Shown piece after piece: positions 1-58,613 of a DNA stretch of 58,613 bases. The position numbers and the translations under genes are program-made. The notes under the pieces are model-generated. The model was not told the DNA's origin and did not search any database. It saw only the letters and a program-made list of their open reading frames with translations. The DNA comes from an uncultured Verrucomicrobiota bacterium. GTDB taxonomy: Bacteria; Verrucomicrobiota; Kiritimatiellia; CAIKKV01; CAITUY01. The stretch spans positions 2,716 through 61,328 of the forward strand of contig CAZHRU010000004.1 in the NCBI GenBank assembly GCA_964535015.1. Direction: 5' to 3'. How positions within the stretch are numbered: position 1 is the stretch's first letter; each line of letters begins with the position of its first letter.

Positions 1-126
1 CCCCAGTGGAGATTGTTTATGCCGCCCACCGGGCTCGCCCCGGTGGAGGCAAACGCTACACCGCCACCTTGCCCCAGTGGAGATTGTTTATGCCGCCCAC
101 CGGGCTCGCCCCGGTGGAGGCAAACG
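1..126. repeat. Tandem repeat (71-bp period, 2 copies visible, may continue beyond the window) containing REP-like hairpin GCCGCCCACCGGGCTCGCCCCGGTGGAGGC
   Basis: CCCCAGTGGAGATTGTTTATGCCGCCCACCGGG... starts at 1 and again at 72; CCACCGGG/CCCGGTGG inverted arms; same core at 5860-6009. Confidence 0.9.
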
Positions 127-192
127 TTGAACGTCCAGGGAACACGCACACAACCCTTTCCCCGCACCTCAAAATCACCCGCCACCCCCCCC

Positions 193-2286
193 TTACTCAT
201 TCAAAATCATAAACGACTTCACCACAATCGGGTTGGGCCTTCCCGCATTTTTCACCGGATCGCGCCATACCTCCGCCACCGCACGAATCCCCGCCGCCAC
301 ACTCCTATCCGACATCATGGCCACAACCTTGGTGGTTTGAACGTTCAGAAGAATAATGAAATAGTTTTGCCGCACCCCCATCAACCCGGCCGCATTCCTG
401 ACAAACGACTCCCGTTGCAAATCCGTCGAACCCGGATAACTTGCCGCCGGGTAAATACTCCCCCAATTCACCGTCCCCAAGTCCGATAACTTCATCGCCG
501 CATTGGTCGCCGTCATTGCCATTATTGAATTTACAACCGTATCCAGAAGCGCCCCGGACAATCGATTTGTCTCCGGACCGGGTAGATCAATCGGCATATC
601 ATCATACACCGCCATCATGACTTCACGTTGCTGTGTCCCAAGATGAACTTTTCCTCTTGAAACAGTATTACTTATGGAATCACAGGCAAAATAGTCCAAA
701 ACCGGATGGATATTACCCATATTTAGAGTACCATGCTTGTACAAACGTAACGTTTCCAATGGACTTCCAAAGAACAAACACCCCAATTCGCCAACACTTG
801 CCATCTTCCTGTTTCCCACATACATAGAAAGATCGCCATCCCTAGTAGCACCGACTGATCCGGAGAAATACTGAAGTGTTGCCAAGTTTGTCGTCCCTAA
901 CGTACTTGCATTAGTCAACATCAACCATTGGTCACTCCGATAATTCAATCGTGGATCACGGCACTCGTACGTAAAACTGGTCTGAGTAAGATAGTTTGAC
1001 CCACCTGACAAGACCGGAGGAGGAAGAGACCACGTCATCACAATTGGGGAATTGGTGACCGAATCGACTACTTTGCCTGCTTTCTCAATCCAAACATATA
1101 CATTCGCCGTCATCACAAGGTTACTGCTCGGGCACGCAGCAACCACACCACCCACCACATTTTGCTGAAAAAACGGCAAATGCGGCAATGCAAAATAGGG
1201 CGGCATTCCGGAAAGCGGCACATTTACACGGGTTAATGGATTAGACATAGGGACATACATGGCGGAAGAACAATTGGTGAACACCACGCGATAGTTCAAC
1301 GTGCACCCGGCATAGTCTCCGCTGATGAAAGGATAGACACACTCAACCGATAGTTTAACCGCACCACTCACCGTGTAGTTTGAACCACTGGATGTAAACA
1401 CAAGGTAATTACTCACATAAACCTCGTTGAACATCCAAACCGGTTCAACAGAAGGCCCCTCCGCTACACTAGGCGCCACCAGATTCCCCAAGTTTCCCGG
1501 GGTAAAATCATCATCAACGTAATCAATAAGATTTGTAAACAATGTTCCCGCTTGCTGCATCGAGAACCCCGAATTCGTAAATCCTCTCATGATATTAGTC
1601 TGGTTGTTCACCAAGGACGCCACGTCGCCGCCCACATACACCAGACTCCCCGTCGGATTCGGATACGCCAAATAGGTCGCAAAATTCGCCGGCTTACACG
1701 CCAACGCACCGGAGTTCGTCCCAACCGCCGCCAACTCCTGCTGCGTCAGATAGACCCGTTTATTACTCAGAATGGCCTCATCCTGCACATCAACAAGATT
1801 GGCAATCTGCAACTCCTGGACATTCGTTCCGGCACCCCGCACCATGCCACCCGCATAGTTGGCGTCTAGTAACCCTGAACAATTGAGGATCAGATAGGCG
1901 TACCGTCCTTCAACTCCAGATACAGGAACATCCACCCACCCCGCCCGCAACGTCGCCCCCGTTATCACCGCCGTCGGCAGAACTCCCCAGGCTACCCCAT
2001 TCGTCATCGCGATGGCATCGCCATACCCCACCGAATTAGTCACCGACCATGGCGGATAACTCCTCGTCCCCACTGTCGTCTCAATATCCTGCAACGCCCG
2101 ATTCAACGCCACAGACAACAACTGCCGGGTCTTGACATCATTCTTGAAATTGCCTGCCGCCACCCGTTCCGTCCGCATGAAGATCGCAAACGCCACCCCC
2201 ATCACCATCATTAAGGCCAACAGCCCAATGACCAGAATCAAAGCCACCCCACTCCGATCACCAAGGCAATTATCGTGCCGTTTCAT
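193..2286 (-). CDS. PilX/GspK-like large minor (pseudo)pilin
   Basis: RSG|VALILVIGLLALMMVMGVAF class III-like N-terminus lacking E5; last gene of a pilin run; ORF extends to 2316 but ATG 2286 gives a normal leader. Confidence 0.75.
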   Translation of the reverse strand: MKRHDNCLGDRSGVALILVIGLLALMMVMGVAFAIFMRTERVAAGNFKNDVKTRQLLSVALNRALQDIETTVGTRSYPPWSVTNSVGYGDAIAMTNGVAWGVLPTAVITGATLRAGWVDVPVSGVEGRYAYLILNCSGLLDANYAGGMVRGAGTNVQELQIANLVDVQDEAILSNKRVYLTQQELAAVGTNSGALACKPANFATYLAYPNPTGSLVYVGGDVASLVNNQTNIMRGFTNSGFSMQQAGTLFTNLIDYVDDDFTPGNLGNLVAPSVAEGPSVEPVWMFNEVYVSNYLVFTSSGSNYTVSGAVKLSVECVYPFISGDYAGCTLNYRVVFTNCSSAMYVPMSNPLTRVNVPLSGMPPYFALPHLPFFQQNVVGGVVAACPSSNLVMTANVYVWIEKAGKVVDSVTNSPIVMTWSLPPPVLSGGSNYLTQTSFTYECRDPRLNYRSDQWLMLTNASTLGTTNLATLQYFSGSVGATRDGDLSMYVGNRKMASVGELGCLFFGSPLETLRLYKHGTLNMGNIHPVLDYFACDSISNTVSRGKVHLGTQQREVMMAVYDDMPIDLPGPETNRLSGALLDTVVNSIMAMTATNAAMKLSDLGTVNWGSIYPAASYPGSTDLQRESFVRNAAGLMGVRQNYFIILLNVQTTKVVAMMSDRSVAAGIRAVAEVWRDPVKNAGRPNPIVVKSFMILNE

Positions 2287-2320
2287 AATAACCCACCTTC
2301 TGACTAGGCAGTCCATCGTC

Positions 2321-2355
2321 CGTAGTCTGTAGTCTGTAGTCCGTAGTCCGTAGTC
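2321..2355. repeat. Heptamer tandem array (YGTAGTC)x5
   Basis: cgtagtc tgtagtc tgtagtc cgtagtc cgtagtc read directly. Confidence 0.9.
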
Positions 2356-2361
2356 AATCCC

Positions 2362-2907
2362 TCACCCATCCCGCCCACGATTGGGAAAGGTCGCCCGGGA
2401 ATGAAACACCGTCGGCCCGAATTCATTCGTGACCGTAACCCTGATATCCACCCACAAAGGCAATGGATTTGGACCTCCCACCGTCTCGGATTCAAACTCC
2501 AAACCTGCAACCCCTTCGCACATGGGTTGCGGTCCGCCGGAGTTAACTTCGCGTGTGACGACCCCACCACTACTCCAGACATACTTCACCGTCTGGGTCG
2601 CCCGCAGAGTTGCAGTTGCCTCTCTAAGAATCATGAACGACGCAGAACTCCCGCTGACGTTCCAGGTATTCGTTACCGGCATGGCCATTTCCATTTCTTG
2701 CGACATATAGTCGGCCACCGCCCGCCCCGTCAAAAGCACCTCGGCCTTGCGCACCCCCGTATCCCACGCCACCGATGCCCGCTGGAAAAACATGCCAATG
2801 ATCATCACAATCACCACCAGCATGGACATCGCCACCAGCAGTTCAACCAACGTGAAGCCACGCCTGCCTCGTCTGGCCGCCGCATCCTGTATATCCTGCT
2901 CATCCAT
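2362..2907 (-). CDS. Prepilin-type protein, PilW/GspJ-like
   Basis: RRG|FTLVELLVAMSMLVVIV N-methylation motif; position before PilX-like gene. Confidence 0.85.
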   Translation of the reverse strand: MDEQDIQDAAARRGRRGFTLVELLVAMSMLVVIVMIIGMFFQRASVAWDTGVRKAEVLLTGRAVADYMSQEMEMAMPVTNTWNVSGSSASFMILREATATLRATQTVKYVWSSGGVVTREVNSGGPQPMCEGVAGLEFESETVGGPNPLPLWVDIRVTVTNEFGPTVFHSRATFPNRGRDG

Positions 2908-2910
2908 GTT
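2884..2910. repeat. 27-bp dispersed element ATCCTGYNY-ATCCTGYNY-ATCCATGTT, copy 1
   Basis: atcctgtat atcctgctc atccatgtt; six further copies in window. Confidence 0.85.
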
Positions 2911-2970
2911 ATAGTTCTTTCGCTTCTCACCCTTCCTTCGTGCCCTTGGTGAACTTCGTGGTGAATCCCT

Positions 2971-3456
2971 CTACTTCCCCTGATAATAGAACTCCGTGTA
3001 AAATGTACTCGGATAGATCAATGTTCCCGCCGGATACTGCCCGTTCTCCACCTCCAACTTGGCCGAATACGAAGTCCCGCTCGCCGTATTCATCGTCAAC
3101 CGGTACCGCAAGTGTTCCGCACCATTGGTCGGAAACACCACATCGTAGACACCCGCCGTTGCAATCGGCCCCACACCTAAAACTCCTGTCCGGAGATCAA
3201 CCGATACCGCCGAATCACACCATTCGCTCCAATTCGTAATGCCAACCGCATTCCCCTTCAACCCGTTCATAACCGTACTCGCAAATAACCCGCACCGGGT
3301 ATCCGCCGTGTCATCCTCAATCGCCCTCAACCCCGACGGGAACAAACTGAATATCGCCAACAAACCGAGCCCAATCACCAGCACGGCCAGACATACCTCA
3401 ATCAGGGTAAACCCACCCTGATTATTCACATCATCCTGTCTATCCTGTATATCCAT
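2971..3456 (-). CDS. Prepilin-type protein, PilV/GspI-like
   Basis: QGG|FTLIEVCLAVLVIGLGLLAIFSLFPSGL motif; ORF extends to TTG 3462. Confidence 0.85.
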   Translation of the reverse strand: MDIQDRQDDVNNQGGFTLIEVCLAVLVIGLGLLAIFSLFPSGLRAIEDDTADTRCGLFASTVMNGLKGNAVGITNWSEWCDSAVSVDLRTGVLGVGPIATAGVYDVVFPTNGAEHLRYRLTMNTASGTSYSAKLEVENGQYPAGTLIYPSTFYTEFYYQGK

Positions 3457-3459
3457 GTT
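3433..3459. repeat. 27-bp dispersed element, copy 2
   Basis: atcctgtct atcctgtat atccatgtt. Confidence 0.85.
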
Positions 3460-3533
3460 CAATTCCTGCTGTCTCCCATCCCCACTCTGCCTTTATCATC
3501 CCCCATTAACCATCAACCATCCCCCCCTCCCCC

Positions 3534-4019
3534 CTACTGCACCTTCGTCACCCCCGTCAACTGCCACACCGTTACCGTCGACACTCCTTGCACACCCCCG
3601 GCCTGCACCACCCGCTCTTGAAGAACCACCGTCCCCATCCCACCCGCCCCGCCAATCGGCGAAAACGTAATGGGTGCCGGAGCAGCGTCATTCCAAAATT
3701 TAATTCCCAACGGCAGATAAGCCGTCCGATGCACTTCTCCAGTCGTCCCGGTGGATTCTGCCGCCACCACCTTCATATAATTGGTGGTTGTGCTCGCAAC
3801 GAATTCCACCCGCATGGACTTCCGTTTCGTCACCGCCTGCTGACGCGCCAGCATCAATGTCGTCCGCACCGTCGCAACCGCCCCCCTCATTTCAGTGCCA
3901 CGCCGAATCCCGAAATACCCGGCGGCTCCAATCCCCATCAACATCAACATAATGGCCATCACCACCAGCAACTCAATCAGGGTGAACCCAAGATTTCTAC
4001 ACTTCTTCATTTTGACCAC
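3534..4019 (-). CDS. Prepilin-type protein, GspH/FimT-like
   Basis: LG|[12 protein letters not shown]; LMLARQQAVT helix; ITFSPIG and LTGVTKV C-terminal pattern typical of GspH/FimT. Confidence 0.85.
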   Translation of the reverse strand: MVKMKKCRNLGFTLIELLVVMAIMLMLMGIGAAGYFGIRRGTEMRGAVATVRTTLMLARQQAVTKRKSMRVEFVASTTTNYMKVVAAESTGTTGEVHRTAYLPLGIKFWNDAAPAPITFSPIGGAGGMGTVVLQERVVQAGGVQGVSTVTVWQLTGVTKVQ

Positions 4020-4029
4020 GTATTCCGCC

Positions 4030-4057
4030 TTCTGGATTCTGACTTCTGGATTCTGGA
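4030..4057. repeat. Heptamer tandem array (TTCTGGA/TTCTGAC)x4
   Basis: ttctgga ttctgac ttctgga ttctgga. Confidence 0.85.
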
Positions 4058-4066
4058 TTCAATCTT

Positions 4067-4561
4067 CTAGTACTTCGCAGAAATATCATCACCACCCGCC
4101 CCATTATCCACACAATTCTGCCCGCACGACCAGACCCTGACATAATTCCCCGTCACATCAATACGGATCCGGTACGCCATGTTCGACTTGAATGGATCAC
4201 AGAAAGCACTAGTCGTGTTGGTCAGTTCAAAGAAGTTGATATGCCGCGTGTTGCCTGGCCCCCCGCTTACCAAACAACGCAACACAAGATAATTATTGTT
4301 ACTCCAAACTCCGCCGCCCGATGGATTGAAGGGCCATGCCGTATACTCCGTATGGAACGCTCGTATGGCCGTTGCCACACTCTTCACCTCGGTTTCCGCT
4401 CGCTTGATCTTGGTCTTCATCTGGAACCCGATGATCGCCGGCAACATGATCCCCGCGAGAAGACCAATAATCGCAATCACCGTAAGGAGTTCAATCAACG
4501 TGAACCCCCACACTCCCAGTTTCTGATCCCTGACCCTATCCTGTCTATCCTGTACATCCAT
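4067..4561 (-). CDS. Prepilin-type protein, GspG-like
   Basis: WG|FTLIELLTVIAII; DPF...VWSCG...GDDI C-terminal motif; ORF extends to 4579. Confidence 0.85.
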   Translation of the reverse strand: MDVQDRQDRVRDQKLGVWGFTLIELLTVIAIIGLLAGIMLPAIIGFQMKTKIKRAETEVKSVATAIRAFHTEYTAWPFNPSGGGVWSNNNYLVLRCLVSGGPGNTRHINFFELTNTTSAFCDPFKSNMAYRIRIDVTGNYVRVWSCGQNCVDNGAGGDDISAKY

Positions 4562-4564
4562 GTT
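4538..4564. repeat. 27-bp dispersed element, copy 3
   Basis: atcctgtct atcctgtac atccatgtt. Confidence 0.85.
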
Positions 4565-4588
4565 AGATTCGCACTCCACTCTGCACCC

Positions 4589-5122
4589 CTACTGCATCCA
4601 ACTGGTAACATCGTCCTTCTGCTGTGCCGCAGAGGCAGAGGACCCATCCTTTCCCACCGACCATACACCGATCTCGCGGTAAATTGTTACCCCAGTGTAT
4701 GGAGTTATAATCCCGTCTCCCGGCGTGGCTATAAAATATCTATATGCGGAACCCCACGGATCAACAAATGAACCCGAACTATTTGTCGAGGCCGCATCAA
4801 ACTCCATATAGAGGACACGCCGCGTGTTCTCACCACTACTATTGTTTAGGAACTGCACCATAGCAAAAACTACGTCCTGTCCTGATCCAGTAACAAAGGG
4901 TGGTACAGGCCATCCCCGATAATCACTCTGTATCGCCCGGAAAGCCAGATCCAATTGCTTGACCTCCGCCTTGGCCTTGGTCTTCTTTGCCACCTGCCGC
5001 GCATAACTGAACGCAGGAAAAAGCAACGCCACCAGCAATCCAATGATGGCAACCACCACCAGCAATTCAATCAGGGTAAAGGCATTCCGCCTGCCCAGTC
5101 TCAGATAGCCCGCTTCGTTCAT
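4589..5122 (-). CDS. Prepilin-type protein, GspG-like
   Basis: RNA|[13 protein letters not shown]; DPWG...WSVGKDG...DDVTSW. Confidence 0.88.
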
Positions 5123-5152
5123 ACCATCTTCCCTTCCAACGACTGTCGCATC

Positions 5153-5770
5153 CTAATCCGTCCACTGCACCCCAATATCATCTCCACCACCATTCTCGTC
5201 GCTTCCATTTGGCCCGACAGACCATAGAATAAACCGCTGGTAATCCGGACCTGACGAATTATATCTAAGTTCCCTCCCCCAAGCATCAACCAACGTGTGA
5301 AACTTGTTCGTGAATCCCCCGTTCCAGGCACCAACCGTTACATTAGTGTAGGGGATCGGAGTGATTCCGCTACCAATACCCTCCAGAAAATGCTGCCAGG
5401 GTGCCGCCTCCTGATTGTGCCGACTGTCGGTTGAGAAGATGTAGTACACCAAACCTGTTGACCATCCCAGTTGCTCCTGAGGAATGATAACTTCGGTTGG
5501 TATTAATCCTTCGTAAATGAAAGGAACCGTGCTGACCGGCGGATAGGTTCCATACAAGGCATAGTACGACCCCAGCGCATTCTTGACCTGCTGGAGAATC
5601 CATTCCGTGCGAGCGGTACTCCCCCTCCGATTGACAATCGACATCACCCTGAGCGAGATGCCCATCAGAATCAGGATGATGGACACCACTACCAGGAGTT
5701 CGATCAACGTGAATGCCTTCCGTTTACCGACCGCCACTCCACTCCGGCCCAGTTTCCAGATGTTTTTCAT
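5153..5770 (-). CDS. Prepilin-type protein, GspG-like
   Basis: RKA|[13 protein letters not shown]; DAWG...WSVGPNGSDENGGGDDI. Confidence 0.88.
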   Translation of the reverse strand: MKNIWKLGRSGVAVGKRKAFTLIELLVVVSIILILMGISLRVMSIVNRRGSTARTEWILQQVKNALGSYYALYGTYPPVSTVPFIYEGLIPTEVIIPQEQLGWSTGLVYYIFSTDSRHNQEAAPWQHFLEGIGSGITPIPYTNVTVGAWNGGFTNKFHTLVDAWGRELRYNSSGPDYQRFILWSVGPNGSDENGGGDDIGVQWTD

Positions 5771-5859
5771 TGAAATCCCTCCGTCCAGATTTTACCACAC
5801 ACTCCACCAAACCCAACACTCAAAAACCACCCCGCCCTGTCCCTTACGCACCTCCAAAT

Positions 5860-6009
5860 GCCGCCCACCGGGCTCGCCCCGGTGGATGCCAACGTTGCAC
5901 CCTTTGCGACTCCGCCGCCCACCGGGCTCGCCCCGGTGGAGGCCAACGTTGCACCCTTTGCGACTCCGCCGCCCACCGGGCTCGTCCCGGTGGAGGCCAA
6001 CGTTGCACC
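5860..6009. repeat. Tandem REP-like repeat, 54-bp period, 3 copies
   Basis: GCCGCCCACCGGGCTCGCCCCGGTGGAGGCCAACGTTGCACC cores at 5860, 5914, 5968 with identical linkers. Confidence 0.92.
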
Positions 6010-6014
6010 ACCCT

Positions 6015-7325
6015 TTACAGACTTCCGATAATCGTCACCAACGGCAGGAACATGGCAATCACTATCGTTCCCACCACCAACGCCAACAGAATGATCATGA
6101 TCGGCTCGATAATGGACGTCAACGCCTCTACCGCCGTATCCACCTCATCGTCATAGGTTTCCGCAATTTTCATCAACATCTCAGGCAACGCACCCGTCTC
6201 TTCTCCCACCTGAATCATGCCCACCACCATGGGCGGGAAGACCCCCGATGACTCCAACGGCGTGACGATCGTTTCCCCTTCCTTGACACTGTCATGCACC
6301 TGCGTCACCGCCTTGGCCAGTACCGCGTTGTTGGTCACTTCCTTGACGATGTTCAACGCCTGCAGAATCGGAACACCACCAGTCAACAGCGTACCCAGCG
6401 TTCGCGTGAAATTCGCTATCGCCGACTTTCGCACCAATTGCCCGAATATCGGAGACTTGAGTTTCATCACATCCAACGCCCGCCGCCCGGATGCCGTCTT
6501 GGCGTACAGTTTCACCAGCACCACAACCCCCGCAATGCCCGCCAGGATGTAGAGTCCATGCTGTGCCACAGCATTACTCACGCCAATCACCATCTGCGTC
6601 AGTGCCGGCAACGCCTTGCCCTGCAACAGATCATCAAATATCTCCTTGAACTTCGGAATCACATAGATCATCAAGACCGACAAGATGATCAGCGCCATCA
6701 CCATAACCACCACCGGATACACCATGGCGCCCTTGACCTTGTTCCGGATCTTCTGACTCTTCTCCATGAACTCGGCCAGACGCAATAACACCGTATTCAA
6801 CGCGCCCGAGGCCTCGCCCGCCTTGGCCATGTTGATATAAAACGTACTGAACACCTTGGGATACTGCGCCAACGCCTCGGCAAACGTGCTGCCACCCTGC
6901 ACCGATTCGGCCATCCCTGAGATCGCCGTGTACAGTTGCGGCGTCTTCTCCTGCCGTTGCAACACGTGCAACCCCCGCAACAACGGCAACCCGGCCTCCT
7001 GCAAGGTGGCCAACTGCCGCGTAAATACCATCAGATGCTTGGTCTTGATCTGACCTTGCATCATGCCGGATAAACCGGACAAAAAGGCAGGCAACTTAAT
7101 CTCGGCTTGTAACCCCTTCCCCTTCGCCGCCGGACCTTTCACACGCGCCGCCGTCGCCTTTGACCCGCCGCGCTCGCCCGTCCGGGCATCCACCACACTG
7201 GTCGGAAACAACCCCTTTTCCTTGACCAACGATACGGCCCTGGATTCGTTCTCCGCATCCAGCACCCCCTCGACTTCACGCCCCTTGGCGTCCATAGCGA
7301 CATAACGGAACTTAGGCATTGGCAC
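6015..7325 (-). CDS. pilC: Type II secretion/type IV pilus inner-membrane platform protein (GspF/PilC)
   Basis: FTRQLATLQEAGLPL, AGEASGAL, VGEETGAL, IIEPIMI...IAMFLPL motifs. Confidence 0.95.
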   Translation of the reverse strand: MPMPKFRYVAMDAKGREVEGVLDAENESRAVSLVKEKGLFPTSVVDARTGERGGSKATAARVKGPAAKGKGLQAEIKLPAFLSGLSGMMQGQIKTKHLMVFTRQLATLQEAGLPLLRGLHVLQRQEKTPQLYTAISGMAESVQGGSTFAEALAQYPKVFSTFYINMAKAGEASGALNTVLLRLAEFMEKSQKIRNKVKGAMVYPVVVMVMALIILSVLMIYVIPKFKEIFDDLLQGKALPALTQMVIGVSNAVAQHGLYILAGIAGVVVLVKLYAKTASGRRALDVMKLKSPIFGQLVRKSAIANFTRTLGTLLTGGVPILQALNIVKEVTNNAVLAKAVTQVHDSVKEGETIVTPLESSGVFPPMVVGMIQVGEETGALPEMLMKIAETYDDEVDTAVEALTSIIEPIMIILLALVVGTIVIAMFLPLVTIIGSL

Positions 7326-7530
7326 CCTCCATGATTACAAGTCTGACTCTAGTCTTCCGATATTGCCGATGCAAGTCCCTTTGCTGTTGTTTTAATACAC
7401 CCTGCTTTGCTGTTGTTTTGCCCTGCCGGGTTAGATAGTATCCACCGCGATTCCTCCTGACAAAACAATATGATGACGGAATGCAACAGGCTGTGATGCG
7501 AAATGTCATATCTAAGATTACCTATTCCCC

Positions 7531-7551
7531 AAACCCTGAACCCTGAACCCT
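7531..7551. repeat. Heptamer array (RAACCCT)x3
   Basis: aaaccct gaaccct gaaccct; same family at 8930 and 52030. Confidence 0.75.
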
Positions 7552-7567
7552 GCCCCCCCGGACCACT

Positions 7568-8869
7568 ATGAGCCTAAAGAACGAAGACATCCTAAACTAC
7601 CACCTCGGCGGCAAAGTAGGCATGCGAGTCACCAAGACACTGCGCGGTCCCGCTGAACTCAGTCTGGCCTATACCCCCGGCGTAGCCGTCCCCGTCAAGG
7701 AAATCGCCCGTGACCGCGCCAACCTTTACCGCTATACCGCCAAGGAGAACCTCGTTGCCGTCGTCAGCGATGGAACCGCCATCCTGGGCCTGGGCGATCT
7801 CGGCGCCGAAGCCAGCATCCCCGTTATGGAAGGCAAGGCCGTTCTGTTCAAGGCCTTCGGCGACGTGGACGGATGGGCCGTCCCTTTGAACCATTGCCGC
7901 CTGAACGGCGCCAACACAGGCAAAACCGACCCCAAACGCGTCATCGACACCGTGGCCGCCATCGCCCCCATGTATGGCGGCATCAACCTCGAGGATATTG
8001 CCGCCCCGGCCTGCTTCGAAATCGAGGACACCCTCGATGCCATGCTCGATATCCCGGTCTTTCACGATGACCAATGGGGCACCGCCGTGATCACCCTCGC
8101 GGCTGCCATGAACTACAGCCTGCTATCCAACCAATCGCTGTCCGATATCCAAATCGTCATTAACGGCGCTGGAGCCGCCGGCATCCGCATCTGCGAAATG
8201 CTCAAGGCCGCCGGGGCTCGCAACCTCATCTTGTGCGACTCCAAGGGCGTGGTACACGAGGATCGCCCCGATCTGACCGGCAAGAAGCGTGAACACGCCA
8301 CCCGTACCCGCGCCCGCACCCTCTCCGACGCCATGAAAGGCGCCCATATGTTCGTTGGCGTCTCGGTCGCGAATTGCCTAACCCCCGCCGATGTCCTATC
8401 CATGGCCCCCTACCCCGCCATCTTCGCCATGGCCAACCCCGACCCGGAAATCCGCCCCGAAATTGTTGCCGAGACCCTGAAAACCAGACCCTACATCATG
8501 GCCACAGGGCGTTCAGACTTCCCCAACCAGATCAATAATGTCCTCGGATTCCCCTTCCTCTTCCGCGGCGCCTTGGACGTCAGGGCCCGTTCCATCACTC
8601 TGGCCATGAAAGTGGCCGCCGCCCAGGCGTTGGCCTCCCTCGCCAGGGAACCCGTCCCCGCCGAAGTCAGCAACCTGTATGGGACCCAACTCTCCTTCGG
8701 ACCCGGTTACATCATCCCTAAACCGTTCGACCGGCGCCTCTTCGTCGAGGTCCCCGCCGCCGTTGCCACCGGCGCCGTCGAGTCCGGCGCCGCCCCGGCC
8801 TTCGATCTCGCCGCCTATAGGACAAACTTGATCAAACGCGACCAACAACGCCTTTTCCTCCAGATGTAG
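7568..8869 (+). CDS. NAD(P)-dependent malic enzyme (no PTA domain)
   Basis: LSLAYTPGVA, DGTAILGLG, PVMEGKAVLFK, INLEDI, FHDDQxGTA, GAGAAG, TGRSDFPNQINN. Confidence 0.95.
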   Translation: MSLKNEDILNYHLGGKVGMRVTKTLRGPAELSLAYTPGVAVPVKEIARDRANLYRYTAKENLVAVVSDGTAILGLGDLGAEASIPVMEGKAVLFKAFGDVDGWAVPLNHCRLNGANTGKTDPKRVIDTVAAIAPMYGGINLEDIAAPACFEIEDTLDAMLDIPVFHDDQWGTAVITLAAAMNYSLLSNQSLSDIQIVINGAGAAGIRICEMLKAAGARNLILCDSKGVVHEDRPDLTGKKREHATRTRARTLSDAMKGAHMFVGVSVANCLTPADVLSMAPYPAIFAMANPDPEIRPEIVAETLKTRPYIMATGRSDFPNQINNVLGFPFLFRGALDVRARSITLAMKVAAAQALASLAREPVPAEVSNLYGTQLSFGPGYIIPKPFDRRLFVEVPAAVATGAVESGAAPAFDLAAYRTNLIKRDQQRLFLQM

Positions 8870-8878
8870 CACCACTCC

Positions 8879-9925
8879 ATGGGCGTCGAGTTTAGAAACC
8901 GTGGCCAACGTAACACCGTGCCCCCCCCCGAACCCAGAACCCTGAACCCGGACCACTCCCCCCTGCGCATCGCCAACCTGACTCTGGATCCACCCATTCT
9001 GCTGGCACCCATGGCCGGCTATTCCGATCTGGCCTTCCGTTCGGGTATGCGCGAACTCGGAGGCGTCGGCCTGGCCTTCACCGAAATGCTTTCCCCGGGG
9101 AGCCTCCTCCAAGGCAAGGGCCAGAAGCGGAAAACCCTGCTGGCCACCTGCGACTCCGATCAACCGCTTGGCCACCAGATCTATGGTTCCCATGAAGGCA
9201 ACCTCTGCCTGGCCGCCCAGTGGCTCGCCGACCGCGGAGCCCGCCTCATCGATATCAACATGGGCTGCCCGCAACGTAAGATATCCACCCACGGCGCAGG
9301 CGCAGGCCTGTTGCGCGACCCGGAACAGGCCATCCGTATCGCCGCCTCCGTTGTCAAGTCCGTCAGCATCCCCGTCACGGTAAAACTGCGGCTCGGTTGG
9401 GACCATGAGCGCCTCGTGGCCCATGAAATGGTCCCCGGTCTGGAAGAGGCCGGCGTCGCCGCCATCACCATCCACGGCCGAACACGAGGACAAGGTTACA
9501 CCGGCAAGGCCGACCTCGCCGAAATCCGACGCGTTGTTCAGGCCGCACACCGCATCCCCGTCATCGGAAACGGTGACGTCACTTCCCCGCAGGCCGCACG
9601 CCACATGTTCGAAACCACGGGATGTTCCGCCATCATGATCGGGCGCGGGGCACTGGCAAACCCTTGGCTCGTCCGCGACATCGCCCGCGACCTCAAGGGC
9701 CTACCCCCCCTCCCGCCGCCCGAACGCCACGAACGCCTCGCCTTCACCCTGACACACTTCGATCGCGTGGTGGATCTCTACGGCCCCGCCGCTGGCGCAA
9801 TCCTGTTCCGCAAATGGATCCCTCAATATGTGCGGCGCTTGACTCACGGTCGCCCGCATATGGTTGAACTTCTCCAGATCGACAACGCCACAACCCTGCG
9901 CTCAGCCCTGGTCGCCCTGGCATAA
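8879..9925 (+). CDS. dusB: tRNA-dihydrouridine synthase (DusB family)
   Basis: LAPMAG, IDINMGCP, PVTVKLRLGW, IHGRT, VIGNGDV, MIGRGALANPW; exact start uncertain. Confidence 0.92.
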   Translation: MGVEFRNRGQRNTVPPPEPRTLNPDHSPLRIANLTLDPPILLAPMAGYSDLAFRSGMRELGGVGLAFTEMLSPGSLLQGKGQKRKTLLATCDSDQPLGHQIYGSHEGNLCLAAQWLADRGARLIDINMGCPQRKISTHGAGAGLLRDPEQAIRIAASVVKSVSIPVTVKLRLGWDHERLVAHEMVPGLEEAGVAAITIHGRTRGQGYTGKADLAEIRRVVQAAHRIPVIGNGDVTSPQAARHMFETTGCSAIMIGRGALANPWLVRDIARDLKGLPPLPPPERHERLAFTLTHFDRVVDLYGPAAGAILFRKWIPQYVRRLTHGRPHMVELLQIDNATTLRSALVALA

Positions 9926-9931
9926 TTAACA

Positions 9932-9999
9932 CGGCGTCGCCGAGCTCCGCCCTCCAAAACATAAGATGGGGTCGAAGACCTGGAACTCCTGCGACGCCG
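9932..9999. repeat. Inverted pair of a second REP-like family (TGGAGGGCGGAGCTC..GCGACGCCG) between convergent genes
   Basis: 9932-9956 reverse-complements to the element at 18824-18849; degenerate opposite copy GGAACTCCTGCGACGCCG at 9982-9999. Confidence 0.7.
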
Positions 10000-10093
10000 C
10001 CTCCAATTCTGGAGCGTGGCTTTGCCGGACGCACAAAACAAAACGCGAGGCAACACGCCTCGCGCTTTCACGCCATCAAGAAAACCCCGTCCT

Positions 10094-10321
10094 TCAGCCC
10101 TTGGTCACTTTCTTCGACCGGATACAGGCGGTACAAACGGTCTTGCGGACGCGTCCACCCTTTTCCATCACATGAATCTTCTGAAGGTTCGGCATAAACC
10201 GACGCCTGGTGATTCCCGTCGTATGCAACCCAATGCCGCCTTTGGCCTTAGCCAATCCATGGCGCACAATCCGATTTCCCATGCTGACCGTCTTCCCGCA
10301 AATTTCACATGCCCTAGCCAT
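10094..10321 (-). CDS. rpmB: 50S ribosomal protein L28
   Basis: MARACEICGK...GN...KAKGGIG...TRRRFMPNLQ...VCTACIRS. Confidence 0.95.
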   Translation of the reverse strand: MARACEICGKTVSMGNRIVRHGLAKAKGGIGLHTTGITRRRFMPNLQKIHVMEKGGRVRKTVCTACIRSKKVTKG

Positions 10322-10584
10322 CTAACGTCTCCTTATTGATAGGCGCGCATGATAGGTTTCACCCCATCCTCACGCAAGAAAAAAGTAACACCCTTCATCG
10401 ATCCGACGGCGTGAACCCCGGCAACCCAATCGTCCCCTCCCAAGGCTGGGGCACATTCCACGGCATATCGGAATTATTCGATGTCGCACAGCCGCCTGCC
10501 CATAACGACACCACCAGAACAACCACAAAAGGAATTAAGCGGGATGCACTCATGAATACTCACTCGCCGCCCTGGCGCACCTGA

Positions 10585-11541
10585 TCAATAAAACACGTAG
10601 TCGCCCTTCGCGACCGGCATTTGCTGCCAATCCATCAGGATCTCTCCAAACGCAAAACGCTGCTCCGCCAGAACTTCCGAAACCCGTATCTTCCCCACCA
10701 GTTTATCGTTGCGCTGGACCGTCAAGTCCGACAAGGGAATCATCCGGCCCTCGGGCATCATGTCCATGACCACAAAATTCCAATTCGTATTGACCACCAC
10801 AATCCGACCCTGCAACCCCGGCGGCGGCGCATTGGATTCCGAAAATCCATGCATCATGGAAGCCAGATCTTTCTGCAACTTCTCCACAAACCGCTTGGTC
10901 GCCTCGAGTTGGGAATCTTTGTCGCTTAACTTGTCCGTCAACTTGACAATCTCGTCCTTCTTCGCGTTAACGTCGTTCTCCAGTGCCGCCTTTTCTGTCT
11001 CCAAACCGGTAATCTTTGTCGCCTTCAGATCAATATCCGCTTTCGCCGCCGTCAAATTGTCTTCCGTCTGCTTCAACGTATCCTTGGTCTGCGCCAAATC
11101 CTTCTCGGTGCTTACCAGTGTATTACTGGTCGTATTCAACGTGCCACGGGTCTGATCCAACCCCACCCGGGTGTCATTCAAACGGGAATACTGAACTTCA
11201 GCCTTGGCCGCCAAATCTTTTAACTTGGCATCCAGTGTCCCGGGACCGTCGGTCTTCTTCTTGCCATTCTCGACAACCACTTTGCCGTCCGCGCCAACCT
11301 GATAGAAACTCTTGAACTCCTCCCGGTTGAGTTGCAGCCGCGGTAAATCGCGCGTCGCCAAATCCACCGTGGCTTCGGGCGGCAACTCGATTTGGGCGGC
11401 AATCTTGATGGCACCGTCCATCAACTTGATGTTGCGCCCCTTCAATTCCTCACGCTGCAGGAACAGCATGATCTCCACGGCCAACGCCACGCCAGTCAGA
11501 ACCACAACAAACACCACCAAGACTTTTAATAGTTTGTCCAT
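10585..11541 (-). CDS. Membrane-anchored coiled-coil protein with C-terminal beta domain, function unknown
   Basis: N-terminal hydrophobic helix, long heptad region, GRIVVVNTNWNFVV...GKIRVSEV...KGDYV; AGAGGA RBS. Confidence 0.8.
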   Translation of the reverse strand: MDKLLKVLVVFVVVLTGVALAVEIMLFLQREELKGRNIKLMDGAIKIAAQIELPPEATVDLATRDLPRLQLNREEFKSFYQVGADGKVVVENGKKKTDGPGTLDAKLKDLAAKAEVQYSRLNDTRVGLDQTRGTLNTTSNTLVSTEKDLAQTKDTLKQTEDNLTAAKADIDLKATKITGLETEKAALENDVNAKKDEIVKLTDKLSDKDSQLEATKRFVEKLQKDLASMMHGFSESNAPPPGLQGRIVVVNTNWNFVVMDMMPEGRMIPLSDLTVQRNDKLVGKIRVSEVLAEQRFAFGEILMDWQQMPVAKGDYVFY

Positions 11542-11661
11542 GATAGTCCTCTACAACGGGAATGAATCTCTTTGGGTTCACTATGCTATGCATGTTAATG
11601 CCGTGTCAACGAAAAATCCCCCCCAGCCCCCCCCCCCGAAAAACCACCTCGGGGATCAGCA

Positions 11662-11690
11662 TTGCCGCCACCCATTGCTCATACTATAAT
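11662..11690 (+). promoter_or_regulatory. Putative sigma70 promoter for mnmA
   Basis: TTGCCG-N17-TATAAT, 15 bp before ATG 11706. Confidence 0.5.
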
Positions 11691-11705
11691 CATAGCTTTT
11701 CCAAA

Positions 11706-12824
11706 ATGAATTCCAACAAGAACATCACAGTGGCCATCGGCCTGAGCGGCGGCGTGGACTCGTCCATCGCGGCCCATCTCCTCAAAGAGGCCGGGTTCAC
11801 TCTGGTCGGACTCACCATGCAAATATGGGATGGCCGTATCCCCCTCCCCGATAAAGGCCTTTCCGGTTGTTTCGGACCAGGCGAAGCCCGCGACATCACC
11901 GCCGCCCAAACCCTCGCCAAACGCCTCGAAATCCCCCACCATGTCATTCCCATGGCCGACGAGTACGCCTCCGACATTCTCACGTACTTTCGCCAGGAAT
12001 ACTGCTCAGGGCGTACCCCAAACCCCTGTGTCCGCTGCAACCGGAGCATGAAGTTCGGATTGCTCCTCCAAAAAGCACGCGCCATGGGCATCGCTTTTGA
12101 TCGCTTCGCCACCGGCCATTATGCCCGCGTGGAACACAACCCCACAACCGGCCGCTATCAACTTCTCCGCGCCATAGACCACCGCAAGGACCAATCCTAC
12201 TTCCTCGCCCGCTTAAGCCAACCGCAACTCACCGACGTCATCTTCCCCCTCGGCAGTCTCACCAAAGAGACCGTCAAAACCCTGGCCCGCACTCTCAACT
12301 GGTCCGATATCGCCAACAAGGACGAAAGTCAAAATTTCATCGAAAGCAAGAACTACGGCGTCCTCTTTGACGGCACGGAATCCAAACCAGGCCCCATCGT
12401 TGACACCGCCGGAACAGTCCTCGGCCAACACAAGGGAATCATTCACTACACCATCGGCCAACGCCGCGGCTTGGCTCTGGGCGGTACCTCCAACCCCTAT
12501 TACGTTCTACGCCTCGATTCCTGCACCAACACCGTCGTCGTCGGACAACACAACGACCTCTTCGCTTCCCGACTCCAGGCAGGCAACCTGAACTGGATCG
12601 CCCTGGCCACCCCCCCGGATACACCCGTCCGGGTCCATGCTAAAATCCGCCAGCAACACCAAGAGGCCCCCGCCACCCTGTCCGTGGACCCGACTGGCCC
12701 CGAAACCACCATCCATTTGACCTTCGACGAACCCCAAATGTCTATTACCCCTGGACAAACCGTCGTCTGCTACGAGAACGACATCGTCCTTTGTAGCGCC
12801 ACCATCGAATCGGCCGCCACCTGA
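11706..12824 (+). CDS. mnmA: tRNA 2-thiouridylase MnmA
   Basis: GLSGGVDSS, TPNPCVRCN, ATGHYA, KDQSYFL, YTIGQRRGL, ITPGQ. Confidence 0.96.
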   Translation: MNSNKNITVAIGLSGGVDSSIAAHLLKEAGFTLVGLTMQIWDGRIPLPDKGLSGCFGPGEARDITAAQTLAKRLEIPHHVIPMADEYASDILTYFRQEYCSGRTPNPCVRCNRSMKFGLLLQKARAMGIAFDRFATGHYARVEHNPTTGRYQLLRAIDHRKDQSYFLARLSQPQLTDVIFPLGSLTKETVKTLARTLNWSDIANKDESQNFIESKNYGVLFDGTESKPGPIVDTAGTVLGQHKGIIHYTIGQRRGLALGGTSNPYYVLRLDSCTNTVVVGQHNDLFASRLQAGNLNWIALATPPDTPVRVHAKIRQQHQEAPATLSVDPTGPETTIHLTFDEPQMSITPGQTVVCYENDIVLCSATIESAAT

Positions 12825-13009
12825 AACAGCCGCATCTCCAAGTCTTGATGCCGATCCCCGCGCCCTCTTGTCCTCCGTAACTTTAGCGAAGGAGGATGCG
12901 TCGCGGGTGAAGAAAGTTGGGCGGCGACGCGGAACGGAACATTGGCATCCATCGGAACGAATCCGGCAGGCGACACTGACAACGTCAGGCGCCACCTCCC
13001 CATCCATCC

Positions 13010-13591
13010 TCAACTCAACGAGGGCTCAGCGAATGCCTTTCGACCGTCCCATGACGAAAACATCTGACTGTGAAACGACAGATAGAACAGACCGGACTGC
13101 AGAATGCATCGCAACCCGATCGACTCCGCTTCTCCCAACGCCATGTGCAGCCTCACCAATAATCCACCCTCCTTGTCCTTGCGGGAGATCCCCACCAAAT
13201 GCCCGCCACGCTCCATATTCCGTGTAAACGATATCACGGTCACCGCTTTCTCACTCTCGTGATACAAACCGTTGCGCGCCCCGCCCGCCTTCTCTTGCCG
13301 CCCTTCCAAAACCGCCAGCAACTCGCAAATATCGGAAAACCCCAACTTGACCGTCATTTTACGCTCCCAGTCAAATGTCGCCGGATTCCTCTGCGCATCC
13401 TCCCGACTGGCCACCGTCTTCTGAGGAGCCATCTCAAGGTAGAAACAGTTGTGCCGATCGGATTCCATCCGGTTCACCCGTGGCTCCAACCGCAACGCAC
13501 TCCCGTCCCCTTTAGCCGTGGGGTGATAGAACGCCACCTTCTGATCTCTCAACCTGATTGCTCCTGTCTGATCCTTCACCGTCGCCGTCAT
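13010..13591 (-). CDS. Whirly-like putative single-stranded nucleic-acid-binding protein
   Basis: Colinear motif resemblance to plant Whirly domain (ALRLEPR, FYLEMAP, FDWERK..KL..SDICEL, LYH, GGHLVGIS, terminal helix); AAGGAG RBS before ATG 13591. Confidence 0.6.
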   Translation of the reverse strand: MTATVKDQTGAIRLRDQKVAFYHPTAKGDGSALRLEPRVNRMESDRHNCFYLEMAPQKTVASREDAQRNPATFDWERKMTVKLGFSDICELLAVLEGRQEKAGGARNGLYHESEKAVTVISFTRNMERGGHLVGISRKDKEGGLLVRLHMALGEAESIGLRCILQSGLFYLSFHSQMFSSWDGRKAFAEPSLS

Positions 13592-13762
13592 ATCGCTTCT
13601 CCTTTGTTTAAACACCACTTGTCACAGGACGCCTATCAACGCCTATGCCCCAATAAAGAAAACAGGATCCACCGTTTCCGAACGTTTTCTATTTACCTAA
13701 CCGCTATTATCGATTACTTATATTACTACATTCTTGCATGAAACCATTCAACTGAAAACACT

Positions 13763-14602
13763 ATGCCTGCTATCACTCACCTCGAAGACTGGAACACCTG
13801 GATCACCGTCTGCGCCCTGGACTTGTGCCCCGGCAATACCCGGCAGTCCCTGCAGCGGTTCGTACTCACCCGCTTTGTCTCCCTCGTCAGAAAATACGCC
13901 GCCTTGTCCCGCACCGACCCAGGTAATGCCGCCGCCAGCACCCCTGCCGAGGCCTGGCACCTCTTCGAAACCCACCTCCACATTCAACACACCCGCGAAG
14001 GCAAAACTTATAAGCAGTGGCTGAACGAGCATCGCTGGCTTAACCCCGAAGCCCCACTCCCCTGCCTCGAAAGCGGCGCATCCCTCCTCGTCCGCGACGT
14101 CGTAAGGGAACACCTGCGCCGCGAGGCTAGGCGCACATCCTCGCTACCGTTGGATACCCCGCTCCGCGGCGCCTGCGGCCAAACCTATACCCTCACCGAT
14201 TTGCTCCCCTCACCGGAAACCACGCACAATGCCATTCACAACAATGAACTGACCCGCCTGGCCTCGCATGCCGCCCAGCAGGCGTTCCAGCAACTGACGC
14301 GCCGCGAACGCCTCGCCCTGCTGGCGCGCAGCCTGAACCTGCCCCTCTCTTCGCCACTAGTCACCAAGGCGGCCGCCTGCCGCAAATCCTCCCTCTGCAC
14401 CGCCTACCGCGTCGGACTCAATACCATCGCCGCCTTCATCCAAAAACAGTTCGCTTCCGAAGACCGCTCCATCCGCGCACAACTGGCCGTCACCACCTTC
14501 TCCGAGTTGCGCCCCTTGCTGGTTCGCTGGGCAACATCGGAAAACCAACAACTTGTCTCCTTTATGAAGGAAAGCAACAACGATGAACTGGCCATCCGAT
14601 AA
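13763..14602 (+). CDS. Divergent sigma-70-like / HTH protein
   Basis: VRDVVREHLRRE (region 2-like), SLPLDTPL...TLTDLLP (region 3-like), QLTRRERLAL (region 4 start); atypical N-terminus. Confidence 0.5.
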   Translation: MPAITHLEDWNTWITVCALDLCPGNTRQSLQRFVLTRFVSLVRKYAALSRTDPGNAAASTPAEAWHLFETHLHIQHTREGKTYKQWLNEHRWLNPEAPLPCLESGASLLVRDVVREHLRREARRTSSLPLDTPLRGACGQTYTLTDLLPSPETTHNAIHNNELTRLASHAAQQAFQQLTRRERLALLARSLNLPLSSPLVTKAAACRKSSLCTAYRVGLNTIAAFIQKQFASEDRSIRAQLAVTTFSELRPLLVRWATSENQQLVSFMKESNNDELAIR

Positions 14603-15305
14603 ACATAACGCCCCCTTCCGAAAAAGACTCTGGCATTGGCTTCAGGAATGGGAAACCGACCTCCTCCTGCGACAGGCAACAAAACCCAACCAATCCGAAA
14701 CCTTCCCGCCCTCCGATGCAACCTCATCCGCACCCTGTGGTACAGACATTGCATGGAACCCAGGCGACATAGCTCTCCTCTATCCAACCCCGCCTAACCG
14801 CCCGATCTACACTCTGATTCTTGAATGTATGGACAATCGCACCTTCCTGATTTGCCCCTTCAGCCGCTTTGCGGAACCGGCCACTCCTGGCGAATGGATC
14901 ACAGGTAGTCAAACCATCCCGCTACGGGTGCTCTGCCTGTGGAATAGTCATGTGGCAGACTCAACCGTCCTTGGGCGGGGATGGCGCTCAGGTAGACTGA
15001 GCCAACCTCAACTGGTTTCCGCACTGGAATTGCATGACCACATGAACTCAGGCGCCCCGCTGGTGCTCGCGGATCCCTCCGACCTTGGCCCCCCGTTGAT
15101 CCACCCCGCCGACCCGCGCTGGCTCTACATGGAAGAGGAGTCCCGCCTCCTTGACGAGACCATGACAACCCTGGCTCACCGGCCTCACAAGCGGCAACTC
15201 AACGAAAACTGGATGACACCCCGGTCGTTCTGGCCTCTCGCAGCAGAACCACCCCCCACCTATTTCTCTGACAACAAACTCCCGGGAAATCCCGATCCAA
15301 TCTGA
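14583..15305 (+). CDS. Hypothetical protein overlapping the sigma-like gene
   Basis: 240-aa ORF, 20-bp overlap, AAGGA upstream; PGDIALL...NRPIYTLIL...FLICPFS and GPPL..DPR..YMEEE motifs. Confidence 0.65.
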   Translation: MNWPSDKHNAPFRKRLWHWLQEWETDLLLRQATKPNQSETFPPSDATSSAPCGTDIAWNPGDIALLYPTPPNRPIYTLILECMDNRTFLICPFSRFAEPATPGEWITGSQTIPLRVLCLWNSHVADSTVLGRGWRSGRLSQPQLVSALELHDHMNSGAPLVLADPSDLGPPLIHPADPRWLYMEEESRLLDETMTTLAHRPHKRQLNENWMTPRSFWPLAAEPPPTYFSDNKLPGNPDPI

Positions 15306-16532
15306 CTATTCGTTGAGCAGGCCGTCCGTCGCCCGTAACCGCTCGGCCATCTCCCGCAGCAAGGTCACCACAATTTTGGGATTCTGCGATAACACCGTCT
15401 CCATGTTGGCCGCCGAAATGGCCACTAACCTCGCCTCATCGCTACAAACCGTCGCCGTCGCCGTACGATTAACCTTCAACAGCATGGCCATTTCACCAAA
15501 ATACTCGCCGGATTTTATCACCCGTAGCACCTGCCCGCCCCGCATAAGCGCCACCTCTCCTCCCGCCACAAAATACAGGCTGTCGCCGTAATCCCCCTCG
15601 CGAAAAAGCACATCGCCACGCACGTGCGACTCCGCCAACCGTCCCAATCGCCTGATATTCCGGTCAACTTTGTGCGGCTCCTCAAAAAGTTCGCGCACCA
15701 ACAATGCCTCACGCCTCAACGCACAGGCACTGACCTCAACCCCAACCAGAATGGCGGCAAAGGCGTAGTAGACCCAGAGCAACAGGATGAACACGGCTTT
15801 CATCGACCCAAAGGCGACGCCAAAGTCCGGGTTGAACTTCATGATGGCCGTCATCACCGGTCCGATCAGGGCCAGCAACACGGCGGTCACCAGCGACCCC
15901 GTCAGAACCCAGCGAATGGCGGGTTTTGATGGAATAAAAACATAATGCAACAAGGTCAGCGACCCGACAGTAACCACCAGCGGCACAACCACATCGACCA
16001 AGCGCACCAGCACCGGAAGACGCCCCGCCAAAATGGAAATCACTATCGCATAGGCGATCTCGGAAACCACCAGGGCGACCAAAAGTACAAGTATCAGCAG
16101 AACCGCGAATGCATCCCACAGTTTTTCCTTGAAAAACGGCAGATCACGTTCTCGCCCGTACGCCTGATCGAAGGCCCCGCGAAAGGCCCCCACCAACGGT
16201 GTCACCGTCCAGAAAAGGATAGGCAGACTGACCAATCCCCACACCCTCTGCACCGCCAGTCCCCGCACTTCCCGCATGATACTCTCACTCCCCAACGGAA
16301 AGAACTGACCCGCCACCCGCTCCACCGCACCCATCGCCACCTGCGACGAGGCCATGATCTGCCCCACCACAAACAAAACAAGAAGCAAGACCGCAAATAA
16401 CGCAAAGAAACTGTTGAAAGCCAGAACCGCCGCCTTGTCGGCTCCCTGATGCCGCATAAACGACCGCACCGACTGACGCAGCACAAAACAACCTATATCC
16501 ACCCTGTTTCTGAAACTCACATGAAACTCCAA
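15306..16532 (-). CDS. YihY/BrkB family membrane protein fused to C-terminal cyclic-nucleotide-binding domain
   Basis: AAVLAFNSFFAL and FGSMKAVFILLLWVYY...GVE (YihY); LFREGDYGDSLYFVAGGEV...GEYFGEMAMLLKVNRTATA (cNMP). Confidence 0.88.
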   Translation of the reverse strand: MEFHVSFRNRVDIGCFVLRQSVRSFMRHQGADKAAVLAFNSFFALFAVLLLVLFVVGQIMASSQVAMGAVERVAGQFFPLGSESIMREVRGLAVQRVWGLVSLPILFWTVTPLVGAFRGAFDQAYGRERDLPFFKEKLWDAFAVLLILVLLVALVVSEIAYAIVISILAGRLPVLVRLVDVVVPLVVTVGSLTLLHYVFIPSKPAIRWVLTGSLVTAVLLALIGPVMTAIMKFNPDFGVAFGSMKAVFILLLWVYYAFAAILVGVEVSACALRREALLVRELFEEPHKVDRNIRRLGRLAESHVRGDVLFREGDYGDSLYFVAGGEVALMRGGQVLRVIKSGEYFGEMAMLLKVNRTATATVCSDEARLVAISAANMETVLSQNPKIVVTLLREMAERLRATDGLLNE

Positions 16533-16620
16533 GGTTTCGCTGGACTACCGCGCAGTTCTTCAGGTATCATCCCACGCCTCTGAAATCAAGGAAGTATCAC
16601 GTGATTACAAGGAATACATT

Positions 16621-17682
16621 ATGAGCAAGACCTACAAGATCGCTGTTTTGCCCGGTGACGGGACTGGCCCGGAAGTGGTCCGGGAGGGCGTGAAAGTCCT
16701 TCAGGCTGCCGCCGCTAAATTCAAGTTCAAACTCGAACTTACGCCCTATGATTTCGGCGGCGACCGCTACCTCCGCACCGGCGAGGTCCTGCCCGCCTCC
16801 GCCGCGGATGACCTGCGTAAGCATGACGCCATCTTCCTGGGCGCCATCGGCCACCCCGATGTCAAACCCGGCATCCTGGAAAAAGGCATCCTCCTGAAAC
16901 TGCGTTTCGACCTGGATCAGTATATCAATCTGCGCCCGGTGAAACTTTACCCCGGCGTGGAAACCCCGCTGAAAAACAAGGGGCCCGAAGACATCGATTA
17001 CGTCGTCGTCCGCGAAAATACCGGCGACCTCTACACCGGCGTGGGCGGATTTACCCTCAAGGGAACCCCCAACGAGGTCGCCATGCAGACCAGTGTCTAT
17101 AACCGATTCCAAGTGGACCGCTGCCTGCGCTACGCGTTCGAATTGACCCGCCGCCGCAACAAGAAGAATACCCTCGCCCTCTGCGGTAAGACCAACGTGT
17201 TGACCTATGTGTATGACCTCTGGGAACGCGCTTTCCACGAAATGGGCGAAAAGGAATTCCCGGATATCAAGCGCGAGTACTACCATGTGGACGCCACCTG
17301 CATGTGGATGGTGAAGAATCCCGAATGGTTCGATGTGATCGTCACCGGCAACATGTTCGGCGATATCATCACCGACCTCGGCGCCATCACCCAGGGCGGC
17401 ATGGGTATCGCCGCAGGCGGCAATATCAACCCCGAAGGCGTCAGCATGTTTGAACCCATCGGCGGCTCCGCCCCCAAATACACCGGCAAGGATGTCATCA
17501 ACCCTCTGGCCGCCGTCTGCGCGGGTGCCATGATGATGGAAACCCTCGGCGAAACCAAGGCGGCCAAGGCCATCGAAAACGCCGTGATGGATGTGACCGC
17601 CAATAAACTGAAGAGTCTGGCAGCAGGCAAAATGGGATTCTCAACCACCCAGGTCGGCGATCTGGTGGCCGAACGCGTCTAA
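16621..17682 (+). CDS. leuB: 3-isopropylmalate dehydrogenase
   Basis: LPGDGTGPEV, INLRPVK, VRENTG, NMFGDIITD, FEPIGGSAP. Confidence 0.92.
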   Translation: MSKTYKIAVLPGDGTGPEVVREGVKVLQAAAAKFKFKLELTPYDFGGDRYLRTGEVLPASAADDLRKHDAIFLGAIGHPDVKPGILEKGILLKLRFDLDQYINLRPVKLYPGVETPLKNKGPEDIDYVVVRENTGDLYTGVGGFTLKGTPNEVAMQTSVYNRFQVDRCLRYAFELTRRRNKKNTLALCGKTNVLTYVYDLWERAFHEMGEKEFPDIKREYYHVDATCMWMVKNPEWFDVIVTGNMFGDIITDLGAITQGGMGIAAGGNINPEGVSMFEPIGGSAPKYTGKDVINPLAAVCAGAMMMETLGETKAAKAIENAVMDVTANKLKSLAAGKMGFSTTQVGDLVAERV

Positions 17683-17698
17683 ACAACTCATAGGTGAC

Positions 17699-18721
17699 AT
17701 GATGAAGCAGTTCAATGTGTGTGTCGTAGGAATTGGAGCCGTCGGAACCGAAATGGTCCGATTGCTGAAGAAACGGAATTTCCCCGTCAAGTCCCTCACC
17801 ATCCTCGCCCGTAGCGAGCGCGAGGAAATCATCGACGGCGTCCCCTACCCCGTCAAGGTCGCCCGGCCGGAAGCCTTCGAAGGGATGGACTTCGCCTTCT
17901 TCGCCGGCACCGAAGGCGCCAAGGGCGCTTCCCAAACCCTCGGCTGGGAAGCCGTCAAACGCGGCTGTATCGTCATCGATAATGGCGATGACTTCCGCAT
18001 GGATCCAAAGGTCCCCCTGATCATCCCCGAAATCAATCCCGAGGCCATGAAGAACCATCAGGGCCTCATTGCCAACCCGAACTGTAGCACCATTATCGCC
18101 TTGATGCCGCTGACCGCCCTGCATAAGGCCGCCAAAGTCCGGCGCCTGGTGGCCAGCACCTACCAGGCCGTCTCCGGAACCGGCAGCGCCGCCGTCAAGG
18201 AACTGGAAGCCCAAGCCCGGGCCTGGGCCGCCGGACAACCGTTGGTCCACGAAGTCTACCCCCACCAGATTGTCTTCAATGTGTTGCCCTCCGTCGGCTC
18301 GTTCAAGGACGACTCAGGTGAGAGCACCGAGGAGATCAAAATGCGCAAGGAGACGCATAAGATCCTCGGCGACGACACCATCCGGGTGGCCACCACCTGT
18401 GTTCGCGTGCCGGTCCTTAACGGTCACAGCATCGCCATCCATGCGGAATTCGAAAAACCCTTGTCGCCAGAAACAGCCAGGACCCTGCTCTCCAAAACCG
18501 CGGGCGTCCGCGTCGTCGATGACCCCAAACACGCCGTCTACCCCATGCCCATCGATGCCTCAGGCGAGTACGATGTGCTGGTCGGGCGTATCCGCAAGGA
18601 CCTCAGCACCGATAACGGTCTGATCCTGTGGTGCGCCGGCGACAACATCTGGAAGGGCGCCGCGCAGAACGCGATCCAGATCGGCGAAGTCATCATCGAA
18701 CGGAATTACTTTCTCAAGTAG
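17699..18721 (+). CDS. asd: Aspartate-semialdehyde dehydrogenase
   Basis: IANPNCST, STYQAVSGTG, TCVRVPVLNGHS, DNIWKGAAQNAIQI. Confidence 0.96.
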   Translation: MMKQFNVCVVGIGAVGTEMVRLLKKRNFPVKSLTILARSEREEIIDGVPYPVKVARPEAFEGMDFAFFAGTEGAKGASQTLGWEAVKRGCIVIDNGDDFRMDPKVPLIIPEINPEAMKNHQGLIANPNCSTIIALMPLTALHKAAKVRRLVASTYQAVSGTGSAAVKELEAQARAWAAGQPLVHEVYPHQIVFNVLPSVGSFKDDSGESTEEIKMRKETHKILGDDTIRVATTCVRVPVLNGHSIAIHAEFEKPLSPETARTLLSKTAGVRVVDDPKHAVYPMPIDASGEYDVLVGRIRKDLSTDNGLILWCAGDNIWKGAAQNAIQIGEVIIERNYFLK

Positions 18722-18823
18722 ACGTTTTGCGGTATAATACTAGTGGAGGGACGGGGAGTAGATTCCCCCTTCGGTGTTCCCTCCCCTGCCCTGGCCTACA
18801 TCAGGCTGGGGCTCGAGCAGTTC

Positions 18824-18849
18824 TGGAGGGCGGAGCTCCCGCGACGCCG
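18824..18849. repeat. REP-like element TGGAGGGCGGAGCTCCCGCGACGCCG
   Basis: Near-identical to reverse complement of 9932-9956; between convergent asd and arsC. Confidence 0.7.
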
Positions 18850-18853
18850 CCCC

Positions 18854-19282
18854 TCAGTTCCCGCAAAGATTCCCGGGCATCCTTTCCACCCACCGTCGAA
18901 TCTCATCCCTTACCCGCCGGTAATGCCCCAAGGCTTCCTCCTCCGTCTTGGCGCACCGAGCCAACGCCGGTGGATCCTCAAACCCCGCATGAATAACCTT
19001 CGCCTTGCCGCTCAACCATGCCGGACAGGTCTCATGCGCATGCCCACACACTGTGACAACACAGTCGAACGGGATATCCTTGACCGCATCTGTCGTTTTC
19101 GACCGTTGCCCGCTGATGTCCACGCCGGCTTCAGCCATAACCTTGACCGCCTGCGGATTCAACCCATGCGTCTCAATCCCAGCCGAATACGCCTCAATCA
19201 CGTCTCCCTTCAACGTCCGCGCCCACCCCTCCGCCATCTGGCTCCGGCAAGAGTTTCCCGTGCATAGGAAAAGAATCTTCAT
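18854..19282 (-). CDS. arsC: Arsenate reductase, thioredoxin-dependent LMW-PTP type
   Basis: [16 protein letters not shown]-loop, [16 protein letters not shown]; last gene of acr3 operon. Confidence 0.93.
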
Positions 19283-19959
19283 CGCTGGTCAACTTTTCTG
19301 GATTTCAGTTTTTCCATCAGCGCCTTTGCGCGATCGAGAGCCGCACGCTCTGCGTCATTGTCCGGTTCCGACCACGGCTGGGTCACGCGCCAGGTGATTC
19401 GACCATCCAGCGCCGGCCCGTCGAACGGGCCCGGATCCCATAGCGAGTAACCTTTGAACGGCGTCGGCTGTTCCTGATAGCAGGACCGTACCGCCTGGCG
19501 GATCTGTTGCTCCGGCTCGAACTGCAGATCTATCAGCGTCACCTGTTGCAGAAGACGCAGGATGAATTCCGCGGGAATGTTGTGAAGCACCGCATGAGCC
19601 GCGTCAGTCCCCAAGATACGCTTCCGCGCATCCACCCCATTGGCGAATAGCGCCTTCAGCGAGTCCCCGGTATGATGACCGGGAGACTCCGGCCCGCCAA
19701 GGATGAGGTACCGGATATTCGGATTGCCGACGAGGTTGCAGATCATCTTCTCAAAACCAATGTTGGGCGTCTGGACGGTGCCCGCCAGGGCCGCCCCGCT
19801 CTCCGCCCCGGCTCGTACAAGTTTCTCCAGATCGAGAGGGATCTTGTCCTCATCGGTATTGAGAATAATCGCCACAGCCACCGGAGAGGCATCGTTCCCC
19901 CTGAGGTACCGCCCCGGTTCGGCCGGGTAATTAGGATGCGGCGTTGCTTTGATCATCAT
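19279..19959 (-). CDS. MtrA-like (methyl-H4MPT methyltransferase subunit A family) soluble corrinoid protein
   Basis: [77 protein letters not shown]; no C-terminal TM anchor; ATGA overlaps at both ends. Confidence 0.85.
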
Positions 19960-21146
19960 CCCGCCCCTCCCCGGAACCAATGTTGCGTTCGCAGACATAT
20001 CCGCACCAACCCTAACATCACCGGCACTTCAATCAACACCCCCACCACGGTTGCCAGAGCCGCACCGGAGGAAAGCCCGAATAGCATTGTCGCCGTGGCA
20101 ATCGCCACCTCGAAGTGGTTGGACGCCCCGATCATCGCCGCTGGGGCCGCGTCACGATACGGCAGTTTCAACCATTTCGCCCACCCATACCCCAACCAAA
20201 AGATCAGCAGGGTCTGAATGAACAGCGGCACCGCGATCCAAAGAATCGTCAACGGATTGCTCATGATCGTTTCACCCTTGAAACTGAACAACAGGACGAG
20301 CGTCGTCAGCAACGCAAGAATCGTGATCGGCGTAAGCACGTGCAGAAACTTCTCCGTGAACCAAGACTCGCCCTTGACCTGGATGATCCACCGGCGGGAC
20401 AAATATCCGGCGACCAACGGCAGCGCCACGTAGATCACGATGGACAACAACAACGCCTGCCACGGAACCGGGAGTTTTCCCACGCCCAGCAGGAACCCGC
20501 CCAGCACACCGTAGAGCACGAGCATGGACAGGGAATTGATGGCCACCATGATCAGGGTCAGCCCGTCGTTGCCCTTGGCCAGATATCCCCACACCAGCAC
20601 CATCGCCGTGCAGGGTGCGATTCCAAGCAGAATACAACCCGCAAAGTAACTGCGCCACAGGGGAACCTGCAACATCTTGACTCCCTCATGCAACACGACC
20701 GTGCCCGCTCCATGCGTGGCCCCAACCGCCAGATCCAATCCGAACGGCATCTTCACCAAGTCCGTCGCTTCGTCCCCGATCAGGGCTTTGAACAGAAACC
20801 CGAGGAACAGCAGGGCAATCGCATACATCGTGAACGGCTTGATCGCCCAATTGACGAACAGCGTCAACCAGACCGGCTTGCCGCTCCTGCCAGCCTTCAC
20901 AACCGAGGCAAAGTCAATCTTCACCATGATCGGGTACATCATGAAGAAAAGGCAGATCGCAATGGGAATGGATACCACCGGGGCATCATTTACATAAATG
21001 GACATTCCATCCAGCGCCTTGGCCAGTCCCGGCGCCAGTTTTCCCAACAGGATTCCACCCACAATGCAGAGCGCCACCCACACGGTCAGATAGCGCTCAA
21101 ACATATTCGTCAACTTCCGCTCATTCGCCCCTTTTTCGCTACCCAT
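19956..21146 (-). CDS. acr3: ACR3 family arsenite efflux transporter
   Basis: [60 protein letters not shown]. Confidence 0.96.
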
Positions 21147-21160
21147 ACCTTCCCTTTCGC

Positions 21161-21862
21161 TTAACGCGCAGTGTAGATCAGATAAAAACCACCGGAAAGC
21201 ACCAGCCCCCCGCACACTTTCCTCAGAATCACCGCGCCCTTGGACTTCTCATTCCAATCCAAGTAATGCTGCACCACTTCCGTGAAGGTTCCTGCCACCA
21301 CAATCACCGCGCAGTGCCCCACCCCGTAGCACAGGAGCAGGAGGGTCCCGTATGCAAGGTCCGTTGCCGCCGCCTTGAACGACACCACCAACATCGGCGC
21401 CATATAGGCAAAGGTGCAGGGGCCCAGCGCGAGCCCGAACACCAACCCCAGAATCAATGCCGCCAACATCCCTTTCCCTTTCATACCCGGCTGAACCGCG
21501 TCCCGCATCGGCAGTCGGATCACACCCAACAGATAAAGCCCGACCGTAAAAAAGATCAGAGCCACCCCGTAGTTTCCCCAGCGCCCCACATCGCCCATCA
21601 TCCGCCCCGCCGCCGCCGTAACAGCCCCAATCACGCCTATGGTGATCAGGATGCCAACCGCAAAGAGCAGGGAAATGGTGAAGGCCCGCCGCGTACTCAT
21701 CCGCCCCTGCTGATCAATAAAACCCACGATCAACGGAATACTCGCCAAATGGCAGGGACTCAACAAGATGCTGAGCACACCCCAAATCAAGGCGGCACCC
21801 AACGCAATGCCCGCCGACCCCTCTACCGCATGCGACAGAACCGTAAAGATCCATTCCATCAT
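21161..21862 (-). CDS. CcdA/DsbD-like transmembrane thiol-disulfide electron transporter
   Basis: [14 protein letters not shown] and GLALGPCT cysteine motifs, about 6 TM helices. Confidence 0.9.
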
Positions 21863-22401
21863 TCTGACTTCTGACTCCTGACGCCTGATTTCTGCCCCAA
21901 CTCCACTCCAAGTTCCTTCCACTTCGCCAGAATGTCTTCCTTGCTGTAAAATCCTTCGTGCCTGAACACTTCCTTCCCGGCCACGTCATAGAATATCTGC
22001 GTCGGGATTAACTTGATCCCGCAGTCTTCTCCCGCCTTGGGGTTCTCCCAGACATCAACAAACTGAACGTCCACCTTTCCGGCATAGGTCTTCTTGAGGT
22101 CGGCCAGAATGGGCGCCATCATCTTGCACGGAATGCACTTCGTTGCCCCGAGATCAACCAGGCGGGGCAGGGACACCCCTTGCGTGGTTCTTTCGGCGGC
22201 GGAGTCCTTCCCTCCGGGCGCCTCAAAGACCGCCGCCGTCTCGTTCGCCCCCGGATTCTTCCCTGCGTTCTTGGCGATCAACACCCCCACAACACCCAAG
22301 GCCAATACAATCCAGATCCACTTACCCACCCCGGCGCAACAACTCCCTCCACCGCACCCACACAGTGAACCTTCGCCTTTACCGTCGCTCTCGTTTGTCA
22401 T
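21859..22401 (-). CDS. Membrane-anchored thioredoxin with Cys-rich N-terminus
   Basis: DLGATKCIPCKMMAP, IPTQIF; N-terminal CGCGGGSCC followed by TM helix. Confidence 0.9.
   Translation of the reverse strand: MTNESDGKGEGSLCGCGGGSCCAGVGKWIWIVLALGVVGVLIAKNAGKNPGANETAAVFEAPGGKDSAAERTTQGVSLPRLVDLGATKCIPCKMMAPILADLKKTYAGKVDVQFVDVWENPKAGEDCGIKLIPTQIFYDVAGKEVFRHEGFYSKEDILAKWKELGVELGQKSGVRSQKSE
21862..21889. repeat. Heptamer array (TTCTGAC-like)x4 inside thioredoxin 3' end
   Basis: ttctgac ttctgac tcctgac gcctgat; encodes SGVRSQKSE. Confidence 0.75.
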
Positions 22402-22458
22402 ACCACCCTCTTGACGTCAACCGAACCGATCCACTCCGAACCATAACCGTTTACGACC

Positions 22459-23232
22459 TCACGACCGCAGTTGGGCCAGCCGCCCCTCCAACTTGGGCCT
22501 CGCCGCTACCACAAAGGCGCTGACTTCTTCGGCCAACGGATTGACCGGCACTAAATCCTGCACCCCGGCAGGCGAAAGCCCTGAATCGCGCATCGTCGCC
22601 ACAGCACCCCTCAACATCTTCTCGATGCCATCCCACGCCGCTTGACGCGAAAGTCCTGATGTCTCGGCCAACGACGCCAGCATTTCCAGTTGCGGCCAAA
22701 TGAAGGTCAAGCCCATGGCGGTCACGACCGCGTAGATCTCAAGTTGCGCTTCGGGCACCTCGACGCACTCGCCCAGACTTCCGAACAACTTGCACAGAGC
22801 CGCGCGTTCCTGTTCCCCTAATGCTTCACCAAACACCGTGGGATTGTAACCCTTGCCGACGATGGACGCGGCATTCGGTATCATCCGTGCAATACGGCAA
22901 AAGCCGCCGAGCATCGCCGTCAACTTCGCAACGCTGAATTTCGGCGCAAGCGACACCATGACAGTATCGGACTTCAAACCCGGCTGAATCTGCGGAAGTA
23001 GTCCACCGATGACTGGCGGATGCACGGCCAGAAACACCACGTCCTGTTCCGTGGCTTCCGCGAGAGTTCCGACTCGAATATTAGGGTGCCGGATTTTGAG
23101 TGTTGTCACAACGTCCTGGTTGCAGTCGAAGACAACCACCTTCTCAGGCACGGCCCCGGCACGGGCCCATCCACCCAAAAAAATCGTCGCAATTCTGCCA
23201 CCCCCGATGAATCCTATGCTCTTCTTGCTCAT
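22459..23232 (-). CDS. Pyrroline-5-carboxylate reductase-like NAD(P)-binding oxidoreductase
   Basis: IGFIGGGRIA Rossmann motif, VVFLAVHP, IARMIPNA, helical C-domain; lacks canonical SPGGTT motif. Confidence 0.8.
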   Translation of the reverse strand: MSKKSIGFIGGGRIATIFLGGWARAGAVPEKVVVFDCNQDVVTTLKIRHPNIRVGTLAEATEQDVVFLAVHPPVIGGLLPQIQPGLKSDTVMVSLAPKFSVAKLTAMLGGFCRIARMIPNAASIVGKGYNPTVFGEALGEQERAALCKLFGSLGECVEVPEAQLEIYAVVTAMGLTFIWPQLEMLASLAETSGLSRQAAWDGIEKMLRGAVATMRDSGLSPAGVQDLVPVNPLAEEVSAFVVAARPKLEGRLAQLRS

Positions 23233-23260
23233 CGTCTGCCTCTTTCGTTTTGTTATTCCC

Positions 23261-23494
23261 CTAATCCAGCAACTTCCGGATCTCATCCACCCCCAACGCC
23301 TTGCCCGCACTCTTGACCTGCCCGTCCACAACCAAAGCCGGTGTCAACATGACGTTGAACTTCATGATGTCCGCGATCTTCTCAACCTTCTCCACCGTCG
23401 CGTTAAGGCCCAACGCCCTCACCGCCTCCTCCGCGTTGGCCGTCAACAGTTTGCATTTCGGACATCCCGTTCCCAGTATCTGTATTCGCTTCAT
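23261..23494 (-). CDS. Small redox-active disulfide protein (MTH895/ArsE-type thioredoxin fold)
   Basis: IQILGTGCPKC...VMLTPALVVDG. Confidence 0.92.
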   Translation of the reverse strand: MKRIQILGTGCPKCKLLTANAEEAVRALGLNATVEKVEKIADIMKFNVMLTPALVVDGQVKSAGKALGVDEIRKLLD

Positions 23495-23514
23495 GATTCC
23501 ATGCCCTCCACCAT

Positions 23515-24927
23515 TCACGCACTAACCATTCCCCAAACCAGTCCCGTAATCGTCGCCATCAACACCACCAAGCCGACATACGCAAGGGTCTTCCTCGGGC
23601 CGAGTATCGAATTGATCACCAGCATGCTGGGCAATGACAAGGCTGGCCCCGCCAGCAGAAGCGCCAGGGCCGGTCCCTGCCCCATCCCACTATCCATCAA
23701 CCCGCGCAAAATCGGCACTTCGGTCAGCGTGGCGAAATACATCAACGCCCCGGCGAACGAAGCAAAGAAATTGGTCCAAATCGGCCACACGGCAAAAAGC
23801 CACCGCGGCACAAGTCCACCTTCACTATGGACGTACCCCCAGAACACAGTCGGATCATCCCCCACCAAGGCCTGGATCCAACGATGCGGAACAATCCCGG
23901 CATCCTTGGCATCAGCGCTCCCAAGGAAGAAACCGGCGGCCAGCACACCCATGAACAAGAGAGGCATGATCTGTTTGGCAAACCCCCAACTCGCATTCAC
24001 CCACTCTAAACGTTCCTCCCGTCCAACCCAGCGCCGCACCATCAAGACCAGCATCAGCAACAGCCCTGCAACCAGGAACCAACGCCCCTGATAGACCCGA
24101 TTGCCTAGTTGCTCAGGATGCGCCGGCGTAACCTGCCGGATCTCGGCCACGGGTAAGATCCTCACGGCACCTTCCTCGGTGAGCACCCGGATATGCTCCG
24201 GAGTCTTCTCCAAAACCTGGCCCTCCACACTGTAAACCGTCAGACCGTTCGGACAACACAGAAAGACCGCTCGAACATCCCCACTACGTGCCCAGTTGGC
24301 AAAAACAAGTATCCCCACCATCCCGAGAAATATGACCGCCGTCTGCCAGAGCGGCCGCACCGGCTTGTCGTCCGTCTCCAGATACACCTCCGACGTCTGC
24401 GCCGCCTTGGCACGCTCCTCCTTGAGAAAGAACAGATGCATCAATGCGCCGATCACCACGCTGAACACCACCGCCCCCACCGTCCGCGCAATCCCCAAGG
24501 GAACCCCCAACACCCGCGCCGTCATCAGAATGGCCAGCACATTGATGGCTGGCCCCGAATAAAGAAACGCAATGGCAGGGCCCAATCCTGCCCCACGCAT
24601 GTAAATGCTTCCGAAAAGCGGCAACACGGTACACGAACACACCGCCAAAATCGTCCCCGAAACCGAGGCTACCCCGTAGGCCAGCACCTTGTTCGCCTTG
24701 GGCCCGAAGTACCTCATCACCGCGTTCTGGTTCACAAACACCGAGATCGCCCCGGCGATGAAAAACGCCGGAACCAGGCACAGCAACACATGTTCGCGTG
24801 TATACCACTTGACCAAACGGAACGCCTCAACCACCGCCCCTTGAAACCGCTGTGAGTCAACAGGCAAGAAATACAGGGCCAGAAATGCCGCCACCAGCCA
24901 TGCCAGATACCGGAGTTCCCGCTTCAT
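23515..24927 (-). CDS. ArsP-like (DUF318) permease with inserted soluble domain
   Basis: EHVLLCLVPAFFIAGAI, AVCSCTVLP, FLYSGPAIN, MYFATLTEVP, AGPALSLP. Confidence 0.9.
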   Translation of the reverse strand: MKRELRYLAWLVAAFLALYFLPVDSQRFQGAVVEAFRLVKWYTREHVLLCLVPAFFIAGAISVFVNQNAVMRYFGPKANKVLAYGVASVSGTILAVCSCTVLPLFGSIYMRGAGLGPAIAFLYSGPAINVLAILMTARVLGVPLGIARTVGAVVFSVVIGALMHLFFLKEERAKAAQTSEVYLETDDKPVRPLWQTAVIFLGMVGILVFANWARSGDVRAVFLCCPNGLTVYSVEGQVLEKTPEHIRVLTEEGAVRILPVAEIRQVTPAHPEQLGNRVYQGRWFLVAGLLLMLVLMVRRWVGREERLEWVNASWGFAKQIMPLLFMGVLAAGFFLGSADAKDAGIVPHRWIQALVGDDPTVFWGYVHSEGGLVPRWLFAVWPIWTNFFASFAGALMYFATLTEVPILRGLMDSGMGQGPALALLLAGPALSLPSMLVINSILGPRKTLAYVGLVVLMATITGLVWGMVSA

Positions 24928-25277
24928 CCTGTCACCCCCTTGGCCACCACCGCCGTCTCCCCTAGCAACCGGTTGTGCGTCGCCGCCGTCGATCGAATGA
25001 CTTCCTCCGTACAAACAAAGAACTGCGTCACACAAGGGCACTTCAAACGATAAAACACCTGAACCCCGCGCTTCTCGTCGGCCACAATCCCCGCATTCTT
25101 GAGAACCGAAAGATGCTTGGATACGGTGGAAATATCCGACCCCACCCACTCCCGGATCTCACGTACACACCGGGCCCCCGCCTTTAACTCATCCACAATC
25201 CTCAAACGGGCGGGATGCGCCAACGCCTTCATGATCCTGGCCCGCTCAACGTATAAGTCCTGCCGCCGACTACCCAT
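24924..25277 (-). CDS. arsR: ArsR/SmtB family metalloregulator
   Basis: KALAHPARLRI, STVSKHLSVLKNAGIV..EKRG..VFYRL; C-terminal CPC..C; GGAGGAG RBS. Confidence 0.93.
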   Translation of the reverse strand: MGSRRQDLYVERARIMKALAHPARLRIVDELKAGARCVREIREWVGSDISTVSKHLSVLKNAGIVADEKRGVQVFYRLKCPCVTQFFVCTEEVIRSTAATHNRLLGETAVVAKGVTG

Positions 25278-25301
25278 GGGTCACTCCTCCCTAATCATCA
25301 T

Positions 25302-25339
25302 TACTTGGCCATTTTGCCAAGTAGACACACCCACGTCAA
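25302..25339 (-). promoter_or_regulatory. arsR promoter with 8-6-8 operator palindrome
   Basis: TACTTGGC-N6-GCCAAGTA (25302-25323) overlapping minus-strand TTGACG-N17-CAAAAT. Confidence 0.75.
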
Positions 25340-25388
25340 ATCCAATCTTGAGCCGATCCCACCGCTATGCTATCTACCCCACCTGCGC

Positions 25389-25473
25389 GGGCGAGTGGTG
25401 AAATTGGCAGACACGCAAGACTTAGGATCTTGTGCCGCAAGGCTTGGGGGTTCAAGTCCCCCCTCGCCCACCA
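25389..25473 (+). tRNA. tRNA-Leu (anticodon TAG)
   Basis: GGGCGAG/CTCGCCC acceptor stem, CAAGA-CTTAGGA-TCTTG anticodon arm, long variable arm, GGTTCAAGTCC, encoded CCA. Confidence 0.97.
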
Positions 25474-25498
25474 AAACAGGCAAACCAGGATTCAGATT

Positions 25499-26134
25499 AT
25501 GAACAATGAGAAGAAGGATAAGAACAACGCATCACCAGCACAGGAACCGGCGTCCCACCAGACTCCCGCACCCGCCCCGGAATCTGGCCCCGTCACACCG
25601 GCAGACGAAGCCGCTCTCCCCGAACTCGAGCCGCTGCCCGACCCGCGTGACCTGGAAATTGCCGCCCTCAAGGACCGACTCCTGCGCCTCCAGGCCGACT
25701 TCGACAACTTCCGCAAACGCATGGCCCGTGATCGCGAAGAACAAGCCCGTCGCGCCTGCGAATCCTTACTCCAGGACTTCCTCCCCGTCGTCGATCACTT
25801 TGAACTGGGATTACGGTCCGCCCTCAAACACCATGTGAAACATACCGTCATCGAAGGCTTTTCCGGCGTCCTGAAACAAATGGAACAGGTTCTGGAAAGA
25901 GCCGGCGTCATCGCCATCGCAACTAAGTCCATGGCGTTCGACCCGCATCTGCACGAATGCGTCGCCCATGTCCACTCCGAGGAGCATGCCGAAAATACCA
26001 TCATTGAGGAGACGCGTCGGGGTTACCTCCTGGGCCCCTTCGTTCTCCGTGCCAGCCAGGTTATCGTCTCCAATGGACCCGCCCCGCTGACACCCGATTC
26101 CGCGACTGACGCCGTCACCAGCACCGACGATTGA
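25499..26134 (+). CDS. grpE: Nucleotide exchange factor GrpE
   Basis: LLRLQADFDNFRKR, FDPHLHE, RRGY.LG..VLRASQVIVS. Confidence 0.95.
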   Translation: MNNEKKDKNNASPAQEPASHQTPAPAPESGPVTPADEAALPELEPLPDPRDLEIAALKDRLLRLQADFDNFRKRMARDREEQARRACESLLQDFLPVVDHFELGLRSALKHHVKHTVIEGFSGVLKQMEQVLERAGVIAIATKSMAFDPHLHECVAHVHSEEHAENTIIEETRRGYLLGPFVLRASQVIVSNGPAPLTPDSATDAVTSTDD

Positions 26135-26210
26135 TCCTCGCCTGCCGCCAAAAGAAAACACCGTGGGAACCATTACGGCACCCACGGTGTTCAGCGGTCT
26201 CCGACAGGCA

Positions 26211-27668
26211 TTACACCACGTAAGTGGAACTAGCCGTCTTACCGCCACGCCCCGTCCAATCCGTGTGGAAAAACTTGCCACGGGGTTTGTCGGTCCGCTC
26301 GTACATGTGCGCCCCGAAATAGTCCCGTTGCGCCTGCAACAGGTTCGCCGGCAGGCGTTCACTGCGATACGAGTCGTAGTAACTCAACGCCGCACACATG
26401 GACGGAACCGGAATCCCAAGATCAATCGCCGTCTTGATAACGGTACGCCACGACTTCTGCGCCTTGGCCACCGTCTTCTTGAAGTGGGCATCCAACAGCA
26501 GATTGGCCAGTTTGGGCTTCTTGTCATACGCCGCCTTGATGGCATCCAGGAACTGCGCCCGGATAATGCAACCTCCACGCCACATGAGGGCAATCTCACC
26601 AAAGTTGAGTTTCCACTTGTACTCCTGTGACGCCGCCCGCAACAGTTGATAACCCTGCGCGTACGAACAAATCTTGGACGCATACAGCGCGTCGTGGATC
26701 TGCGCTACCAACTTGGCCTTGTCCTTCTTGTAAAGCTTGCGGGGCCCCTTCAACTTGGCACTGGCAGCCACACGCTCGTCCTTGATGGCGGAAATACAGC
26801 GGGCAAACACCGCCTCCGCGATCTGCGGAATGGCCACCCCCAGATCGAGACCGGCCTGCGAGGTCCATTTCCCGGTACCCTTCTGCCCGGCCGTGTCAAG
26901 GATCATGTCCACCATCGGCTTGCCCGTCTCCGGATCCTTCACCCCCAGAATGTCGCGCGTAATCTCAATCAGATACGAGTCCAACACTCCCTTGTTCCAC
27001 GTCGCGAAAATCTCGTGCATCTCCGCCGCCGACATGCCCAATCCCACCGACATCAACTGGTAGGCCTCGCAGATGAGTTGCATGTCGCCATACTCAATTC
27101 CGTTATGCACCATCTTGACGAAATGGCCCGCCCCATCATCGCCAATCCAGTCGCAACAGGGCGACCCATCCGCCACCTTGGCCGCAATCGCCTGGAAAAT
27201 CGGCTTCACATGCGGCCACGCTTTGGCATTGCCTCCCGGCATGATCGACGGCCCCTTGAGCGCCCCTTCTTCTCCCCCGGAGACCCCTGTTCCAATAAAC
27301 AGGATGCCCTTCTTCTCCAGCGACTGGGTGCGACGCACCGAATCCGGATAGTGACTGTTGCCACCATCAATCAGGATGTCTCCTGGCGACAAATGAGGAA
27401 GAATCTGATCGATGAATTCGTCAACCGGCTTGCCGGCCTTCACCATCAACATGATCTTGCGCGGAGAACTCAGACTGCTCACCAACTCCTCGATGCTGTG
27501 GCACCCCACAAACTTCTTCCCCTTGCCTCGCCCATTGATAAATTCATCCACTTTGCTGACAGTCCGGTTGTAGCAAGCCACCGTGAACCCGTGGCTTTCC
27601 ATGTTCAAAATCAGGTTCTCACCCATCACCGCCAACCCAACCAGTCCAATATCTGCCTTTTGCGTCAT
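26211..27668 (-). CDS. gnd: 6-phosphogluconate dehydrogenase, decarboxylating
   Basis: [47 protein letters not shown]. Confidence 0.97.
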
Positions 27669-27736
27669 CGTCTTTTACCTTTCGTCATCGGCGGACTTCC
27701 CCGCCTCTAGTTGATTGTGTCCACACCTTGTACCGA

Positions 27737-28594
27737 TCACACACCACTGAACGCACTGAATCCACCGTCCACGGGTATCACCGTCCCCGTGACAAAACCG
27801 GCGGCCTGCTCACTCGACAACCACAGCAAGGCCCCGATAAGATCCCCGGCACTCCCGAATTTCCCCATCGGGGTATGCGCAATGATCGTATTCCCCCGCG
27901 GCGTTAATGTCCCGTCCGGTTTGGTCAACAAAGTGCGGTTCTGGTCCGTCAGGAAAAACCCGGGAGCAATCGCATTGACCCGGATCCCCACCTTGGAGAA
28001 ATGCACCGCCAGCCACTGCGTGAAGTTGCTGACCGCCGCCTTGGCGCCACTATACGCAGGAATCTTCGTCAACGGCGTAAAGGCGTTCATGGAGGAGATA
28101 TTGATCACACACCCACGCCCCGCCCTGGCCATGCCTTTTGTGAAAACCTGCGTCGGCAGCAAGGTGCCAAGGAAGTTCAGGTTGAAAACAAACTCAATCC
28201 CTTTCGGGTCCAGATCGTAGAAGGTCGTGACCCCTTCCACAGCCCCCTTCAAATCCTCCGGCAACAGGAACTCCCGTGTCGTCGTCCCTTTAGGATGATT
28301 GCCCCCCGCTCCATTGACAAGGATCGTCACCGGACCGAACGTCTTCTCAATCTCAGCGTTGCATTGCTCCAAACTGGCCTTTTCCAACACATTGCAGGCA
28401 AAGGCCGCCGCTTTCCCTCCTGCCGCCCGGATACTGGCGGCGACTTTCTCAGCACCATCGGCCCGCAAATCAGTCACCGCCACCTTGGCGCCACATTCGG
28501 CAAGCGCCTCAGCCATAGTACTGCACAGTACCCCTCCCGCTCCCGTCACCACCACCACTTCGTTATCCAACTTCACCCGCATCGGTACCGCCAT
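27737..28594 (-). CDS. SDR oxidoreductase, D-mannonate oxidoreductase (UxuB-like)
   Basis: TGAGGVL, NGAGGNHPKGTT, PLTKIPAYSGAK, VDGGFSAFSGV. Confidence 0.88.
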   Translation of the reverse strand: MAVPMRVKLDNEVVVVTGAGGVLCSTMAEALAECGAKVAVTDLRADGAEKVAASIRAAGGKAAAFACNVLEKASLEQCNAEIEKTFGPVTILVNGAGGNHPKGTTTREFLLPEDLKGAVEGVTTFYDLDPKGIEFVFNLNFLGTLLPTQVFTKGMARAGRGCVINISSMNAFTPLTKIPAYSGAKAAVSNFTQWLAVHFSKVGIRVNAIAPGFFLTDQNRTLLTKPDGTLTPRGNTIIAHTPMGKFGSAGDLIGALLWLSSEQAAGFVTGTVIPVDGGFSAFSGV

Positions 28595-28654
28595 AATCTT
28601 TACCTCCTCATACCCCTGATCTTTGAAATGCAGCCGATAAAATAGTACATCACT

Positions 28655-29779
28655 TCAACATTTTGCAACCATTTTTGCAACCTCAATCGTTTGAGGGAAT
28701 CGTTTGACCCAAGCCGGACCATTGCATAACGCATCGGCCACCTTGCGATATACGCGCGACATGGGATAGTTCACGGCTTCGCCAGGACGAATCCAGCGAA
28801 AGCCCACCGAGGAATTCAACCGCACCCGCCCCTCGACCCACCGGCACCGTAATACGGTCAGGTTCACGCAAAAATGCGAATAGGCATGACGTAGTTCGAG
28901 GACATGGCCCCCGGCAAGGACCCTCAATCCCGTCGCCTCCAGAACCTTCCGTTCCAGAGTCCTTGTGAGATCCTCCCCGCGTTTGCATCGTCCACCATGG
29001 AACACCCATAGACCGCCCAGTAACCCGCGCGCAGGACACCGCACAATCAAAACACGCCCCGCTTTCCATACCACCCCGGCAACCTCTTCATGGTTCGGCA
29101 CCGCCCGGGCAACGTGTACCACCGGCAGGTCCTTGGTGCGCCCCGTTCGCCGGGCAACGCAACGCCCCGCCAGCACACAAAGTTCACATTTCGGGTTCTT
29201 TGGCCGACAGATCAACGCCCCAGTCTCCATAATGGCCTGATTGAAATGCGAAGGGTTCACCCGGCGGATCACGGGAGTCAGACGCCGCCGGATCTCGTCC
29301 GCTAAAGCGGCATCACGCAAAGCCGTTTCGAGTCCCCAAAAACGTGAAAACACCCGCAGAACATTGCCATCCACCGCCGGCACCGCTTCACCAAAGGCAA
29401 TGCTGGCAATGGCCGCCGCCGTGTAGGCGCCAACACCGGGAAATTCCCTCAGTTCATCCGATGTGTGAGGAGGAACACCCCCAAAATCCCCCACAATCTT
29501 CCTTGCCGCCGCCTGCAGGTTCCTTGCTCGTGAATAATAACCAAGACCCTCCCAGCATCGAAGCACATCCTCCACCGTGGCCCCGGCCAGTTCTTCAAAC
29601 CCGGCAAACCGATCCACAAACCGGTCAAAATAGGGGATCACGGTGGCTACCTGCGTCTGCTGAAGCATCACTTCACTGATCCACACCTTGTACGGCGACG
29701 GATCAGAACGCCAAGGCATCGGCCGGTGCCCCTTCTCAAACCACTTCACCAATCTATCCGGCCACTTCGGAACCGACAT
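28655..29779 (-). CDS. mutY: A/G-specific adenine glycosylase MutY
   Basis: WISEVMLQQTQV, WEGLGYYSRARN, PGVGAYTA, VDGNV, C-x6-C-x2-C-x5-C, NUDIX-like C-terminus. Confidence 0.96.
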   Translation of the reverse strand: MSVPKWPDRLVKWFEKGHRPMPWRSDPSPYKVWISEVMLQQTQVATVIPYFDRFVDRFAGFEELAGATVEDVLRCWEGLGYYSRARNLQAAARKIVGDFGGVPPHTSDELREFPGVGAYTAAAIASIAFGEAVPAVDGNVLRVFSRFWGLETALRDAALADEIRRRLTPVIRRVNPSHFNQAIMETGALICRPKNPKCELCVLAGRCVARRTGRTKDLPVVHVARAVPNHEEVAGVVWKAGRVLIVRCPARGLLGGLWVFHGGRCKRGEDLTRTLERKVLEATGLRVLAGGHVLELRHAYSHFCVNLTVLRCRWVEGRVRLNSSVGFRWIRPGEAVNYPMSRVYRKVADALCNGPAWVKRFPQTIEVAKMVAKC

Positions 29780-30037
29780 TTGCACCTCACCCTTCCCGTC
29801 ATCAACACCCGGCATGATTCATGCTTCTTACCCTTGAAGTCGCCAGTCGTCAAAACAGTTTGTGCCCCATGATGTCCACCACCAGGAGAATCCGGCGCCG
29901 TGACCGCTCCTCTGCCGAGGAATTATGTTGGTCTCACGAAGCACTTTGGCTTGCCCATCTTGGAATCTTCTGTTTAAGTGAATCATGTTGTTTTTGTATT
30001 GCGCAACTGTGGCGCCCCGTATCAGGATGTGGACGGA

Positions 30038-31057
30038 ATGAATAAAATCACCGATCTGTCAAAGCTCTTCCAGCGTGGCTACGCGGATGTCCTTGGATTG
30101 GACATCGGAAGTTCCTCCACCAAGGCTATCCGACTCAAGAAAGTCAACGGCACACTCACACTCGTCGCCGCCGACATCCTGCCCCGCATAACGCTTCCCG
30201 CCACCGCCACAGAATCCGCCCCCCCTCTCTCCATTCCCCGCGCACTTCAGGGACGCTATGTGGCCATTGCCTCTTCGGCTCCGGGCGCAATCGTCAAACT
30301 GCTGACAATGCCAATCCATTCTGACAAATCGACCGACGCCCATGTTAATGAACTGATGGGCCTTGGCGATAATGCCGACTACCGGGTCAGTTATGAACAG
30401 GTGTCTGAGGGTCGCGCCGAACACAAGGTGCTGGCAGCAGGTCTCCCTGGCCAGACCGCCAAGGCGCTGTGCCAGTTGTTCCCAACCGGGATTCCCGCCC
30501 CTTGTTCCGTCGAAATATCGGGCCTCGCCAGCATGACGGCGTTCAGCGCTGGCCCAGGCGCCAAACATAAGAACGATATCGTGGCGGCCATCGACTTTGG
30601 CGCCTCTTCATCCTATGTGGCTTTCTTCAACAAAGGAGTGATGTCCCTGATCCGAAAGTTCGACATGGGGTCGGACGCCCTGCTCAAGCGCTTGCAGACC
30701 TCCCTGGGCGTTGACGAAAACGTCGCCTTGGGCATTCTGAACGACGGATCGTTTGATATCAGCCAGATCCTGAGACAAACCATGGAGCCGTTCCTCCAGC
30801 AACTCACCATATCATGGGATTTTGTGGAACGCCGCGAAAACAGCCAAATTTCCAGCCTCTATGCCAGCGGCGGCCTCTCCGGCCTCAAGACCTGGGCAAA
30901 GGAAATTCAGAGTGTCACCAGCCGGGAACCCATCGTTTGGAACCCGTTTGACTGTACGAGTATCCAGCCTGGCGCCATTCCTGACCGGCTGAAAGGACAG
31001 GAATCCCGTTTCGCGGCCGCCATGGGATCAGCCATTGCCACTCAAGGGAGCCGTTGA
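30038..31057 (+). CDS. pilM: PilM-like actin-fold alignment protein
   Basis: LGLDIGSSSTKAI, IDFGASSS, YASGG, VWNPF, FAAAMGSA. Confidence 0.88.
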   Translation: MNKITDLSKLFQRGYADVLGLDIGSSSTKAIRLKKVNGTLTLVAADILPRITLPATATESAPPLSIPRALQGRYVAIASSAPGAIVKLLTMPIHSDKSTDAHVNELMGLGDNADYRVSYEQVSEGRAEHKVLAAGLPGQTAKALCQLFPTGIPAPCSVEISGLASMTAFSAGPGAKHKNDIVAAIDFGASSSYVAFFNKGVMSLIRKFDMGSDALLKRLQTSLGVDENVALGILNDGSFDISQILRQTMEPFLQQLTISWDFVERRENSQISSLYASGGLSGLKTWAKEIQSVTSREPIVWNPFDCTSIQPGAIPDRLKGQESRFAAAMGSAIATQGSR

Positions 31058-31665
31058 TGCACATCAACCTGATATTGGAAACAGAGCAACGTAGCGCCAG
31101 TCCGGTGTCTCTGACCACCTTGCTCAAGATTGTCGGCGGCACGATCCTCGTCGGCCTCGTCCTCTGGCTCATTGCTGTATATTCATCCTATCGGAACCTC
31201 GAGGAAAGCGTCAAACAATCCACCGCAAAACGAATACTCACGGAACCCAAGCATGACGCCGCCAAACAACTCAGGGCCGACCTGATCCAGAAGTCCACTA
31301 AACTCAAGGAAATCCAGACGTGGCGAACAACAAGGATTAACTGGGGCCTGCAGTTGGAAAGCCTGCAGGCCATCACCCCGCCCCTGGTCCAACTCACGGA
31401 GATCCATATCTCCCAGGACATCCTCGTACGGTCCAACAACATCCCCGCCCGTGTTTTCGAGTTACGCCTGGCCGGCAAGACCGGCGCCGCCCACTCGGAA
31501 TCCAGCGTCAGCGAATTCCAGCAGGCCCTGTTCAAGCAACCTCCTTTTGATTCCTTTATCGAGTCGGTAAGTATCCCGCCAGGCGCATTCCGGCAGGACC
31601 CCCTGAGCAAAATGGACCGCGTGTTCGAAATCGTCTGTAAGTTCAACCCAAGGTCGTTTGAATGA
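31057..31665 (+). CDS. PilN-like protein
   Basis: N-terminal INL motif, TM helix, coiled coil; follows pilM. Confidence 0.75.
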   Translation: MHINLILETEQRSASPVSLTTLLKIVGGTILVGLVLWLIAVYSSYRNLEESVKQSTAKRILTEPKHDAAKQLRADLIQKSTKLKEIQTWRTTRINWGLQLESLQAITPPLVQLTEIHISQDILVRSNNIPARVFELRLAGKTGAAHSESSVSEFQQALFKQPPFDSFIESVSIPPGAFRQDPLSKMDRVFEIVCKFNPRSFE

Positions 31666-32306
31666 AACTCCCAGAGAATAAGAAGGAACGTCTCCAGGTC
31701 TTTATCCTGATCGGAGTTGGTGTCGTGGCCGTTCTCTACGCCGTGATGCAACTTCTGATTACCCCTTTTAATACCTCCAAAGAAAAACTCAGATCCACCC
31801 TGCAAACCACTCAAGACTATCTGGATAAGGCCGAACGCGAACTCAAGTTCGCCCCCACCCTCAAGCAGGAATTCGAATCAGTCTCGCAAGAACTCGACCA
31901 AACAATCGCCTCCAACGTGTTGCACGCCATCCTGGGCGCCTATCTGGTCGGCGTCCAGACGGAACTGGAAACTCAGGCCCGCGCTTTGAACTTTAAACTG
32001 GACGAGGTCCTGGAAATCGGCATCCGCGAACTTCCCCGCCCAAGCAAGAAAGGCTCTACCCCCGCCCCCGTCTACTTTAAGTCATACAGCGTTCAAGTCT
32101 CCGCCCGCGCCTCCTACGAACAAGCCTCGTCTTTCATCAAGAACCTGGAGACAGTTAACCCCTATCTCTGCGTGTCCGATATCCGCATCACCGGACAGGC
32201 CGATGACCCGGAACATCACCGGTTGAACCTTAAGATCGAATGGCCGATCGAAGCTGAAGCCGAAAAAGGAAGAAGCACCACGGGTGAGCGGGGAGGTGGC
32301 TCATGA
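31662..32306 (+). CDS. PilO/GspM-like protein
   Basis: TM, coiled coil, ASYEQASSFIKNLE ferredoxin-like domain; operon position. Confidence 0.75.
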   Translation: MKLPENKKERLQVFILIGVGVVAVLYAVMQLLITPFNTSKEKLRSTLQTTQDYLDKAERELKFAPTLKQEFESVSQELDQTIASNVLHAILGAYLVGVQTELETQARALNFKLDEVLEIGIRELPRPSKKGSTPAPVYFKSYSVQVSARASYEQASSFIKNLETVNPYLCVSDIRITGQADDPEHHRLNLKIEWPIEAEAEKGRSTTGERGGGS

Positions 32307-32830
32307 CACGATCACCCCGGCAATGCCTCCCATCCCTCATCGCCTTCCTCTCCCTCGCTGGCCTCCTTCAAGCACAACTGTTGCCAATGCCCACCCCTCC
32401 CAATCCGGGCAATGGCAACAGTTTCCCGCCTGTACTGGGGCCAACCGGAATGCCCGCTCAGACGGGCGAACCCGATCTGGACCGGAAACGTGATCCATTC
32501 TGGCCAGTGGGATATCTCCCCAGGAAACCCGTCGCCATCCGTAGTACACCCGCCACAGGCCCCGGCACCCCTACGCCCCCCGAATCCGAAAAACTCAGCC
32601 TGCCGGACTGGGACGCCGCCAGGAAACTCCTCAATATCCAAGGCGTAAGTCTCATCGGGCGCGAGAAACAGACAAACGCCCAGAAATACCTGGCCATGAT
32701 CGGCGGACGCCTCGTGGAGACAGGCAACGCCGTTTCCGTCACATTCAATTCCTACGTGTATCGTTGGAAAATCACGGAAATCAAGGCCGACGGAATCTCA
32801 CTGGTGAAAATAGATGTGCGCCCTGAATAA
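32303..32830 (+). CDS. PilP/GspC-like periplasmic protein
   Basis: Signal peptide, Pro-rich linker, RDPFWP motif, C-terminal beta domain. Confidence 0.65.
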   Translation: MTRSPRQCLPSLIAFLSLAGLLQAQLLPMPTPPNPGNGNSFPPVLGPTGMPAQTGEPDLDRKRDPFWPVGYLPRKPVAIRSTPATGPGTPTPPESEKLSLPDWDAARKLLNIQGVSLIGREKQTNAQKYLAMIGGRLVETGNAVSVTFNSYVYRWKITEIKADGISLVKIDVRPE

Positions 32831-32841
32831 GGCACTGAGAA

Positions 32842-33495
32842 ATGGAGAACACTATGATCAAGCCTACCCTGCGGAAATTAATCGGCACCCTGAGTCTTCT
32901 GGCCTTGGCGCCTTTTCTCCCAACCGGCTGCGATGACCCGAGCACCAGCGAGTTGGACGGTTACTTCGAGTCACACCCCTTCGTTCAGGACCCGCGCTCA
33001 ACCTCGGCGCAGGTCGTGAACATCAATCCTTCCTCGGCATCCATCAGTTCCATCGGCGGCCGCATCATCTTCAGAGCGTCCGGAGGTGAAGGGGGATACA
33101 CATGGGACGTCTCCAATACGTCCATGGGCACCATCACTCTCAGCGGCAACTCTCAGGCCGTCTACATCTCCTCCGCCATCGGCGACAACGAAATCATCGT
33201 CTATGACGCCTCCGGCAATGCCGCCATCGCCTATGTCAGCGGAGCCGCAGACAACGAGATGACCATCACGGCCGCCCCCAACACCCTGTCTGCCGACAAC
33301 GCCCTGTGCGTCGTGACCGTCACGGGTGGAAGCGCCCCATACTCATGGACCGTCACCGACTCCGGTCGCGGCAATTTCCCCTCGGGTAACACCGGCGTCA
33401 GTGTCGTGTACCGACGCTACAGCGCCGGCGATAACGCGGTTACCGTCACGGACGGCGCCGGTAACACCACCAGTCTGATTATCAGTCAACCCTGA
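32842..33495 (+). CDS. Lipoprotein with two Ig-like repeats
   Basis: LPTG|C lipobox; SGGEGGYTW and TGGSAPYSW repeats with D..GN strands. Confidence 0.75.
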   Translation: MENTMIKPTLRKLIGTLSLLALAPFLPTGCDDPSTSELDGYFESHPFVQDPRSTSAQVVNINPSSASISSIGGRIIFRASGGEGGYTWDVSNTSMGTITLSGNSQAVYISSAIGDNEIIVYDASGNAAIAYVSGAADNEMTITAAPNTLSADNALCVVTVTGGSAPYSWTVTDSGRGNFPSGNTGVSVVYRRYSAGDNAVTVTDGAGNTTSLIISQP

Positions 33496-33538
33496 ACAGG
33501 CGGAAATACCCGCCCGAATTCAGGAAAGGAGTATAACC

Positions 33539-36500
33539 GTGAAAAGCGCGCCTCTGCGAAAACAACTCGCGGCAGGATTGGTCATTGCTCTTGGCCTTGT
33601 ATGGCTGACCCCCGCCCAGTCCCAGACAATCTCAGTTCAGATTTTCAATAGTTCCCTCTGGCGCGAAAATGTCGCGGCACCCCCGGGTAATGGCGACGGC
33701 CAGGGCACGATGCAGATCGGCATCTGGATCTCCGATAACGGCAAGGTCGATCCGCCACTCGCACTGTTTTCGATAACCAACGGCACGCTTCCCCTCGCCT
33801 ATGGCCCTTACGAGGTCTCCATTGCCGGAATCTCTAACTTCGGCCCCTGCATAGTCACCGCCTGGATCGATGGCAACAACAACGCCACCGTGGACCCAGG
33901 CGAACCTTACGGCGATTCTGCAATCGAAATCAAAACAGCGCCAATTAGCACCACTGTTTCCATCGTTGACGACAACGACAACGACAACCTGCCGGACTGG
34001 TGGGAGTATCACTGGTTCCGCTTTTCCGCAAAACCCTTCAGCCAGACAGGCGGCGACGATCCCGACAAGGACGGTCTCTCCAACCAGCAAGAAGCAGAAA
34101 TCAGCCTCACCATCCCCGGCATGGACTACCTGAACCCCGGCAATTGGGACACCGATGGCGATGGCATGGATGACCAGTGGGAAGCCAAGTACTACTCCGA
34201 GGAATACGCCGAGGGAACCCAACCCTGCCAAGCCGATTCAGGCGTGGACTTGGATGGCGACGGCCTCTCTAACTGGCAAGAGTATTGCGGCATTGACCAC
34301 TATCCACCCAAGCAAGCGCTGCAATTCCTCGATGGCGTGTACGTGGCCAAACCAAATGCGTCAACCACCGATGACCTCAACCCCCTCGACATCGATACCG
34401 ATTTCGATCTCCTCATCGACAGTTTTGAGGCCGCCTGGTATGACCCCGCCAACGGAATTGACCCCAAGGTGGGATTTTCAAAAATCCCTTCGGGCACAAA
34501 CGTCAACACCACCATCGCCAAAGCCGATTCCGATGCGGACGGATTGACCAACTACCGGGAACAGTGCCTCCTTGCCGAACTGCGACAGGGATCCGGAAAC
34601 AATGACAAGTGGACGTGGCAGGACCGCATCCCCTTCCCTCAGGTCACTTACTTTGCCTACGACTTGAAGGTAGTCCGTATCTGTTACATGAGCTTCTCGG
34701 GAACCAACCTGAGTCTCGGCCTCGACCCCTCCGAGGTCATTAGCACCTCCGGCAACCGCACCGCTCTTCGATCTCACGAGTGGACCGACCCCACCGATGG
34801 CACCGGGTATGATTTCGTCGACGAGAACATCCCCGCAGGCCACGATACTGACGCCGATGGATTACCCGACGGATGGGAAGTCGAATTCAATCTCGACCCG
34901 CGTGACAACGGCAGCGTTCTACGTAGAAACGGCGCCGCCGGAGACCCGGACAATGACGGTCTCCGGAACATCAATGAGTACCTGGGACAGGATGGCTACC
35001 GGTTCACCACACGCCCTTATATCAATGGCACCGGCGACGAAACCAATCCCAACGAATACAACCACCGACCGGACTCAACCTATCTCTGGCGCTGGTATCC
35101 CACCAACCTGTTGATCAGTCCCATCACGGACCCACGCGCCGGCACAGGGATCAACCGGAATGAAACCATGGGCAGCGCTCTACCAAGCATCAGCATCGGC
35201 CAGGATAAAGGAAATGATACCGACGATGACGGCATTATGGACAGCAGGGAAATGTTCCCCCTCACCGGCCAACTGAAATCCAGCCCCGTCCATTCATGCG
35301 ACCCCTTCATCCCCCGTTCCATCCTCGTCACCAGCTCGAATGGCATCGCCATCCCCGACCCCGAACCCGCCAGCACCAGCGGCTTTACCCCTGCAGGCAC
35401 TCGCGAAGACCTTCAACGCCGCGACTGGACCCTTGAATGCTACGTCAAATTGCTCGGCACCAACCTGACCGGCGACCTCCTGAACTTCCGCACCATGGAT
35501 GACTTCAGCAACCCGATAGTCTACCAACTCTCACTCTCAAACAACGTTCCGGGAATTCTCTTCCAGGACAACGACTTGATCCCCGCCCAGACCGTCTCGG
35601 CCAATACGCTTCCCACCAACCAGTGGATCCATGTCGCCGCCGTCTGGAACCACGCCAGAAACAGCCTCGGACTGTACATCAACGGCGTCCTTGACATGGC
35701 CATCGAAAACGTTAACGAAAACTTCTCCATCTTTATGTTCCCCGCCACCAACCGCCTCGCCCTGGCCGTCTCACCCGATGACTCATTCACCGGAAAACTG
35801 ATGCTCGACGAAGTACGCATTTGGGGAACGCCTCGAACCGCCTCCCAGATTGCCGCCTTTGCCAGCCGCCTGGCGCCTTCGCACAATGGCGATGACGTCT
35901 GGATTAACTCGGAATCCTCCGAGTACTACACCCATGCCGACACAGTCATTGTCAACGGCGGATCCCTCTTCGATGGCGAACCCGGCACGGCGCTCGCCAA
36001 CGTCTGCAATAACGGAGCCAACTTCTGGATCGACAACGGCGACAAGCAATACAATGCCACCAGAGACGTCCTCCTGAAGAATGACGGCACCATCAAGGAA
36101 GGCCTCATCGGCACGCTGGTCGCCAATGTATTCTGGAACGACAAGGACGGCGACGGATCGTTCTCCCGTAACAGTCTCCTCGCCTACTATCGCTTCGATG
36201 ACGGCGGAGCCACCGCCGAGGATTTCGCCCGCCGCGCCAAGTCGGGCTTGATGGGATCAACCCGCGAGGAATATGAGTTCGGCGACCGCGGTTACGCATT
36301 GCCCACCAACAACTTCCTCTTCATCACCAACGATGTCGCCCCCGTCTATGGCGTCGATAAACGCGGCGCCGATGATTCGGATGGCGATGGAATGCCCGAC
36401 GCCTGGGAAATGGTCTGGCATCTTGATCCGTGGGACAACGGCACCAAGGATGAAAGCGCCCCTGGAATGCAGGATGGCCCTGGCGGCCCCAAAGGCGACC

Positions 36501-39484
36501 CCGATCATGATGGCCTGCAAAACCTCTACGAGTTCCAGGCGGGAACCAGCCCTCAATCCGCGGATTCCAACGGCGACGGCATCTTTGACCCGCAGGAGGA
36601 CCGCGATGGCGATGGCGTCCTCAACATCACAGAACAACAACTCCGCAGTCGCCCCGACATGATCGACACCGACGATGACGGCTACCCGGATAACGTCGAA
36701 CAAGGCATGAGCACCAGCCCTGCTGACCCCACCGACCCCTCATCCTCCCGCGCCGTGGTCCTCGGGGGCTCACCCACCGATTATCTGGAAGTCCCTCTTT
36801 CCACCCGCCAGCGCCTCACCGACTGGACCATCGAAGCATGGATTAATCCCTCCAATGCCGTTGACGGGGCGGGCATCATCATCCGACGCACTGTACAGAA
36901 TCTGACCAACGGCATGGCGGTCAATTACGTCATGGGTCTTGAAACCAACGGTCCCGCCTTGCGTCTCTACGCCGGCTACGTGTGGCCCGACGGACGCCGC
37001 TTCATCATTTCGGGCGGCACCATCCTGGCAACCGGAACCTGGACCCATGTCGCCGCCCGTTACAACAGCCTCACCGCCCAACTCAACCTCTACACCAACG
37101 GCGGCATCGCCGCCACCACCAACACCTTCTACAACGCCCCCCCCGTCAGCGGCAAGGGCGGCGAATGCTTCGTCCGGATCGGCGAGGATTTCGCCGGCGC
37201 CATCGATGAAGTTCGCCTGTGGACCACCGTTCGCGACGACAACCAGATCCTCTACGGTGCCAACAAAGTCGTCTCCAGTGCCGACATCGGGGCTCTGGCC
37301 CTCTACTTCCGTTTCGATGACGGCGAAGCCGATACCAATATGTTCGCCTGGAGCGAATTCCACCAACCCGGTGGCTTCCAGGACTTCACCTACTCCACCG
37401 ACTGGAATGCTCAATGGCGCCACGCCGCTCGTAGACGCGGCAATGTTGGCACCATCATCCCCGGCGCCATCGTCCCGCCTCCTTCCATCCGCGTCATGCT
37501 CTCCCCCGAGGCCGCCAAAATCGCCGGAGCCCAGTGGGCGGTCGACGGCGGCCTCTGGCAGAACAGCGGTGAAGCCCTGCAGGGCCTGACTCCCGGTGAA
37601 CACTCACTCCTATTCAAGTCGATTACCGGATGGATGGAACCCGCCTCCGAGATCATTGTCCTGACCAACGGCGTGGCAACCACCCTCACCCGCGCCTACC
37701 AGCAACAGGCATCCCTCACCGTCAGTATTGAACCCCTGGCGGTGCGTGCCACCGGACTGGCGGCTTGGCGTGTAGACGGTGGTCCCTGGCTGCAAACCGC
37801 CAGCACCGCCTCCAACCTCAACCCCGGCGCCCACACCTTGGAATTCTCCGCCGTTCCCGGCTGGGTCCAGCCACCTCTGGAAACCGTCGTGTTGACCGCC
37901 GGTCAAGCCCTCCCGCTCACTCGATCCTATAGCGTGATGTACGCATCGGTCAGATCCATCCTGCTTCCCATGAACGCCATCGCTGATGGCGCCCAGTGGC
38001 GCGTCGATGGCGGAACCTGGATGAACAGCGGCGACACTGTCACCAATCTGGCGCTGACAACCCATACCATCGACTACAGGTCCATCCCCTTGTGGCACAC
38101 CCCCACCAGCACCTCCATCAGTCCGACAAATCAGACAACCCTCATTCTGACCGGCGCCTATGTCCAGGTCTCCGGGCTCTATGTGGGCATTGAACCGGCC
38201 AGTGCCGTCAACGACGGCGCCCTCTGGCGCCTCGGTGCCGGCCCCTGGACCAACGCCGGAACCTTCATTGAACTCGACCCGGGAACCTATACGGTGTCCT
38301 TCTCCCCCGTCAGCGGATGGTTGACGCCTGACTCCGTCTCCGCCGTCATATCCCCTCAAACCGTAACCACCGTCCTCGGAAGTTACTACCGCCTCGATGT
38401 CTTCGGCGGTGACCCGGGCACCGCCGCCGGGCAGTTTATTGGCCCCTGCGGCATTGCCGTCGATTCGCTCCACCGCCTCTACGTCGCCGACACCCAGAAC
38501 AACCGGATCCAAAAGTATGAACCCATGAGTAACACATGGACGAATTGGGGCGTCTTCGGAACCAACGTCGGGCAGTTTAACAAGCCGGGCGGAGTCGATG
38601 TGGATGCATCCGCCAATGTCTTTGTTGCGGACTCCAACAATAACCGCGTCCAACGACGGACCGCGACGAACGCGCAGTGGGTCGCCTGGGGCTCCTACGG
38701 CACCAACCTCGGATCCTTTATCTCCCCCTCCGATGTGGCTGTCGATTCAGCCGGCTCCCTCTATGTCGCCGATCGCGACAACAACCGCGTCCAAAAACGG
38801 GGCACCAACGGCACATGGTCGGTCTTCATCCCCTACGGCGTAGCCAACGGTTTCGTCCGCGCGCCCAAAGGTCTCTTTGTCGACACGTCCGATAACCTCT
38901 ACGTTTCCGATGATGGCACACAAACCAACGGGTCCAGCCGGATACAGAAATTCAACAAGACCGGCGCGTTCCTGCAACTCATGGGAAGTTCTCAAACGTC
39001 CGGCGGGCGCCTGAGACGGCCCGGCGGCATGGTCATCGGCAACACCAACCTCTATGTGGCCGATATCGACAATAGTCGCGTGGCCGCTTCTTCAACCAAT
39101 ACCGTCTGGACCACCATTCTCGGAAGCAACATTCTGGACCACGCCGAAGATGTTGCCTGGGATAAGCGCGGATTCCTCTATGTGGCGGACACCGGCAATG
39201 ACCGTATCCTCCGGCTACCCGTTATGCCGGGCGCCGAAACCAACTTCATCGTGCCCTTCACCGGCGCAATGACCCCGGGGCCCGGAACCAACGCCAGTTT
39301 CACCATCACTTGGTTCGGCATCCTCAACTGGTATTACGCCCTCCAGTATGCTAATACCCTCGCGGATCCGTGGCAGGTTCTCCCCGGATGCACAAATATT
39401 GTCGGGTTGAATATGTTGACCAATTGCACCGATTACACCGTCGGAGGCGTGACAAGCCGCTTCTATCGGGTGCTTGCGTATTGA
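33539..39484 (+). CDS. Large secreted multidomain adhesin-like protein (DxDxDG Ca-binding repeats, 2 LamG-like, 4 PEGA-like, NHL propeller)
   Basis: Signal peptide; many DTDGDGM.D.WE repeats; WIHVAAV..DEVRIW and WTHVAA..DEVRLW; AQWRVDGG.W repeats; LYVADT.NNRIQ; terminal RFYRV; GGAAAGGAG RBS. Confidence 0.88.
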   Translation: MKSAPLRKQLAAGLVIALGLVWLTPAQSQTISVQIFNSSLWRENVAAPPGNGDGQGTMQIGIWISDNGKVDPPLALFSITNGTLPLAYGPYEVSIAGISNFGPCIVTAWIDGNNNATVDPGEPYGDSAIEIKTAPISTTVSIVDDNDNDNLPDWWEYHWFRFSAKPFSQTGGDDPDKDGLSNQQEAEISLTIPGMDYLNPGNWDTDGDGMDDQWEAKYYSEEYAEGTQPCQADSGVDLDGDGLSNWQEYCGIDHYPPKQALQFLDGVYVAKPNASTTDDLNPLDIDTDFDLLIDSFEAAWYDPANGIDPKVGFSKIPSGTNVNTTIAKADSDADGLTNYREQCLLAELRQGSGNNDKWTWQDRIPFPQVTYFAYDLKVVRICYMSFSGTNLSLGLDPSEVISTSGNRTALRSHEWTDPTDGTGYDFVDENIPAGHDTDADGLPDGWEVEFNLDPRDNGSVLRRNGAAGDPDNDGLRNINEYLGQDGYRFTTRPYINGTGDETNPNEYNHRPDSTYLWRWYPTNLLISPITDPRAGTGINRNETMGSALPSISIGQDKGNDTDDDGIMDSREMFPLTGQLKSSPVHSCDPFIPRSILVTSSNGIAIPDPEPASTSGFTPAGTREDLQRRDWTLECYVKLLGTNLTGDLLNFRTMDDFSNPIVYQLSLSNNVPGILFQDNDLIPAQTVSANTLPTNQWIHVAAVWNHARNSLGLYINGVLDMAIENVNENFSIFMFPATNRLALAVSPDDSFTGKLMLDEVRIWGTPRTASQIAAFASRLAPSHNGDDVWINSESSEYYTHADTVIVNGGSLFDGEPGTALANVCNNGANFWIDNGDKQYNATRDVLLKNDGTIKEGLIGTLVANVFWNDKDGDGSFSRNSLLAYYRFDDGGATAEDFARRAKSGLMGSTREEYEFGDRGYALPTNNFLFITNDVAPVYGVDKRGADDSDGDGMPDAWEMVWHLDPWDNGTKDESAPGMQDGPGGPKGDPDHDGLQNLYEFQAGTSPQSADSNGDGIFDPQEDRDGDGVLNITEQQLRSRPDMIDTDDDGYPDNVEQGMSTSPADPTDPSSSRAVVLGGSPTDYLEVPLSTRQRLTDWTIEAWINPSNAVDGAGIIIRRTVQNLTNGMAVNYVMGLETNGPALRLYAGYVWPDGRRFIISGGTILATGTWTHVAARYNSLTAQLNLYTNGGIAATTNTFYNAPPVSGKGGECFVRIGEDFAGAIDEVRLWTTVRDDNQILYGANKVVSSADIGALALYFRFDDGEADTNMFAWSEFHQPGGFQDFTYSTDWNAQWRHAARRRGNVGTIIPGAIVPPPSIRVMLSPEAAKIAGAQWAVDGGLWQNSGEALQGLTPGEHSLLFKSITGWMEPASEIIVLTNGVATTLTRAYQQQASLTVSIEPLAVRATGLAAWRVDGGPWLQTASTASNLNPGAHTLEFSAVPGWVQPPLETVVLTAGQALPLTRSYSVMYASVRSILLPMNAIADGAQWRVDGGTWMNSGDTVTNLALTTHTIDYRSIPLWHTPTSTSISPTNQTTLILTGAYVQVSGLYVGIEPASAVNDGALWRLGAGPWTNAGTFIELDPGTYTVSFSPVSGWLTPDSVSAVISPQTVTTVLGSYYRLDVFGGDPGTAAGQFIGPCGIAVDSLHRLYVADTQNNRIQKYEPMSNTWTNWGVFGTNVGQFNKPGGVDVDASANVFVADSNNNRVQRRTATNAQWVAWGSYGTNLGSFISPSDVAVDSAGSLYVADRDNNRVQKRGTNGTWSVFIPYGVANGFVRAPKGLFVDTSDNLYVSDDGTQTNGSSRIQKFNKTGAFLQLMGSSQTSGGRLRRPGGMVIGNTNLYVADIDNSRVAASSTNTVWTTILGSNILDHAEDVAWDKRGFLYVADTGNDRILRLPVMPGAETNFIVPFTGAMTPGPGTNASFTITWFGILNWYYALQYANTLADPWQVLPGCTNIVGLNMLTNCTDYTVGGVTSRFYRVLAY

Positions 39485-39515
39485 TAATCTTAGGACTGAT
39501 AACAGAGGAGACATT

Positions 39516-41399
39516 ATGAAAAGACGCTCTCTAGCCTGGATCGCGTGGATTGCACCCGTGTTGTTGCTTCAGGCACTTTCGGCCTTGGCGGGAACACTCG
39601 TAACTCCCGATGTCGAGTTTGCCGCACTATCCCGGGCGCCAAGACCAATAACCATCGCCCAGGCGGTCCCGTCCGAACCCAGCGTAACGCCACCGGCAGC
39701 ATCAACACCCGAAACAACAGGGGCGGTCAGCAATTCCACGGTAACACCTGACCAGATCAAGACAGTAACACCAACCAACACCCCGCCGACCCCGCTCAGC
39801 ACCGAACCCGAAGTGATCGCCATCGAGGCGGCAAAAACCTCCGACGGAAAAGACGACCTTATCTCCGTGGCTCTCGATGATGTCCCCCTGCAGGATGTCG
39901 TCCGCCTGTTCACCCGCATCTCCGGCGCCAACATCATCGCCACCTCAACAAACTTGCACGGCAAGGTCACCGTCAACCTCCAGAATGTCGAGTGGCGACC
40001 GGCCCTCGCCTCCATCCTGGATATGCATAATCTGACCATATTCGAGAAGACACCCGGCTCAAAAATCTTCAGCATTATCTCCAAACCGCAGGGCGCCCCG
40101 GAACCGATGATCGCCCAACCCATCTTCCTGAACTATGCCTCCGTCTCCAACGTCATCACCGTCGTCAATTCCATGGTGGACAAAGGCGGCTCGGTTTCCG
40201 GCTTCCCGAATGCCAATGCCCTCATCGTCCGCTCCTCGGTCGCCAGCCTCAACGAAATCCGAAAGGTAATCTCCGAAATCGACCTCCCGCGTAAACAGGT
40301 CTACATCGAGGCCAAGTTCATGGAACTCACCGACGAAGCCATCAAGGACCTCGGCATCAACTGGCAGGTCCTTCAGGGATACAACGTCGGTGTCGGCGGC
40401 ATGTCCTGGTCCATGCAGGAAAACCGCGACAAGGTGAAAGGCCGCTCGGACACCCTCGCCAGAACGGATTCCCGATCCAAGAATGACACGGTCAATGATC
40501 GTTTCGACAGCACAGGCGCCCGCTATGACGAAACAACCACCCTCTCCGAGGAACAACCCCCGGGCTCCGGAAACATCGTCACCCGCGAGGTAAAAACACC
40601 CACCCGTTCGGTCGTCGACACCATCAACCAGTCAGCCGTCGCCAGCCGGAATATCGAAGACTCGTTCACCAAGACCGCCTCCGACATCCGTACCGCCGTC
40701 CTCACTGCGGATGATTTCGCCATCATCCTGAGCGCCCTGAAACAAATGAACGGCGTCAGCATCGTCTCTAATCCTAAAATCGTTGTCGCCAACGAAGAGA
40801 CCGCCTCCATCCACATCGGCGAAAACGAACCCAACATCAAGGGAACCGTGACGGCTGGCCAACAAGGACAAGCCAATACCACCACCTATTCCCTCGACGA
40901 GGCAAAACCTTATTTCGAGTTCGGTGTCTCCGTCGATGTAACCCCCACTATCAACAACGACAGCAACATCACGGTGCGCATCAATCCCAAACTGAGCCGC
41001 TTTGTCCGCGACAAGGTCTCTCCGGACAATAACTCCTTCCCCGTCGAAGCCACGAAAACCATCAAAACCGTCTTCAGTCTCGAAAGCGGAAAGACTGCCG
41101 CCATCGGCGGGTTGACCGAAACCGATGAACGGGAGGTAACCTCGAAGATCCCCCTCCTCGGCGACATCCCCCTGCTCGGGAAGTACCTCTTTTCCCACAC
41201 CCATAAGGCGCGTAGCCAGAAGGAGACAATCATTTTTGTGACCGTCGCCATGGCCTACCCGACCAACATACAAAAGGAACAGGGAATCCCGGAAGACTCT
41301 AAACTGGTCCACCAACTCATGAAGGCGCGAAGCATCACCAAGGAGACGGAGGACAAATCCGAAAGCGCCTTCAAATCGGCAACCTCCAACAAGCAATAG
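39516..41399 (+). CDS. Secretin (PilQ/GspD family)
   Basis: STN-like N-domain, D.PRKQVYIEAKF, DLGINW, SNPKIV, VTPTIN, KIPLLGDIPLLG.YLF. Confidence 0.93.
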   Translation: MKRRSLAWIAWIAPVLLLQALSALAGTLVTPDVEFAALSRAPRPITIAQAVPSEPSVTPPAASTPETTGAVSNSTVTPDQIKTVTPTNTPPTPLSTEPEVIAIEAAKTSDGKDDLISVALDDVPLQDVVRLFTRISGANIIATSTNLHGKVTVNLQNVEWRPALASILDMHNLTIFEKTPGSKIFSIISKPQGAPEPMIAQPIFLNYASVSNVITVVNSMVDKGGSVSGFPNANALIVRSSVASLNEIRKVISEIDLPRKQVYIEAKFMELTDEAIKDLGINWQVLQGYNVGVGGMSWSMQENRDKVKGRSDTLARTDSRSKNDTVNDRFDSTGARYDETTTLSEEQPPGSGNIVTREVKTPTRSVVDTINQSAVASRNIEDSFTKTASDIRTAVLTADDFAIILSALKQMNGVSIVSNPKIVVANEETASIHIGENEPNIKGTVTAGQQGQANTTTYSLDEAKPYFEFGVSVDVTPTINNDSNITVRINPKLSRFVRDKVSPDNNSFPVEATKTIKTVFSLESGKTAAIGGLTETDEREVTSKIPLLGDIPLLGKYLFSHTHKARSQKETIIFVTVAMAYPTNIQKEQGIPEDSKLVHQLMKARSITKETEDKSESAFKSATSNKQ

Positions 41400-41427
41400 C
41401 CGATCGACTTAGTCAGGTTAATTTATC

Positions 41428-41970
41428 ATGGCACAGGAATGGAATATCCGCCCAAGGGCGGGGCAGTGTTCGGCCTGCCAAACCGCGTTCGCCGATGGAC
41501 AGCCCTATCACACCCGGTTGACCTTCGAGGCGGCCGACTACAACCGCGGCGACTTCTGCGACCCCTGCTGGGCTGCTGAGTCCGCCCGACAACCCGGATA
41601 CAGTTCTTGGCGGGGCATCTTCAAGACTCCCCTCCAGGAACCGGACCACCGGGTACGCAAGGAGACAGCCGAAAACCTCCTGCGCGATCTCATCGAACAG
41701 GGCGACCCCGCCCGCCGGAATGCCATCTATATCCTCGCCGTCATGCTGGAACGCCAGCGGGTCTTCGTGGAACGCGAAGTCCGGACTGCCGGGGATGGAA
41801 CCCGCCTGATCATCTATGAACACAAGAAAACCGCCGAGACATTCGCCATCACCGACCCCCAACTCAAACTGAGCGAAATTGACCCCGTGCAGCAGGAAAT
41901 CATGACGCTGCTTACCGGCAAACCGGCAACCTCTCCTGACCTACCTGCCAGCACCCTGCCTGCCGAATGA
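41428..41970 (+). CDS. Hypothetical protein with CxxC...CxxC putative Zn site
   Basis: CSAC...FCDPCW; YILAVMLERQRV; ATGA overlap with next gene. Confidence 0.75.
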   Translation: MAQEWNIRPRAGQCSACQTAFADGQPYHTRLTFEAADYNRGDFCDPCWAAESARQPGYSSWRGIFKTPLQEPDHRVRKETAENLLRDLIEQGDPARRNAIYILAVMLERQRVFVEREVRTAGDGTRLIIYEHKKTAETFAITDPQLKLSEIDPVQQEIMTLLTGKPATSPDLPASTLPAE

Positions 41971-43517
41971 TCGATATCCTCATAAGAAACGGCACCCTTC
42001 TGGACGGTACAGGCGCCTCGGCTTTCCAGTCCGACATCGCCATCCACAACGACAGGATCGTTGATATCGCCCCGAATCTCAATCCGGCGGAAGCCGGCGC
42101 CATTTTGGAGGCCAAAGACTGCTGGGTCTGCCCCGGCTTCATCGACACCCATTCGCATTCGGATGCCTATCTGCTGATCGAACCTTCCGCCCCCAGCAAA
42201 CTCTTCCAGGGCGTCACCACCGAAGTCGTGGGTAATTGCGGCGCCTCTGCGGCTCCCTGCCTCGGCCCCGCACGCCTCCCCTCTGATTGGCAAACCCACA
42301 CCTACCCTGGACGGTGGCAACGGATGATTGAGTTCCGCTCCCTCCTGGAAACAACCCGCCCCGCCGTCAATGTCGTAGCCCTGATAGGACACAATGTCCT
42401 GCGGGCCAGCATCATGGGATATGAGGGGCGTAACGCCGAACCGGATGAAATCTCCGCCATGGTCAGATTGCTGGAGGAAAGCATGGATGCTGGCGGCCGC
42501 GGCCTCAGCACCGGCCTCATTTACCCGCCAGGCATGTATGCCGCTTCGCAGGAAATCCACGCCTTGGCAGCAACCGTCGCCCGCCATGACGGCATCTACA
42601 CCTCGCACATGCGTAGCGAAAGTAGCGGCCTCCTCGCCGCACTCGAAGAAACCATCGGCGTCGGCCGCTCCACCGGCGTCAAGGTCCAGATCTCCCACCT
42701 GAAGACATCGGGACGGCCCAACTGGCCATTGATCGATAAGGCCCTCGCCTTGATCAATTCAGCCCGCTCCGAGGGTATTCCCGTGGCCGCAGACCGCTAC
42801 CCCTACATCTCTTCCTGCACCGAATTGGACGTCATCTTCCCCAACTGGGCCACCGAGGGCGGACGCGAATCCGAACTCGCCAGACTTCGTGACCCCGCCA
42901 CCCGCCTGCGCCTCCGGCAGGATATTCTCACCGCCCGCTCTGATCGCTCCTGGGGCTCCATCGTCATCGGATCAACTCACGCTCCGTTCCGCGGGATGCC
43001 GCTGGAACAGGCCGCCTCCGCCCTTGGCATGGAACCCGTGGATGCCGCCTTGCACCTGATCGAGACCGACAACCTCATGACCACCGCCTTCTTCCAGGGC
43101 ATGAGCGAGGACAACCTGTGGAGAATCCTCGCTGAACCCTGGGTGATGATCGGCTCCGACGCCTCCCTGAGAGCCCCATGGGGCCCCCTGGGCCTCGACT
43201 ACCCCCACCCCCGCGCCTATGGATCATTCCCGCGGTTCCTGCGGGCCGCCTTGGACGGCAAAACCGTCCCCATCCCCGAGGCCATCCGGAAAATGACGTC
43301 CCTGCCGGCAACCCAATTCGCCCTCAAAGATCGGGGCACCCTCAAGCGCGGCGCTTTTGCCGATATCACCGTCGTGGATCCTGCCCACCTTCGTGACAAC
43401 GCCTCCTACGCCAACCCACATTGCTTTGCCGAGGGTATCACCGATGTGCTGGTCAACGGAATTCCGGTCCTCAGCCGCGGGCAACTGACCGGCCAGCGCA
43501 CCGGACGCTGGCTCTGA
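41967..43517 (+). CDS. N-acyl-D-amino-acid deacylase family amidohydrolase
   Basis: PGFIDTHSHSD, QGVTTEVVGNCG, STGLIY.PG, SHMRSE, ISHLK, HPRAYGSFPR. Confidence 0.93.
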   Translation: MIDILIRNGTLLDGTGASAFQSDIAIHNDRIVDIAPNLNPAEAGAILEAKDCWVCPGFIDTHSHSDAYLLIEPSAPSKLFQGVTTEVVGNCGASAAPCLGPARLPSDWQTHTYPGRWQRMIEFRSLLETTRPAVNVVALIGHNVLRASIMGYEGRNAEPDEISAMVRLLEESMDAGGRGLSTGLIYPPGMYAASQEIHALAATVARHDGIYTSHMRSESSGLLAALEETIGVGRSTGVKVQISHLKTSGRPNWPLIDKALALINSARSEGIPVAADRYPYISSCTELDVIFPNWATEGGRESELARLRDPATRLRLRQDILTARSDRSWGSIVIGSTHAPFRGMPLEQAASALGMEPVDAALHLIETDNLMTTAFFQGMSEDNLWRILAEPWVMIGSDASLRAPWGPLGLDYPHPRAYGSFPRFLRAALDGKTVPIPEAIRKMTSLPATQFALKDRGTLKRGAFADITVVDPAHLRDNASYANPHCFAEGITDVLVNGIPVLSRGQLTGQRTGRWL

Positions 43518-43540
43518 TGCCACAATCCCCGCCAACAAGG

Positions 43541-46435
43541 TTAACCCGGCATCTTGATCTTCAAAACCCTCCGAATGGCCTCCGCCATCTGGCGAAGCAC
43601 AATCGGCTTCATCAACATCTCCCCAACCCCGCTTTCCACCAGTTCATGCTCGGGCACTGTCTTGCTGAACCCGGTACAGATGATCACCGGAAGATCCTTC
43701 CGCACCTTGTGCATTTCCCTCACCATTTCTGAACCGGTCATCCCAGGCATCATCTGGTCGGTGATGACTAAATCATAGGCGTCGGGATTATTCTGAAACA
43801 GACTCAGCGCCTCGTGGCTCCCCCGGCACAAGACCGGCCTATATCCCAGCCCCGACAGCATCTGGTCCACCATAGTGACAATATCCACCTCATCATCCAC
43901 AAAAAGAATCGTCTCCGTCCCGCGCGGCAACGGCGCCGATGATGCCGCCGACAAATCAACATGTTGCGCGATCAGCGGCAGGACAATATGAAATGCCGTC
44001 CCCTTGCCAAGTTCACTCTCCACCTTGATCGTCCCGTTCAGACTGGTGACGATTCCGTGCACCACCGCCAGCCCCATACCCGTCCCTTCCCCGCTCCGCT
44101 TCGTCGTAAAGAACGGCTCGAATATTCGCTCCAAGGTCTGTTTATCCATCCCGATGCCTGTGTCACGCACCGTCAGATCCACATAGTCTCCCCGGCGCAG
44201 ACGCGATAGCGCCCCTCGCGTCTTGCCGTCAATCTTGACCGGCTCCAACGTCAACTCCAGAACGCCTCCCTGTTCCTTCATGGCATGGATGGCGTTGGTG
44301 CATAGATTCATTACCACCTGGTGCAATTGCGTCGGATCCGCACGGACAATATCCTTCTCACTCTTCAACTCACACCGCAGTTCCACATTGGAGGGAATGG
44401 AGCCTCTCAACAACGTGCGGACTTCACTGACGATAGTGCCGAGGCGCACCGGCCTCAACTCATTCTCCGACTGCCGGCTGAAGGTCAGGATCTGACGCAC
44501 CAACTCCTTGGCGCGATGACTGGCCTTCAGGATTTCCTCAAGACTGGACCGCAGGGTGGCATCCGACTCGCACACCAACAACCCCATCTCTGCGTAACCG
44601 ATGATCGGGGTCAGGATGTTGTTGAAATCATGGGCAATGCCTCCTGCCAGGGTCCCAATGGCCTCCATCTTCTGCGCCTGCCGCAGAACCTTTTCATTCT
44701 GTCGTAACGCCTCCTCGGTCCTCCGTCGTTCGGTAACATCCTGGATCTGGAAAAGAAACCCCTTGGGATTGAAGTCCTGATCCAATCCCAGGTTTGTCGC
44801 CAGCACATCGAAACGGCACCGCCCGGTCCGGTTCGATGGAATCTTTTCCCCTTCCCGCCCCCCCTCCAAACTCAACGTCCATTCGAACCGCACCGTCCCC
44901 CCCTTGAGCAGAACCGTTCGGGACTCCTCCGTAAGTTCAGGCACCGCAAACAGGTTCAAACGGCTGAACTGCGCCCGCTCACTGAACCCGAACATCGCCA
45001 ACGCCGCCTGATTGACGTCCGTGAGATGCTGACCCGCGTCATAAACAACCACGCCTATCGGCGACCGGGCAAAGAAGTCCTGAAATCGCCGCTCGCTTTC
45101 CTTCAACGCCTGCAACGCATTCCGGCGGCGGGTGATATCGTGGGCGGCACACATGACCACGGGGCGCCCCTCGAATGACAATAGACGGATCGTCGACTCC
45201 ACCGGAATCTCAGCCCCGGTTTTGGTCCGGAAGACCATCTCGACAATCACTTCCGAGACGGCGGCAGGAACGCCCTTTTGCTCCATCAGCGCCATATGCG
45301 CGGGACGCCCCCCACCGCCTCCCGCCTCAACATGCTTCGGTGAAAGGGCCAGCAACTCTTCCCGCGTGTACCCCAGCACCGCACACGCGGTTTCGTTCGC
45401 TTCCACGAACTTCCCCGCCTGATTCTTGGCATCCAACCCGTATACCAGGATCGCATCATGGGAGTAATTGAACAGGGTGCAGTACCAGTCCTTCCAGACC
45501 ATGATGGCCCGCTCCCTCTGCGCCTCCTCATCAAGATTCCGCTTCAACTCCTGATTCTTGGCATTGAGTCGCTCCTCCTCCCTCACCCTACGCTGATAGA
45601 TTCGGAACCCCACAACCGATAAGCCGGCCACCCCCAGAATCAGTCCGAACCCCATTAGCAAACCCACCACCAGGCCAGCACCCCTGCCCGGCAGAACCCA
45701 CTTGGCCAACGCATCTTGATAGGGCGACCGCTTGTCCGCCCGCAATACATTGAGCCAATAGTCCAAGGCCTCTATCAGGGTTCCATTCCGGTTCTTCGGC
45801 GCCGCCACCCGAAAATCCAGCGTCGTCGTGACCACCGGCGACTCCCGCACATCGTAATCTCCGGAATGACGGGCACCGTAACGGCCGTCAATCAACCCGC
45901 TATCCACTTGCCGCCGATCCAAGGCCTCCAGGATCTGGCTGTACCGCTGCATCTCGACAAACTCACACCGCACCCCCGCCTCACTCAACAGCGTCCGCAA
46001 GTTCTCATAGTGCGGATCGCCACGGACAACAGCAATGCTGATCCCCGCCAGGTCGTGCAGGGTTTGAATGCGGGCCGTCCGCGTCACGTAGATCCGCCCC
46101 CAGGAAGCCAGCATCCCCGTATGCGTCACATCGACCCGGGCAGGCTGACGGACAGGCCAGGGAACCGGCATCACCAGATCAAGCCCCCCCTGCTCCAACC
46201 GCCTCAGATTGTTCGCCAACGTGTCGGGCACGTAACGAATCTGCCACCCCTTGAGACGTGCCACATGATTGCATACCTCCACGGCCATCCCGTCAACGGT
46301 CTTGCCGTCAGGACTGATGACCACAAGGGGTTCCTGGGCGGACACCCCCACAGAAACCGCCAACCGTTCCGGGCTCCCTGCGGCCAAAGCACTCCACACC
46401 GCCAATAGGCTAAGCATGAAATAGGCTGTTCTCAT
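43541..46435 (-). CDS. Hybrid sensor histidine kinase (periplasmic solute-binding domain, 2 PAS, HisKA, HATPase, REC)
   Basis: AGGIAHDFNNIL, NLCTNA, DTGIGM, FFTTK..GTGMGL, LFVDDE, ITDQMMP. Confidence 0.95.
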   Translation of the reverse strand: MRTAYFMLSLLAVWSALAAGSPERLAVSVGVSAQEPLVVISPDGKTVDGMAVEVCNHVARLKGWQIRYVPDTLANNLRRLEQGGLDLVMPVPWPVRQPARVDVTHTGMLASWGRIYVTRTARIQTLHDLAGISIAVVRGDPHYENLRTLLSEAGVRCEFVEMQRYSQILEALDRRQVDSGLIDGRYGARHSGDYDVRESPVVTTTLDFRVAAPKNRNGTLIEALDYWLNVLRADKRSPYQDALAKWVLPGRGAGLVVGLLMGFGLILGVAGLSVVGFRIYQRRVREEERLNAKNQELKRNLDEEAQRERAIMVWKDWYCTLFNYSHDAILVYGLDAKNQAGKFVEANETACAVLGYTREELLALSPKHVEAGGGGGRPAHMALMEQKGVPAAVSEVIVEMVFRTKTGAEIPVESTIRLLSFEGRPVVMCAAHDITRRRNALQALKESERRFQDFFARSPIGVVVYDAGQHLTDVNQAALAMFGFSERAQFSRLNLFAVPELTEESRTVLLKGGTVRFEWTLSLEGGREGEKIPSNRTGRCRFDVLATNLGLDQDFNPKGFLFQIQDVTERRRTEEALRQNEKVLRQAQKMEAIGTLAGGIAHDFNNILTPIIGYAEMGLLVCESDATLRSSLEEILKASHRAKELVRQILTFSRQSENELRPVRLGTIVSEVRTLLRGSIPSNVELRCELKSEKDIVRADPTQLHQVVMNLCTNAIHAMKEQGGVLELTLEPVKIDGKTRGALSRLRRGDYVDLTVRDTGIGMDKQTLERIFEPFFTTKRSGEGTGMGLAVVHGIVTSLNGTIKVESELGKGTAFHIVLPLIAQHVDLSAASSAPLPRGTETILFVDDEVDIVTMVDQMLSGLGYRPVLCRGSHEALSLFQNNPDAYDLVITDQMMPGMTGSEMVREMHKVRKDLPVIICTGFSKTVPEHELVESGVGEMLMKPIVLRQMAEAIRRVLKIKMPG

Positions 46436-46520
46436 CACGCCACGACCCTTTCTTCGCCTTTCCTGCCCCCGCAAGTCGGATCAACTCAATAATCGCACAC
46501 AACCCACTGCCCGCATCACA

Positions 46521-47330
46521 TTACCGCTTACCTTCAAGTTGGGCAATGGCCCGCTTCATGCAAACCGCGTCAATCCGCCACTGCCCGGCCACATACCCTG
46601 CCAACAGGGCATTGTCACAGACGGCGTTGATAAGCCGCGGTATCCCCCCTGAATACCGATACGCCAACTGCAGGGCCTTGGGTTCAAAGATAATCCGTCC
46701 CCCAGCACCCGCCATCGCCAACCGATGCGCCACATACGGACCAATCTCACGCTCATCCAGGGGACCAAGATGGGCGCGCACGGTAATCCGTTGCCGCAGT
46801 TGACGCAATGCCGGATCCGCCAGTTTCTCTTCCAGTTCCGGTTGCCCGATCATCACAATCTGAATCAACTTCTGCCTCGTCGTCTCGAGATTGGACAAAA
46901 GCCGCACCTGCTCCATGACCTTGGGAGAGAGATTCTGTGCCTCGTCGATCAATAAGGCCACATTTTCTCCTGCCTCCATTTTCGCCAGCAGGAACTCGTT
47001 TAAGGTCTCCACCAACTTGAGCATGTCGTACCGTCCGGTCGTCAATCCGAAATCGTGCAATATCGCCCGCAATAATTGCGTCTCCGTCAGACAGGGATTG
47101 AGAATCAGGGCTGTCCTCACCGATTGCCCAAGTTCCGCGAGCACCGCCCGGCACAAGGTGGTCTTCCCCGATCCAACCTCACCGGTAAGCTGGATGAACC
47201 CCTTCCGCTCCCGTATGCCGTACATCAGATGATGGTACGCCTCGCGATGCTGCCGGGAAAGAAACAGATAATGCGGATCCGGCGTGATGTTGAACGGCGG
47301 CTCCTTGAGTTGGAAAAACTCAAGATACAT
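46521..47330 (-). CDS. ExeA/GspA-type AAA ATPase
   Basis: MYLEFFQLKEPPF, GEVGSGKTT, LLIDEAQ, IGQPEL, QLRQRI, GIPRLIN. Confidence 0.93.
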   Translation of the reverse strand: MYLEFFQLKEPPFNITPDPHYLFLSRQHREAYHHLMYGIRERKGFIQLTGEVGSGKTTLCRAVLAELGQSVRTALILNPCLTETQLLRAILHDFGLTTGRYDMLKLVETLNEFLLAKMEAGENVALLIDEAQNLSPKVMEQVRLLSNLETTRQKLIQIVMIGQPELEEKLADPALRQLRQRITVRAHLGPLDEREIGPYVAHRLAMAGAGGRIIFEPKALQLAYRYSGGIPRLINAVCDNALLAGYVAGQWRIDAVCMKRAIAQLEGKR

Positions 47331-47331
47331 G

Positions 47332-48144
47332 TCAGGCTTTGATCTTTAACTCACACGCGGCCGCCGGCTCCAGCACCCGGAATGTAAAGGATTCCGTGAA
47401 ATACAAATCCACGCTCTCTTTGTCCTGACCCTTGTACCCAATGGAGAGATCCTGCCCAACCGTCATCTCGAAATCACCGCCGCGCCGGGACAACACCACC
47501 CCTCCCTGCAAGGCAGGACTCCAATACACGCCCCCGCCGGCAATCGCATCAACCTGCTTCCTCAGCGGATACGCCTGCGGATCACCCACCTTGACCAACG
47601 CGTAGGGATCCGTACCCAGCACCAGGGCATACGGTCCGCCAATGCCGGACTTCTGGAGGGCAAGCACCGCCGCTTCCACCGCCTCCGTGAACGCATCCGG
47701 ATCGCCTCCCGCCAACGACACCGGCTTGTGGCTCGATGCCTCACCAATCCCCTTGATCCCCCCATCGCCAAACCCCTGATAGATGGCTGTCTCTTCGAAA
47801 ATCGCCACCTTCCTCGCCGCACTGATCATCGGATCCACATTGGGACTCCGCCCCCCGCGCGACACATTGTCCAACTCCCATACCTTGAGCGAAAAATGCG
47901 CACGGACTTCAATCAGATTCTGGGTCTCCCGCTTCCCCCAACTGACCCCTTTGACCGGCTCACTGCTTCCCACCCGCACACTGCCCAGATTCACCGCCGC
48001 CATTCCCCATCCATGCGGCCCACTGAAATCAACCAGACCGCGCGCCGAAAGATTTCCCTTCAGCACCCGCGCCGCCTGCGCGTCAATCTCTTTCCACGCC
48101 TCATCGGTAATCGGAGCAAAAGAACGTCGCAGCATGTCAGTCAT
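47332..48144 (-). CDS. Family 1 encapsulin shell protein
   Basis: LRRSFAPITDEAW.EID, VDFSGPHG, GIGGPYALV, GGDFE.TVGQDLSIGY, TESFTFRV. Confidence 0.95.
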   Translation of the reverse strand: MTDMLRRSFAPITDEAWKEIDAQAARVLKGNLSARGLVDFSGPHGWGMAAVNLGSVRVGSSEPVKGVSWGKRETQNLIEVRAHFSLKVWELDNVSRGGRSPNVDPMISAARKVAIFEETAIYQGFGDGGIKGIGEASSHKPVSLAGGDPDAFTEAVEAAVLALQKSGIGGPYALVLGTDPYALVKVGDPQAYPLRKQVDAIAGGGVYWSPALQGGVVLSRRGGDFEMTVGQDLSIGYKGQDKESVDLYFTESFTFRVLEPAAACELKIKA

Positions 48145-48208
48145 TGCAGTTCCTCCCTTTCAGCATCGCTTCCTTACACACATCACAACTCCAACCGTCC
48201 AGCCCGCT

Positions 48209-48544
48209 TCACTTCAGGGGCCCCACCCCGAGATCGACTCCACCATCCCGTCCACCCGCCGCCGCTTCAATCTCTGTCACAGGCTTGGTGGTGAAAAGAT
48301 ACGTCTTCATCGCCGCATCAAACGCCGGTTCGCTCCGCCTGAGCCACTCCAACAACATCACGGCATGTTCGATTTCCTCGTCGCGATTATGAAGCAGGAT
48401 GGCTTTGAGCGCCTCCTCCGTGGACTGGTCTGCCCGCTGCTGGTAATAATCCACCGCCTCCAACTCCTCCTGAAGACTGGCCAGGGCCCGATGAAGATGC
48501 CGCACTCCGTCCGTTACATTGGGTTCATTGTATCCACTGCTCAT
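48209..48544 (-). CDS. Encapsulin-associated ferritin-like protein
   Basis: HRALASLQEELEAVDYYQQR...HNRDEEIEHA.MLLEWLRR; C-terminal DLGVGPLK targeting-type peptide. Confidence 0.93.
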   Translation of the reverse strand: MSSGYNEPNVTDGVRHLHRALASLQEELEAVDYYQQRADQSTEEALKAILLHNRDEEIEHAVMLLEWLRRSEPAFDAAMKTYLFTTKPVTEIEAAAGGRDGGVDLGVGPLK

Positions 48545-48648
48545 ACGTACCCTTTCCTGAAAACCACTGGAAGTTGTGCCCTCTGCCCCGTAACTATCGC
48601 CCAAAAACAACCCCACCACAAGAATGAACTTGCCGCCGGGCGCATCTC

Positions 48649-48849
48649 TTACCCCGACTTCACAGGACGAATCTCCCAGTACCTGCACCCTTTGTCCACT
48701 TGATACGCGGGAATCGCCTTGTTGGACTGGTTGAGTTTGACGGAGAAATAGGTGCACCTCCCCAGGAAGGCGGCCCCCCCGATTTGCTGATACGCGCAGG
48801 TCCAGCACGCTTTCATCACGCTGGACGCCGATTCCAGGTTGGTCTTCAT
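48649..48849 (-). CDS. Small four-cysteine protein
   Basis: 66 aa, CWTC...GRC...GCRYW; co-oriented upstream of the ferritin/encapsulin pair. Confidence 0.5.
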   Translation of the reverse strand: MKTNLESASSVMKACWTCAYQQIGGAAFLGRCTYFSVKLNQSNKAIPAYQVDKGCRYWEIRPVKSG

Positions 48850-48972
48850 GGCCGAACATCGTGCCAGAGCATCCGCCGATTGAAAAGGGGCAAAAAGAAA
48901 AACGTAAACATCTTGTCAACCTGACCCTTACAGCCTAATATGGCTTCGTTGGCACAATGCGGGGGAGCGTTT

Positions 48973-49827
48973 ATGCCTGACGTAAAACATGTAGTAAGAT
49001 CCGCCTTGGGAGCGGGAAAATGGTTCCCGGCGGACCGCCTTGAACTGGAAACAGCGTTGCAGACCTGTTTCGAGGATTCCATTGTCCCTCCAATCAAAGG
49101 CCGTGTCGTCGCCATCATCTCTCCCCATGCCGGCTACCAGTATTCGGGGCCTGTCGCCGCCACCGCTTATAAGGCCGTCCAGGAGAACATCGAATCATTC
49201 CACGCCCCCGACGTCGCGATCGTCCTCGGATTCGGCCACCGTGGCAGTTTTCGCGGCATCGCCCTTATGGACGGCACCTCCTTTGCCACCCCCCTCGGCC
49301 AGACCCCGCTCGATAGCGAGGCCGCCGCCTTCCTTGTCAGCGCCGACCCACGTATCACCGTAGACTACCGCCCTCATATCGGCGAACATTCCGCCGAGAA
49401 CCAGATCCCCTTCCTCCAGACAGTCCTCCCCAAAACCCCACTGGTCATCGCCCTCATCGGTAGTCACGATGCCGCCCTCATCGATGCGTTAGCTGCCGCA
49501 CTCCAGAAACTCTCCCGCAAGAAATCCCTCCTCGTCGTGGCCAGTTCCGACATGCTCCATGACCCGAATTACGAACTGGTCCGCAAAATCGATCAGGCCA
49601 CCCTGAAAAAGGTGACCGCCATGGACACAACCGGCATCCTGAAATCATGGAATTATACCCAACAGGTATTCTGCGGCATCGCCCCCGTAATCACCGCCAT
49701 GAAGTACGCCCAGCAACAGGGTTGCCTCAAAGCCACCCTCCTGCGATACCGTAACAGCGGCGACCAATTCCCGGAAAGCCGCGGACAATGGGTAGTCGGT
49801 TACGGTGCCATCGCCTTCACCGTGTAG
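48973..49827 (+). CDS. amrB: AmmeMemoRadiSam system protein B (MEMO1 family)
   Basis: AGKWFP, PHAGYQYSG, EHSAENQIPF, ASSDMLH, CG, NSGD...VVGY. Confidence 0.9.
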   Translation: MPDVKHVVRSALGAGKWFPADRLELETALQTCFEDSIVPPIKGRVVAIISPHAGYQYSGPVAATAYKAVQENIESFHAPDVAIVLGFGHRGSFRGIALMDGTSFATPLGQTPLDSEAAAFLVSADPRITVDYRPHIGEHSAENQIPFLQTVLPKTPLVIALIGSHDAALIDALAAALQKLSRKKSLLVVASSDMLHDPNYELVRKIDQATLKKVTAMDTTGILKSWNYTQQVFCGIAPVITAMKYAQQQGCLKATLLRYRNSGDQFPESRGQWVVGYGAIAFTV

Positions 49828-49943
49828 ACCAAACCGACAACTCTCCCTTTCGCGTGTTTCGCGATTTTCACAGTTTCCCTGTGTCCTCGTGATATTTTCT
49901 TCTGGATTCCGTCCCCTTAATCCTTGATTCTACTGCCATTGCC

Positions 49944-50753
49944 ATGCCAACCATCGCCAACCATCTTCGCGTTACCCTCGTCCAGATCAGCGCCGATGCC
50001 GACCTGCAGGCCAACCTCGGAAAACTGAAGCACCTCCTTTCCGGCATCGGCAACACCGATGTCATCGCACTCCCCGAAGTCTTCGCCATGCGGGGCAGCA
50101 ATCAGGACTACCGCGACCATGCCCAGAACATCTCCGGACCTCTGGTCAACTTCATGGCCTCCATCGCCCATCGCCACAACGCCTGGGTACTCGCCGGCAG
50201 CATCATCGAATCGGCCGGCCAGGGATTGTACAATACCAGCGTCCTCGTCAACCGTCGCGGCGACGTCCACGCCTGGTACCGGAAAATGCACCTTTTCGAG
50301 GCGGAAATCGAACCCGGTCAGGTCATCCGCGAAAGCGACACCTATCAGGCTGGCGATGCGCCCGTGATGACGGATCTGGACGGTTGGCAGTGCGGACTCG
50401 CCATCTGCTACGACGTGCGCTTCCCCGAACTCTTCCGCCACTATTCATCCAAGGGCGCCCACCTCTTTTTCATCCCCGCCAACTTCACCCAACGTACCGG
50501 CAAGGATCACTGGGAAGTCCTCCTGCGCGCGCGCGCCATCGAAAACCAGTGCTTCGTCGTCGCCCCCAATCAGTGCGGCACCAACCCCCGTACCAAAGTC
50601 GAAAGTTACGGACACAGCATGGTCATCGGGCCTTGGGGTGATGTTATCACCATGATCGAGGATGGCGACAACGCCGTCACCGTCACCCTCGACATCCATC
50701 AACTCGACCAGACCCGTCGGCGCGTACCCGCCCTGTCGCATCGGAAACTCTAA
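49944..50753 (+). CDS. Carbon-nitrogen hydrolase (Nit1/deaminated glutathione amidase-like)
   Basis: [46 protein letters not shown]. Confidence 0.92.
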
Positions 50754-50777
50754 CCCTCCCGCCCGCCTCCCCCCTTC

Positions 50778-52031
50778 ATGACAACACCCTCCACCGAATC
50801 GTTTACCGTTCTGGTCACCTGCGGCCGCGGCATCACCCCCTTTCTCAAACAGGAAATCACCGCCCTCGCTCTTCCCATCCTCCGGGAATTGGAGTCCGGC
50901 CTCGAACTCCAGTGCGCCATGCCGGACATCATGCGCCTGAACCTGTCGCTCCGCACCGCCAACCGCGTGCTTCTCCAACTCTCCAAAGGAAGGGCCCGCG
51001 ACGCCAATGAACTCTATCGCCTCCTCTACGAACTCCCCTGGGAAACCCTCATCCCTGTGGACGGCTACTTCACCGTGGCCTCTCACGTGGATACCCCCGC
51101 CATCCGCGACAGCCGGTTCGCCAACGTCAAATGCAAGGACGCCATTGCCGACCGCTTCCGCGAGAAACTCGGCCGCCGCCCGGACTCGGGCAATGAACGG
51201 TCCGGTGCCGTGGTCTTCCTCCACTGGGTCGGCGATCAGGCCACTCTCTATCTCGACACCTCCGGCGAGTCCCTCTCCCGGCGCGGCTACCGCAAGATCC
51301 CCCTGGAGGCCCCTATGCAGGAATCCCTCGCCGCCGCCGTGGTCATGGCCACCGGCTGGCAGGGAAACAGTCATTTCATCAACCCCATGTGCGGTAGCGG
51401 AACCTTGGCCATCGAGGCCGCCCTCCAGGCCCAGGGCCGCGCCCCTGGACTCCTCCGCAGCCAGTATGGATTCCTCCATCTCAAGGATGCCGATACCACC
51501 TTGTGGCAACGCATCCGCTCGGAAACCCGCGCCATGCCTAAACAAAAACTGGAAGGACGCATCATTGCCTCCGATAACCGCCCCGAAGCCATCGAAGCCG
51601 CCCGCCAGAATGCACGCACCGCCGGTGTCGAACAACTGATCGAATTCCAAGTCTGCGACTTCGCCGATACCCCCATCCCCCCAACTCCCGACACCTGCCC
51701 GCCAAACGGCGAAACGTCCGGTGTCATCATCCTTAACCCGCCCTACGGCGAACGCATGGGCGATGTCGCCGCACTGGAACCCCTCTACCGCCGCATCGGC
51801 GACTTCTTCAAACAACGATGCCAGGGCTATCACGGCTACGTCTTCACCGGCAATCTGGATCTCGGAAAAATGACCGGCCTGCGCTCGTCACGAAAAGTTC
51901 TCTTCTTCAGCGGCAACATCGAATGCCGCCTCCTCGGCTTCAAACTCTACGCCGGCTCCAAACGCCAATCCAAACAGGCGGAGGGCTCCGATCATCCTGT
52001 GCATCCTGTAAATCCATGTTCACCGGCATGA
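50778..52031 (+). CDS. THUMP-domain RNA methyltransferase (RlmL-like)
   Basis: LRTANRV, KDAIAD, DTSGESLSRRGY, PMCGSGT..IEAA, NPPYGER. Confidence 0.92.
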   Translation: MTTPSTESFTVLVTCGRGITPFLKQEITALALPILRELESGLELQCAMPDIMRLNLSLRTANRVLLQLSKGRARDANELYRLLYELPWETLIPVDGYFTVASHVDTPAIRDSRFANVKCKDAIADRFREKLGRRPDSGNERSGAVVFLHWVGDQATLYLDTSGESLSRRGYRKIPLEAPMQESLAAAVVMATGWQGNSHFINPMCGSGTLAIEAALQAQGRAPGLLRSQYGFLHLKDADTTLWQRIRSETRAMPKQKLEGRIIASDNRPEAIEAARQNARTAGVEQLIEFQVCDFADTPIPPTPDTCPPNGETSGVIILNPPYGERMGDVAALEPLYRRIGDFFKQRCQGYHGYVFTGNLDLGKMTGLRSSRKVLFFSGNIECRLLGFKLYAGSKRQSKQAEGSDHPVHPVNPCSPA

Positions 52032-52050
52032 ACCCGGAACCCTGAACCCT
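51994..52050. repeat. 27-bp element copy 4 followed by heptamer array (GAACCCK)x3
   Basis: atcctgtgc atcctgtaa atccatgtt at 51994-52020; gaacccg gaaccct gaaccct at 52030-52050. Confidence 0.8.
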
Positions 52051-52054
52051 CCCC

Positions 52055-53281
52055 ATGCCCTCACTCCACATTGACCAAGTCGCGTTCGGCGGCCGCGGCA
52101 TCGCCCGCCACGAAGGCAAAGTCTGCTTCATCCCCGGCGTCTTGCCCGGCGAAACCATCGAGGCGGAAATCACCAAGGACCGCGGCGACTTCTGCGAAGC
52201 CCGTGCGCTCTCCATCCTGGAGCCGGGCCCCGCACGAACCCCCACCGCCTGCCCCCTCGCCCTCGCCATCCCCACCGGCACCCGCCGCCATCCCACCGCC
52301 GGCACCGTAGTCTGCCCCGGTTGCTGCTATCAGCACATGACCTACGCGGAAGAACTGCGCATCAAACAGAACCACCTCTGTTCCCTGTTGGAACGCCAAT
52401 CCCCCGGTGCCTCCGCTCGCTGTAATCCTGCCGTCGCCTCCCCTCTCACCCTCGGCTACCGCAACAAGATGGCCCTCCACGTCACCAAGGATCCACAGGA
52501 AACCCGGCTGGGTTATTTCATGGATGACAATACCACTATCGTGGATATCCCCGCCTGTCCATTGGCCATGCCGCCCCTGAACGACTGCCTCGCCGAACGC
52601 CGCGCCTCCTCCTCATTCATGCACGGCCTGCGCGATGGCATGACCATCACCTTCCGCTGGACCGAACGCTACGGAGCCGTCTGGTGGCGCGGCCGCGCGG
52701 CCGAGAACGATGTCTGGTTGATGGAGGCATCCCCGATCGGCCCCTTGAGTGTGCCGCGCAACAGTTTCTACCAGACCAATCCTGCCGTCGCCCGCCTGCT
52801 CGTCGCGGAAGTCAGTCGTCTACTCGCCAACGACCACCCCGAACGCGTCGTGGATCTCTATTGCGGCGTCGGCATCTTCGCCCTCGCCGCCGCCCAACAG
52901 GGAATACCGAAGGTCATCGGCCTGGATGTGGATGGCCCTGCCCTCAAGGCCGCCGACCACAACGGCAGGAAACTGGGATTCTCAAACATCCAATGGATCA
53001 CCGGTAGCGCCAACAAGACTTCCCTGACCCACCTGGGCAAAACAACAGACACCACCGTCATTGTAGATCCCCCGCGCACCGGACTGGGCCGTGCCATGGT
53101 CCAGGAACTGATCAAACTGGCGCCGCAACGTATCCTTTACATTTCCTGCGCCGCCGACACCATGGCCCGCGACGCCGCCTGGCTTATCGAATCCGGCTAC
53201 TCCCTCCGCCAATCCCAGGTCTTCGACATGTTCCCCCGCACCCCTCACTTCGAATCCCTGACAGAACTGGTCGCCCCCTGA
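52055..53281 (+). CDS. 23S rRNA m5U methyltransferase (RlmD/TrmA family)
   Basis: TRAM-like N-terminus, CPGCCYQH, YRNK, SFYQTN, DLYCGVG, VDPPRTG, YISC, DMFPRTPHFE. Confidence 0.92.
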   Translation: MPSLHIDQVAFGGRGIARHEGKVCFIPGVLPGETIEAEITKDRGDFCEARALSILEPGPARTPTACPLALAIPTGTRRHPTAGTVVCPGCCYQHMTYAEELRIKQNHLCSLLERQSPGASARCNPAVASPLTLGYRNKMALHVTKDPQETRLGYFMDDNTTIVDIPACPLAMPPLNDCLAERRASSSFMHGLRDGMTITFRWTERYGAVWWRGRAAENDVWLMEASPIGPLSVPRNSFYQTNPAVARLLVAEVSRLLANDHPERVVDLYCGVGIFALAAAQQGIPKVIGLDVDGPALKAADHNGRKLGFSNIQWITGSANKTSLTHLGKTTDTTVIVDPPRTGLGRAMVQELIKLAPQRILYISCAADTMARDAAWLIESGYSLRQSQVFDMFPRTPHFESLTELVAP

Positions 53282-53284
53282 CCG

Positions 53285-54070
53285 TCAACCCTTGCCCTTT
53301 CCTCCCAACGCCGCGCTTAATTCCCTGACCAGCGGCGCCAATCGCCCCTCATTCGCCGCCGCCACCATGGCGCTCCCCACCACGACGCCATCCGCACCTT
53401 CGGCCGCCACCTTGGCCTGACTCCCATTACTCACCCCAAACCCAGCCACCAACGGCAACGCTGTGGCCTTGCGGAGCAATCCCAAATGCTCGGCCACTCC
53501 CGTCGCCACTGCCGCCCGCACCCCCGTCACCCCCTTGACCATGATATAATACACGAACCCGCGCGCCCCCTTGAGAACCTTGGCCATCCGCGCCGCATCC
53601 GTCGTCGGCGCAATCAGGGGAATGAAATCCACCCCATACCGATCCAGGTGCCCCCGCAATTCACCCGATTCCTCAAACGGCAGATCCACCACCAGCAAGG
53701 CATCCACCCCCGCCTCCGCCGCCTCCCGCGCCACGCGTTCATACCCGTGCACAAACAGCGGATTCACATACCCGAATAGAACGATCGGCGCGTCATAGTC
53801 CTTCCGCAACCGCCGCACCAATTCAAGACTCTTGCCCAACGTCATCCCCGCCGCCAGGGCCCGCCGCCCCGCCGCCTGAATCACCGGCCCATCGGCCGTC
53901 GGATCCGAGAAGGGCACCCCCAACTCAAGAATATCCACTCCGTTGTCCAACGCCTCCCGGCATCGCGCCTCCGAAACGTCCACCGTGGGGTCACCCCCCA
54001 CCAGAAATCCAACCAGCGCCTTCCGCCCTTCTTTCTTCAATCTCGTAAACGTCGCTTCAATCCGATTCAT
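53285..54070 (-). CDS. trpA: Tryptophan synthase alpha chain
   Basis: LELGVPFSDPTADGPVIQ, GVTG, GFGVS, DGVVVGSA. Confidence 0.96.
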   Translation of the reverse strand: MNRIEATFTRLKKEGRKALVGFLVGGDPTVDVSEARCREALDNGVDILELGVPFSDPTADGPVIQAAGRRALAAGMTLGKSLELVRRLRKDYDAPIVLFGYVNPLFVHGYERVAREAAEAGVDALLVVDLPFEESGELRGHLDRYGVDFIPLIAPTTDAARMAKVLKGARGFVYYIMVKGVTGVRAAVATGVAEHLGLLRKATALPLVAGFGVSNGSQAKVAAEGADGVVVGSAMVAAANEGRLAPLVRELSAALGGKGKG

Positions 54071-54096
54071 GTAATTTCTCCATCTGGACTCTGTCC

Positions 54097-54138
54097 AAGG
54101 TCTAAGGTCTAAGGTCTAAGGTCTAAAGTCTAAGGTCT
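54097..54138. repeat. Heptamer array (AAGGTCT)x6 overlapping trpB stop
   Basis: aaggtct x4, aaagtct, aaggtct. Confidence 0.92.
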
Positions 54139-55349
54139 CTCCCCTTCCCCTCATCATACTCCAGCACACTCTCCAGATCCTTGTCGCCCCGCCCCGACAG
54201 ACACACCACCACCACCCCGCCCTTCCCAACCTCCACCGCCCGCTTGCGCGCCTCCGCCAACGCATGACTCGACTCCAGCGCCGGAATAATCCCCTCCAGC
54301 AAGGCCAGTTCATGGAACGCCGCCACCGCCTCCGCATCCGTGATGGCCGAATAACTCGCCCGCTTCAAATCCGCCCAGTACGCATGCTCCGGCCCGACAC
54401 CCGGATAGTCCAACCCGGCACTGATGGAGTGCGCGTTCAGAATCTGTCCCTCGTTATCCTGCAGAACATAGGACTTGCTCCCATGCAGGATACCAACCCG
54501 GCCCGCGCCAATACTGGCCGCATGCATCCCCGTCGCCACCCCAAGCCCCGCCGCCTCAACCCCCACCAACTTCACTTCCAAATCATCCAGAAACGGATAG
54601 AAGATCCCCCCCGCATTACTTCCGCCGCCGACACAGGCAATTACCATGTCCGGCAACCGCTTTTCCTGCTCAAGAATCTGCTCGCGCGCTTCCACCCCGA
54701 TCACACTCTGGAAATCCCGCACCATCACCGGATACGGATGGGGCCCCGCCACCGTGCCAATCACGTAGAACGTGGTATCCACGGCCGCCACCCACGCCCG
54801 CAACGCCTCACTCATCGCGTCCTTCAACGTCTTCGTTCCGCTCGACACGGGCACCACCCGCGCCCCCAGCAACTTCATACGTTTGACATTCGGCGCCTGC
54901 CGGTGGATATCCTCCTCGCCCATATAGACGTCGCATTCCATCCCGAAACGTGCCGCCACCGTCGCGGTCGCCACCCCGTGCTGGCCCGCCCCGGTCTCGG
55001 CCATCAACTTGCGTTTGCCCATCCTGCGCGCCAGAATCGCCTGACCCAGTGTGTTATTGATCTTGTGCGCTCCGGTGTGGTTCAGATCTTCACGCTTGAG
55101 ATAGATCTTGGCCCCCCCAAACGCCTCCGTGAGCCGTGGCGCGAAGTACAACGGCGAAGGCCGCCCCACGTAGTGCCTGAGCATCCCTCGGAACTCAGCC
55201 TCAAACGCCGGATCCGCTTGCGCCGCCATATAGGCCTTCTCCACCTCGATCAGCGCCGGCATCAGAGTTTCCGCCACATACCGCCCGCCAAACCCGTCGA
55301 AATGCCCCCCGGCATCCGGCACCGTTTTCATCACCTGTCGCTTCGTCAT
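54123..55349 (-). CDS. trpB: Tryptophan synthase beta chain
   Basis: [47 protein letters not shown]. Confidence 0.97.
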
Positions 55350-55388
55350 CTCAACCTCTCCTCTGTATCCTATCTGTGGTAAAGAAAC

Positions 55389-56009
55389 TCACCTGCCCCC
55401 GAATGCCGCCCGCGCCGCCCGGATAAACTCCGTGACCTTGCCCGGATCCTTACGCCCGGGCGCCTGCTCCACTCCACTGGCTACGTCCACCCCCAGCGGC
55501 CGAACGCGGGAAATCGCCTCAGCCACGTTATCCGGCCCCAACCCGCCCGCCAACAAGGCGGAGTACCGCCGCGCCAACGTACCCGCCGCCTCCCAGTCAA
55601 TCTTCACCCCGCTGCCACCATACCCAGGCGCCGCCGCGTCCATCACATAACGCTCCGCCTGCCACACCGCCGGGTCCGGCATCCACCGCCCCTCCTGACA
55701 TCGCGTCGCCCGCCAGGTGGCCACACCCCCCGGCGCCACGGTTCCCCCCGCCTCATCACCATGAAACTGCACCGCCCGCAACCGGCACTCCCGCACCAGT
55801 CCATCCAGAAATTCAGAAGTCTCGTTGACCACCACCGCCACCGCGGCAACCTCGCCCGGCAATCCCCGCAGAATCTCACGCAACTGCGACACCGTAATGC
55901 CTCGCGGCGATTGACGGTACAACACAAACCCAAGGCAATCCGCTCCCTGCTCCAATGCCCATCGGGCATCCGCCAGCGTCGTCAACCCGCATATCTTCAC
56001 GATTCCCAT
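55389..56009 (-). CDS. trpF: Phosphoribosylanthranilate isomerase
   Basis: VKICGLT, SPR, VQFHGDE, GGSG, LAGGL.PDNV, GVDVASGVE. Confidence 0.95.
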   Translation of the reverse strand: MGIVKICGLTTLADARWALEQGADCLGFVLYRQSPRGITVSQLREILRGLPGEVAAVAVVVNETSEFLDGLVRECRLRAVQFHGDEAGGTVAPGGVATWRATRCQEGRWMPDPAVWQAERYVMDAAAPGYGGSGVKIDWEAAGTLARRYSALLAGGLGPDNVAEAISRVRPLGVDVASGVEQAPGRKDPGKVTEFIRAARAAFGGR

Positions 56010-56019
56010 TTTCTTCCCC

Positions 56020-56046
56020 ATCCTGCCTATCCTGTCCATCCATGTT
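56020..56046. repeat. 27-bp dispersed element, copy 5
   Basis: atcctgcct atcctgtcc atccatgtt, overlapping trpC stop. Confidence 0.85.
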
Positions 56047-56821
56047 ATCCCTTCACCAGTCTCCCCAACGCCATCCCCGGCGATCTCTGCCGCAACAGCG
56101 ACTCCCCGATCAGGAACCCGTCGTATCCCGCCGCCTGCAACCCTGCGATATCCGCGCCCGTCTTGATCCCGCTTTCCGCAATGCAGATCCGATCCTCCGG
56201 TATCGCCGCCACAAGTTCATGGGCAATCGCCAGATCCGTCTTGAGTGTCTTGAGATTGCGGCTATTGACCCCGATGATCGCCCCTTTACACGCCAACGCC
56301 ACCTCCAATTCCGCCCGCGTGTGAACTTCGACAATCACCTCCAACCCCAGTTCCAGACTCTCCCGGTACAACACCTCGCATCGCCCCGGTTCCAAGGCGG
56401 CCACGATCAACAACACCACATCCGCTCCCCAGGCCGCCGCCTCCGCCAACTGATAGGCATCCCCCACAAAATCCTTGCGCAACACCGGAAGCGACACCGC
56501 CTTCCGCACCGCCCGCAAATCCGCCTCACTACCCTGAAAATGAAGCGGCTCCGTCAGCACGGAAATCCCAACCGCACCCGCCTTCTCATATCCCATCGCA
56601 ATCCGCCCCGGAGCATACGTGGCCCGCAGCAACCCGGCGGACGGACTGGCCTTCTTGACTTCCGCCACAATCCGGGGCGTCGCCACCTGCCGCAACCGAT
56701 CCACCAGACTGTGATGTGTCCGCTCCTCCGCCTCCCATAGCAAATCATTCAGGGACACCTGCTTCCTGGCCAAGGCCACCGCATCCCGCCGTTCCCTCAT
56801 AATCTGCATCAACACATTCAT
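56045..56821 (-). CDS. trpC: Indole-3-glycerol phosphate synthase
   Basis: AEVKKASPSAG, ISVLTE, LRKDF, IGVNSRNL, AESGI, LIGESL. Confidence 0.96.
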   Translation of the reverse strand: MNVLMQIMRERRDAVALARKQVSLNDLLWEAEERTHHSLVDRLRQVATPRIVAEVKKASPSAGLLRATYAPGRIAMGYEKAGAVGISVLTEPLHFQGSEADLRAVRKAVSLPVLRKDFVGDAYQLAEAAAWGADVVLLIVAALEPGRCEVLYRESLELGLEVIVEVHTRAELEVALACKGAIIGVNSRNLKTLKTDLAIAHELVAAIPEDRICIAESGIKTGADIAGLQAAGYDGFLIGESLLRQRSPGMALGRLVKG

Positions 56822-56865
56822 TCCCGCTCTCCCGAACTCCCGGTTCTTGGCAAAGGAATTTCCTC

Positions 56866-56892
56866 ATCCTGTCTATCCTGCCCATCCATGTA
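56866..56892. repeat. 27-bp dispersed element, copy 6
   Basis: atcctgtct atcctgccc atccatgta. Confidence 0.85.
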
Positions 56893-56929
56893 AAACTCCC
56901 TCCCCGGCTTTCTTGCTGGATGCCGACTC

Positions 56930-57937
56930 TTATCCTCTACTTCGCTGTACCAGCCCCGCCAACGCCTTCAGCGCCCGCCCGCTATCAATCGCCTCGCCCG
57001 CCAGCCGAAACCCTTCCTTCAGATCTTTCGCTTTGCCGCCCGCCACAATCCCCGCCGCCGCGTTCAAACAGACAATATCACGCCGGGGCCCCTTTTCTCC
57101 CCCGAGAATTGCCCGCGTGATCGCCGCATTCTCCACCGCATCGCCACCCAGCAACGACGCCGGACTCGCATAGTCCTCCATGAATTGCAGCGGATCAAGA
57201 TTGTACGTTCGGATAACCCCGTCGCGCAACTCGCTGACTCGCGTCGTGGTCGTCACCGTGATCTCATCCATGCCATCGTGCCCATGCACCACAAACACCC
57301 GCGTACTGCCCAGTCGTCGCAACACCTCGGCAAACACCTCCGTCAACTCCGGTGCAAACACCCCCAGCACCTGCCCCTTGGCACCCGCCGGATTGGTCAA
57401 CGGACCCAACAGATTGAAAATCGTCCGGAACCCCAGTTCACGCCGGGGCCCCATCGCGTGCTTCATCGCCGGATGCAGTTTCGGAGCAAACAGGAACCCA
57501 ATCCCGACCTCATGAATACACTCCTCCATGACGTCCGCCGTGGCGTCCAAATTCACCCCCAATTCGCCCAGCACATCCGCCGATCCGCATTTGCTGGTGA
57601 TGGAGCGGTTGCCGTGCTTCGCCACGGGGACCCCCGCCCCGGCCACCACAAAGGCCGCCGTCGTGGAAACGTTGAACGTCCCCAACGAATCGCCGCCCGT
57701 TCCACAGGTATCCACCACCGGCTTGCCGCGCGGATCAACAAACACCGAGTGCCGCCGCATGGAACTGCTCGCCCCGGCAATTTCCTCGATCGTCTCCCCC
57801 TTCAACTTCAAGGCCATCAGGAACGCCCCCAACTGCGCCGGCGTCGCCCCTCCTTCCATGATCACATCAAAGGCCGCCGCCGCTTCCGCCTCATTCAGAT
57901 TCTGCCGCCCAACAAACTTCTGCAGATACTCTTTCAC
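56930..57937 (-). CDS. trpD: Anthranilate phosphoribosyltransferase
   Basis: DTCGTGGD, NVST, KHGNRS, GSAD, RTIFNLLGPL.NP, GMDE. Confidence 0.97.
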   Translation of the reverse strand: MKEYLQKFVGRQNLNEAEAAAAFDVIMEGGATPAQLGAFLMALKLKGETIEEIAGASSSMRRHSVFVDPRGKPVVDTCGTGGDSLGTFNVSTTAAFVVAGAGVPVAKHGNRSITSKCGSADVLGELGVNLDATADVMEECIHEVGIGFLFAPKLHPAMKHAMGPRRELGFRTIFNLLGPLTNPAGAKGQVLGVFAPELTEVFAEVLRRLGSTRVFVVHGHDGMDEITVTTTTRVSELRDGVIRTYNLDPLQFMEDYASPASLLGGDAVENAAITRAILGGEKGPRRDIVCLNAAAGIVAGGKAKDLKEGFRLAGEAIDSGRALKALAGLVQRSRG

Positions 57938-57948
57938 CCCACCCTCCC

Positions 57949-58053
57949 ATCCTGTTTATCCTGCCTCGCCCGCCGTAATGCCTCACCAGAGGCTGTAGGC
58001 TGGGTCCATCCATGTTAACCATCCCCCATCAACCCTCAACCATTAACCATTCC
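57949..58053. repeat. 27-bp element copy 7 interrupted by about 41 bp, followed by heptamer array (CCATCAA-like)x5
   Basis: atcctgtttatcctgc...ccatccatgtt (57949-58016); ccatccc ccatcaa ccctcaa ccattaa ccattcc (58019-58053), same family as 3503-3523. Confidence 0.75.
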
Positions 58054-58611
58054 CTACCCCCCCTGCCCCACCCTCTCCACAAAGTTCCTCAACAACCGCT
58101 TCCCTGACGGCGTCAGCACCGATTCCGGGTGGAACTGCACCCCATAGGAGGGATGCGTCACATGATGCATCCCCATGATCTCGCCATCCTCACTGAACGC
58201 ATCCGCAACCAACTCCGGCGGCAACGTCTCCTTGATCACCGCCAGCGAATGATACCGCCCCGCCGGAAAGGGATTGGCCATCCCCTTGTATAACCCCGCG
58301 CCGTCGTGACTCACCTGCGAAACCTTTCCGTGCATGATCCGCTTCGCGTTGGACACCGTGGCCCCGAATGCTACCGCCATGGACTGATGCCCCAGGCACA
58401 CGCCCAGCACCGGAATCCGGCCGCTCATCCGCCGGATCAACGGCACGGAAATGCCCGCCTGCACCGGCGTGCACGGCCCGGGCGAAATCACGACCCCGGC
58501 CGGCTTCATCGCCTCCACCTGCTCCACCGTAATCGCGTCGTTCCGGAACACCCGGATGTCCGCCCCGATCGCCGCCATCATCTGCACCAGGTTGTAGGTG
58601 AACGAATCGTA
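58054..58611 (-). CDS. trpG: Anthranilate synthase component II (glutamine amidotransferase), 5' end beyond window
   Basis: YDSFTYNLVQ at window edge, ISPGP, GVCLGHQ, RYHSL, QFHPES. Confidence 0.95.
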   Translation of the reverse strand, partial: YDSFTYNLVQMMAAIGADIRVFRNDAITVEQVEAMKPAGVVISPGPCTPVQAGISVPLIRRMSGRIPVLGVCLGHQSMAVAFGATVSNAKRIMHGKVSQVSHDGAGLYKGMANPFPAGRYHSLAVIKETLPPELVADAFSEDGEIMGMHHVTHPSYGVQFHPESVLTPSGKRLLRNFVERVGQGG

Positions 58612-58613
58612 GT

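Follow-up and report, generated by a model that had tools for sequence, protein, structure and literature searches.

Known proteins of the Whirly fold

Whirly proteins are called plant-specific in abstracts of the plant literature (PMC9070903, PMC11712025, PMC11359715), and of 11 papers naming the Pfam family PF08536 the 10 listed are all on plants; the premise of a first-pass annotation of this DNA, that Whirly is largely a plant family, therefore held within the literature searched. In plants, a lysine of the conserved KGKAAL block is required for assembly of a 24-mer, as stated in excerpts of one report (PMC3245945). Among the closest described relatives of the fold are MRP1/2, mitochondrial RNA-binding proteins that form a tetrameric whirligig according to part of another report (PMC7549692). 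Excerpts on ChmC of jumbo phages, the N-terminal domains of Shedu type 1A proteins and the DUF1508 pair of Menshen NsnA place these domains in the Whirly/sPC4 superfold and describe binding of single-stranded nucleic acid as proposed or shown; recognition of these domains was purely structural (ChmC shows 'no identifiable sequence similarity'), and some of them consist of one repeat and dimerise, or are joined to nucleases.

The window considered here, the whole stretch of 58,613 nucleotides that was analysed, comes from an uncultured bacterium of the class Kiritimatiellia and encodes a 193-residue protein whose likeness to Whirly exceeds chance, and the family to which it belongs is a new prokaryotic branch of this known family, found in bacteria and archaea.

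Gene and start site

The features needed to follow the argument are these.

13010..13591, minus strand: divergent Whirly-family coding sequence, 193 aa plus stop codon (open reading frame and translation)
13599..13604, minus strand: Shine-Dalgarno-like AAGGAG, separated from the ATG by a 7-nt spacer (read from the sequence)
13592..13762: divergent intergenic region of 171 bp between the Whirly gene and unkA (GC 0.515 in the 13200-13799 bin)
13763..14602, plus strand: unkA, 279 aa, all-helical and two-domain in the model, with a fold that resembles the sigma-70 family, ECF-like (synteny and model)
14583..15305, plus strand: unkB, encoding a conserved protein of 240 aa; its reading frame shares 20 nt with the end of unkA

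The Whirly-family reading frame starts at an ATG at 13591 and ends with a stop codon at 13012-13010. An in-frame GTG at 13618, upstream of this ATG, is a possible alternative start, and the ATG is preferred because AAGGAG precedes it at the 7-nt distance. The words AAAGGA and AAGGAG are the most enriched upstream of homologues (34 and 22 of 77 regions, with a shuffle maximum of 17). Another enriched upstream word, GCCGTTCT (10 of 77), was considered as a promoter and set aside, as it is the ...PF-stop end of an upstream ssb gene. Promoters of both the Whirly gene and unkA presumably lie within the divergent intergenic region, and a search with the sigma-70 consensus found no promoter-like site in 12800-13800.

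The Whirly gene stands in a context of chromosomal housekeeping genes (dus, L28, mnmA, leuB and asd), and GC content is unremarkable, at 0.54-0.65 near the bin that holds the intergenic region. The encoded protein has an N-terminal extension of at most about 18 residues, with no organelle transit peptide. Because the gene is bacterial and chromosomal, has a Shine-Dalgarno site and encodes a short N terminus, its product is assigned to a separate prokaryotic branch rather than to the plant type.

Sequence relationship to the Whirly family

The first-pass annotation quoted six strings as matching plant Whirly proteins motif by motif, and all six are found in the 193-aa minus-strand reading frame.

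Residues 21-38: FYHPTAKGDGSALRLEPR
Residues 49-56: CFYLEMAP
Residues 73-92: FDWERKMTVKLGFSDICELL
Residues 109-113: LYHES
Residues 129-140: GGHLVGISRKDK
Residues 148-171: LHMALGEAESIGLRCILQSGLFYL

When family profiles were aligned to solved plant chains, five of the six motifs paired with plant Whirly blocks (CF..APQ, FDW..K..V.L, LYH/FFH, GG(H/Y)..S.K and the C-terminal helix), the LYH/FFH pairing being seen only in the alignment of distant relatives to PBF-2. The proposed correspondence is thus borne out by software for five motifs, and for the first the support comes from structural superposition only: the aligned ranges begin at model residues 11-14, and residues 21-38 would be the putative counterpart of plant KGKAAL. 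At this block the plant KGKAAL compares with AKGDGSAL in the window protein (residues 26-33) and a family consensus of G.GSAL, so that the literal plant motif is absent from the window protein and a second-position lysine is not apparent.

As a single sequence the protein scores 12.7 bits against PF08536 (E 0.11, residues 42-98 only) and does not reach the Pfam cut-off of 23 bits, although no other Pfam family is listed for it, even at E<=10. Run in six frames over the host genome, the Pfam Whirly model gave nothing at E<=10, and a single-sequence phmmer search of the PDB returned no Whirly chain, its only match being a ribosomal S16 chain (E 0.35). An automatic pipeline would miss the assignment because the single sequence is under the Pfam gathering score; it is made here from profiles and from the fold.

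Relatives of the protein match the Whirly model more clearly. Among 47 aligned relatives, 40 matched PF08536 at E<=1, the best at 2.4e-7; among 59 more distant cluster representatives, 12 did so at E<=0.01 and 4 scored above 23 bits. The Pfam MRP family was matched by 5 of the 47 aligned relatives (best 2.2e-4). Fourteen of the same 47 also matched Pfam Coatomer_b_Cpla, under its cut-off (best 0.0052), through a short F(D/E)WENK.TV stretch.

Three profiles were searched against the PDB: A1, built from close relatives only; A2, from 78 sequences including the window protein; and A4, from 33 distant relatives. Profile A1 reached StWhy2 at E 0.5 only; its top match, an adiponectin construct (E 0.0084), arose from a short GERNGLY repeat and was judged spurious. 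The eight sequences that matched A2 at E<=1 were all Whirly or MRP1/2 (StWhy2 at 1.6e-4, PBF-2 at 4.7e-3), and all eight PDB matches of A4 were likewise Whirly or MRP chains (StWhy2 6.9e-6, PBF-2 9.8e-6, WHY1 8.5e-4, MRP1 1.8e-3). HMMER comparison with the Whirly profile hence connects the protein to the family through its relatives and family profiles, and not through the single sequence, which stays under the cut-off.

Micrarchaeota (DPANN) proteins provide a transitive link. In tblastn searches they are related to the family at 2e-9 to 3e-8; their scores against Pfam Whirly are 46.4 and 45.1 bits, and they match AtWHY2 directly at E 1.1e-3. Two of these homologues (L077:4995-5432 and L075:3737-4198) are, like the window protein, small and stand-alone, and share 28-29% identity with it; they are shorter, at 146-154 aa, and resemble the plant model much more (45-46 bits).

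Predicted fold and assembly

The AF2 model of the 193-aa protein (pLDDT 87.5, pTM 0.79) contains the beta4-alpha unit twice.

Repeat 1: strands at residues 19-23, 31-38, 49-59 and 79-83; helix at 85-95
Repeat 2: strands at residues 109-112, 116-124, 131-139 and 146-152; helix at 154-177

Repeat 1 also contains an additional hairpin (residues 62-69). In a Foldseek search with this model, plant Whirly chains took listed ranks 1-10, 12 and 13 (E 1.7e-7 to 3.2e-6, TM 0.56-0.71), followed by MRP1/2. Comparison by VIA gave the highest Z scores to AtWHY2 (17.6, rmsd 2.2 A over 143 residues), WHY1 (17.6) and WHY3 (17.5), then to PBF-2 and StWhy2 (17.2); across seven plant Whirly entries Z was 17.1-17.6 with 143-159 residues aligned. 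MRP1/2 followed at 16.0-16.5, and Pur-alpha came next at 9.0. The duplicated Whirly topology anticipated in the first-pass annotation is therefore present in the predicted model.

Prediction with four copies of the protein gave a score of 0.89, and the best of three controls gave 0.01, so a homotetramer is predicted; of 30 proteins solved as one-chain pairs, 20 reach the mark set for this score, as does 1 of 23 single chains. At least 64% of contacts are common to the tetramer runs, partner pLDDT is at least 76, and the predicted contacts are made via helices 85-99 and 154-178. Because Whirly tetramers have already been solved, this pass may reflect likeness or memory only.

These data define how the protein compares with described systems. 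It shares with the plant Whirlies (StWHY1/PBF-2 p24, StWHY2 and AtWHY1/2/3) the same duplicated fold, conserved blocks that are co-linear with those of its family in software alignments, a folded core of similar size and a helix-mediated homotetramer, the last being predicted for the window protein. It differs from them in having only 15-20% identity, the extra hairpin and no transit peptide, and in being encoded by a bacterial chromosomal gene whose family has ssb and sigma-like neighbours. With MRP1/2 it has the fold subtype in common, but these form a heterotetramer that binds mitochondrial RNA, whereas the window protein is a predicted homotetramer with a gene context that leans toward DNA. 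Pur-alpha and PC4-like proteins (among them Borrelia Pur-alpha, YdbC and SP_0782) share the superfold and the general class of ligand, and are clearly more distant, with Z of 8.2-9.0 for repeats I-II of Pur-alpha, 4.7-4.9 for Borrelia Pur-alpha, and Foldseek TM of 0.31-0.35, compared with 0.56-0.62 for Whirly. Unlike the ChmC, Shedu and NsnA domains, the window protein can be related to Whirly by its sequence, and it stands alone; no longer, fused form was found among 1770 candidates, which is weak evidence. Taken together, the profile matches, the fold and the predicted tetramer support the earlier proposal of a full-length prokaryotic Whirly homologue.

Taxonomic spread

Of 201 genomes sampled from its class, 65 carry the family, spread over 41 of 102 genera, and it was not found in any other class of the phylum. 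In the Micrarchaeota phylum, 18 of 151 sampled genomes encode Whirly homologues, and these are clearer than those of the bacterial class. At E<=1e-3, 183 homologues came from a word-index search across some 5.8 billion clusters (90% identity), and 403 representative clusters (50% identity) from an exhaustive search. A precomputed PF08536 tag was carried by 11 of 120 among the homologues listed; one relative had already been named 'Whirly transcription factor' by JGI, and one phage protein was so named in BFVD. A search with a profile of the distant relatives brought up 140 proteins, all unnamed and none evidently eukaryotic. Among IMG/VR viral contigs searched with alignment A1 there were 52 pattern matches and no relative.

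This spread bears on whether the resemblance could be a product of chance, of eukaryotic contamination or of a very recent plant transfer into the metagenome bin. The sub-threshold Pfam score of the single sequence and the state of the genome (a 205-contig assembly of 87% completeness) would fit such an origin, but the hundreds of homologues and clusters at E<=1e-3, the recurrence of the family across genera of its class, the low identity to plant chains, the bacterial ribosome-binding site with its housekeeping neighbours and ordinary GC, and a fold match at Z of about 17 make it extremely improbable.

Association with ssb and the nature of the ligand

In 24 of 78 loci a PF00436 SSB gene lies directly upstream of the Whirly gene on the same strand, at a median gap of about 98 nt; a representative SSB scores 118.7 bits on PF00436, and most of the neighbouring SSB copies end in an acidic ...PF tip. 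In the other 54 of 78 loci there is no ssb upstream of the Whirly gene, and in the window ssb is not adjacent, the two SSB matches of this genome being on other contigs. Because ssb is immediately upstream on the same strand in many relatives, a role in ssDNA metabolism is proposed, and by analogy with described relatives the product is most likely a tetrameric single-strand-binding protein acting there.

According to this proposal, one chain has two beta4-alpha repeats of type I PC4-like fold in the Whirly/MRP branch, and four chains, joined via the helices noted above, are predicted to form a whirligig-like homotetramer. Its outward beta-sheets would contact single-stranded nucleic acid in a largely sequence-independent way, as in plant WHY2 and T. 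brucei MRP1/2, and ssDNA would thereby be protected or organised during repair, recombination or replication stress, alongside SSB. As a whole, this explanation (a diverged protein of the prokaryotic Whirly/MRP branch that acts as a helix-joined homotetramer and binds ssDNA beside SSB) is considered probable. In plants, why mutants are sensitive to DNA-damaging agents and show rearrangements at short repeats.

The same neighbourhood helps to choose between ligands. RNA is possible as a ligand because 5 of 47 relatives match the RNA-binding MRP family, and the protein could then be an MRP1/2- or ChmC-like RNA chaperone or annealer that acts on transcripts and not on ssDNA. The near equality of the MRP1/2 and plant Whirly Z scores, the preference of the phage Whirly-fold protein ChmC for RNA (in excerpts of 10.1101/2023.09.22.559000) and the proximity in the window of the tRNA-modification genes dus and mnmA would agree with this. 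However, dus and mnmA were found by tblastn in none of 77 related loci, the recurrent neighbour is the DNA-metabolism gene ssb, and matches to the Pfam Whirly model far outnumber those to MRP, so that a dedicated RNA binder appears unlikely. Judged by its ssb neighbourhood, the Whirly protein would bind ssDNA more probably than RNA hairpins, binding as such being inferred from the fold and from this neighbourhood.

The neighbours unkA and unkB

The Whirly gene is adjoined by unkA in 34 and by unkB in 33 of 77 loci, in three arrangements, as well as in the window; unkB is always paired with unkA. The unkB product has conserved blocks PFGRxAxPAxPGEW and GPPLxHPADPRHxY, no match in Pfam or PDB profile searches and only unnamed clusters in the ESM Atlas. 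The N terminus of unkA has a conserved W..W...CA..LC, and its residues about 160-240 resemble sigma region 4. Neither the Whirly protein nor unkA or unkB matched PADLOC, PHROGs or NCBIfam.

Sigma factors or RNAP-sigma complexes make up 48 of the top 50 VIA rows for unkA, at Z of 5.8-7.6, values below 8 for a helical protein; region 4 alone superposes with rmsd 1.9-2.2 A over 61-72 residues (Z 6.0-7.0), and the best Foldseek E is 6.6e-3. When unkA was compared by hhalign with eight ECF sigma factors from its own genome, Prob was 37.6% and E 3.4e-4; the 103 aligned columns are co-linear and extend from region 2.4 through region 4. There was no sequence match for unkA in Pfam or the PDB, and 0 of 29 members matched a sigma Pfam model at E<=1. 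Because the sigma sequence models found no match and the hhalign Prob is 37.6%, unkA is called sigma-like and not a sigma factor.

Such a neighbour raises the prospect that the Whirly protein is a transcription or nucleoid factor, working with unkA on melted promoter DNA or in DNA compaction and not as a partner of SSB in repair and recombination. The repeated adjacency of the genes, the sigma-70-like predicted fold of unkA and its alignment to ECF factors are compatible with such a function, as is the initial description of plant PBF-2 as a regulator of transcription (title of PDB entry 1l3a). Against this, the sigma assignment is weak by each measure given above, and the two genes are often found apart: among 201 genomes of the class, counted as independent even where related, 48 have both, 17 have Whirly only (of 65 Whirly-positive genomes), 40 have unkA only and 96 have neither. 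In genomes that have both, the two genes are at most 5 kb apart in 34 of 48. Because unkA-unkB keeps its place beside ssb in 7 of 20 Whirly-less genomes, the pair appears to track ssb rather than Whirly, and a transcriptional or nucleoid role is judged quite improbable. Within the preferred reading, a tetrameric ssDNA binder beside SSB, the unkA/unkB pair, often adjoining ssb, may on a speculative view regulate or cooperate with the ssb and Whirly genes.

A broader proposal is doubtful when its parts are taken jointly. It holds that unkA, unkB, SSB and Whirly could form an undescribed ssDNA-handling set of the Kiritimatiellia, in which Whirly would be a second single-strand binder cooperating with SSB, and that the plant organelle Whirlies and kinetoplastid MRP1/2 might descend from a prokaryotic Whirly instead of being a plant invention, with PVC-bacterial, DPANN-archaeal or phage-borne proteins as candidates for the ancestor.

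Implications

The supposedly plant-specific Whirly family also occurs in bacteria and archaea. This free-living prokaryotic branch is bona fide; it is common within one bacterial class, present in DPANN archaea and repeatedly linked to ssb. The family thereby gains an evolutionary context that phylogeny could examine, and a bacterial Whirly makes a simpler experimental model in which to study what the tetramer adds to SSB. The analysis also flags two uncharacterised conserved genes, the sigma-like unkA and its companion unkB, which travel with ssb in this class.

A Whirly homolog in the Kiritimatiellia

The first-pass annotation proposed that a bacterial gene at 13010-13591 of the window encodes a full-length relative of the plant Whirly proteins, on the basis of six motifs compared with those of plant Whirly sequences. 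Translation of the window reveals an open reading frame at this position on the minus strand, and since AAGGAG lies 7 nt before its ATG, these coordinates correspond to the coding sequence:

ATG at 13591 to stop at 13012-13010, minus strand: Whirly ORF, 193 codons
13604-13599, minus strand: AAGGAG, upstream of the ATG

All six quoted strings are found in the translation (residues 21-38, 49-56, 73-92, 109-113, 129-140 and 148-171). When profile alignments were used to assess the proposed likeness, motifs 2-6 were paired with the named plant blocks, and motif 1 fell outside the aligned regions.

As a single sequence, the protein fails the operational test of Pfam, because its sole match, to the Whirly model (E 0.11, residues 42-98), scores 12.7 bits where 23 are required, and because neither a search of PDB sequences with the protein alone nor one of its entire genome with the Pfam Whirly model yielded a relevant match. 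The expected profile similarity emerges instead from its relatives and from family profiles. A clustered protein collection contains 183 homologs at E<=1e-3, and an exhaustive search returned 403 representative clusters, 104 of them at E<=1e-10. When the 47 close relatives in the alignment were scanned singly against Pfam at E<=1, the Whirly model was matched by 40 of them, with a best E of 2.4e-7, and the related MRP family by 5; among 59 distant representatives, 12 had a Whirly match at E<=0.01 and 4 exceeded the cut-off. With a profile of 78 members that includes the window protein, a PDB search at E<=1 gave eight sequences, every one of them Whirly or MRP1/2 (best StWhy2, E 1.6e-4), and a profile of 33 distant members matched StWhy2 (6.9e-6), PBF-2 (9.8e-6), WHY1 (8.5e-4) and MRP1 (1.8e-3). 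Databases also tag some of these relatives automatically, as a precomputed PF08536 match is present in 11 of 120 homologs among the matches listed, and one homolog cluster carries the JGI name 'Whirly transcription factor'.

The gene is flanked by ordinary chromosomal genes in the annotation of the window. Those encoding dihydrouridine synthase, ribosomal protein L28, a coiled-coil protein and mnmA lie upstream; downstream are two divergent ORFs (13763-14602 and 14583-15305), a BrkB/cNMP-binding membrane protein and, further on, isopropylmalate-type and aspartate-semialdehyde dehydrogenases. The GC profile over the gene is unremarkable. Contamination, like chance resemblance, is practically excluded as a source of the Whirly match, and the window protein is homologous to Whirly.

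In 14 of the 47 relatives, Pfam also reports a weak similarity to the platform domain of the coatomer beta appendage (best E 0.0052, below the cut-off). An F(D/E)WENK.TV...D stretch carries this match, at approximately residues 64-93 in window protein numbering, and archaeal Whirly proteins produce it too; it may be coincidental or stem from a remote kinship in fold.

Predicted fold and assembly

An AlphaFold2 model of the window protein, built on the 47-sequence alignment (mean pLDDT 87.5, pTM 0.79), has the duplicated β4-α topology anticipated for a Whirly protein:

Repeat 1: strands 19-23, 31-38, 49-59 and 79-83; helix 85-95
Residues 62-69: small additional hairpin
Repeat 2: strands 109-112, 116-124, 131-139 and 146-152; helix 154-177

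The best Foldseek matches of this model in the PDB are plant WHY1, WHY3, PBF-2 and WHY2 (E 1.7e-7 to 3.2e-6, TM 0.56-0.71), followed by MRP1/2 and then Pur-alpha at E ~6e-3. VIA-align gave a similar order, with Z 17.1-17.6 for seven plant Whirly entries (AtWHY2, rmsd 2.2 Å over 143 residues), 16.0-16.5 for MRP1/2, 9.0 for Pur-alpha and values below 8 for all others.

Prediction of the tetramer, a check that the first-pass annotation had suggested, gave a score of 0.89 for four copies versus 0.01 for the best of three controls. The same mark is attained by 20 of 30 proteins whose solved structures are one-chain pairs, and by 1 of 23 whose solved structures are single chains. Runs shared at least 64% of their contacts, partner pLDDT was at least 76, and the confident contacts run via the two helices. 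Because Whirly tetramers are solved structures, this result is to be read as likeness to them rather than as independent proof. The modeling thus predicts a Whirly fold and a helix-mediated tetramer for the window protein.

Distribution of the family

Species-representative genomes contain 77 loci with relatives, 74 from metagenome-assembled genomes labeled Kiritimatiellia, Verrucomicrobiota, Lentisphaerae, PVC group or often simply 'bacterium' (with one Neomarinimicrobiota), and three from Micrarchaeota archaea, whose proteins are 28-29% identical to the window protein. Within its own class, a match at E<=1e-5 occurs in 65 of 201 sampled genomes (47 of 157 high-quality genomes; 41 of 102 genera), with one match per genome in all but one case. 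In a phylum-wide sample, matches were found in 29 of 301 genomes, all 29 from this class and none from the other classes sampled, so the gene is accessory and patchily distributed within a single class, and does not belong to the core genome.

At 146-154 aa, the proteins from Micrarchaeota are far nearer to the plant model, passing the Pfam cut-off at 46.4 and 45.1 bits and matching AtWHY2 directly at E 1.1e-3. Of 151 genomes sampled from the Micrarchaeota phylum, 18 have a match above the cut-off of the Pfam Whirly model. Stand-alone genes of this kind in Micrarchaeota (DPANN) include:

L075:3737-4198, plus strand: Whirly gene
L077:4995-5432, plus strand: Whirly gene
L076 and L080-L083: further loci with such genes

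Among the predicted viral structures in BFVD, seven phage proteins resemble the model at E<=1e-3. The closest of them, A0A6J5NR37 of an uncultured Caudovirales phage (E 3.1e-6), is annotated 'Whirly transcription factor', and others belong to Acinetobacter and Bacillus phages; a pattern search of IMG/VR found no relative.

Conserved gene neighborhood

Three genes recur beside the Whirly gene: ssb and the two adjoining ORFs, here called unkA and unkB. The first was spotted by chance, when a sequence word overrepresented ahead of the Whirly genes turned out to come from the last codons of an upstream ORF, which finishes in ...PF-stop. Clustering of the neighboring ORFs of 78 loci (the 77 plus the window) placed proteins of ~156 aa from 24 loci in one cluster, directly upstream of Whirly on the same strand at a median gap of ~98 nt, and its representative is a canonical SSB (PF00436, 118.7 bits). 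In 4 of the 78 loci, this upstream position is taken by a PD-(D/E)XK nuclease (PDDEXK_3, 132 bits; cluster 11). In the window itself, only the unkA-unkB link is visible and ssb is not adjacent; the two SSB-family matches above cut-off in this genome (G000) lie on other contigs.

13763-14602, plus strand: unkA, 279 aa
14583-15305, plus strand: unkB, 240 aa, overlapping unkA by 20 nt
L047:4443-4895, plus strand: example of the PD-(D/E)XK nuclease
G000 C14:11983-12294 (locus L078) and C26:26960-27268 (locus L079): SSB-family matches

The Whirly gene is adjoined by unkA in 34 and by unkB in 33 of the 77 loci, in divergent, downstream same-strand or upstream same-strand arrangements, and ssb, Whirly and unkA occur together in 16 loci. 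By counts that ignore kinship, 48 of the 201 class genomes have both Whirly and unkA (within 5 kb of each other in 34), 17 have Whirly only, 40 have unkA only and 96 have neither, so that unkA is present in 88. In 20 genomes with unkA and without Whirly (L084-L103), unkB follows unkA in every case and ssb adjoins the pair in 7, so unkA and unkB form a pair that is independent of Whirly and has its own link to ssb. It looks like an uncharacterized, conserved, ssb-associated gene pair in its own right.

Neither protein matches Pfam, NCBIfam, PADLOC, PHROGs or PDB sequences, and unkB has two very conserved blocks. The unkA model is all-helical with two domains (pLDDT 87.3, pTM 0.49); Foldseek found no match for it at E<=1e-3, in a list that consists mostly of sigma factors (best E 6.6e-3). 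In VIA, sigma factors or their complexes with RNA polymerase make up 48 of 50 rows, judged by entry title, and residues ~160-240 superimpose on sigma region 4 with rmsd 1.9-2.2 Å over 61-72 residues, at Z values (6.0-7.0) below the safe level of the tool for helical proteins. We favor, with some reserve, a sigma-like identity for unkA because its profile, compared with one of eight ECF sigma factors encoded in the window's genome, aligned over 103 co-linear columns, from region 2.4 through region 4 (probability 37.6%, E 3.4e-4).

The N terminus of unkA carries a W..W...CA..LC motif at residues 10-22 (window ~13790-13828), with W10, W13 and C22 invariant and C17 nearly so; the two conserved cysteines could serve to sense redox state or a metal.

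Possible function

In the StWHY2 and MRP1/2 tetramers, single-stranded nucleic acid is bound on and between the β-sheets, as described in PMC7549692, and by analogy the predicted Kiritimatiellia tetramer would bind its ligand in the same way. This ligand would be mainly ssDNA, and the protein would probably work alongside SSB when DNA is repaired or recombined or when replication is under stress. The main rival is an RNA-directed role, as for MRP1/2 or the phage protein ChmC, which we consider unlikely. A primarily transcriptional or nucleoid role together with unkA is slightly less likely still. The sigma-like unkA-unkB pair might, more speculatively, control or cooperate with the ssb and Whirly genes.

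Relation to known Whirly-fold proteins

The Whirly/PC4-like superfold is known from all domains of life (PMC7549692, PMC13392464), and Whirly-fold domains of the prokaryotic world are on record in Shedu, in Menshen and as the phage protein ChmC. Unlike the family described here, these domains were recognized via structure, often as single repeats or fusions, and lack sequence similarity to Whirly. As the first-pass annotation had held, Whirly proper is treated as a plant family, with the abstracts of PMC9070903, PMC11712025 and PMC11359715 describing it as specific to plants or found in them alone, and the literature naming PF08536 consists of plant studies among the matches listed. In the searchable literature, which leaves out subscription journals and supplementary files, nothing joins 'Whirly' with 'Kiritimatiell', and nothing on a free-standing bacterial Whirly homolog was found under prokaryotes, bacteria or Verrucomicrobia; 'Whirly' is absent from the best-ranked papers on Whirly in Micrarchaeota or DPANN, with no mention of a Micrarchaeota Whirly found.

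Because this literature calls Whirly proper plant-specific, and although databases tag some relatives of the window protein automatically, we rate the Kiritimatiellia protein as a new, undescribed prokaryotic branch of the family, though not as a new kind of system; its gene context is likewise new, and informative. Such a branch would come as a moderate surprise for specialists on plant Whirly proteins, and it makes the origin of the Whirly family testable.

Follow-up and report, generated by a model that had tools for sequence, protein, structure and literature searches.

The window (the whole stretch of DNA that was analysed, 58,613 nucleotides from an uncultured Verrucomicrobiota bacterium) carries an ars operon of nine co-directional genes, with arsR first and arsC last, joined by overlaps or short gaps (Table 1). 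The last three genes on the minus strand follow the order acr3, MtrA-like gene, arsC. The ATGA overlaps of the original prediction were confirmed from coordinates and from start and stop codons: the MtrA-like gene starts with an ATG (19959-19957) that runs into the stop TGA of acr3 (19958-19956), and in the same way its own stop TGA (19281-19279) is overlapped by the ATG of arsC (19282-19280). ATGA or GTGA overlaps occur also at the junctions of arsR with the permease gene (where the arsR stop overlaps the permease ATG), of the permease gene with the thioredoxin-like gene, and of the thioredoxin with the transmembrane transporter (TrxTM/DsbD_TM), and translational coupling is thus a trait of the whole operon and not peculiar to the MtrA-like gene. 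Downstream, arsC is convergent with asd (17699-18721).

Table 1. Features of the ars operon, with positions in the window, in order of transcription.
Feature	Position	Strand	Basis
Promoter-like site TTGACG-17-CAAAAT, TG before the -10	25311..25339	-	Consensus scan; putative function
Inverted repeat ACTTGGC...GCCAAGT spanning the -10 of the promoter-like site; candidate ArsR operator	at the -10	-	Read from sequence; putative function
arsR, 117 aa, first gene	24924..25277	-	PF01022 HTH_5, E 9.3e-11
ArsP_1-family permease, start set at ATG 24927 (MKRELRYL...)	23515..24927	-	PF03773, 232.7 bits; ATGA overlap with arsR
Small thioredoxin-like protein, MTH895/ArsE family	23261..23518	-	TIGR00412, 105.2 bits (cut-off 62); PF13192, 87.9 bits
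NADP oxidoreductase, pyrroline-5-carboxylate-reductase/F420_oxidored type	22459..23232	-	PF03807, 48.3 bits; probable start at MSKKSIGF
Thioredoxin with Cys-rich N-terminal hydrophobic stretch	21859..22401	-	PF00085, 50.9 bits
DsbD/CcdA-type transmembrane thiol-disulfide transporter	21161..21862	-	PF02683, 51.9 bits; ATG 21862, ATGA overlap with thioredoxin
acr3, arsenite efflux permease, 396 aa, divergent type	19956..21146	-	TIGR00832, 373.5 bits (cut-off 282.8)
Soluble MtrA-family corrinoid-type protein, 226 aa	19279..19959	-	Profile matches, alignments, hydropathy
arsC, low-molecular-weight-phosphatase (thioredoxin-coupled) arsenate reductase, 142 aa, last gene	18854..19282	-	PF01451 LMWPc, 62.5 bits

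The reading frame of acr3 extends over 19956-21215, with an RBS-like purine run at the ATG at 21146, and that of the MtrA-like gene over 19279-19998 (239 aa), the 226-aa form beginning from ATG 19959; the gene for the MTH895/ArsE-family protein starts at either GTG 23518 or ATG 23494. The ArsP_1 permease, which in the original prediction would export organoarsenicals, matches only the broad Pfam family PF03773. Scores against narrower families stayed under the cut-off for the NADP oxidoreductase (proC, 113.7 bits, cut-off 196.75), for the DsbD/CcdA-type transporter (ArsG family, a weak 48.5 bits, cut-off 200) and for ArsC (arsC_pI258_fam, 147.5 bits, cut-off 174.3). The base composition gave no signal of foreign origin (GC 0.581 in the operon, 0.596 in the genome).

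The prediction that the operon is controlled by ArsR was borne out in so far as arsR heads the operon; the control itself is a probable reading, in which the operon genes would be transcribed together under ArsR. RNA libraries from two studies contain contigs that match parts of the operon. One contig (19599-20060) lies over the junction of acr3 and the MtrA-like gene; the contigs may include carried-over DNA, and uncovered parts of the operon carry no weight.

Family and cofactor site of the MtrA-like protein

The MtrA-like protein was predicted to be a member of the MtrA family with the histidine that binds the corrinoid, and it matches the profile PF04208 with 115.6 bits (E 2.5e-33, cut-off 25). 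It also passes, narrowly, the NCBIfam family NF002126 of the soluble MtrA subfamily (PRK00964.1-4; 167.7 bits, cut-off 161), and does not reach the mtrA equivalog TIGR01111 (112.6 versus 249.15 bits). The motif ending in ANGVD, quoted in the prediction, is found in the translation. The protein has no membrane anchor, in line with the prediction for its C-terminus, its highest 19-residue Kyte-Doolittle mean being 0.91 compared to 2.18-2.35 in four canonical MtrA C-termini. Residues 1-170 make up the MtrA core, and a clade-specific C-terminal extension of about 55 residues (~171-226) follows. The best solved relative is the cytoplasmic MtrA homologue of Methanothermus fervidus with cobalamin (5LAA, E 6.7e-31), and the profile match to this structure (E 3.7e-41) covers positions 2-172.

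The cobalamin contacts described for MtrA are His84 and five residues that bind the nucleotide tail and the side chains of the corrin, Tyr18, Thr53, Asn55, Gly57 and Asn64 (PMC4915002). In the alignment to 5LAA Tyr18, Thr53, Asn55, Gly57, Asn64 and His84 map to Y18, T64, N66, G68, N75 and H95 of the window protein. His95, in the motif GPESPGH, aligns with the His84 that is the lower axial ligand of the corrinoid in M. marburgensis and M. fervidus. In the 76 clade rows T64, N66, G68 and N75 are conserved without exception and H95 in all rows but one (75/76), while position 18 is Y in 71 rows and F in five; in 25 of 25 further loci T64, N66, G68, N75 and H95 are all conserved. It is therefore likely that the protein binds a corrinoid.

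The surroundings of the ligand histidine have been altered in part of the clade. In MtrA, Glu54 hydrogen-bonds the ligand His, and this His-Glu linkage tunes the methyl-transfer chemistry (PMC4915002). The equivalent residue of the window protein is Pro65, and over the clade rows the position is occupied by P (33), E (37) or A (6), whereas all 11 rows of canonical MtrA and of paralogues have Glu. The Glu is absent from 24 of 32 ars-linked clade rows, versus 15 of 44 unlinked ones. Furthermore, the window protein lacks the 'meander' motif GAIPYxEN that is conserved in MtrA, and it has a 10-residue insertion relative to MtrA. A search for residues that tell ars-linked from unlinked members gave nothing clear beyond positions 35 and 73, the only ones with a frequency difference above 0.5.

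Two cysteines stand out in the clade. Cys74 is found in 69 of 76 rows, at a position where canonical MtrA has Ala or Val, and Cys160 in 76 of 76. A vicinal-cysteine arsenite site was considered and rejected, as the M. fervidus homologue also has a Cys at the site of Cys160, and the counterpart of Cys74 in the alignment is Ala63, which neighbours Asn64 in the helix lining the pocket of the nucleotide tail. The same cysteines, together with the conserved extension, for which no sequence match was found among solved structures, could suggest that the fold serves a new purpose in which no corrinoid is involved, and that the protein assists Acr3 or ArsC in the cytoplasm as an accessory or a chaperone, such as a subunit for docking or for binding arsenite. 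Such a role would also fit with Acr3 being the commonest direct neighbour, located upstream in 12 loci. However, all side-chain cobalamin contacts of 5LAA are conserved, the location of the two cysteines is as described above, and approximately half of the loci are without Acr3 or ArsC nearby, which together make a corrinoid-free function very unlikely.

In the phylogenetic tree the MtrA-like protein falls in a clade apart from canonical MtrA (SH-aLRT 100), and the clade members found in methanogens accompany canonical MtrA. The tree is without rows L016, L024, L034, L041 and L050, four of them ars-linked, which were duplicates of loci later removed. Its ars-linked rows come from Kiritimatiellia, Spirochaetota, Syntrophaceae-type bacteria, Actinomycetota, Chloroflexota and Methanomicrobiales, and the ars label needs 13 changes on the tree. 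In the phylum of the window's own genome the protein was found in none of 300 other sampled genomes at E <= 1e-20, indicating a patchy distribution. In addition to the short form there are 15 longer proteins of 407-488 aa (mostly 425 aa), paralogues of about 50% identity that have a Cys-containing C-terminal domain; one of them has a weak TusA match (25.2 bits, under the cut-off of 28.6). Five genomes tried for the long forms gave the short form only.

Linkage to ars genes across genomes

The expected enrichment of homologues beside ars genes was clearly found. Acr3, ArsC or ArsP_1 is present at 35 of 80 homologous loci from at least seven phyla, and with ArsM-like proteins included the number rises to 39; adding ArsR, the ArsE-like thioredoxin and DGC gives 45. 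As the window's genome (3.02 Mb) has a single ars locus, the chance baseline is below 1%, and even at a generous baseline of 3% the binomial probability of at least 35 in 80 is 8e-32. In an independent, evenly drawn sample of an archaeal phylum ars genes lie within 1.5 kb at 10 of 19 loci, and in a bacterial-phylum sample one of four new loci was ars-linked. The linkage is thus beyond chance. Among direct neighbours on the same strand, ArsC is upstream at five loci and downstream at six, in addition to the 12 with Acr3 upstream, and the gene order of the window (acr3, MtrA-like gene, arsC) is also found in the Spirochaetota loci L025, L030 and L045. The MtrA-like gene is a genuine and recurrent accessory gene of ars operons in anaerobes.

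At the remaining 41 of 80 loci none of Acr3, ArsC, ArsP_1 and ArsM-like proteins was found in stretches of up to 8 kb; among them are 19 Thermodesulfobacteriota-type rows that form a clade, six Anaerolineales and three Thermoleophilia. The neighbours of the unlinked loci are heterogeneous: at the 45 loci without Acr3, ArsC or ArsP_1 there are 172 Pfam families among 147 neighbours, and none of the families occurs in more than four. The Anaerolineales loci have three conserved upstream ORFs without a Pfam or NCBIfam match, which appear unrelated to arsenic. Scanning of 17 (146 kb) of the 45 loci without core ars genes revealed no cobalamin riboswitch at gathering score and a single NiCo riboswitch; at this locus the MtrA-like gene follows the riboswitch and a cation-diffusion-facilitator efflux gene. 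Because of this locus, and because heavy-metal P-type ATPases are present at seven of 80 loci, the link may be to general metal(loid) stress.

These observations could also be explained by a general corrinoid/one-carbon or metal-stress protein without arsenic-specific chemistry, a passenger in the ars operons of anaerobes that is carried in the same way as the thioredoxins, DGC, DUF166 and radical-SAM genes of such operons. In addition to the loci without core ars genes and those with metal transporters, this would fit with sequence conservation being equal in linked and unlinked members. In the same direction, arsM is found elsewhere in the genome for 34 of 45 unlinked versus 11 of 35 linked copies (Fisher p 1e-4), a contrast on which we do not build, since taxonomy and genome completeness confound it. 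We nevertheless find the passenger explanation unlikely, as the enrichment is very large and the independent sample shows it too, and as the place beside acr3 has been kept though the acr3 types differ (the Acr3 of the window is 78% identical to that of L013 and only about 30% to those of L001 and L003). Moreover, immediate adjacency on the same strand, often with overlaps, is typical of functional operon partners. We regard it as probable that the function is connected with arsenic or with another metalloid.

Partner genes and capacity of the host genome

The statement that the window has no other Mtr subunit, arsM or hgcA holds, and for several of the genes it could be extended to the whole genome, which is 87% complete: neither MtrH nor a second MtrA copy was found in it, nor an ArsM over the cut-off (best match 44.7 bits, cut-off 263). 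Two CdhD-family genes are located on another contig beside a RACo gene, and for this reason they look like the corrinoid protein of the acetyl-CoA pathway and not like hgcA. In all, the genome has two RACo-type activases, CFeSP genes, CobS and ten matches to the B12-binding domain, eight of which are over the Pfam cut-off. The operon lacks a methyltransferase (MtrH, MtaA or MtaB type) for the loading or unloading of the corrinoid, and among the recurrent neighbours of the loci no cognate methyltransferase was found, only SAM-type ArsM.

ArsM of this type is present at nine of 80 loci. The arsM gene (NF008823) directly adjoins the MtrA-like gene in L002 (313.8 bits), L041, L047 and L061, and lies upstream of it in L031 and L065. 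A Methanosarcina genome has a second soluble MtrA paralogue (182 aa, NF002126 263.1 bits), whose gene follows arsM (345.9 bits) downstream at a distance of 233 nt. Since arsM adjoins the MtrA-like gene in several relatives, it is doubtful that the MtrA-like protein is a plain substitute for ArsM.

Discussion

Our preferred reading, to which we assign a probability of roughly 0.4, is that the protein carries methyl groups on a His-on corrinoid and exchanges them with arsenic species, in one direction or the other; for the methyl exchange with arsenic by the protein the estimate is 0.35-0.4. One arsenic-regulated transcript would give ArsR, the ArsP_1 permease, the thiol-redox module, Acr3, ArsC and the MtrA-like protein, and the last of these would hold its corrinoid via His95 in the base-off/His-on mode. 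The cobalt would alternate between the Co(I) and the CH3-Co(III) state, exchanging its methyl group with arsenic species: either CH3-Co(III) would methylate As(III), or Co(I) would demethylate a methylated arsenical to arsenite for Acr3. Methylcobalamin methylates arsenite non-enzymatically. Loading and unloading of the methyl group as well as reductive activation would depend on enzymes encoded elsewhere; a Wood-Ljungdahl corrinoid system and the two RACo-type activases are present in the genome.

The same synteny and cofactor-site evidence would also fit with a corrinoid protein that has an arsenic-linked role other than methyl transfer. It could be that Co(I) acts as a strong reductant on arsenicals and forms, for example, hydrides or arsines (cob(I)alamin generates hydrides), or that the protein buffers or shields the corrinoid pool and the methyl-corrinoid enzymes from arsenite. 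A partner methyltransferase is missing from the operons, the loss of the His-Glu pair is commoner in the ars-linked members, and the hosts, among them methanogens, syntrophs and Dehalococcoidales, make heavy use of corrinoids, the window's genome having a CFeSP of its own, all of which suit such a role. On the other hand, the adjacency of arsM, counted at seven loci, and the second paralogue point to methyl chemistry, the reduction of arsenate is already covered by the ArsC of the operon, and in the literature we found no known protective corrinoid protein of such a kind. We consider a non-methyl role not a likely explanation, and the methyl carrier is kept as the preferred reading.

Among the known systems near to the protein is MtrA itself. 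With canonical MtrA, the corrinoid subunit of MtrA-H, which is the methyl-H4MPT:coenzyme M methyltransferase by which methanogens pump Na+, it shares the Pfam family, the corrinoid Rossmann-like domain and the cobalamin contacts. It differs from canonical MtrA in having no transmembrane helix and no mtr operon around it, its neighbours being ars genes, and in its Pro for Glu54, its insertion, its new C-terminal extension and the loss of the meander. It is similar to the cytoplasmic MtrA homologues (5LAA and the MtxA-type paralogues) in being soluble and single-domain, and those are His-on cobalamin binders. Bacterial MtrA homologues in which His84 is mostly conserved have been described, and the cytoplasmic homologue of M. 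fervidus is 97% identical to the membrane MtrA of this organism (PMC4915002), whereas the protein of the window is one of a separate, widespread clade of ~226-aa proteins with an extension of its own. In agreement with the original prediction, MtrA as an ars gene seems to be undescribed: in the literature searched we found no paper tying MtrA homologues to ars genes, and no description of an ars context for the cytoplasmic homologues or for the clade of the window protein.

HgcA, which with HgcB forms the pair that methylates mercury, is likewise a dedicated corrinoid protein and is thought to methylate a toxic metal. However, HgcA is of the CdhD-family CFeSP type, is equipped with a membrane domain and works with a ferredoxin, while the window protein has the MtrA fold, which is unrelated, is soluble and has no ferredoxin gene next to it. 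The nearest precedent for a corrinoid protein in an ars regulon is hgcAB, which has been described as ArsR-controlled and arsenic-responsive (bioRxiv 10.1101/2022.10.17.512643). The known ars-encoded route of arsenic methylation, ArsM, is SAM-dependent, and its fold and methyl donor are different from those of the MtrA-like protein. In the methylotrophic MtaB/MtaC/MtaA-type systems, which have been implicated in dimethylarsenate demethylation under anaerobic conditions, a corrinoid protein could similarly serve as the acceptor of methyl groups from methylated arsenic, and a corrinoid methyl acceptor is a working idea for anaerobic arsenic demethylation (PMC10579292; bioRxiv 10.64898/2026.08.27.747368). 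Those systems, in contrast, have the PF02310 B12-binding domain and cognate methyltransferases, none of which is encoded with the MtrA-like gene. Removal of methyl groups from methylarsenite by an ars-encoded enzyme is known from the C-As lyase ArsI (PMC10579292), an oxygen-dependent dioxygenase without sequence or cofactor relation to the MtrA-like protein. Because of its dependence on oxygen, ArsI is useless to strict anaerobes. According to PMC10579292 and bioRxiv 10.64898/2026.08.27.747368, the mechanism of anaerobic demethylation is unclear, and generic methylotrophic methyltransferases are the only enzymes proposed there.

Against this background, it is a bold and rather doubtful idea, although an attractive one, that the ars operons of anaerobes encode an as yet undescribed arsenic methyl exchange, independent of oxygen and dependent on B12, with soluble MtrA-type proteins at its centre. 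In its most interesting form the protein would be the missing anaerobic demethylase, in which Co(I) strips the methyl groups off methylated arsenicals and arsenite is passed to Acr3, and it would take in anaerobes the place that ArsI and ArsH have elsewhere. In reverse, the exchange would be an ArsM-independent methylation.

The making and removal of methylated arsenic without oxygen bear on the straighthead disease of rice and on arsenic speciation in paddy soils and groundwater, and a corrinoid-protein gene inside ars operons offers a concrete and clonable candidate, found next to acr3, arsC or arsM in hosts that include methanogens, syntrophs and spirochaetes. Annotations everywhere name the gene 'tetrahydromethanopterin S-methyltransferase subunit A', and even if it were only hitch-hiking in the ars operons, the subunit A name would still mislead surveys of methane-cycle genes in bacteria without the Mtr complex. 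In case the proposed function is true, it would be the first physiological role for cytoplasmic MtrA homologues, and the protein would be the second corrinoid protein tied to an ArsR regulon, after HgcAB.

Operon structure and protein family

The MtrA-like gene belongs to a series of nine co-directional minus-strand genes (25277-18854) with arsR first and arsC last. The ATGA overlaps that the original prediction placed between acr3 and the MtrA-like gene and between the latter and arsC are both present in the sequence, and similar 4-nt overlaps occur at three further gene pairs of the operon. A sigma-70-like site and an inverted repeat lie upstream of arsR. The operon has the base composition of the genome, and the genes around it are ordinary chromosomal ones: grpE and gnd at one end, asd and a gene for an isopropylmalate-type dehydrogenase at the other. 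RNA-library contigs from two studies match parts of the operon, one (19599-20060) bridging the junction of acr3 and the MtrA-like gene, with carried-over DNA being a possible source. The thioredoxin-like protein, membrane-type thioredoxin and DsbD_TM protein encoded at 21161-23518 resemble the ArsE/ArsF/ArsG set (NCBIfam, aromatic arsenicals), ArsE being the only one of these to pass its cut-off (ArsG family 48.5 bits vs 200).

Genes of the ars operon in the window
Gene or product	Position	Strand	Family match
arsR	25277-24924	-	PF01022
ArsP_1-family permease	24927-23515	-	232.7 bits
Small MTH895/ArsE-type thioredoxin-like protein	23518-23261	-	TIGR00412, 105.2 bits (cut-off 62)
Pyrroline-5-carboxylate-reductase-like NADP oxidoreductase	about 23232-22459	-	
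Thioredoxin	22401-21859	-	
DsbD/CcdA-type membrane protein	21862-21161	-	
acr3	21146-19956	-	TIGR00832, 373.5 bits (cut-off 282.8)
MtrA-like gene	19959-19279	-	
arsC, low-molecular-weight-phosphatase type	19282-18854	-	

The MtrA-like protein matches Pfam MtrA at 115.6 bits and has no membrane anchor (hydropathy maximum 0.91 vs 2.18-2.35 in four canonical MtrA), in both respects as predicted. It passes the NCBIfam subfamily NF002126 (167.7 bits, cut-off 161) and misses the mtrA equivalog cut-off (112.6 bits vs 249.15), and is best filed under the soluble MtrA subfamily, not MtrA proper. In a quick maximum-likelihood tree of 87 rows, five rows being dropped as duplicates, the branch between the 226-aa clade and canonical MtrA has an SH-aLRT of 100, and in methanogens canonical tandem MtrA coexists with the MtrA-like gene (5/5 genomes). 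The closest solved relatives are 5LAA, a cobalamin-bound cytoplasmic MtrA homologue from Methanothermus fervidus (E 6.7e-31), and MtrA of the cryo-EM Mtr complexes. With a family profile, positions 2-172 align with these solved chains, and for the last ~55 residues of the protein no solved counterpart was found by sequence.

When the cobalamin contacts given by Wagner et al. (PMC4915002) were transferred by sequence alignment, the ligand His84 and Tyr18, Thr53, Asn55, Gly57 and Asn64 were found to correspond to H95, Y18, T64, N66, G68 and N75. All 76 aligned clade members have T64, N66, G68 and N75, and 75 of them have H95; these five residues are all kept in 25/25 loci of later samples. This conservation speaks against an accessory role played without the cofactor, which we consider highly improbable. 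Two features typical of MtrA are nevertheless lost. Glu54, which in MtrA hydrogen-bonds the ligand His (PMC4915002), is Pro in the window protein, varies within the clade (P 33, E 37 and A 6 of the 76) and is Glu in 11/11 canonical or paralogue rows. Loss of the His-Glu linkage is commoner when the gene is ars-linked (24/32 vs 15/44 other members), and the MtrA 'meander' motif GAIPYxEN is altered.

Searched at E <= 1e-5, the family comprises at least 2140 matching proteins; the top 120 are 181-273 aa long and all carry PF04208, the named ones being called tetrahydromethanopterin S-methyltransferase subunit A. A relative is encoded in at least 573 genomic stretches (one genome per species). By title, the best 80 of these loci are led by Kiritimatiellia (86-90% identical) and include Anaerolineales, Spirochaetota, Thermodesulfobacteriota and other 'delta' groups, Actinomycetota, Planctomycetota, KSB1, Nitrospinaceae, Methanomicrobiales, Methanotrichaceae and Methanosarcinales. 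The distribution is patchy: the window's genome has one copy, none of 300 other sampled genomes of its phylum encodes the protein, and it occurs in 17/300 genomes of an archaeal phylum sample and 5/300 from the phylum of a Syntrophaceae genome. About 15 longer relatives (P0121-P0135; L126, L130, L132; 407-488 aa, ~50% identical) are extended at the C-terminus by a region containing Cys motifs, and in one of them the N-terminus weakly matches TusA (25.2 bits, under the 28.6 cut-off). This C-terminal module also stands alone (~120-145 aa), with a tandem of three on one Chloroflexota contig, and was detected in 4/401 genomes searched.

Linkage to arsenic-resistance genes

The best 80 loci, with up to 8 kb on each side of the gene, were searched with the window's own proteins: 35 carried Acr3, ArsC or the ArsP_1 permease, six other operon genes only and 39 none. 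The ars genes of the window's genome are confined to this one locus, so that a random gene would lie within 8 kb of an ars gene less than 1% of the time. Even at a generous 3% baseline the probability of 35 or more in 80 is 8e-32, a figure inflated by the relatedness of the loci. Later counts added representatives of recurrent neighbour clusters, namely a bona fide common-type Acr3 (452.1 bits), ArsR, a DGC-domain protein, an ArsM-like methyltransferase, DUF166, radical-SAM/SPASM and a heavy-metal P-type ATPase. With these queries ArsR was found in 32 loci, Acr3 in 31, ArsE-like thioredoxin in 27, ArsC in 19, DGC in 15, ArsP_1 in 13, DsbD_TM and DUF166 in 10 each, TrxTM and ArsM-like in nine each, P-type ATPase in seven and radical SAM in six. 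The enrichment on which the original prediction depended is thereby seen, with a core gene (Acr3, ArsC, ArsP_1 or ArsM-like) in 39/80 loci against the baseline of <1%, and in 45/80 if ArsR, ArsE-like thioredoxin and DGC are also counted. As direct same-strand neighbours, Acr3 lies upstream in 12 loci, and ArsC upstream in five and downstream in six; the order acr3-mtrA-like-arsC recurs in three Spirochaetota loci. On the tree the ars label needs 13 changes, and at least six phylum-level groups carry ars-linked rows. Two further evenly drawn samples with 1.5 kb flanks repeat the enrichment, a core gene lying beside 10/19 archaeal genes (46-63% identical) and 1/4 new bacterial ones. The Acr3 of the window shares 78% identity with the one in the Methanoregulaceae locus L013 and only ~30% with those adjoining the MtrA-like gene in its nearest relatives L001 and L003; acr3 has been exchanged while the adjacency persisted.

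It is also conceivable that the gene is a general stress function hitch-hiking in ars operons, which we regard as unlikely. Nearby ars genes are absent from 19 Thermodesulfobacteriota-type rows that form one clade, and from six Anaerolineales and three Thermoleophilia, and the 45 non-linked loci have heterogeneous neighbours (172 families over 147 proteins, none in more than four). At L019:4048-5824 (Desulfobacterales) the MtrA-like gene (5129-5824) comes directly after a cation-diffusion-facilitator exporter gene (4178-5080) that has a NiCo riboswitch (49.7 bits, gathering 37) in front of it, a context of cobalt/nickel and not arsenic. Because of this locus and the P-type ATPase genes, a wider metal(loid)-stress context may apply.

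Several loci have arsM, encoding a canonical SAM-dependent arsenite methyltransferase, as a neighbour. In L002, an 88%-identical relative, arsM (313.8 bits) takes the position held by arsC in the window, and in three methanogen loci (L041, L047 and L061) it directly adjoins the MtrA-like gene. It also lies upstream in L031 and L065, where its N-terminus seems cut, possibly by an in-frame TGA. In a Methanosarcina genome (L109:536-2061) a gap of 233 nt separates arsM (345.9 bits) from a downstream gene for a soluble MtrA paralogue of 182 aa, which is the best NF002126 match (263.1 bits) and falls outside the 226-aa clade. That two separate soluble MtrA lineages adjoin arsM ties these proteins to arsenic methyl chemistry and speaks against their simply replacing ArsM. 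At the level of whole genomes, ArsM over cut-off was found in 11/35 with an ars-linked gene vs 34/45 others (Fisher p 1e-4), a lead only, being confounded by taxonomy and completeness; the window's genome (87% complete) has no ArsM over cut-off.

Other arrangements were also observed. On one archaeal contig (L138, L152) two MtrA-like copies ~2 kb apart flank an ArsR-like gene, and one of the copies also adjoins an ArsM-like gene. In Spirochaetota (L017, L018, L025, L026, L030) the MtrA-like gene or arsC is succeeded by up to three radical-SAM/SPASM genes (at least one, in tandem where there are more), for which the closest models are tungsten-cofactor-oxidoreductase maturase-like (239.8 bits, under the 380 cut-off). 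In Methanomicrobiales (L032, L041, L047, L053, L061) a DUF166 (DfsP-like) gene separates acr3 from the MtrA-like gene, which it directly precedes.

Discussion

The most economical mechanism is that the MtrA-like protein would carry a methyl group to or from arsenic, in either direction, to which we tentatively assign a probability of about 0.35-0.4. It is favoured because the corrinoid methyl-carrier fold, the conserved His-on site, the adjacency to arsM and the corrinoid machinery of the host fit it. As background, methylation of arsenite by methylcobalamin proceeds non-enzymatically, and arsenic hydrides are formed with cob(I)alamin. That the protein has an arsenic-linked corrinoid role other than methyl transfer is rather unlikely in our view. 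No methyltransferase able to load or unload the corrinoid was found among the recurrent neighbours of the 80 loci, nor MtrH in the window's genome (87% complete). This genome does encode two RACo-type activases, CFeSP genes and CobS, and it has ten B12-binding-domain matches (eight above the Pfam cut-off), and therefore cofactor, activation and methyl supply are available in trans. On its contig C1 (19512-24278) a RACo activase gene is flanked by two genes of the CdhD family (corrinoid iron-sulfur protein), which suggests a Wood-Ljungdahl-type methyl branch.

On bacterial homologues of MtrA, PMC4915002 says only that they exist, and MtrA-like proteins and MtrAH fusions in Asgard archaea are discussed in PMC11291895 as possible methyl-H4MPT enzymes. 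The nearest precedent is ArsR-controlled hgcAB: a preprint describes this corrinoid protein pair with an ArsR-like regulator, an arsenic response and co-localisation with ars genes in some genomes, and its ArsR-ArsP-ArsE-DGC operon resembles the module seen here (bioRxiv 10.1101/2022.10.17.512643). For paddy soils, two reports treat the mechanism of anaerobic arsenic demethylation as unresolved and implicate methylotrophic corrinoid methyltransferases (PMC10579292; bioRxiv 10.64898/2026.08.27.747368). Full-text search found no paper naming an MtrA homologue as an ars gene, in line with the original prediction; earlier notice of the linkage is possible, since the latter preprint cites 'recent genome-level work' on methanogen contigs with methyltransferase and arsenic genes together. 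The MtrA-like gene is a new candidate accessory gene of the ars operons of anaerobes.
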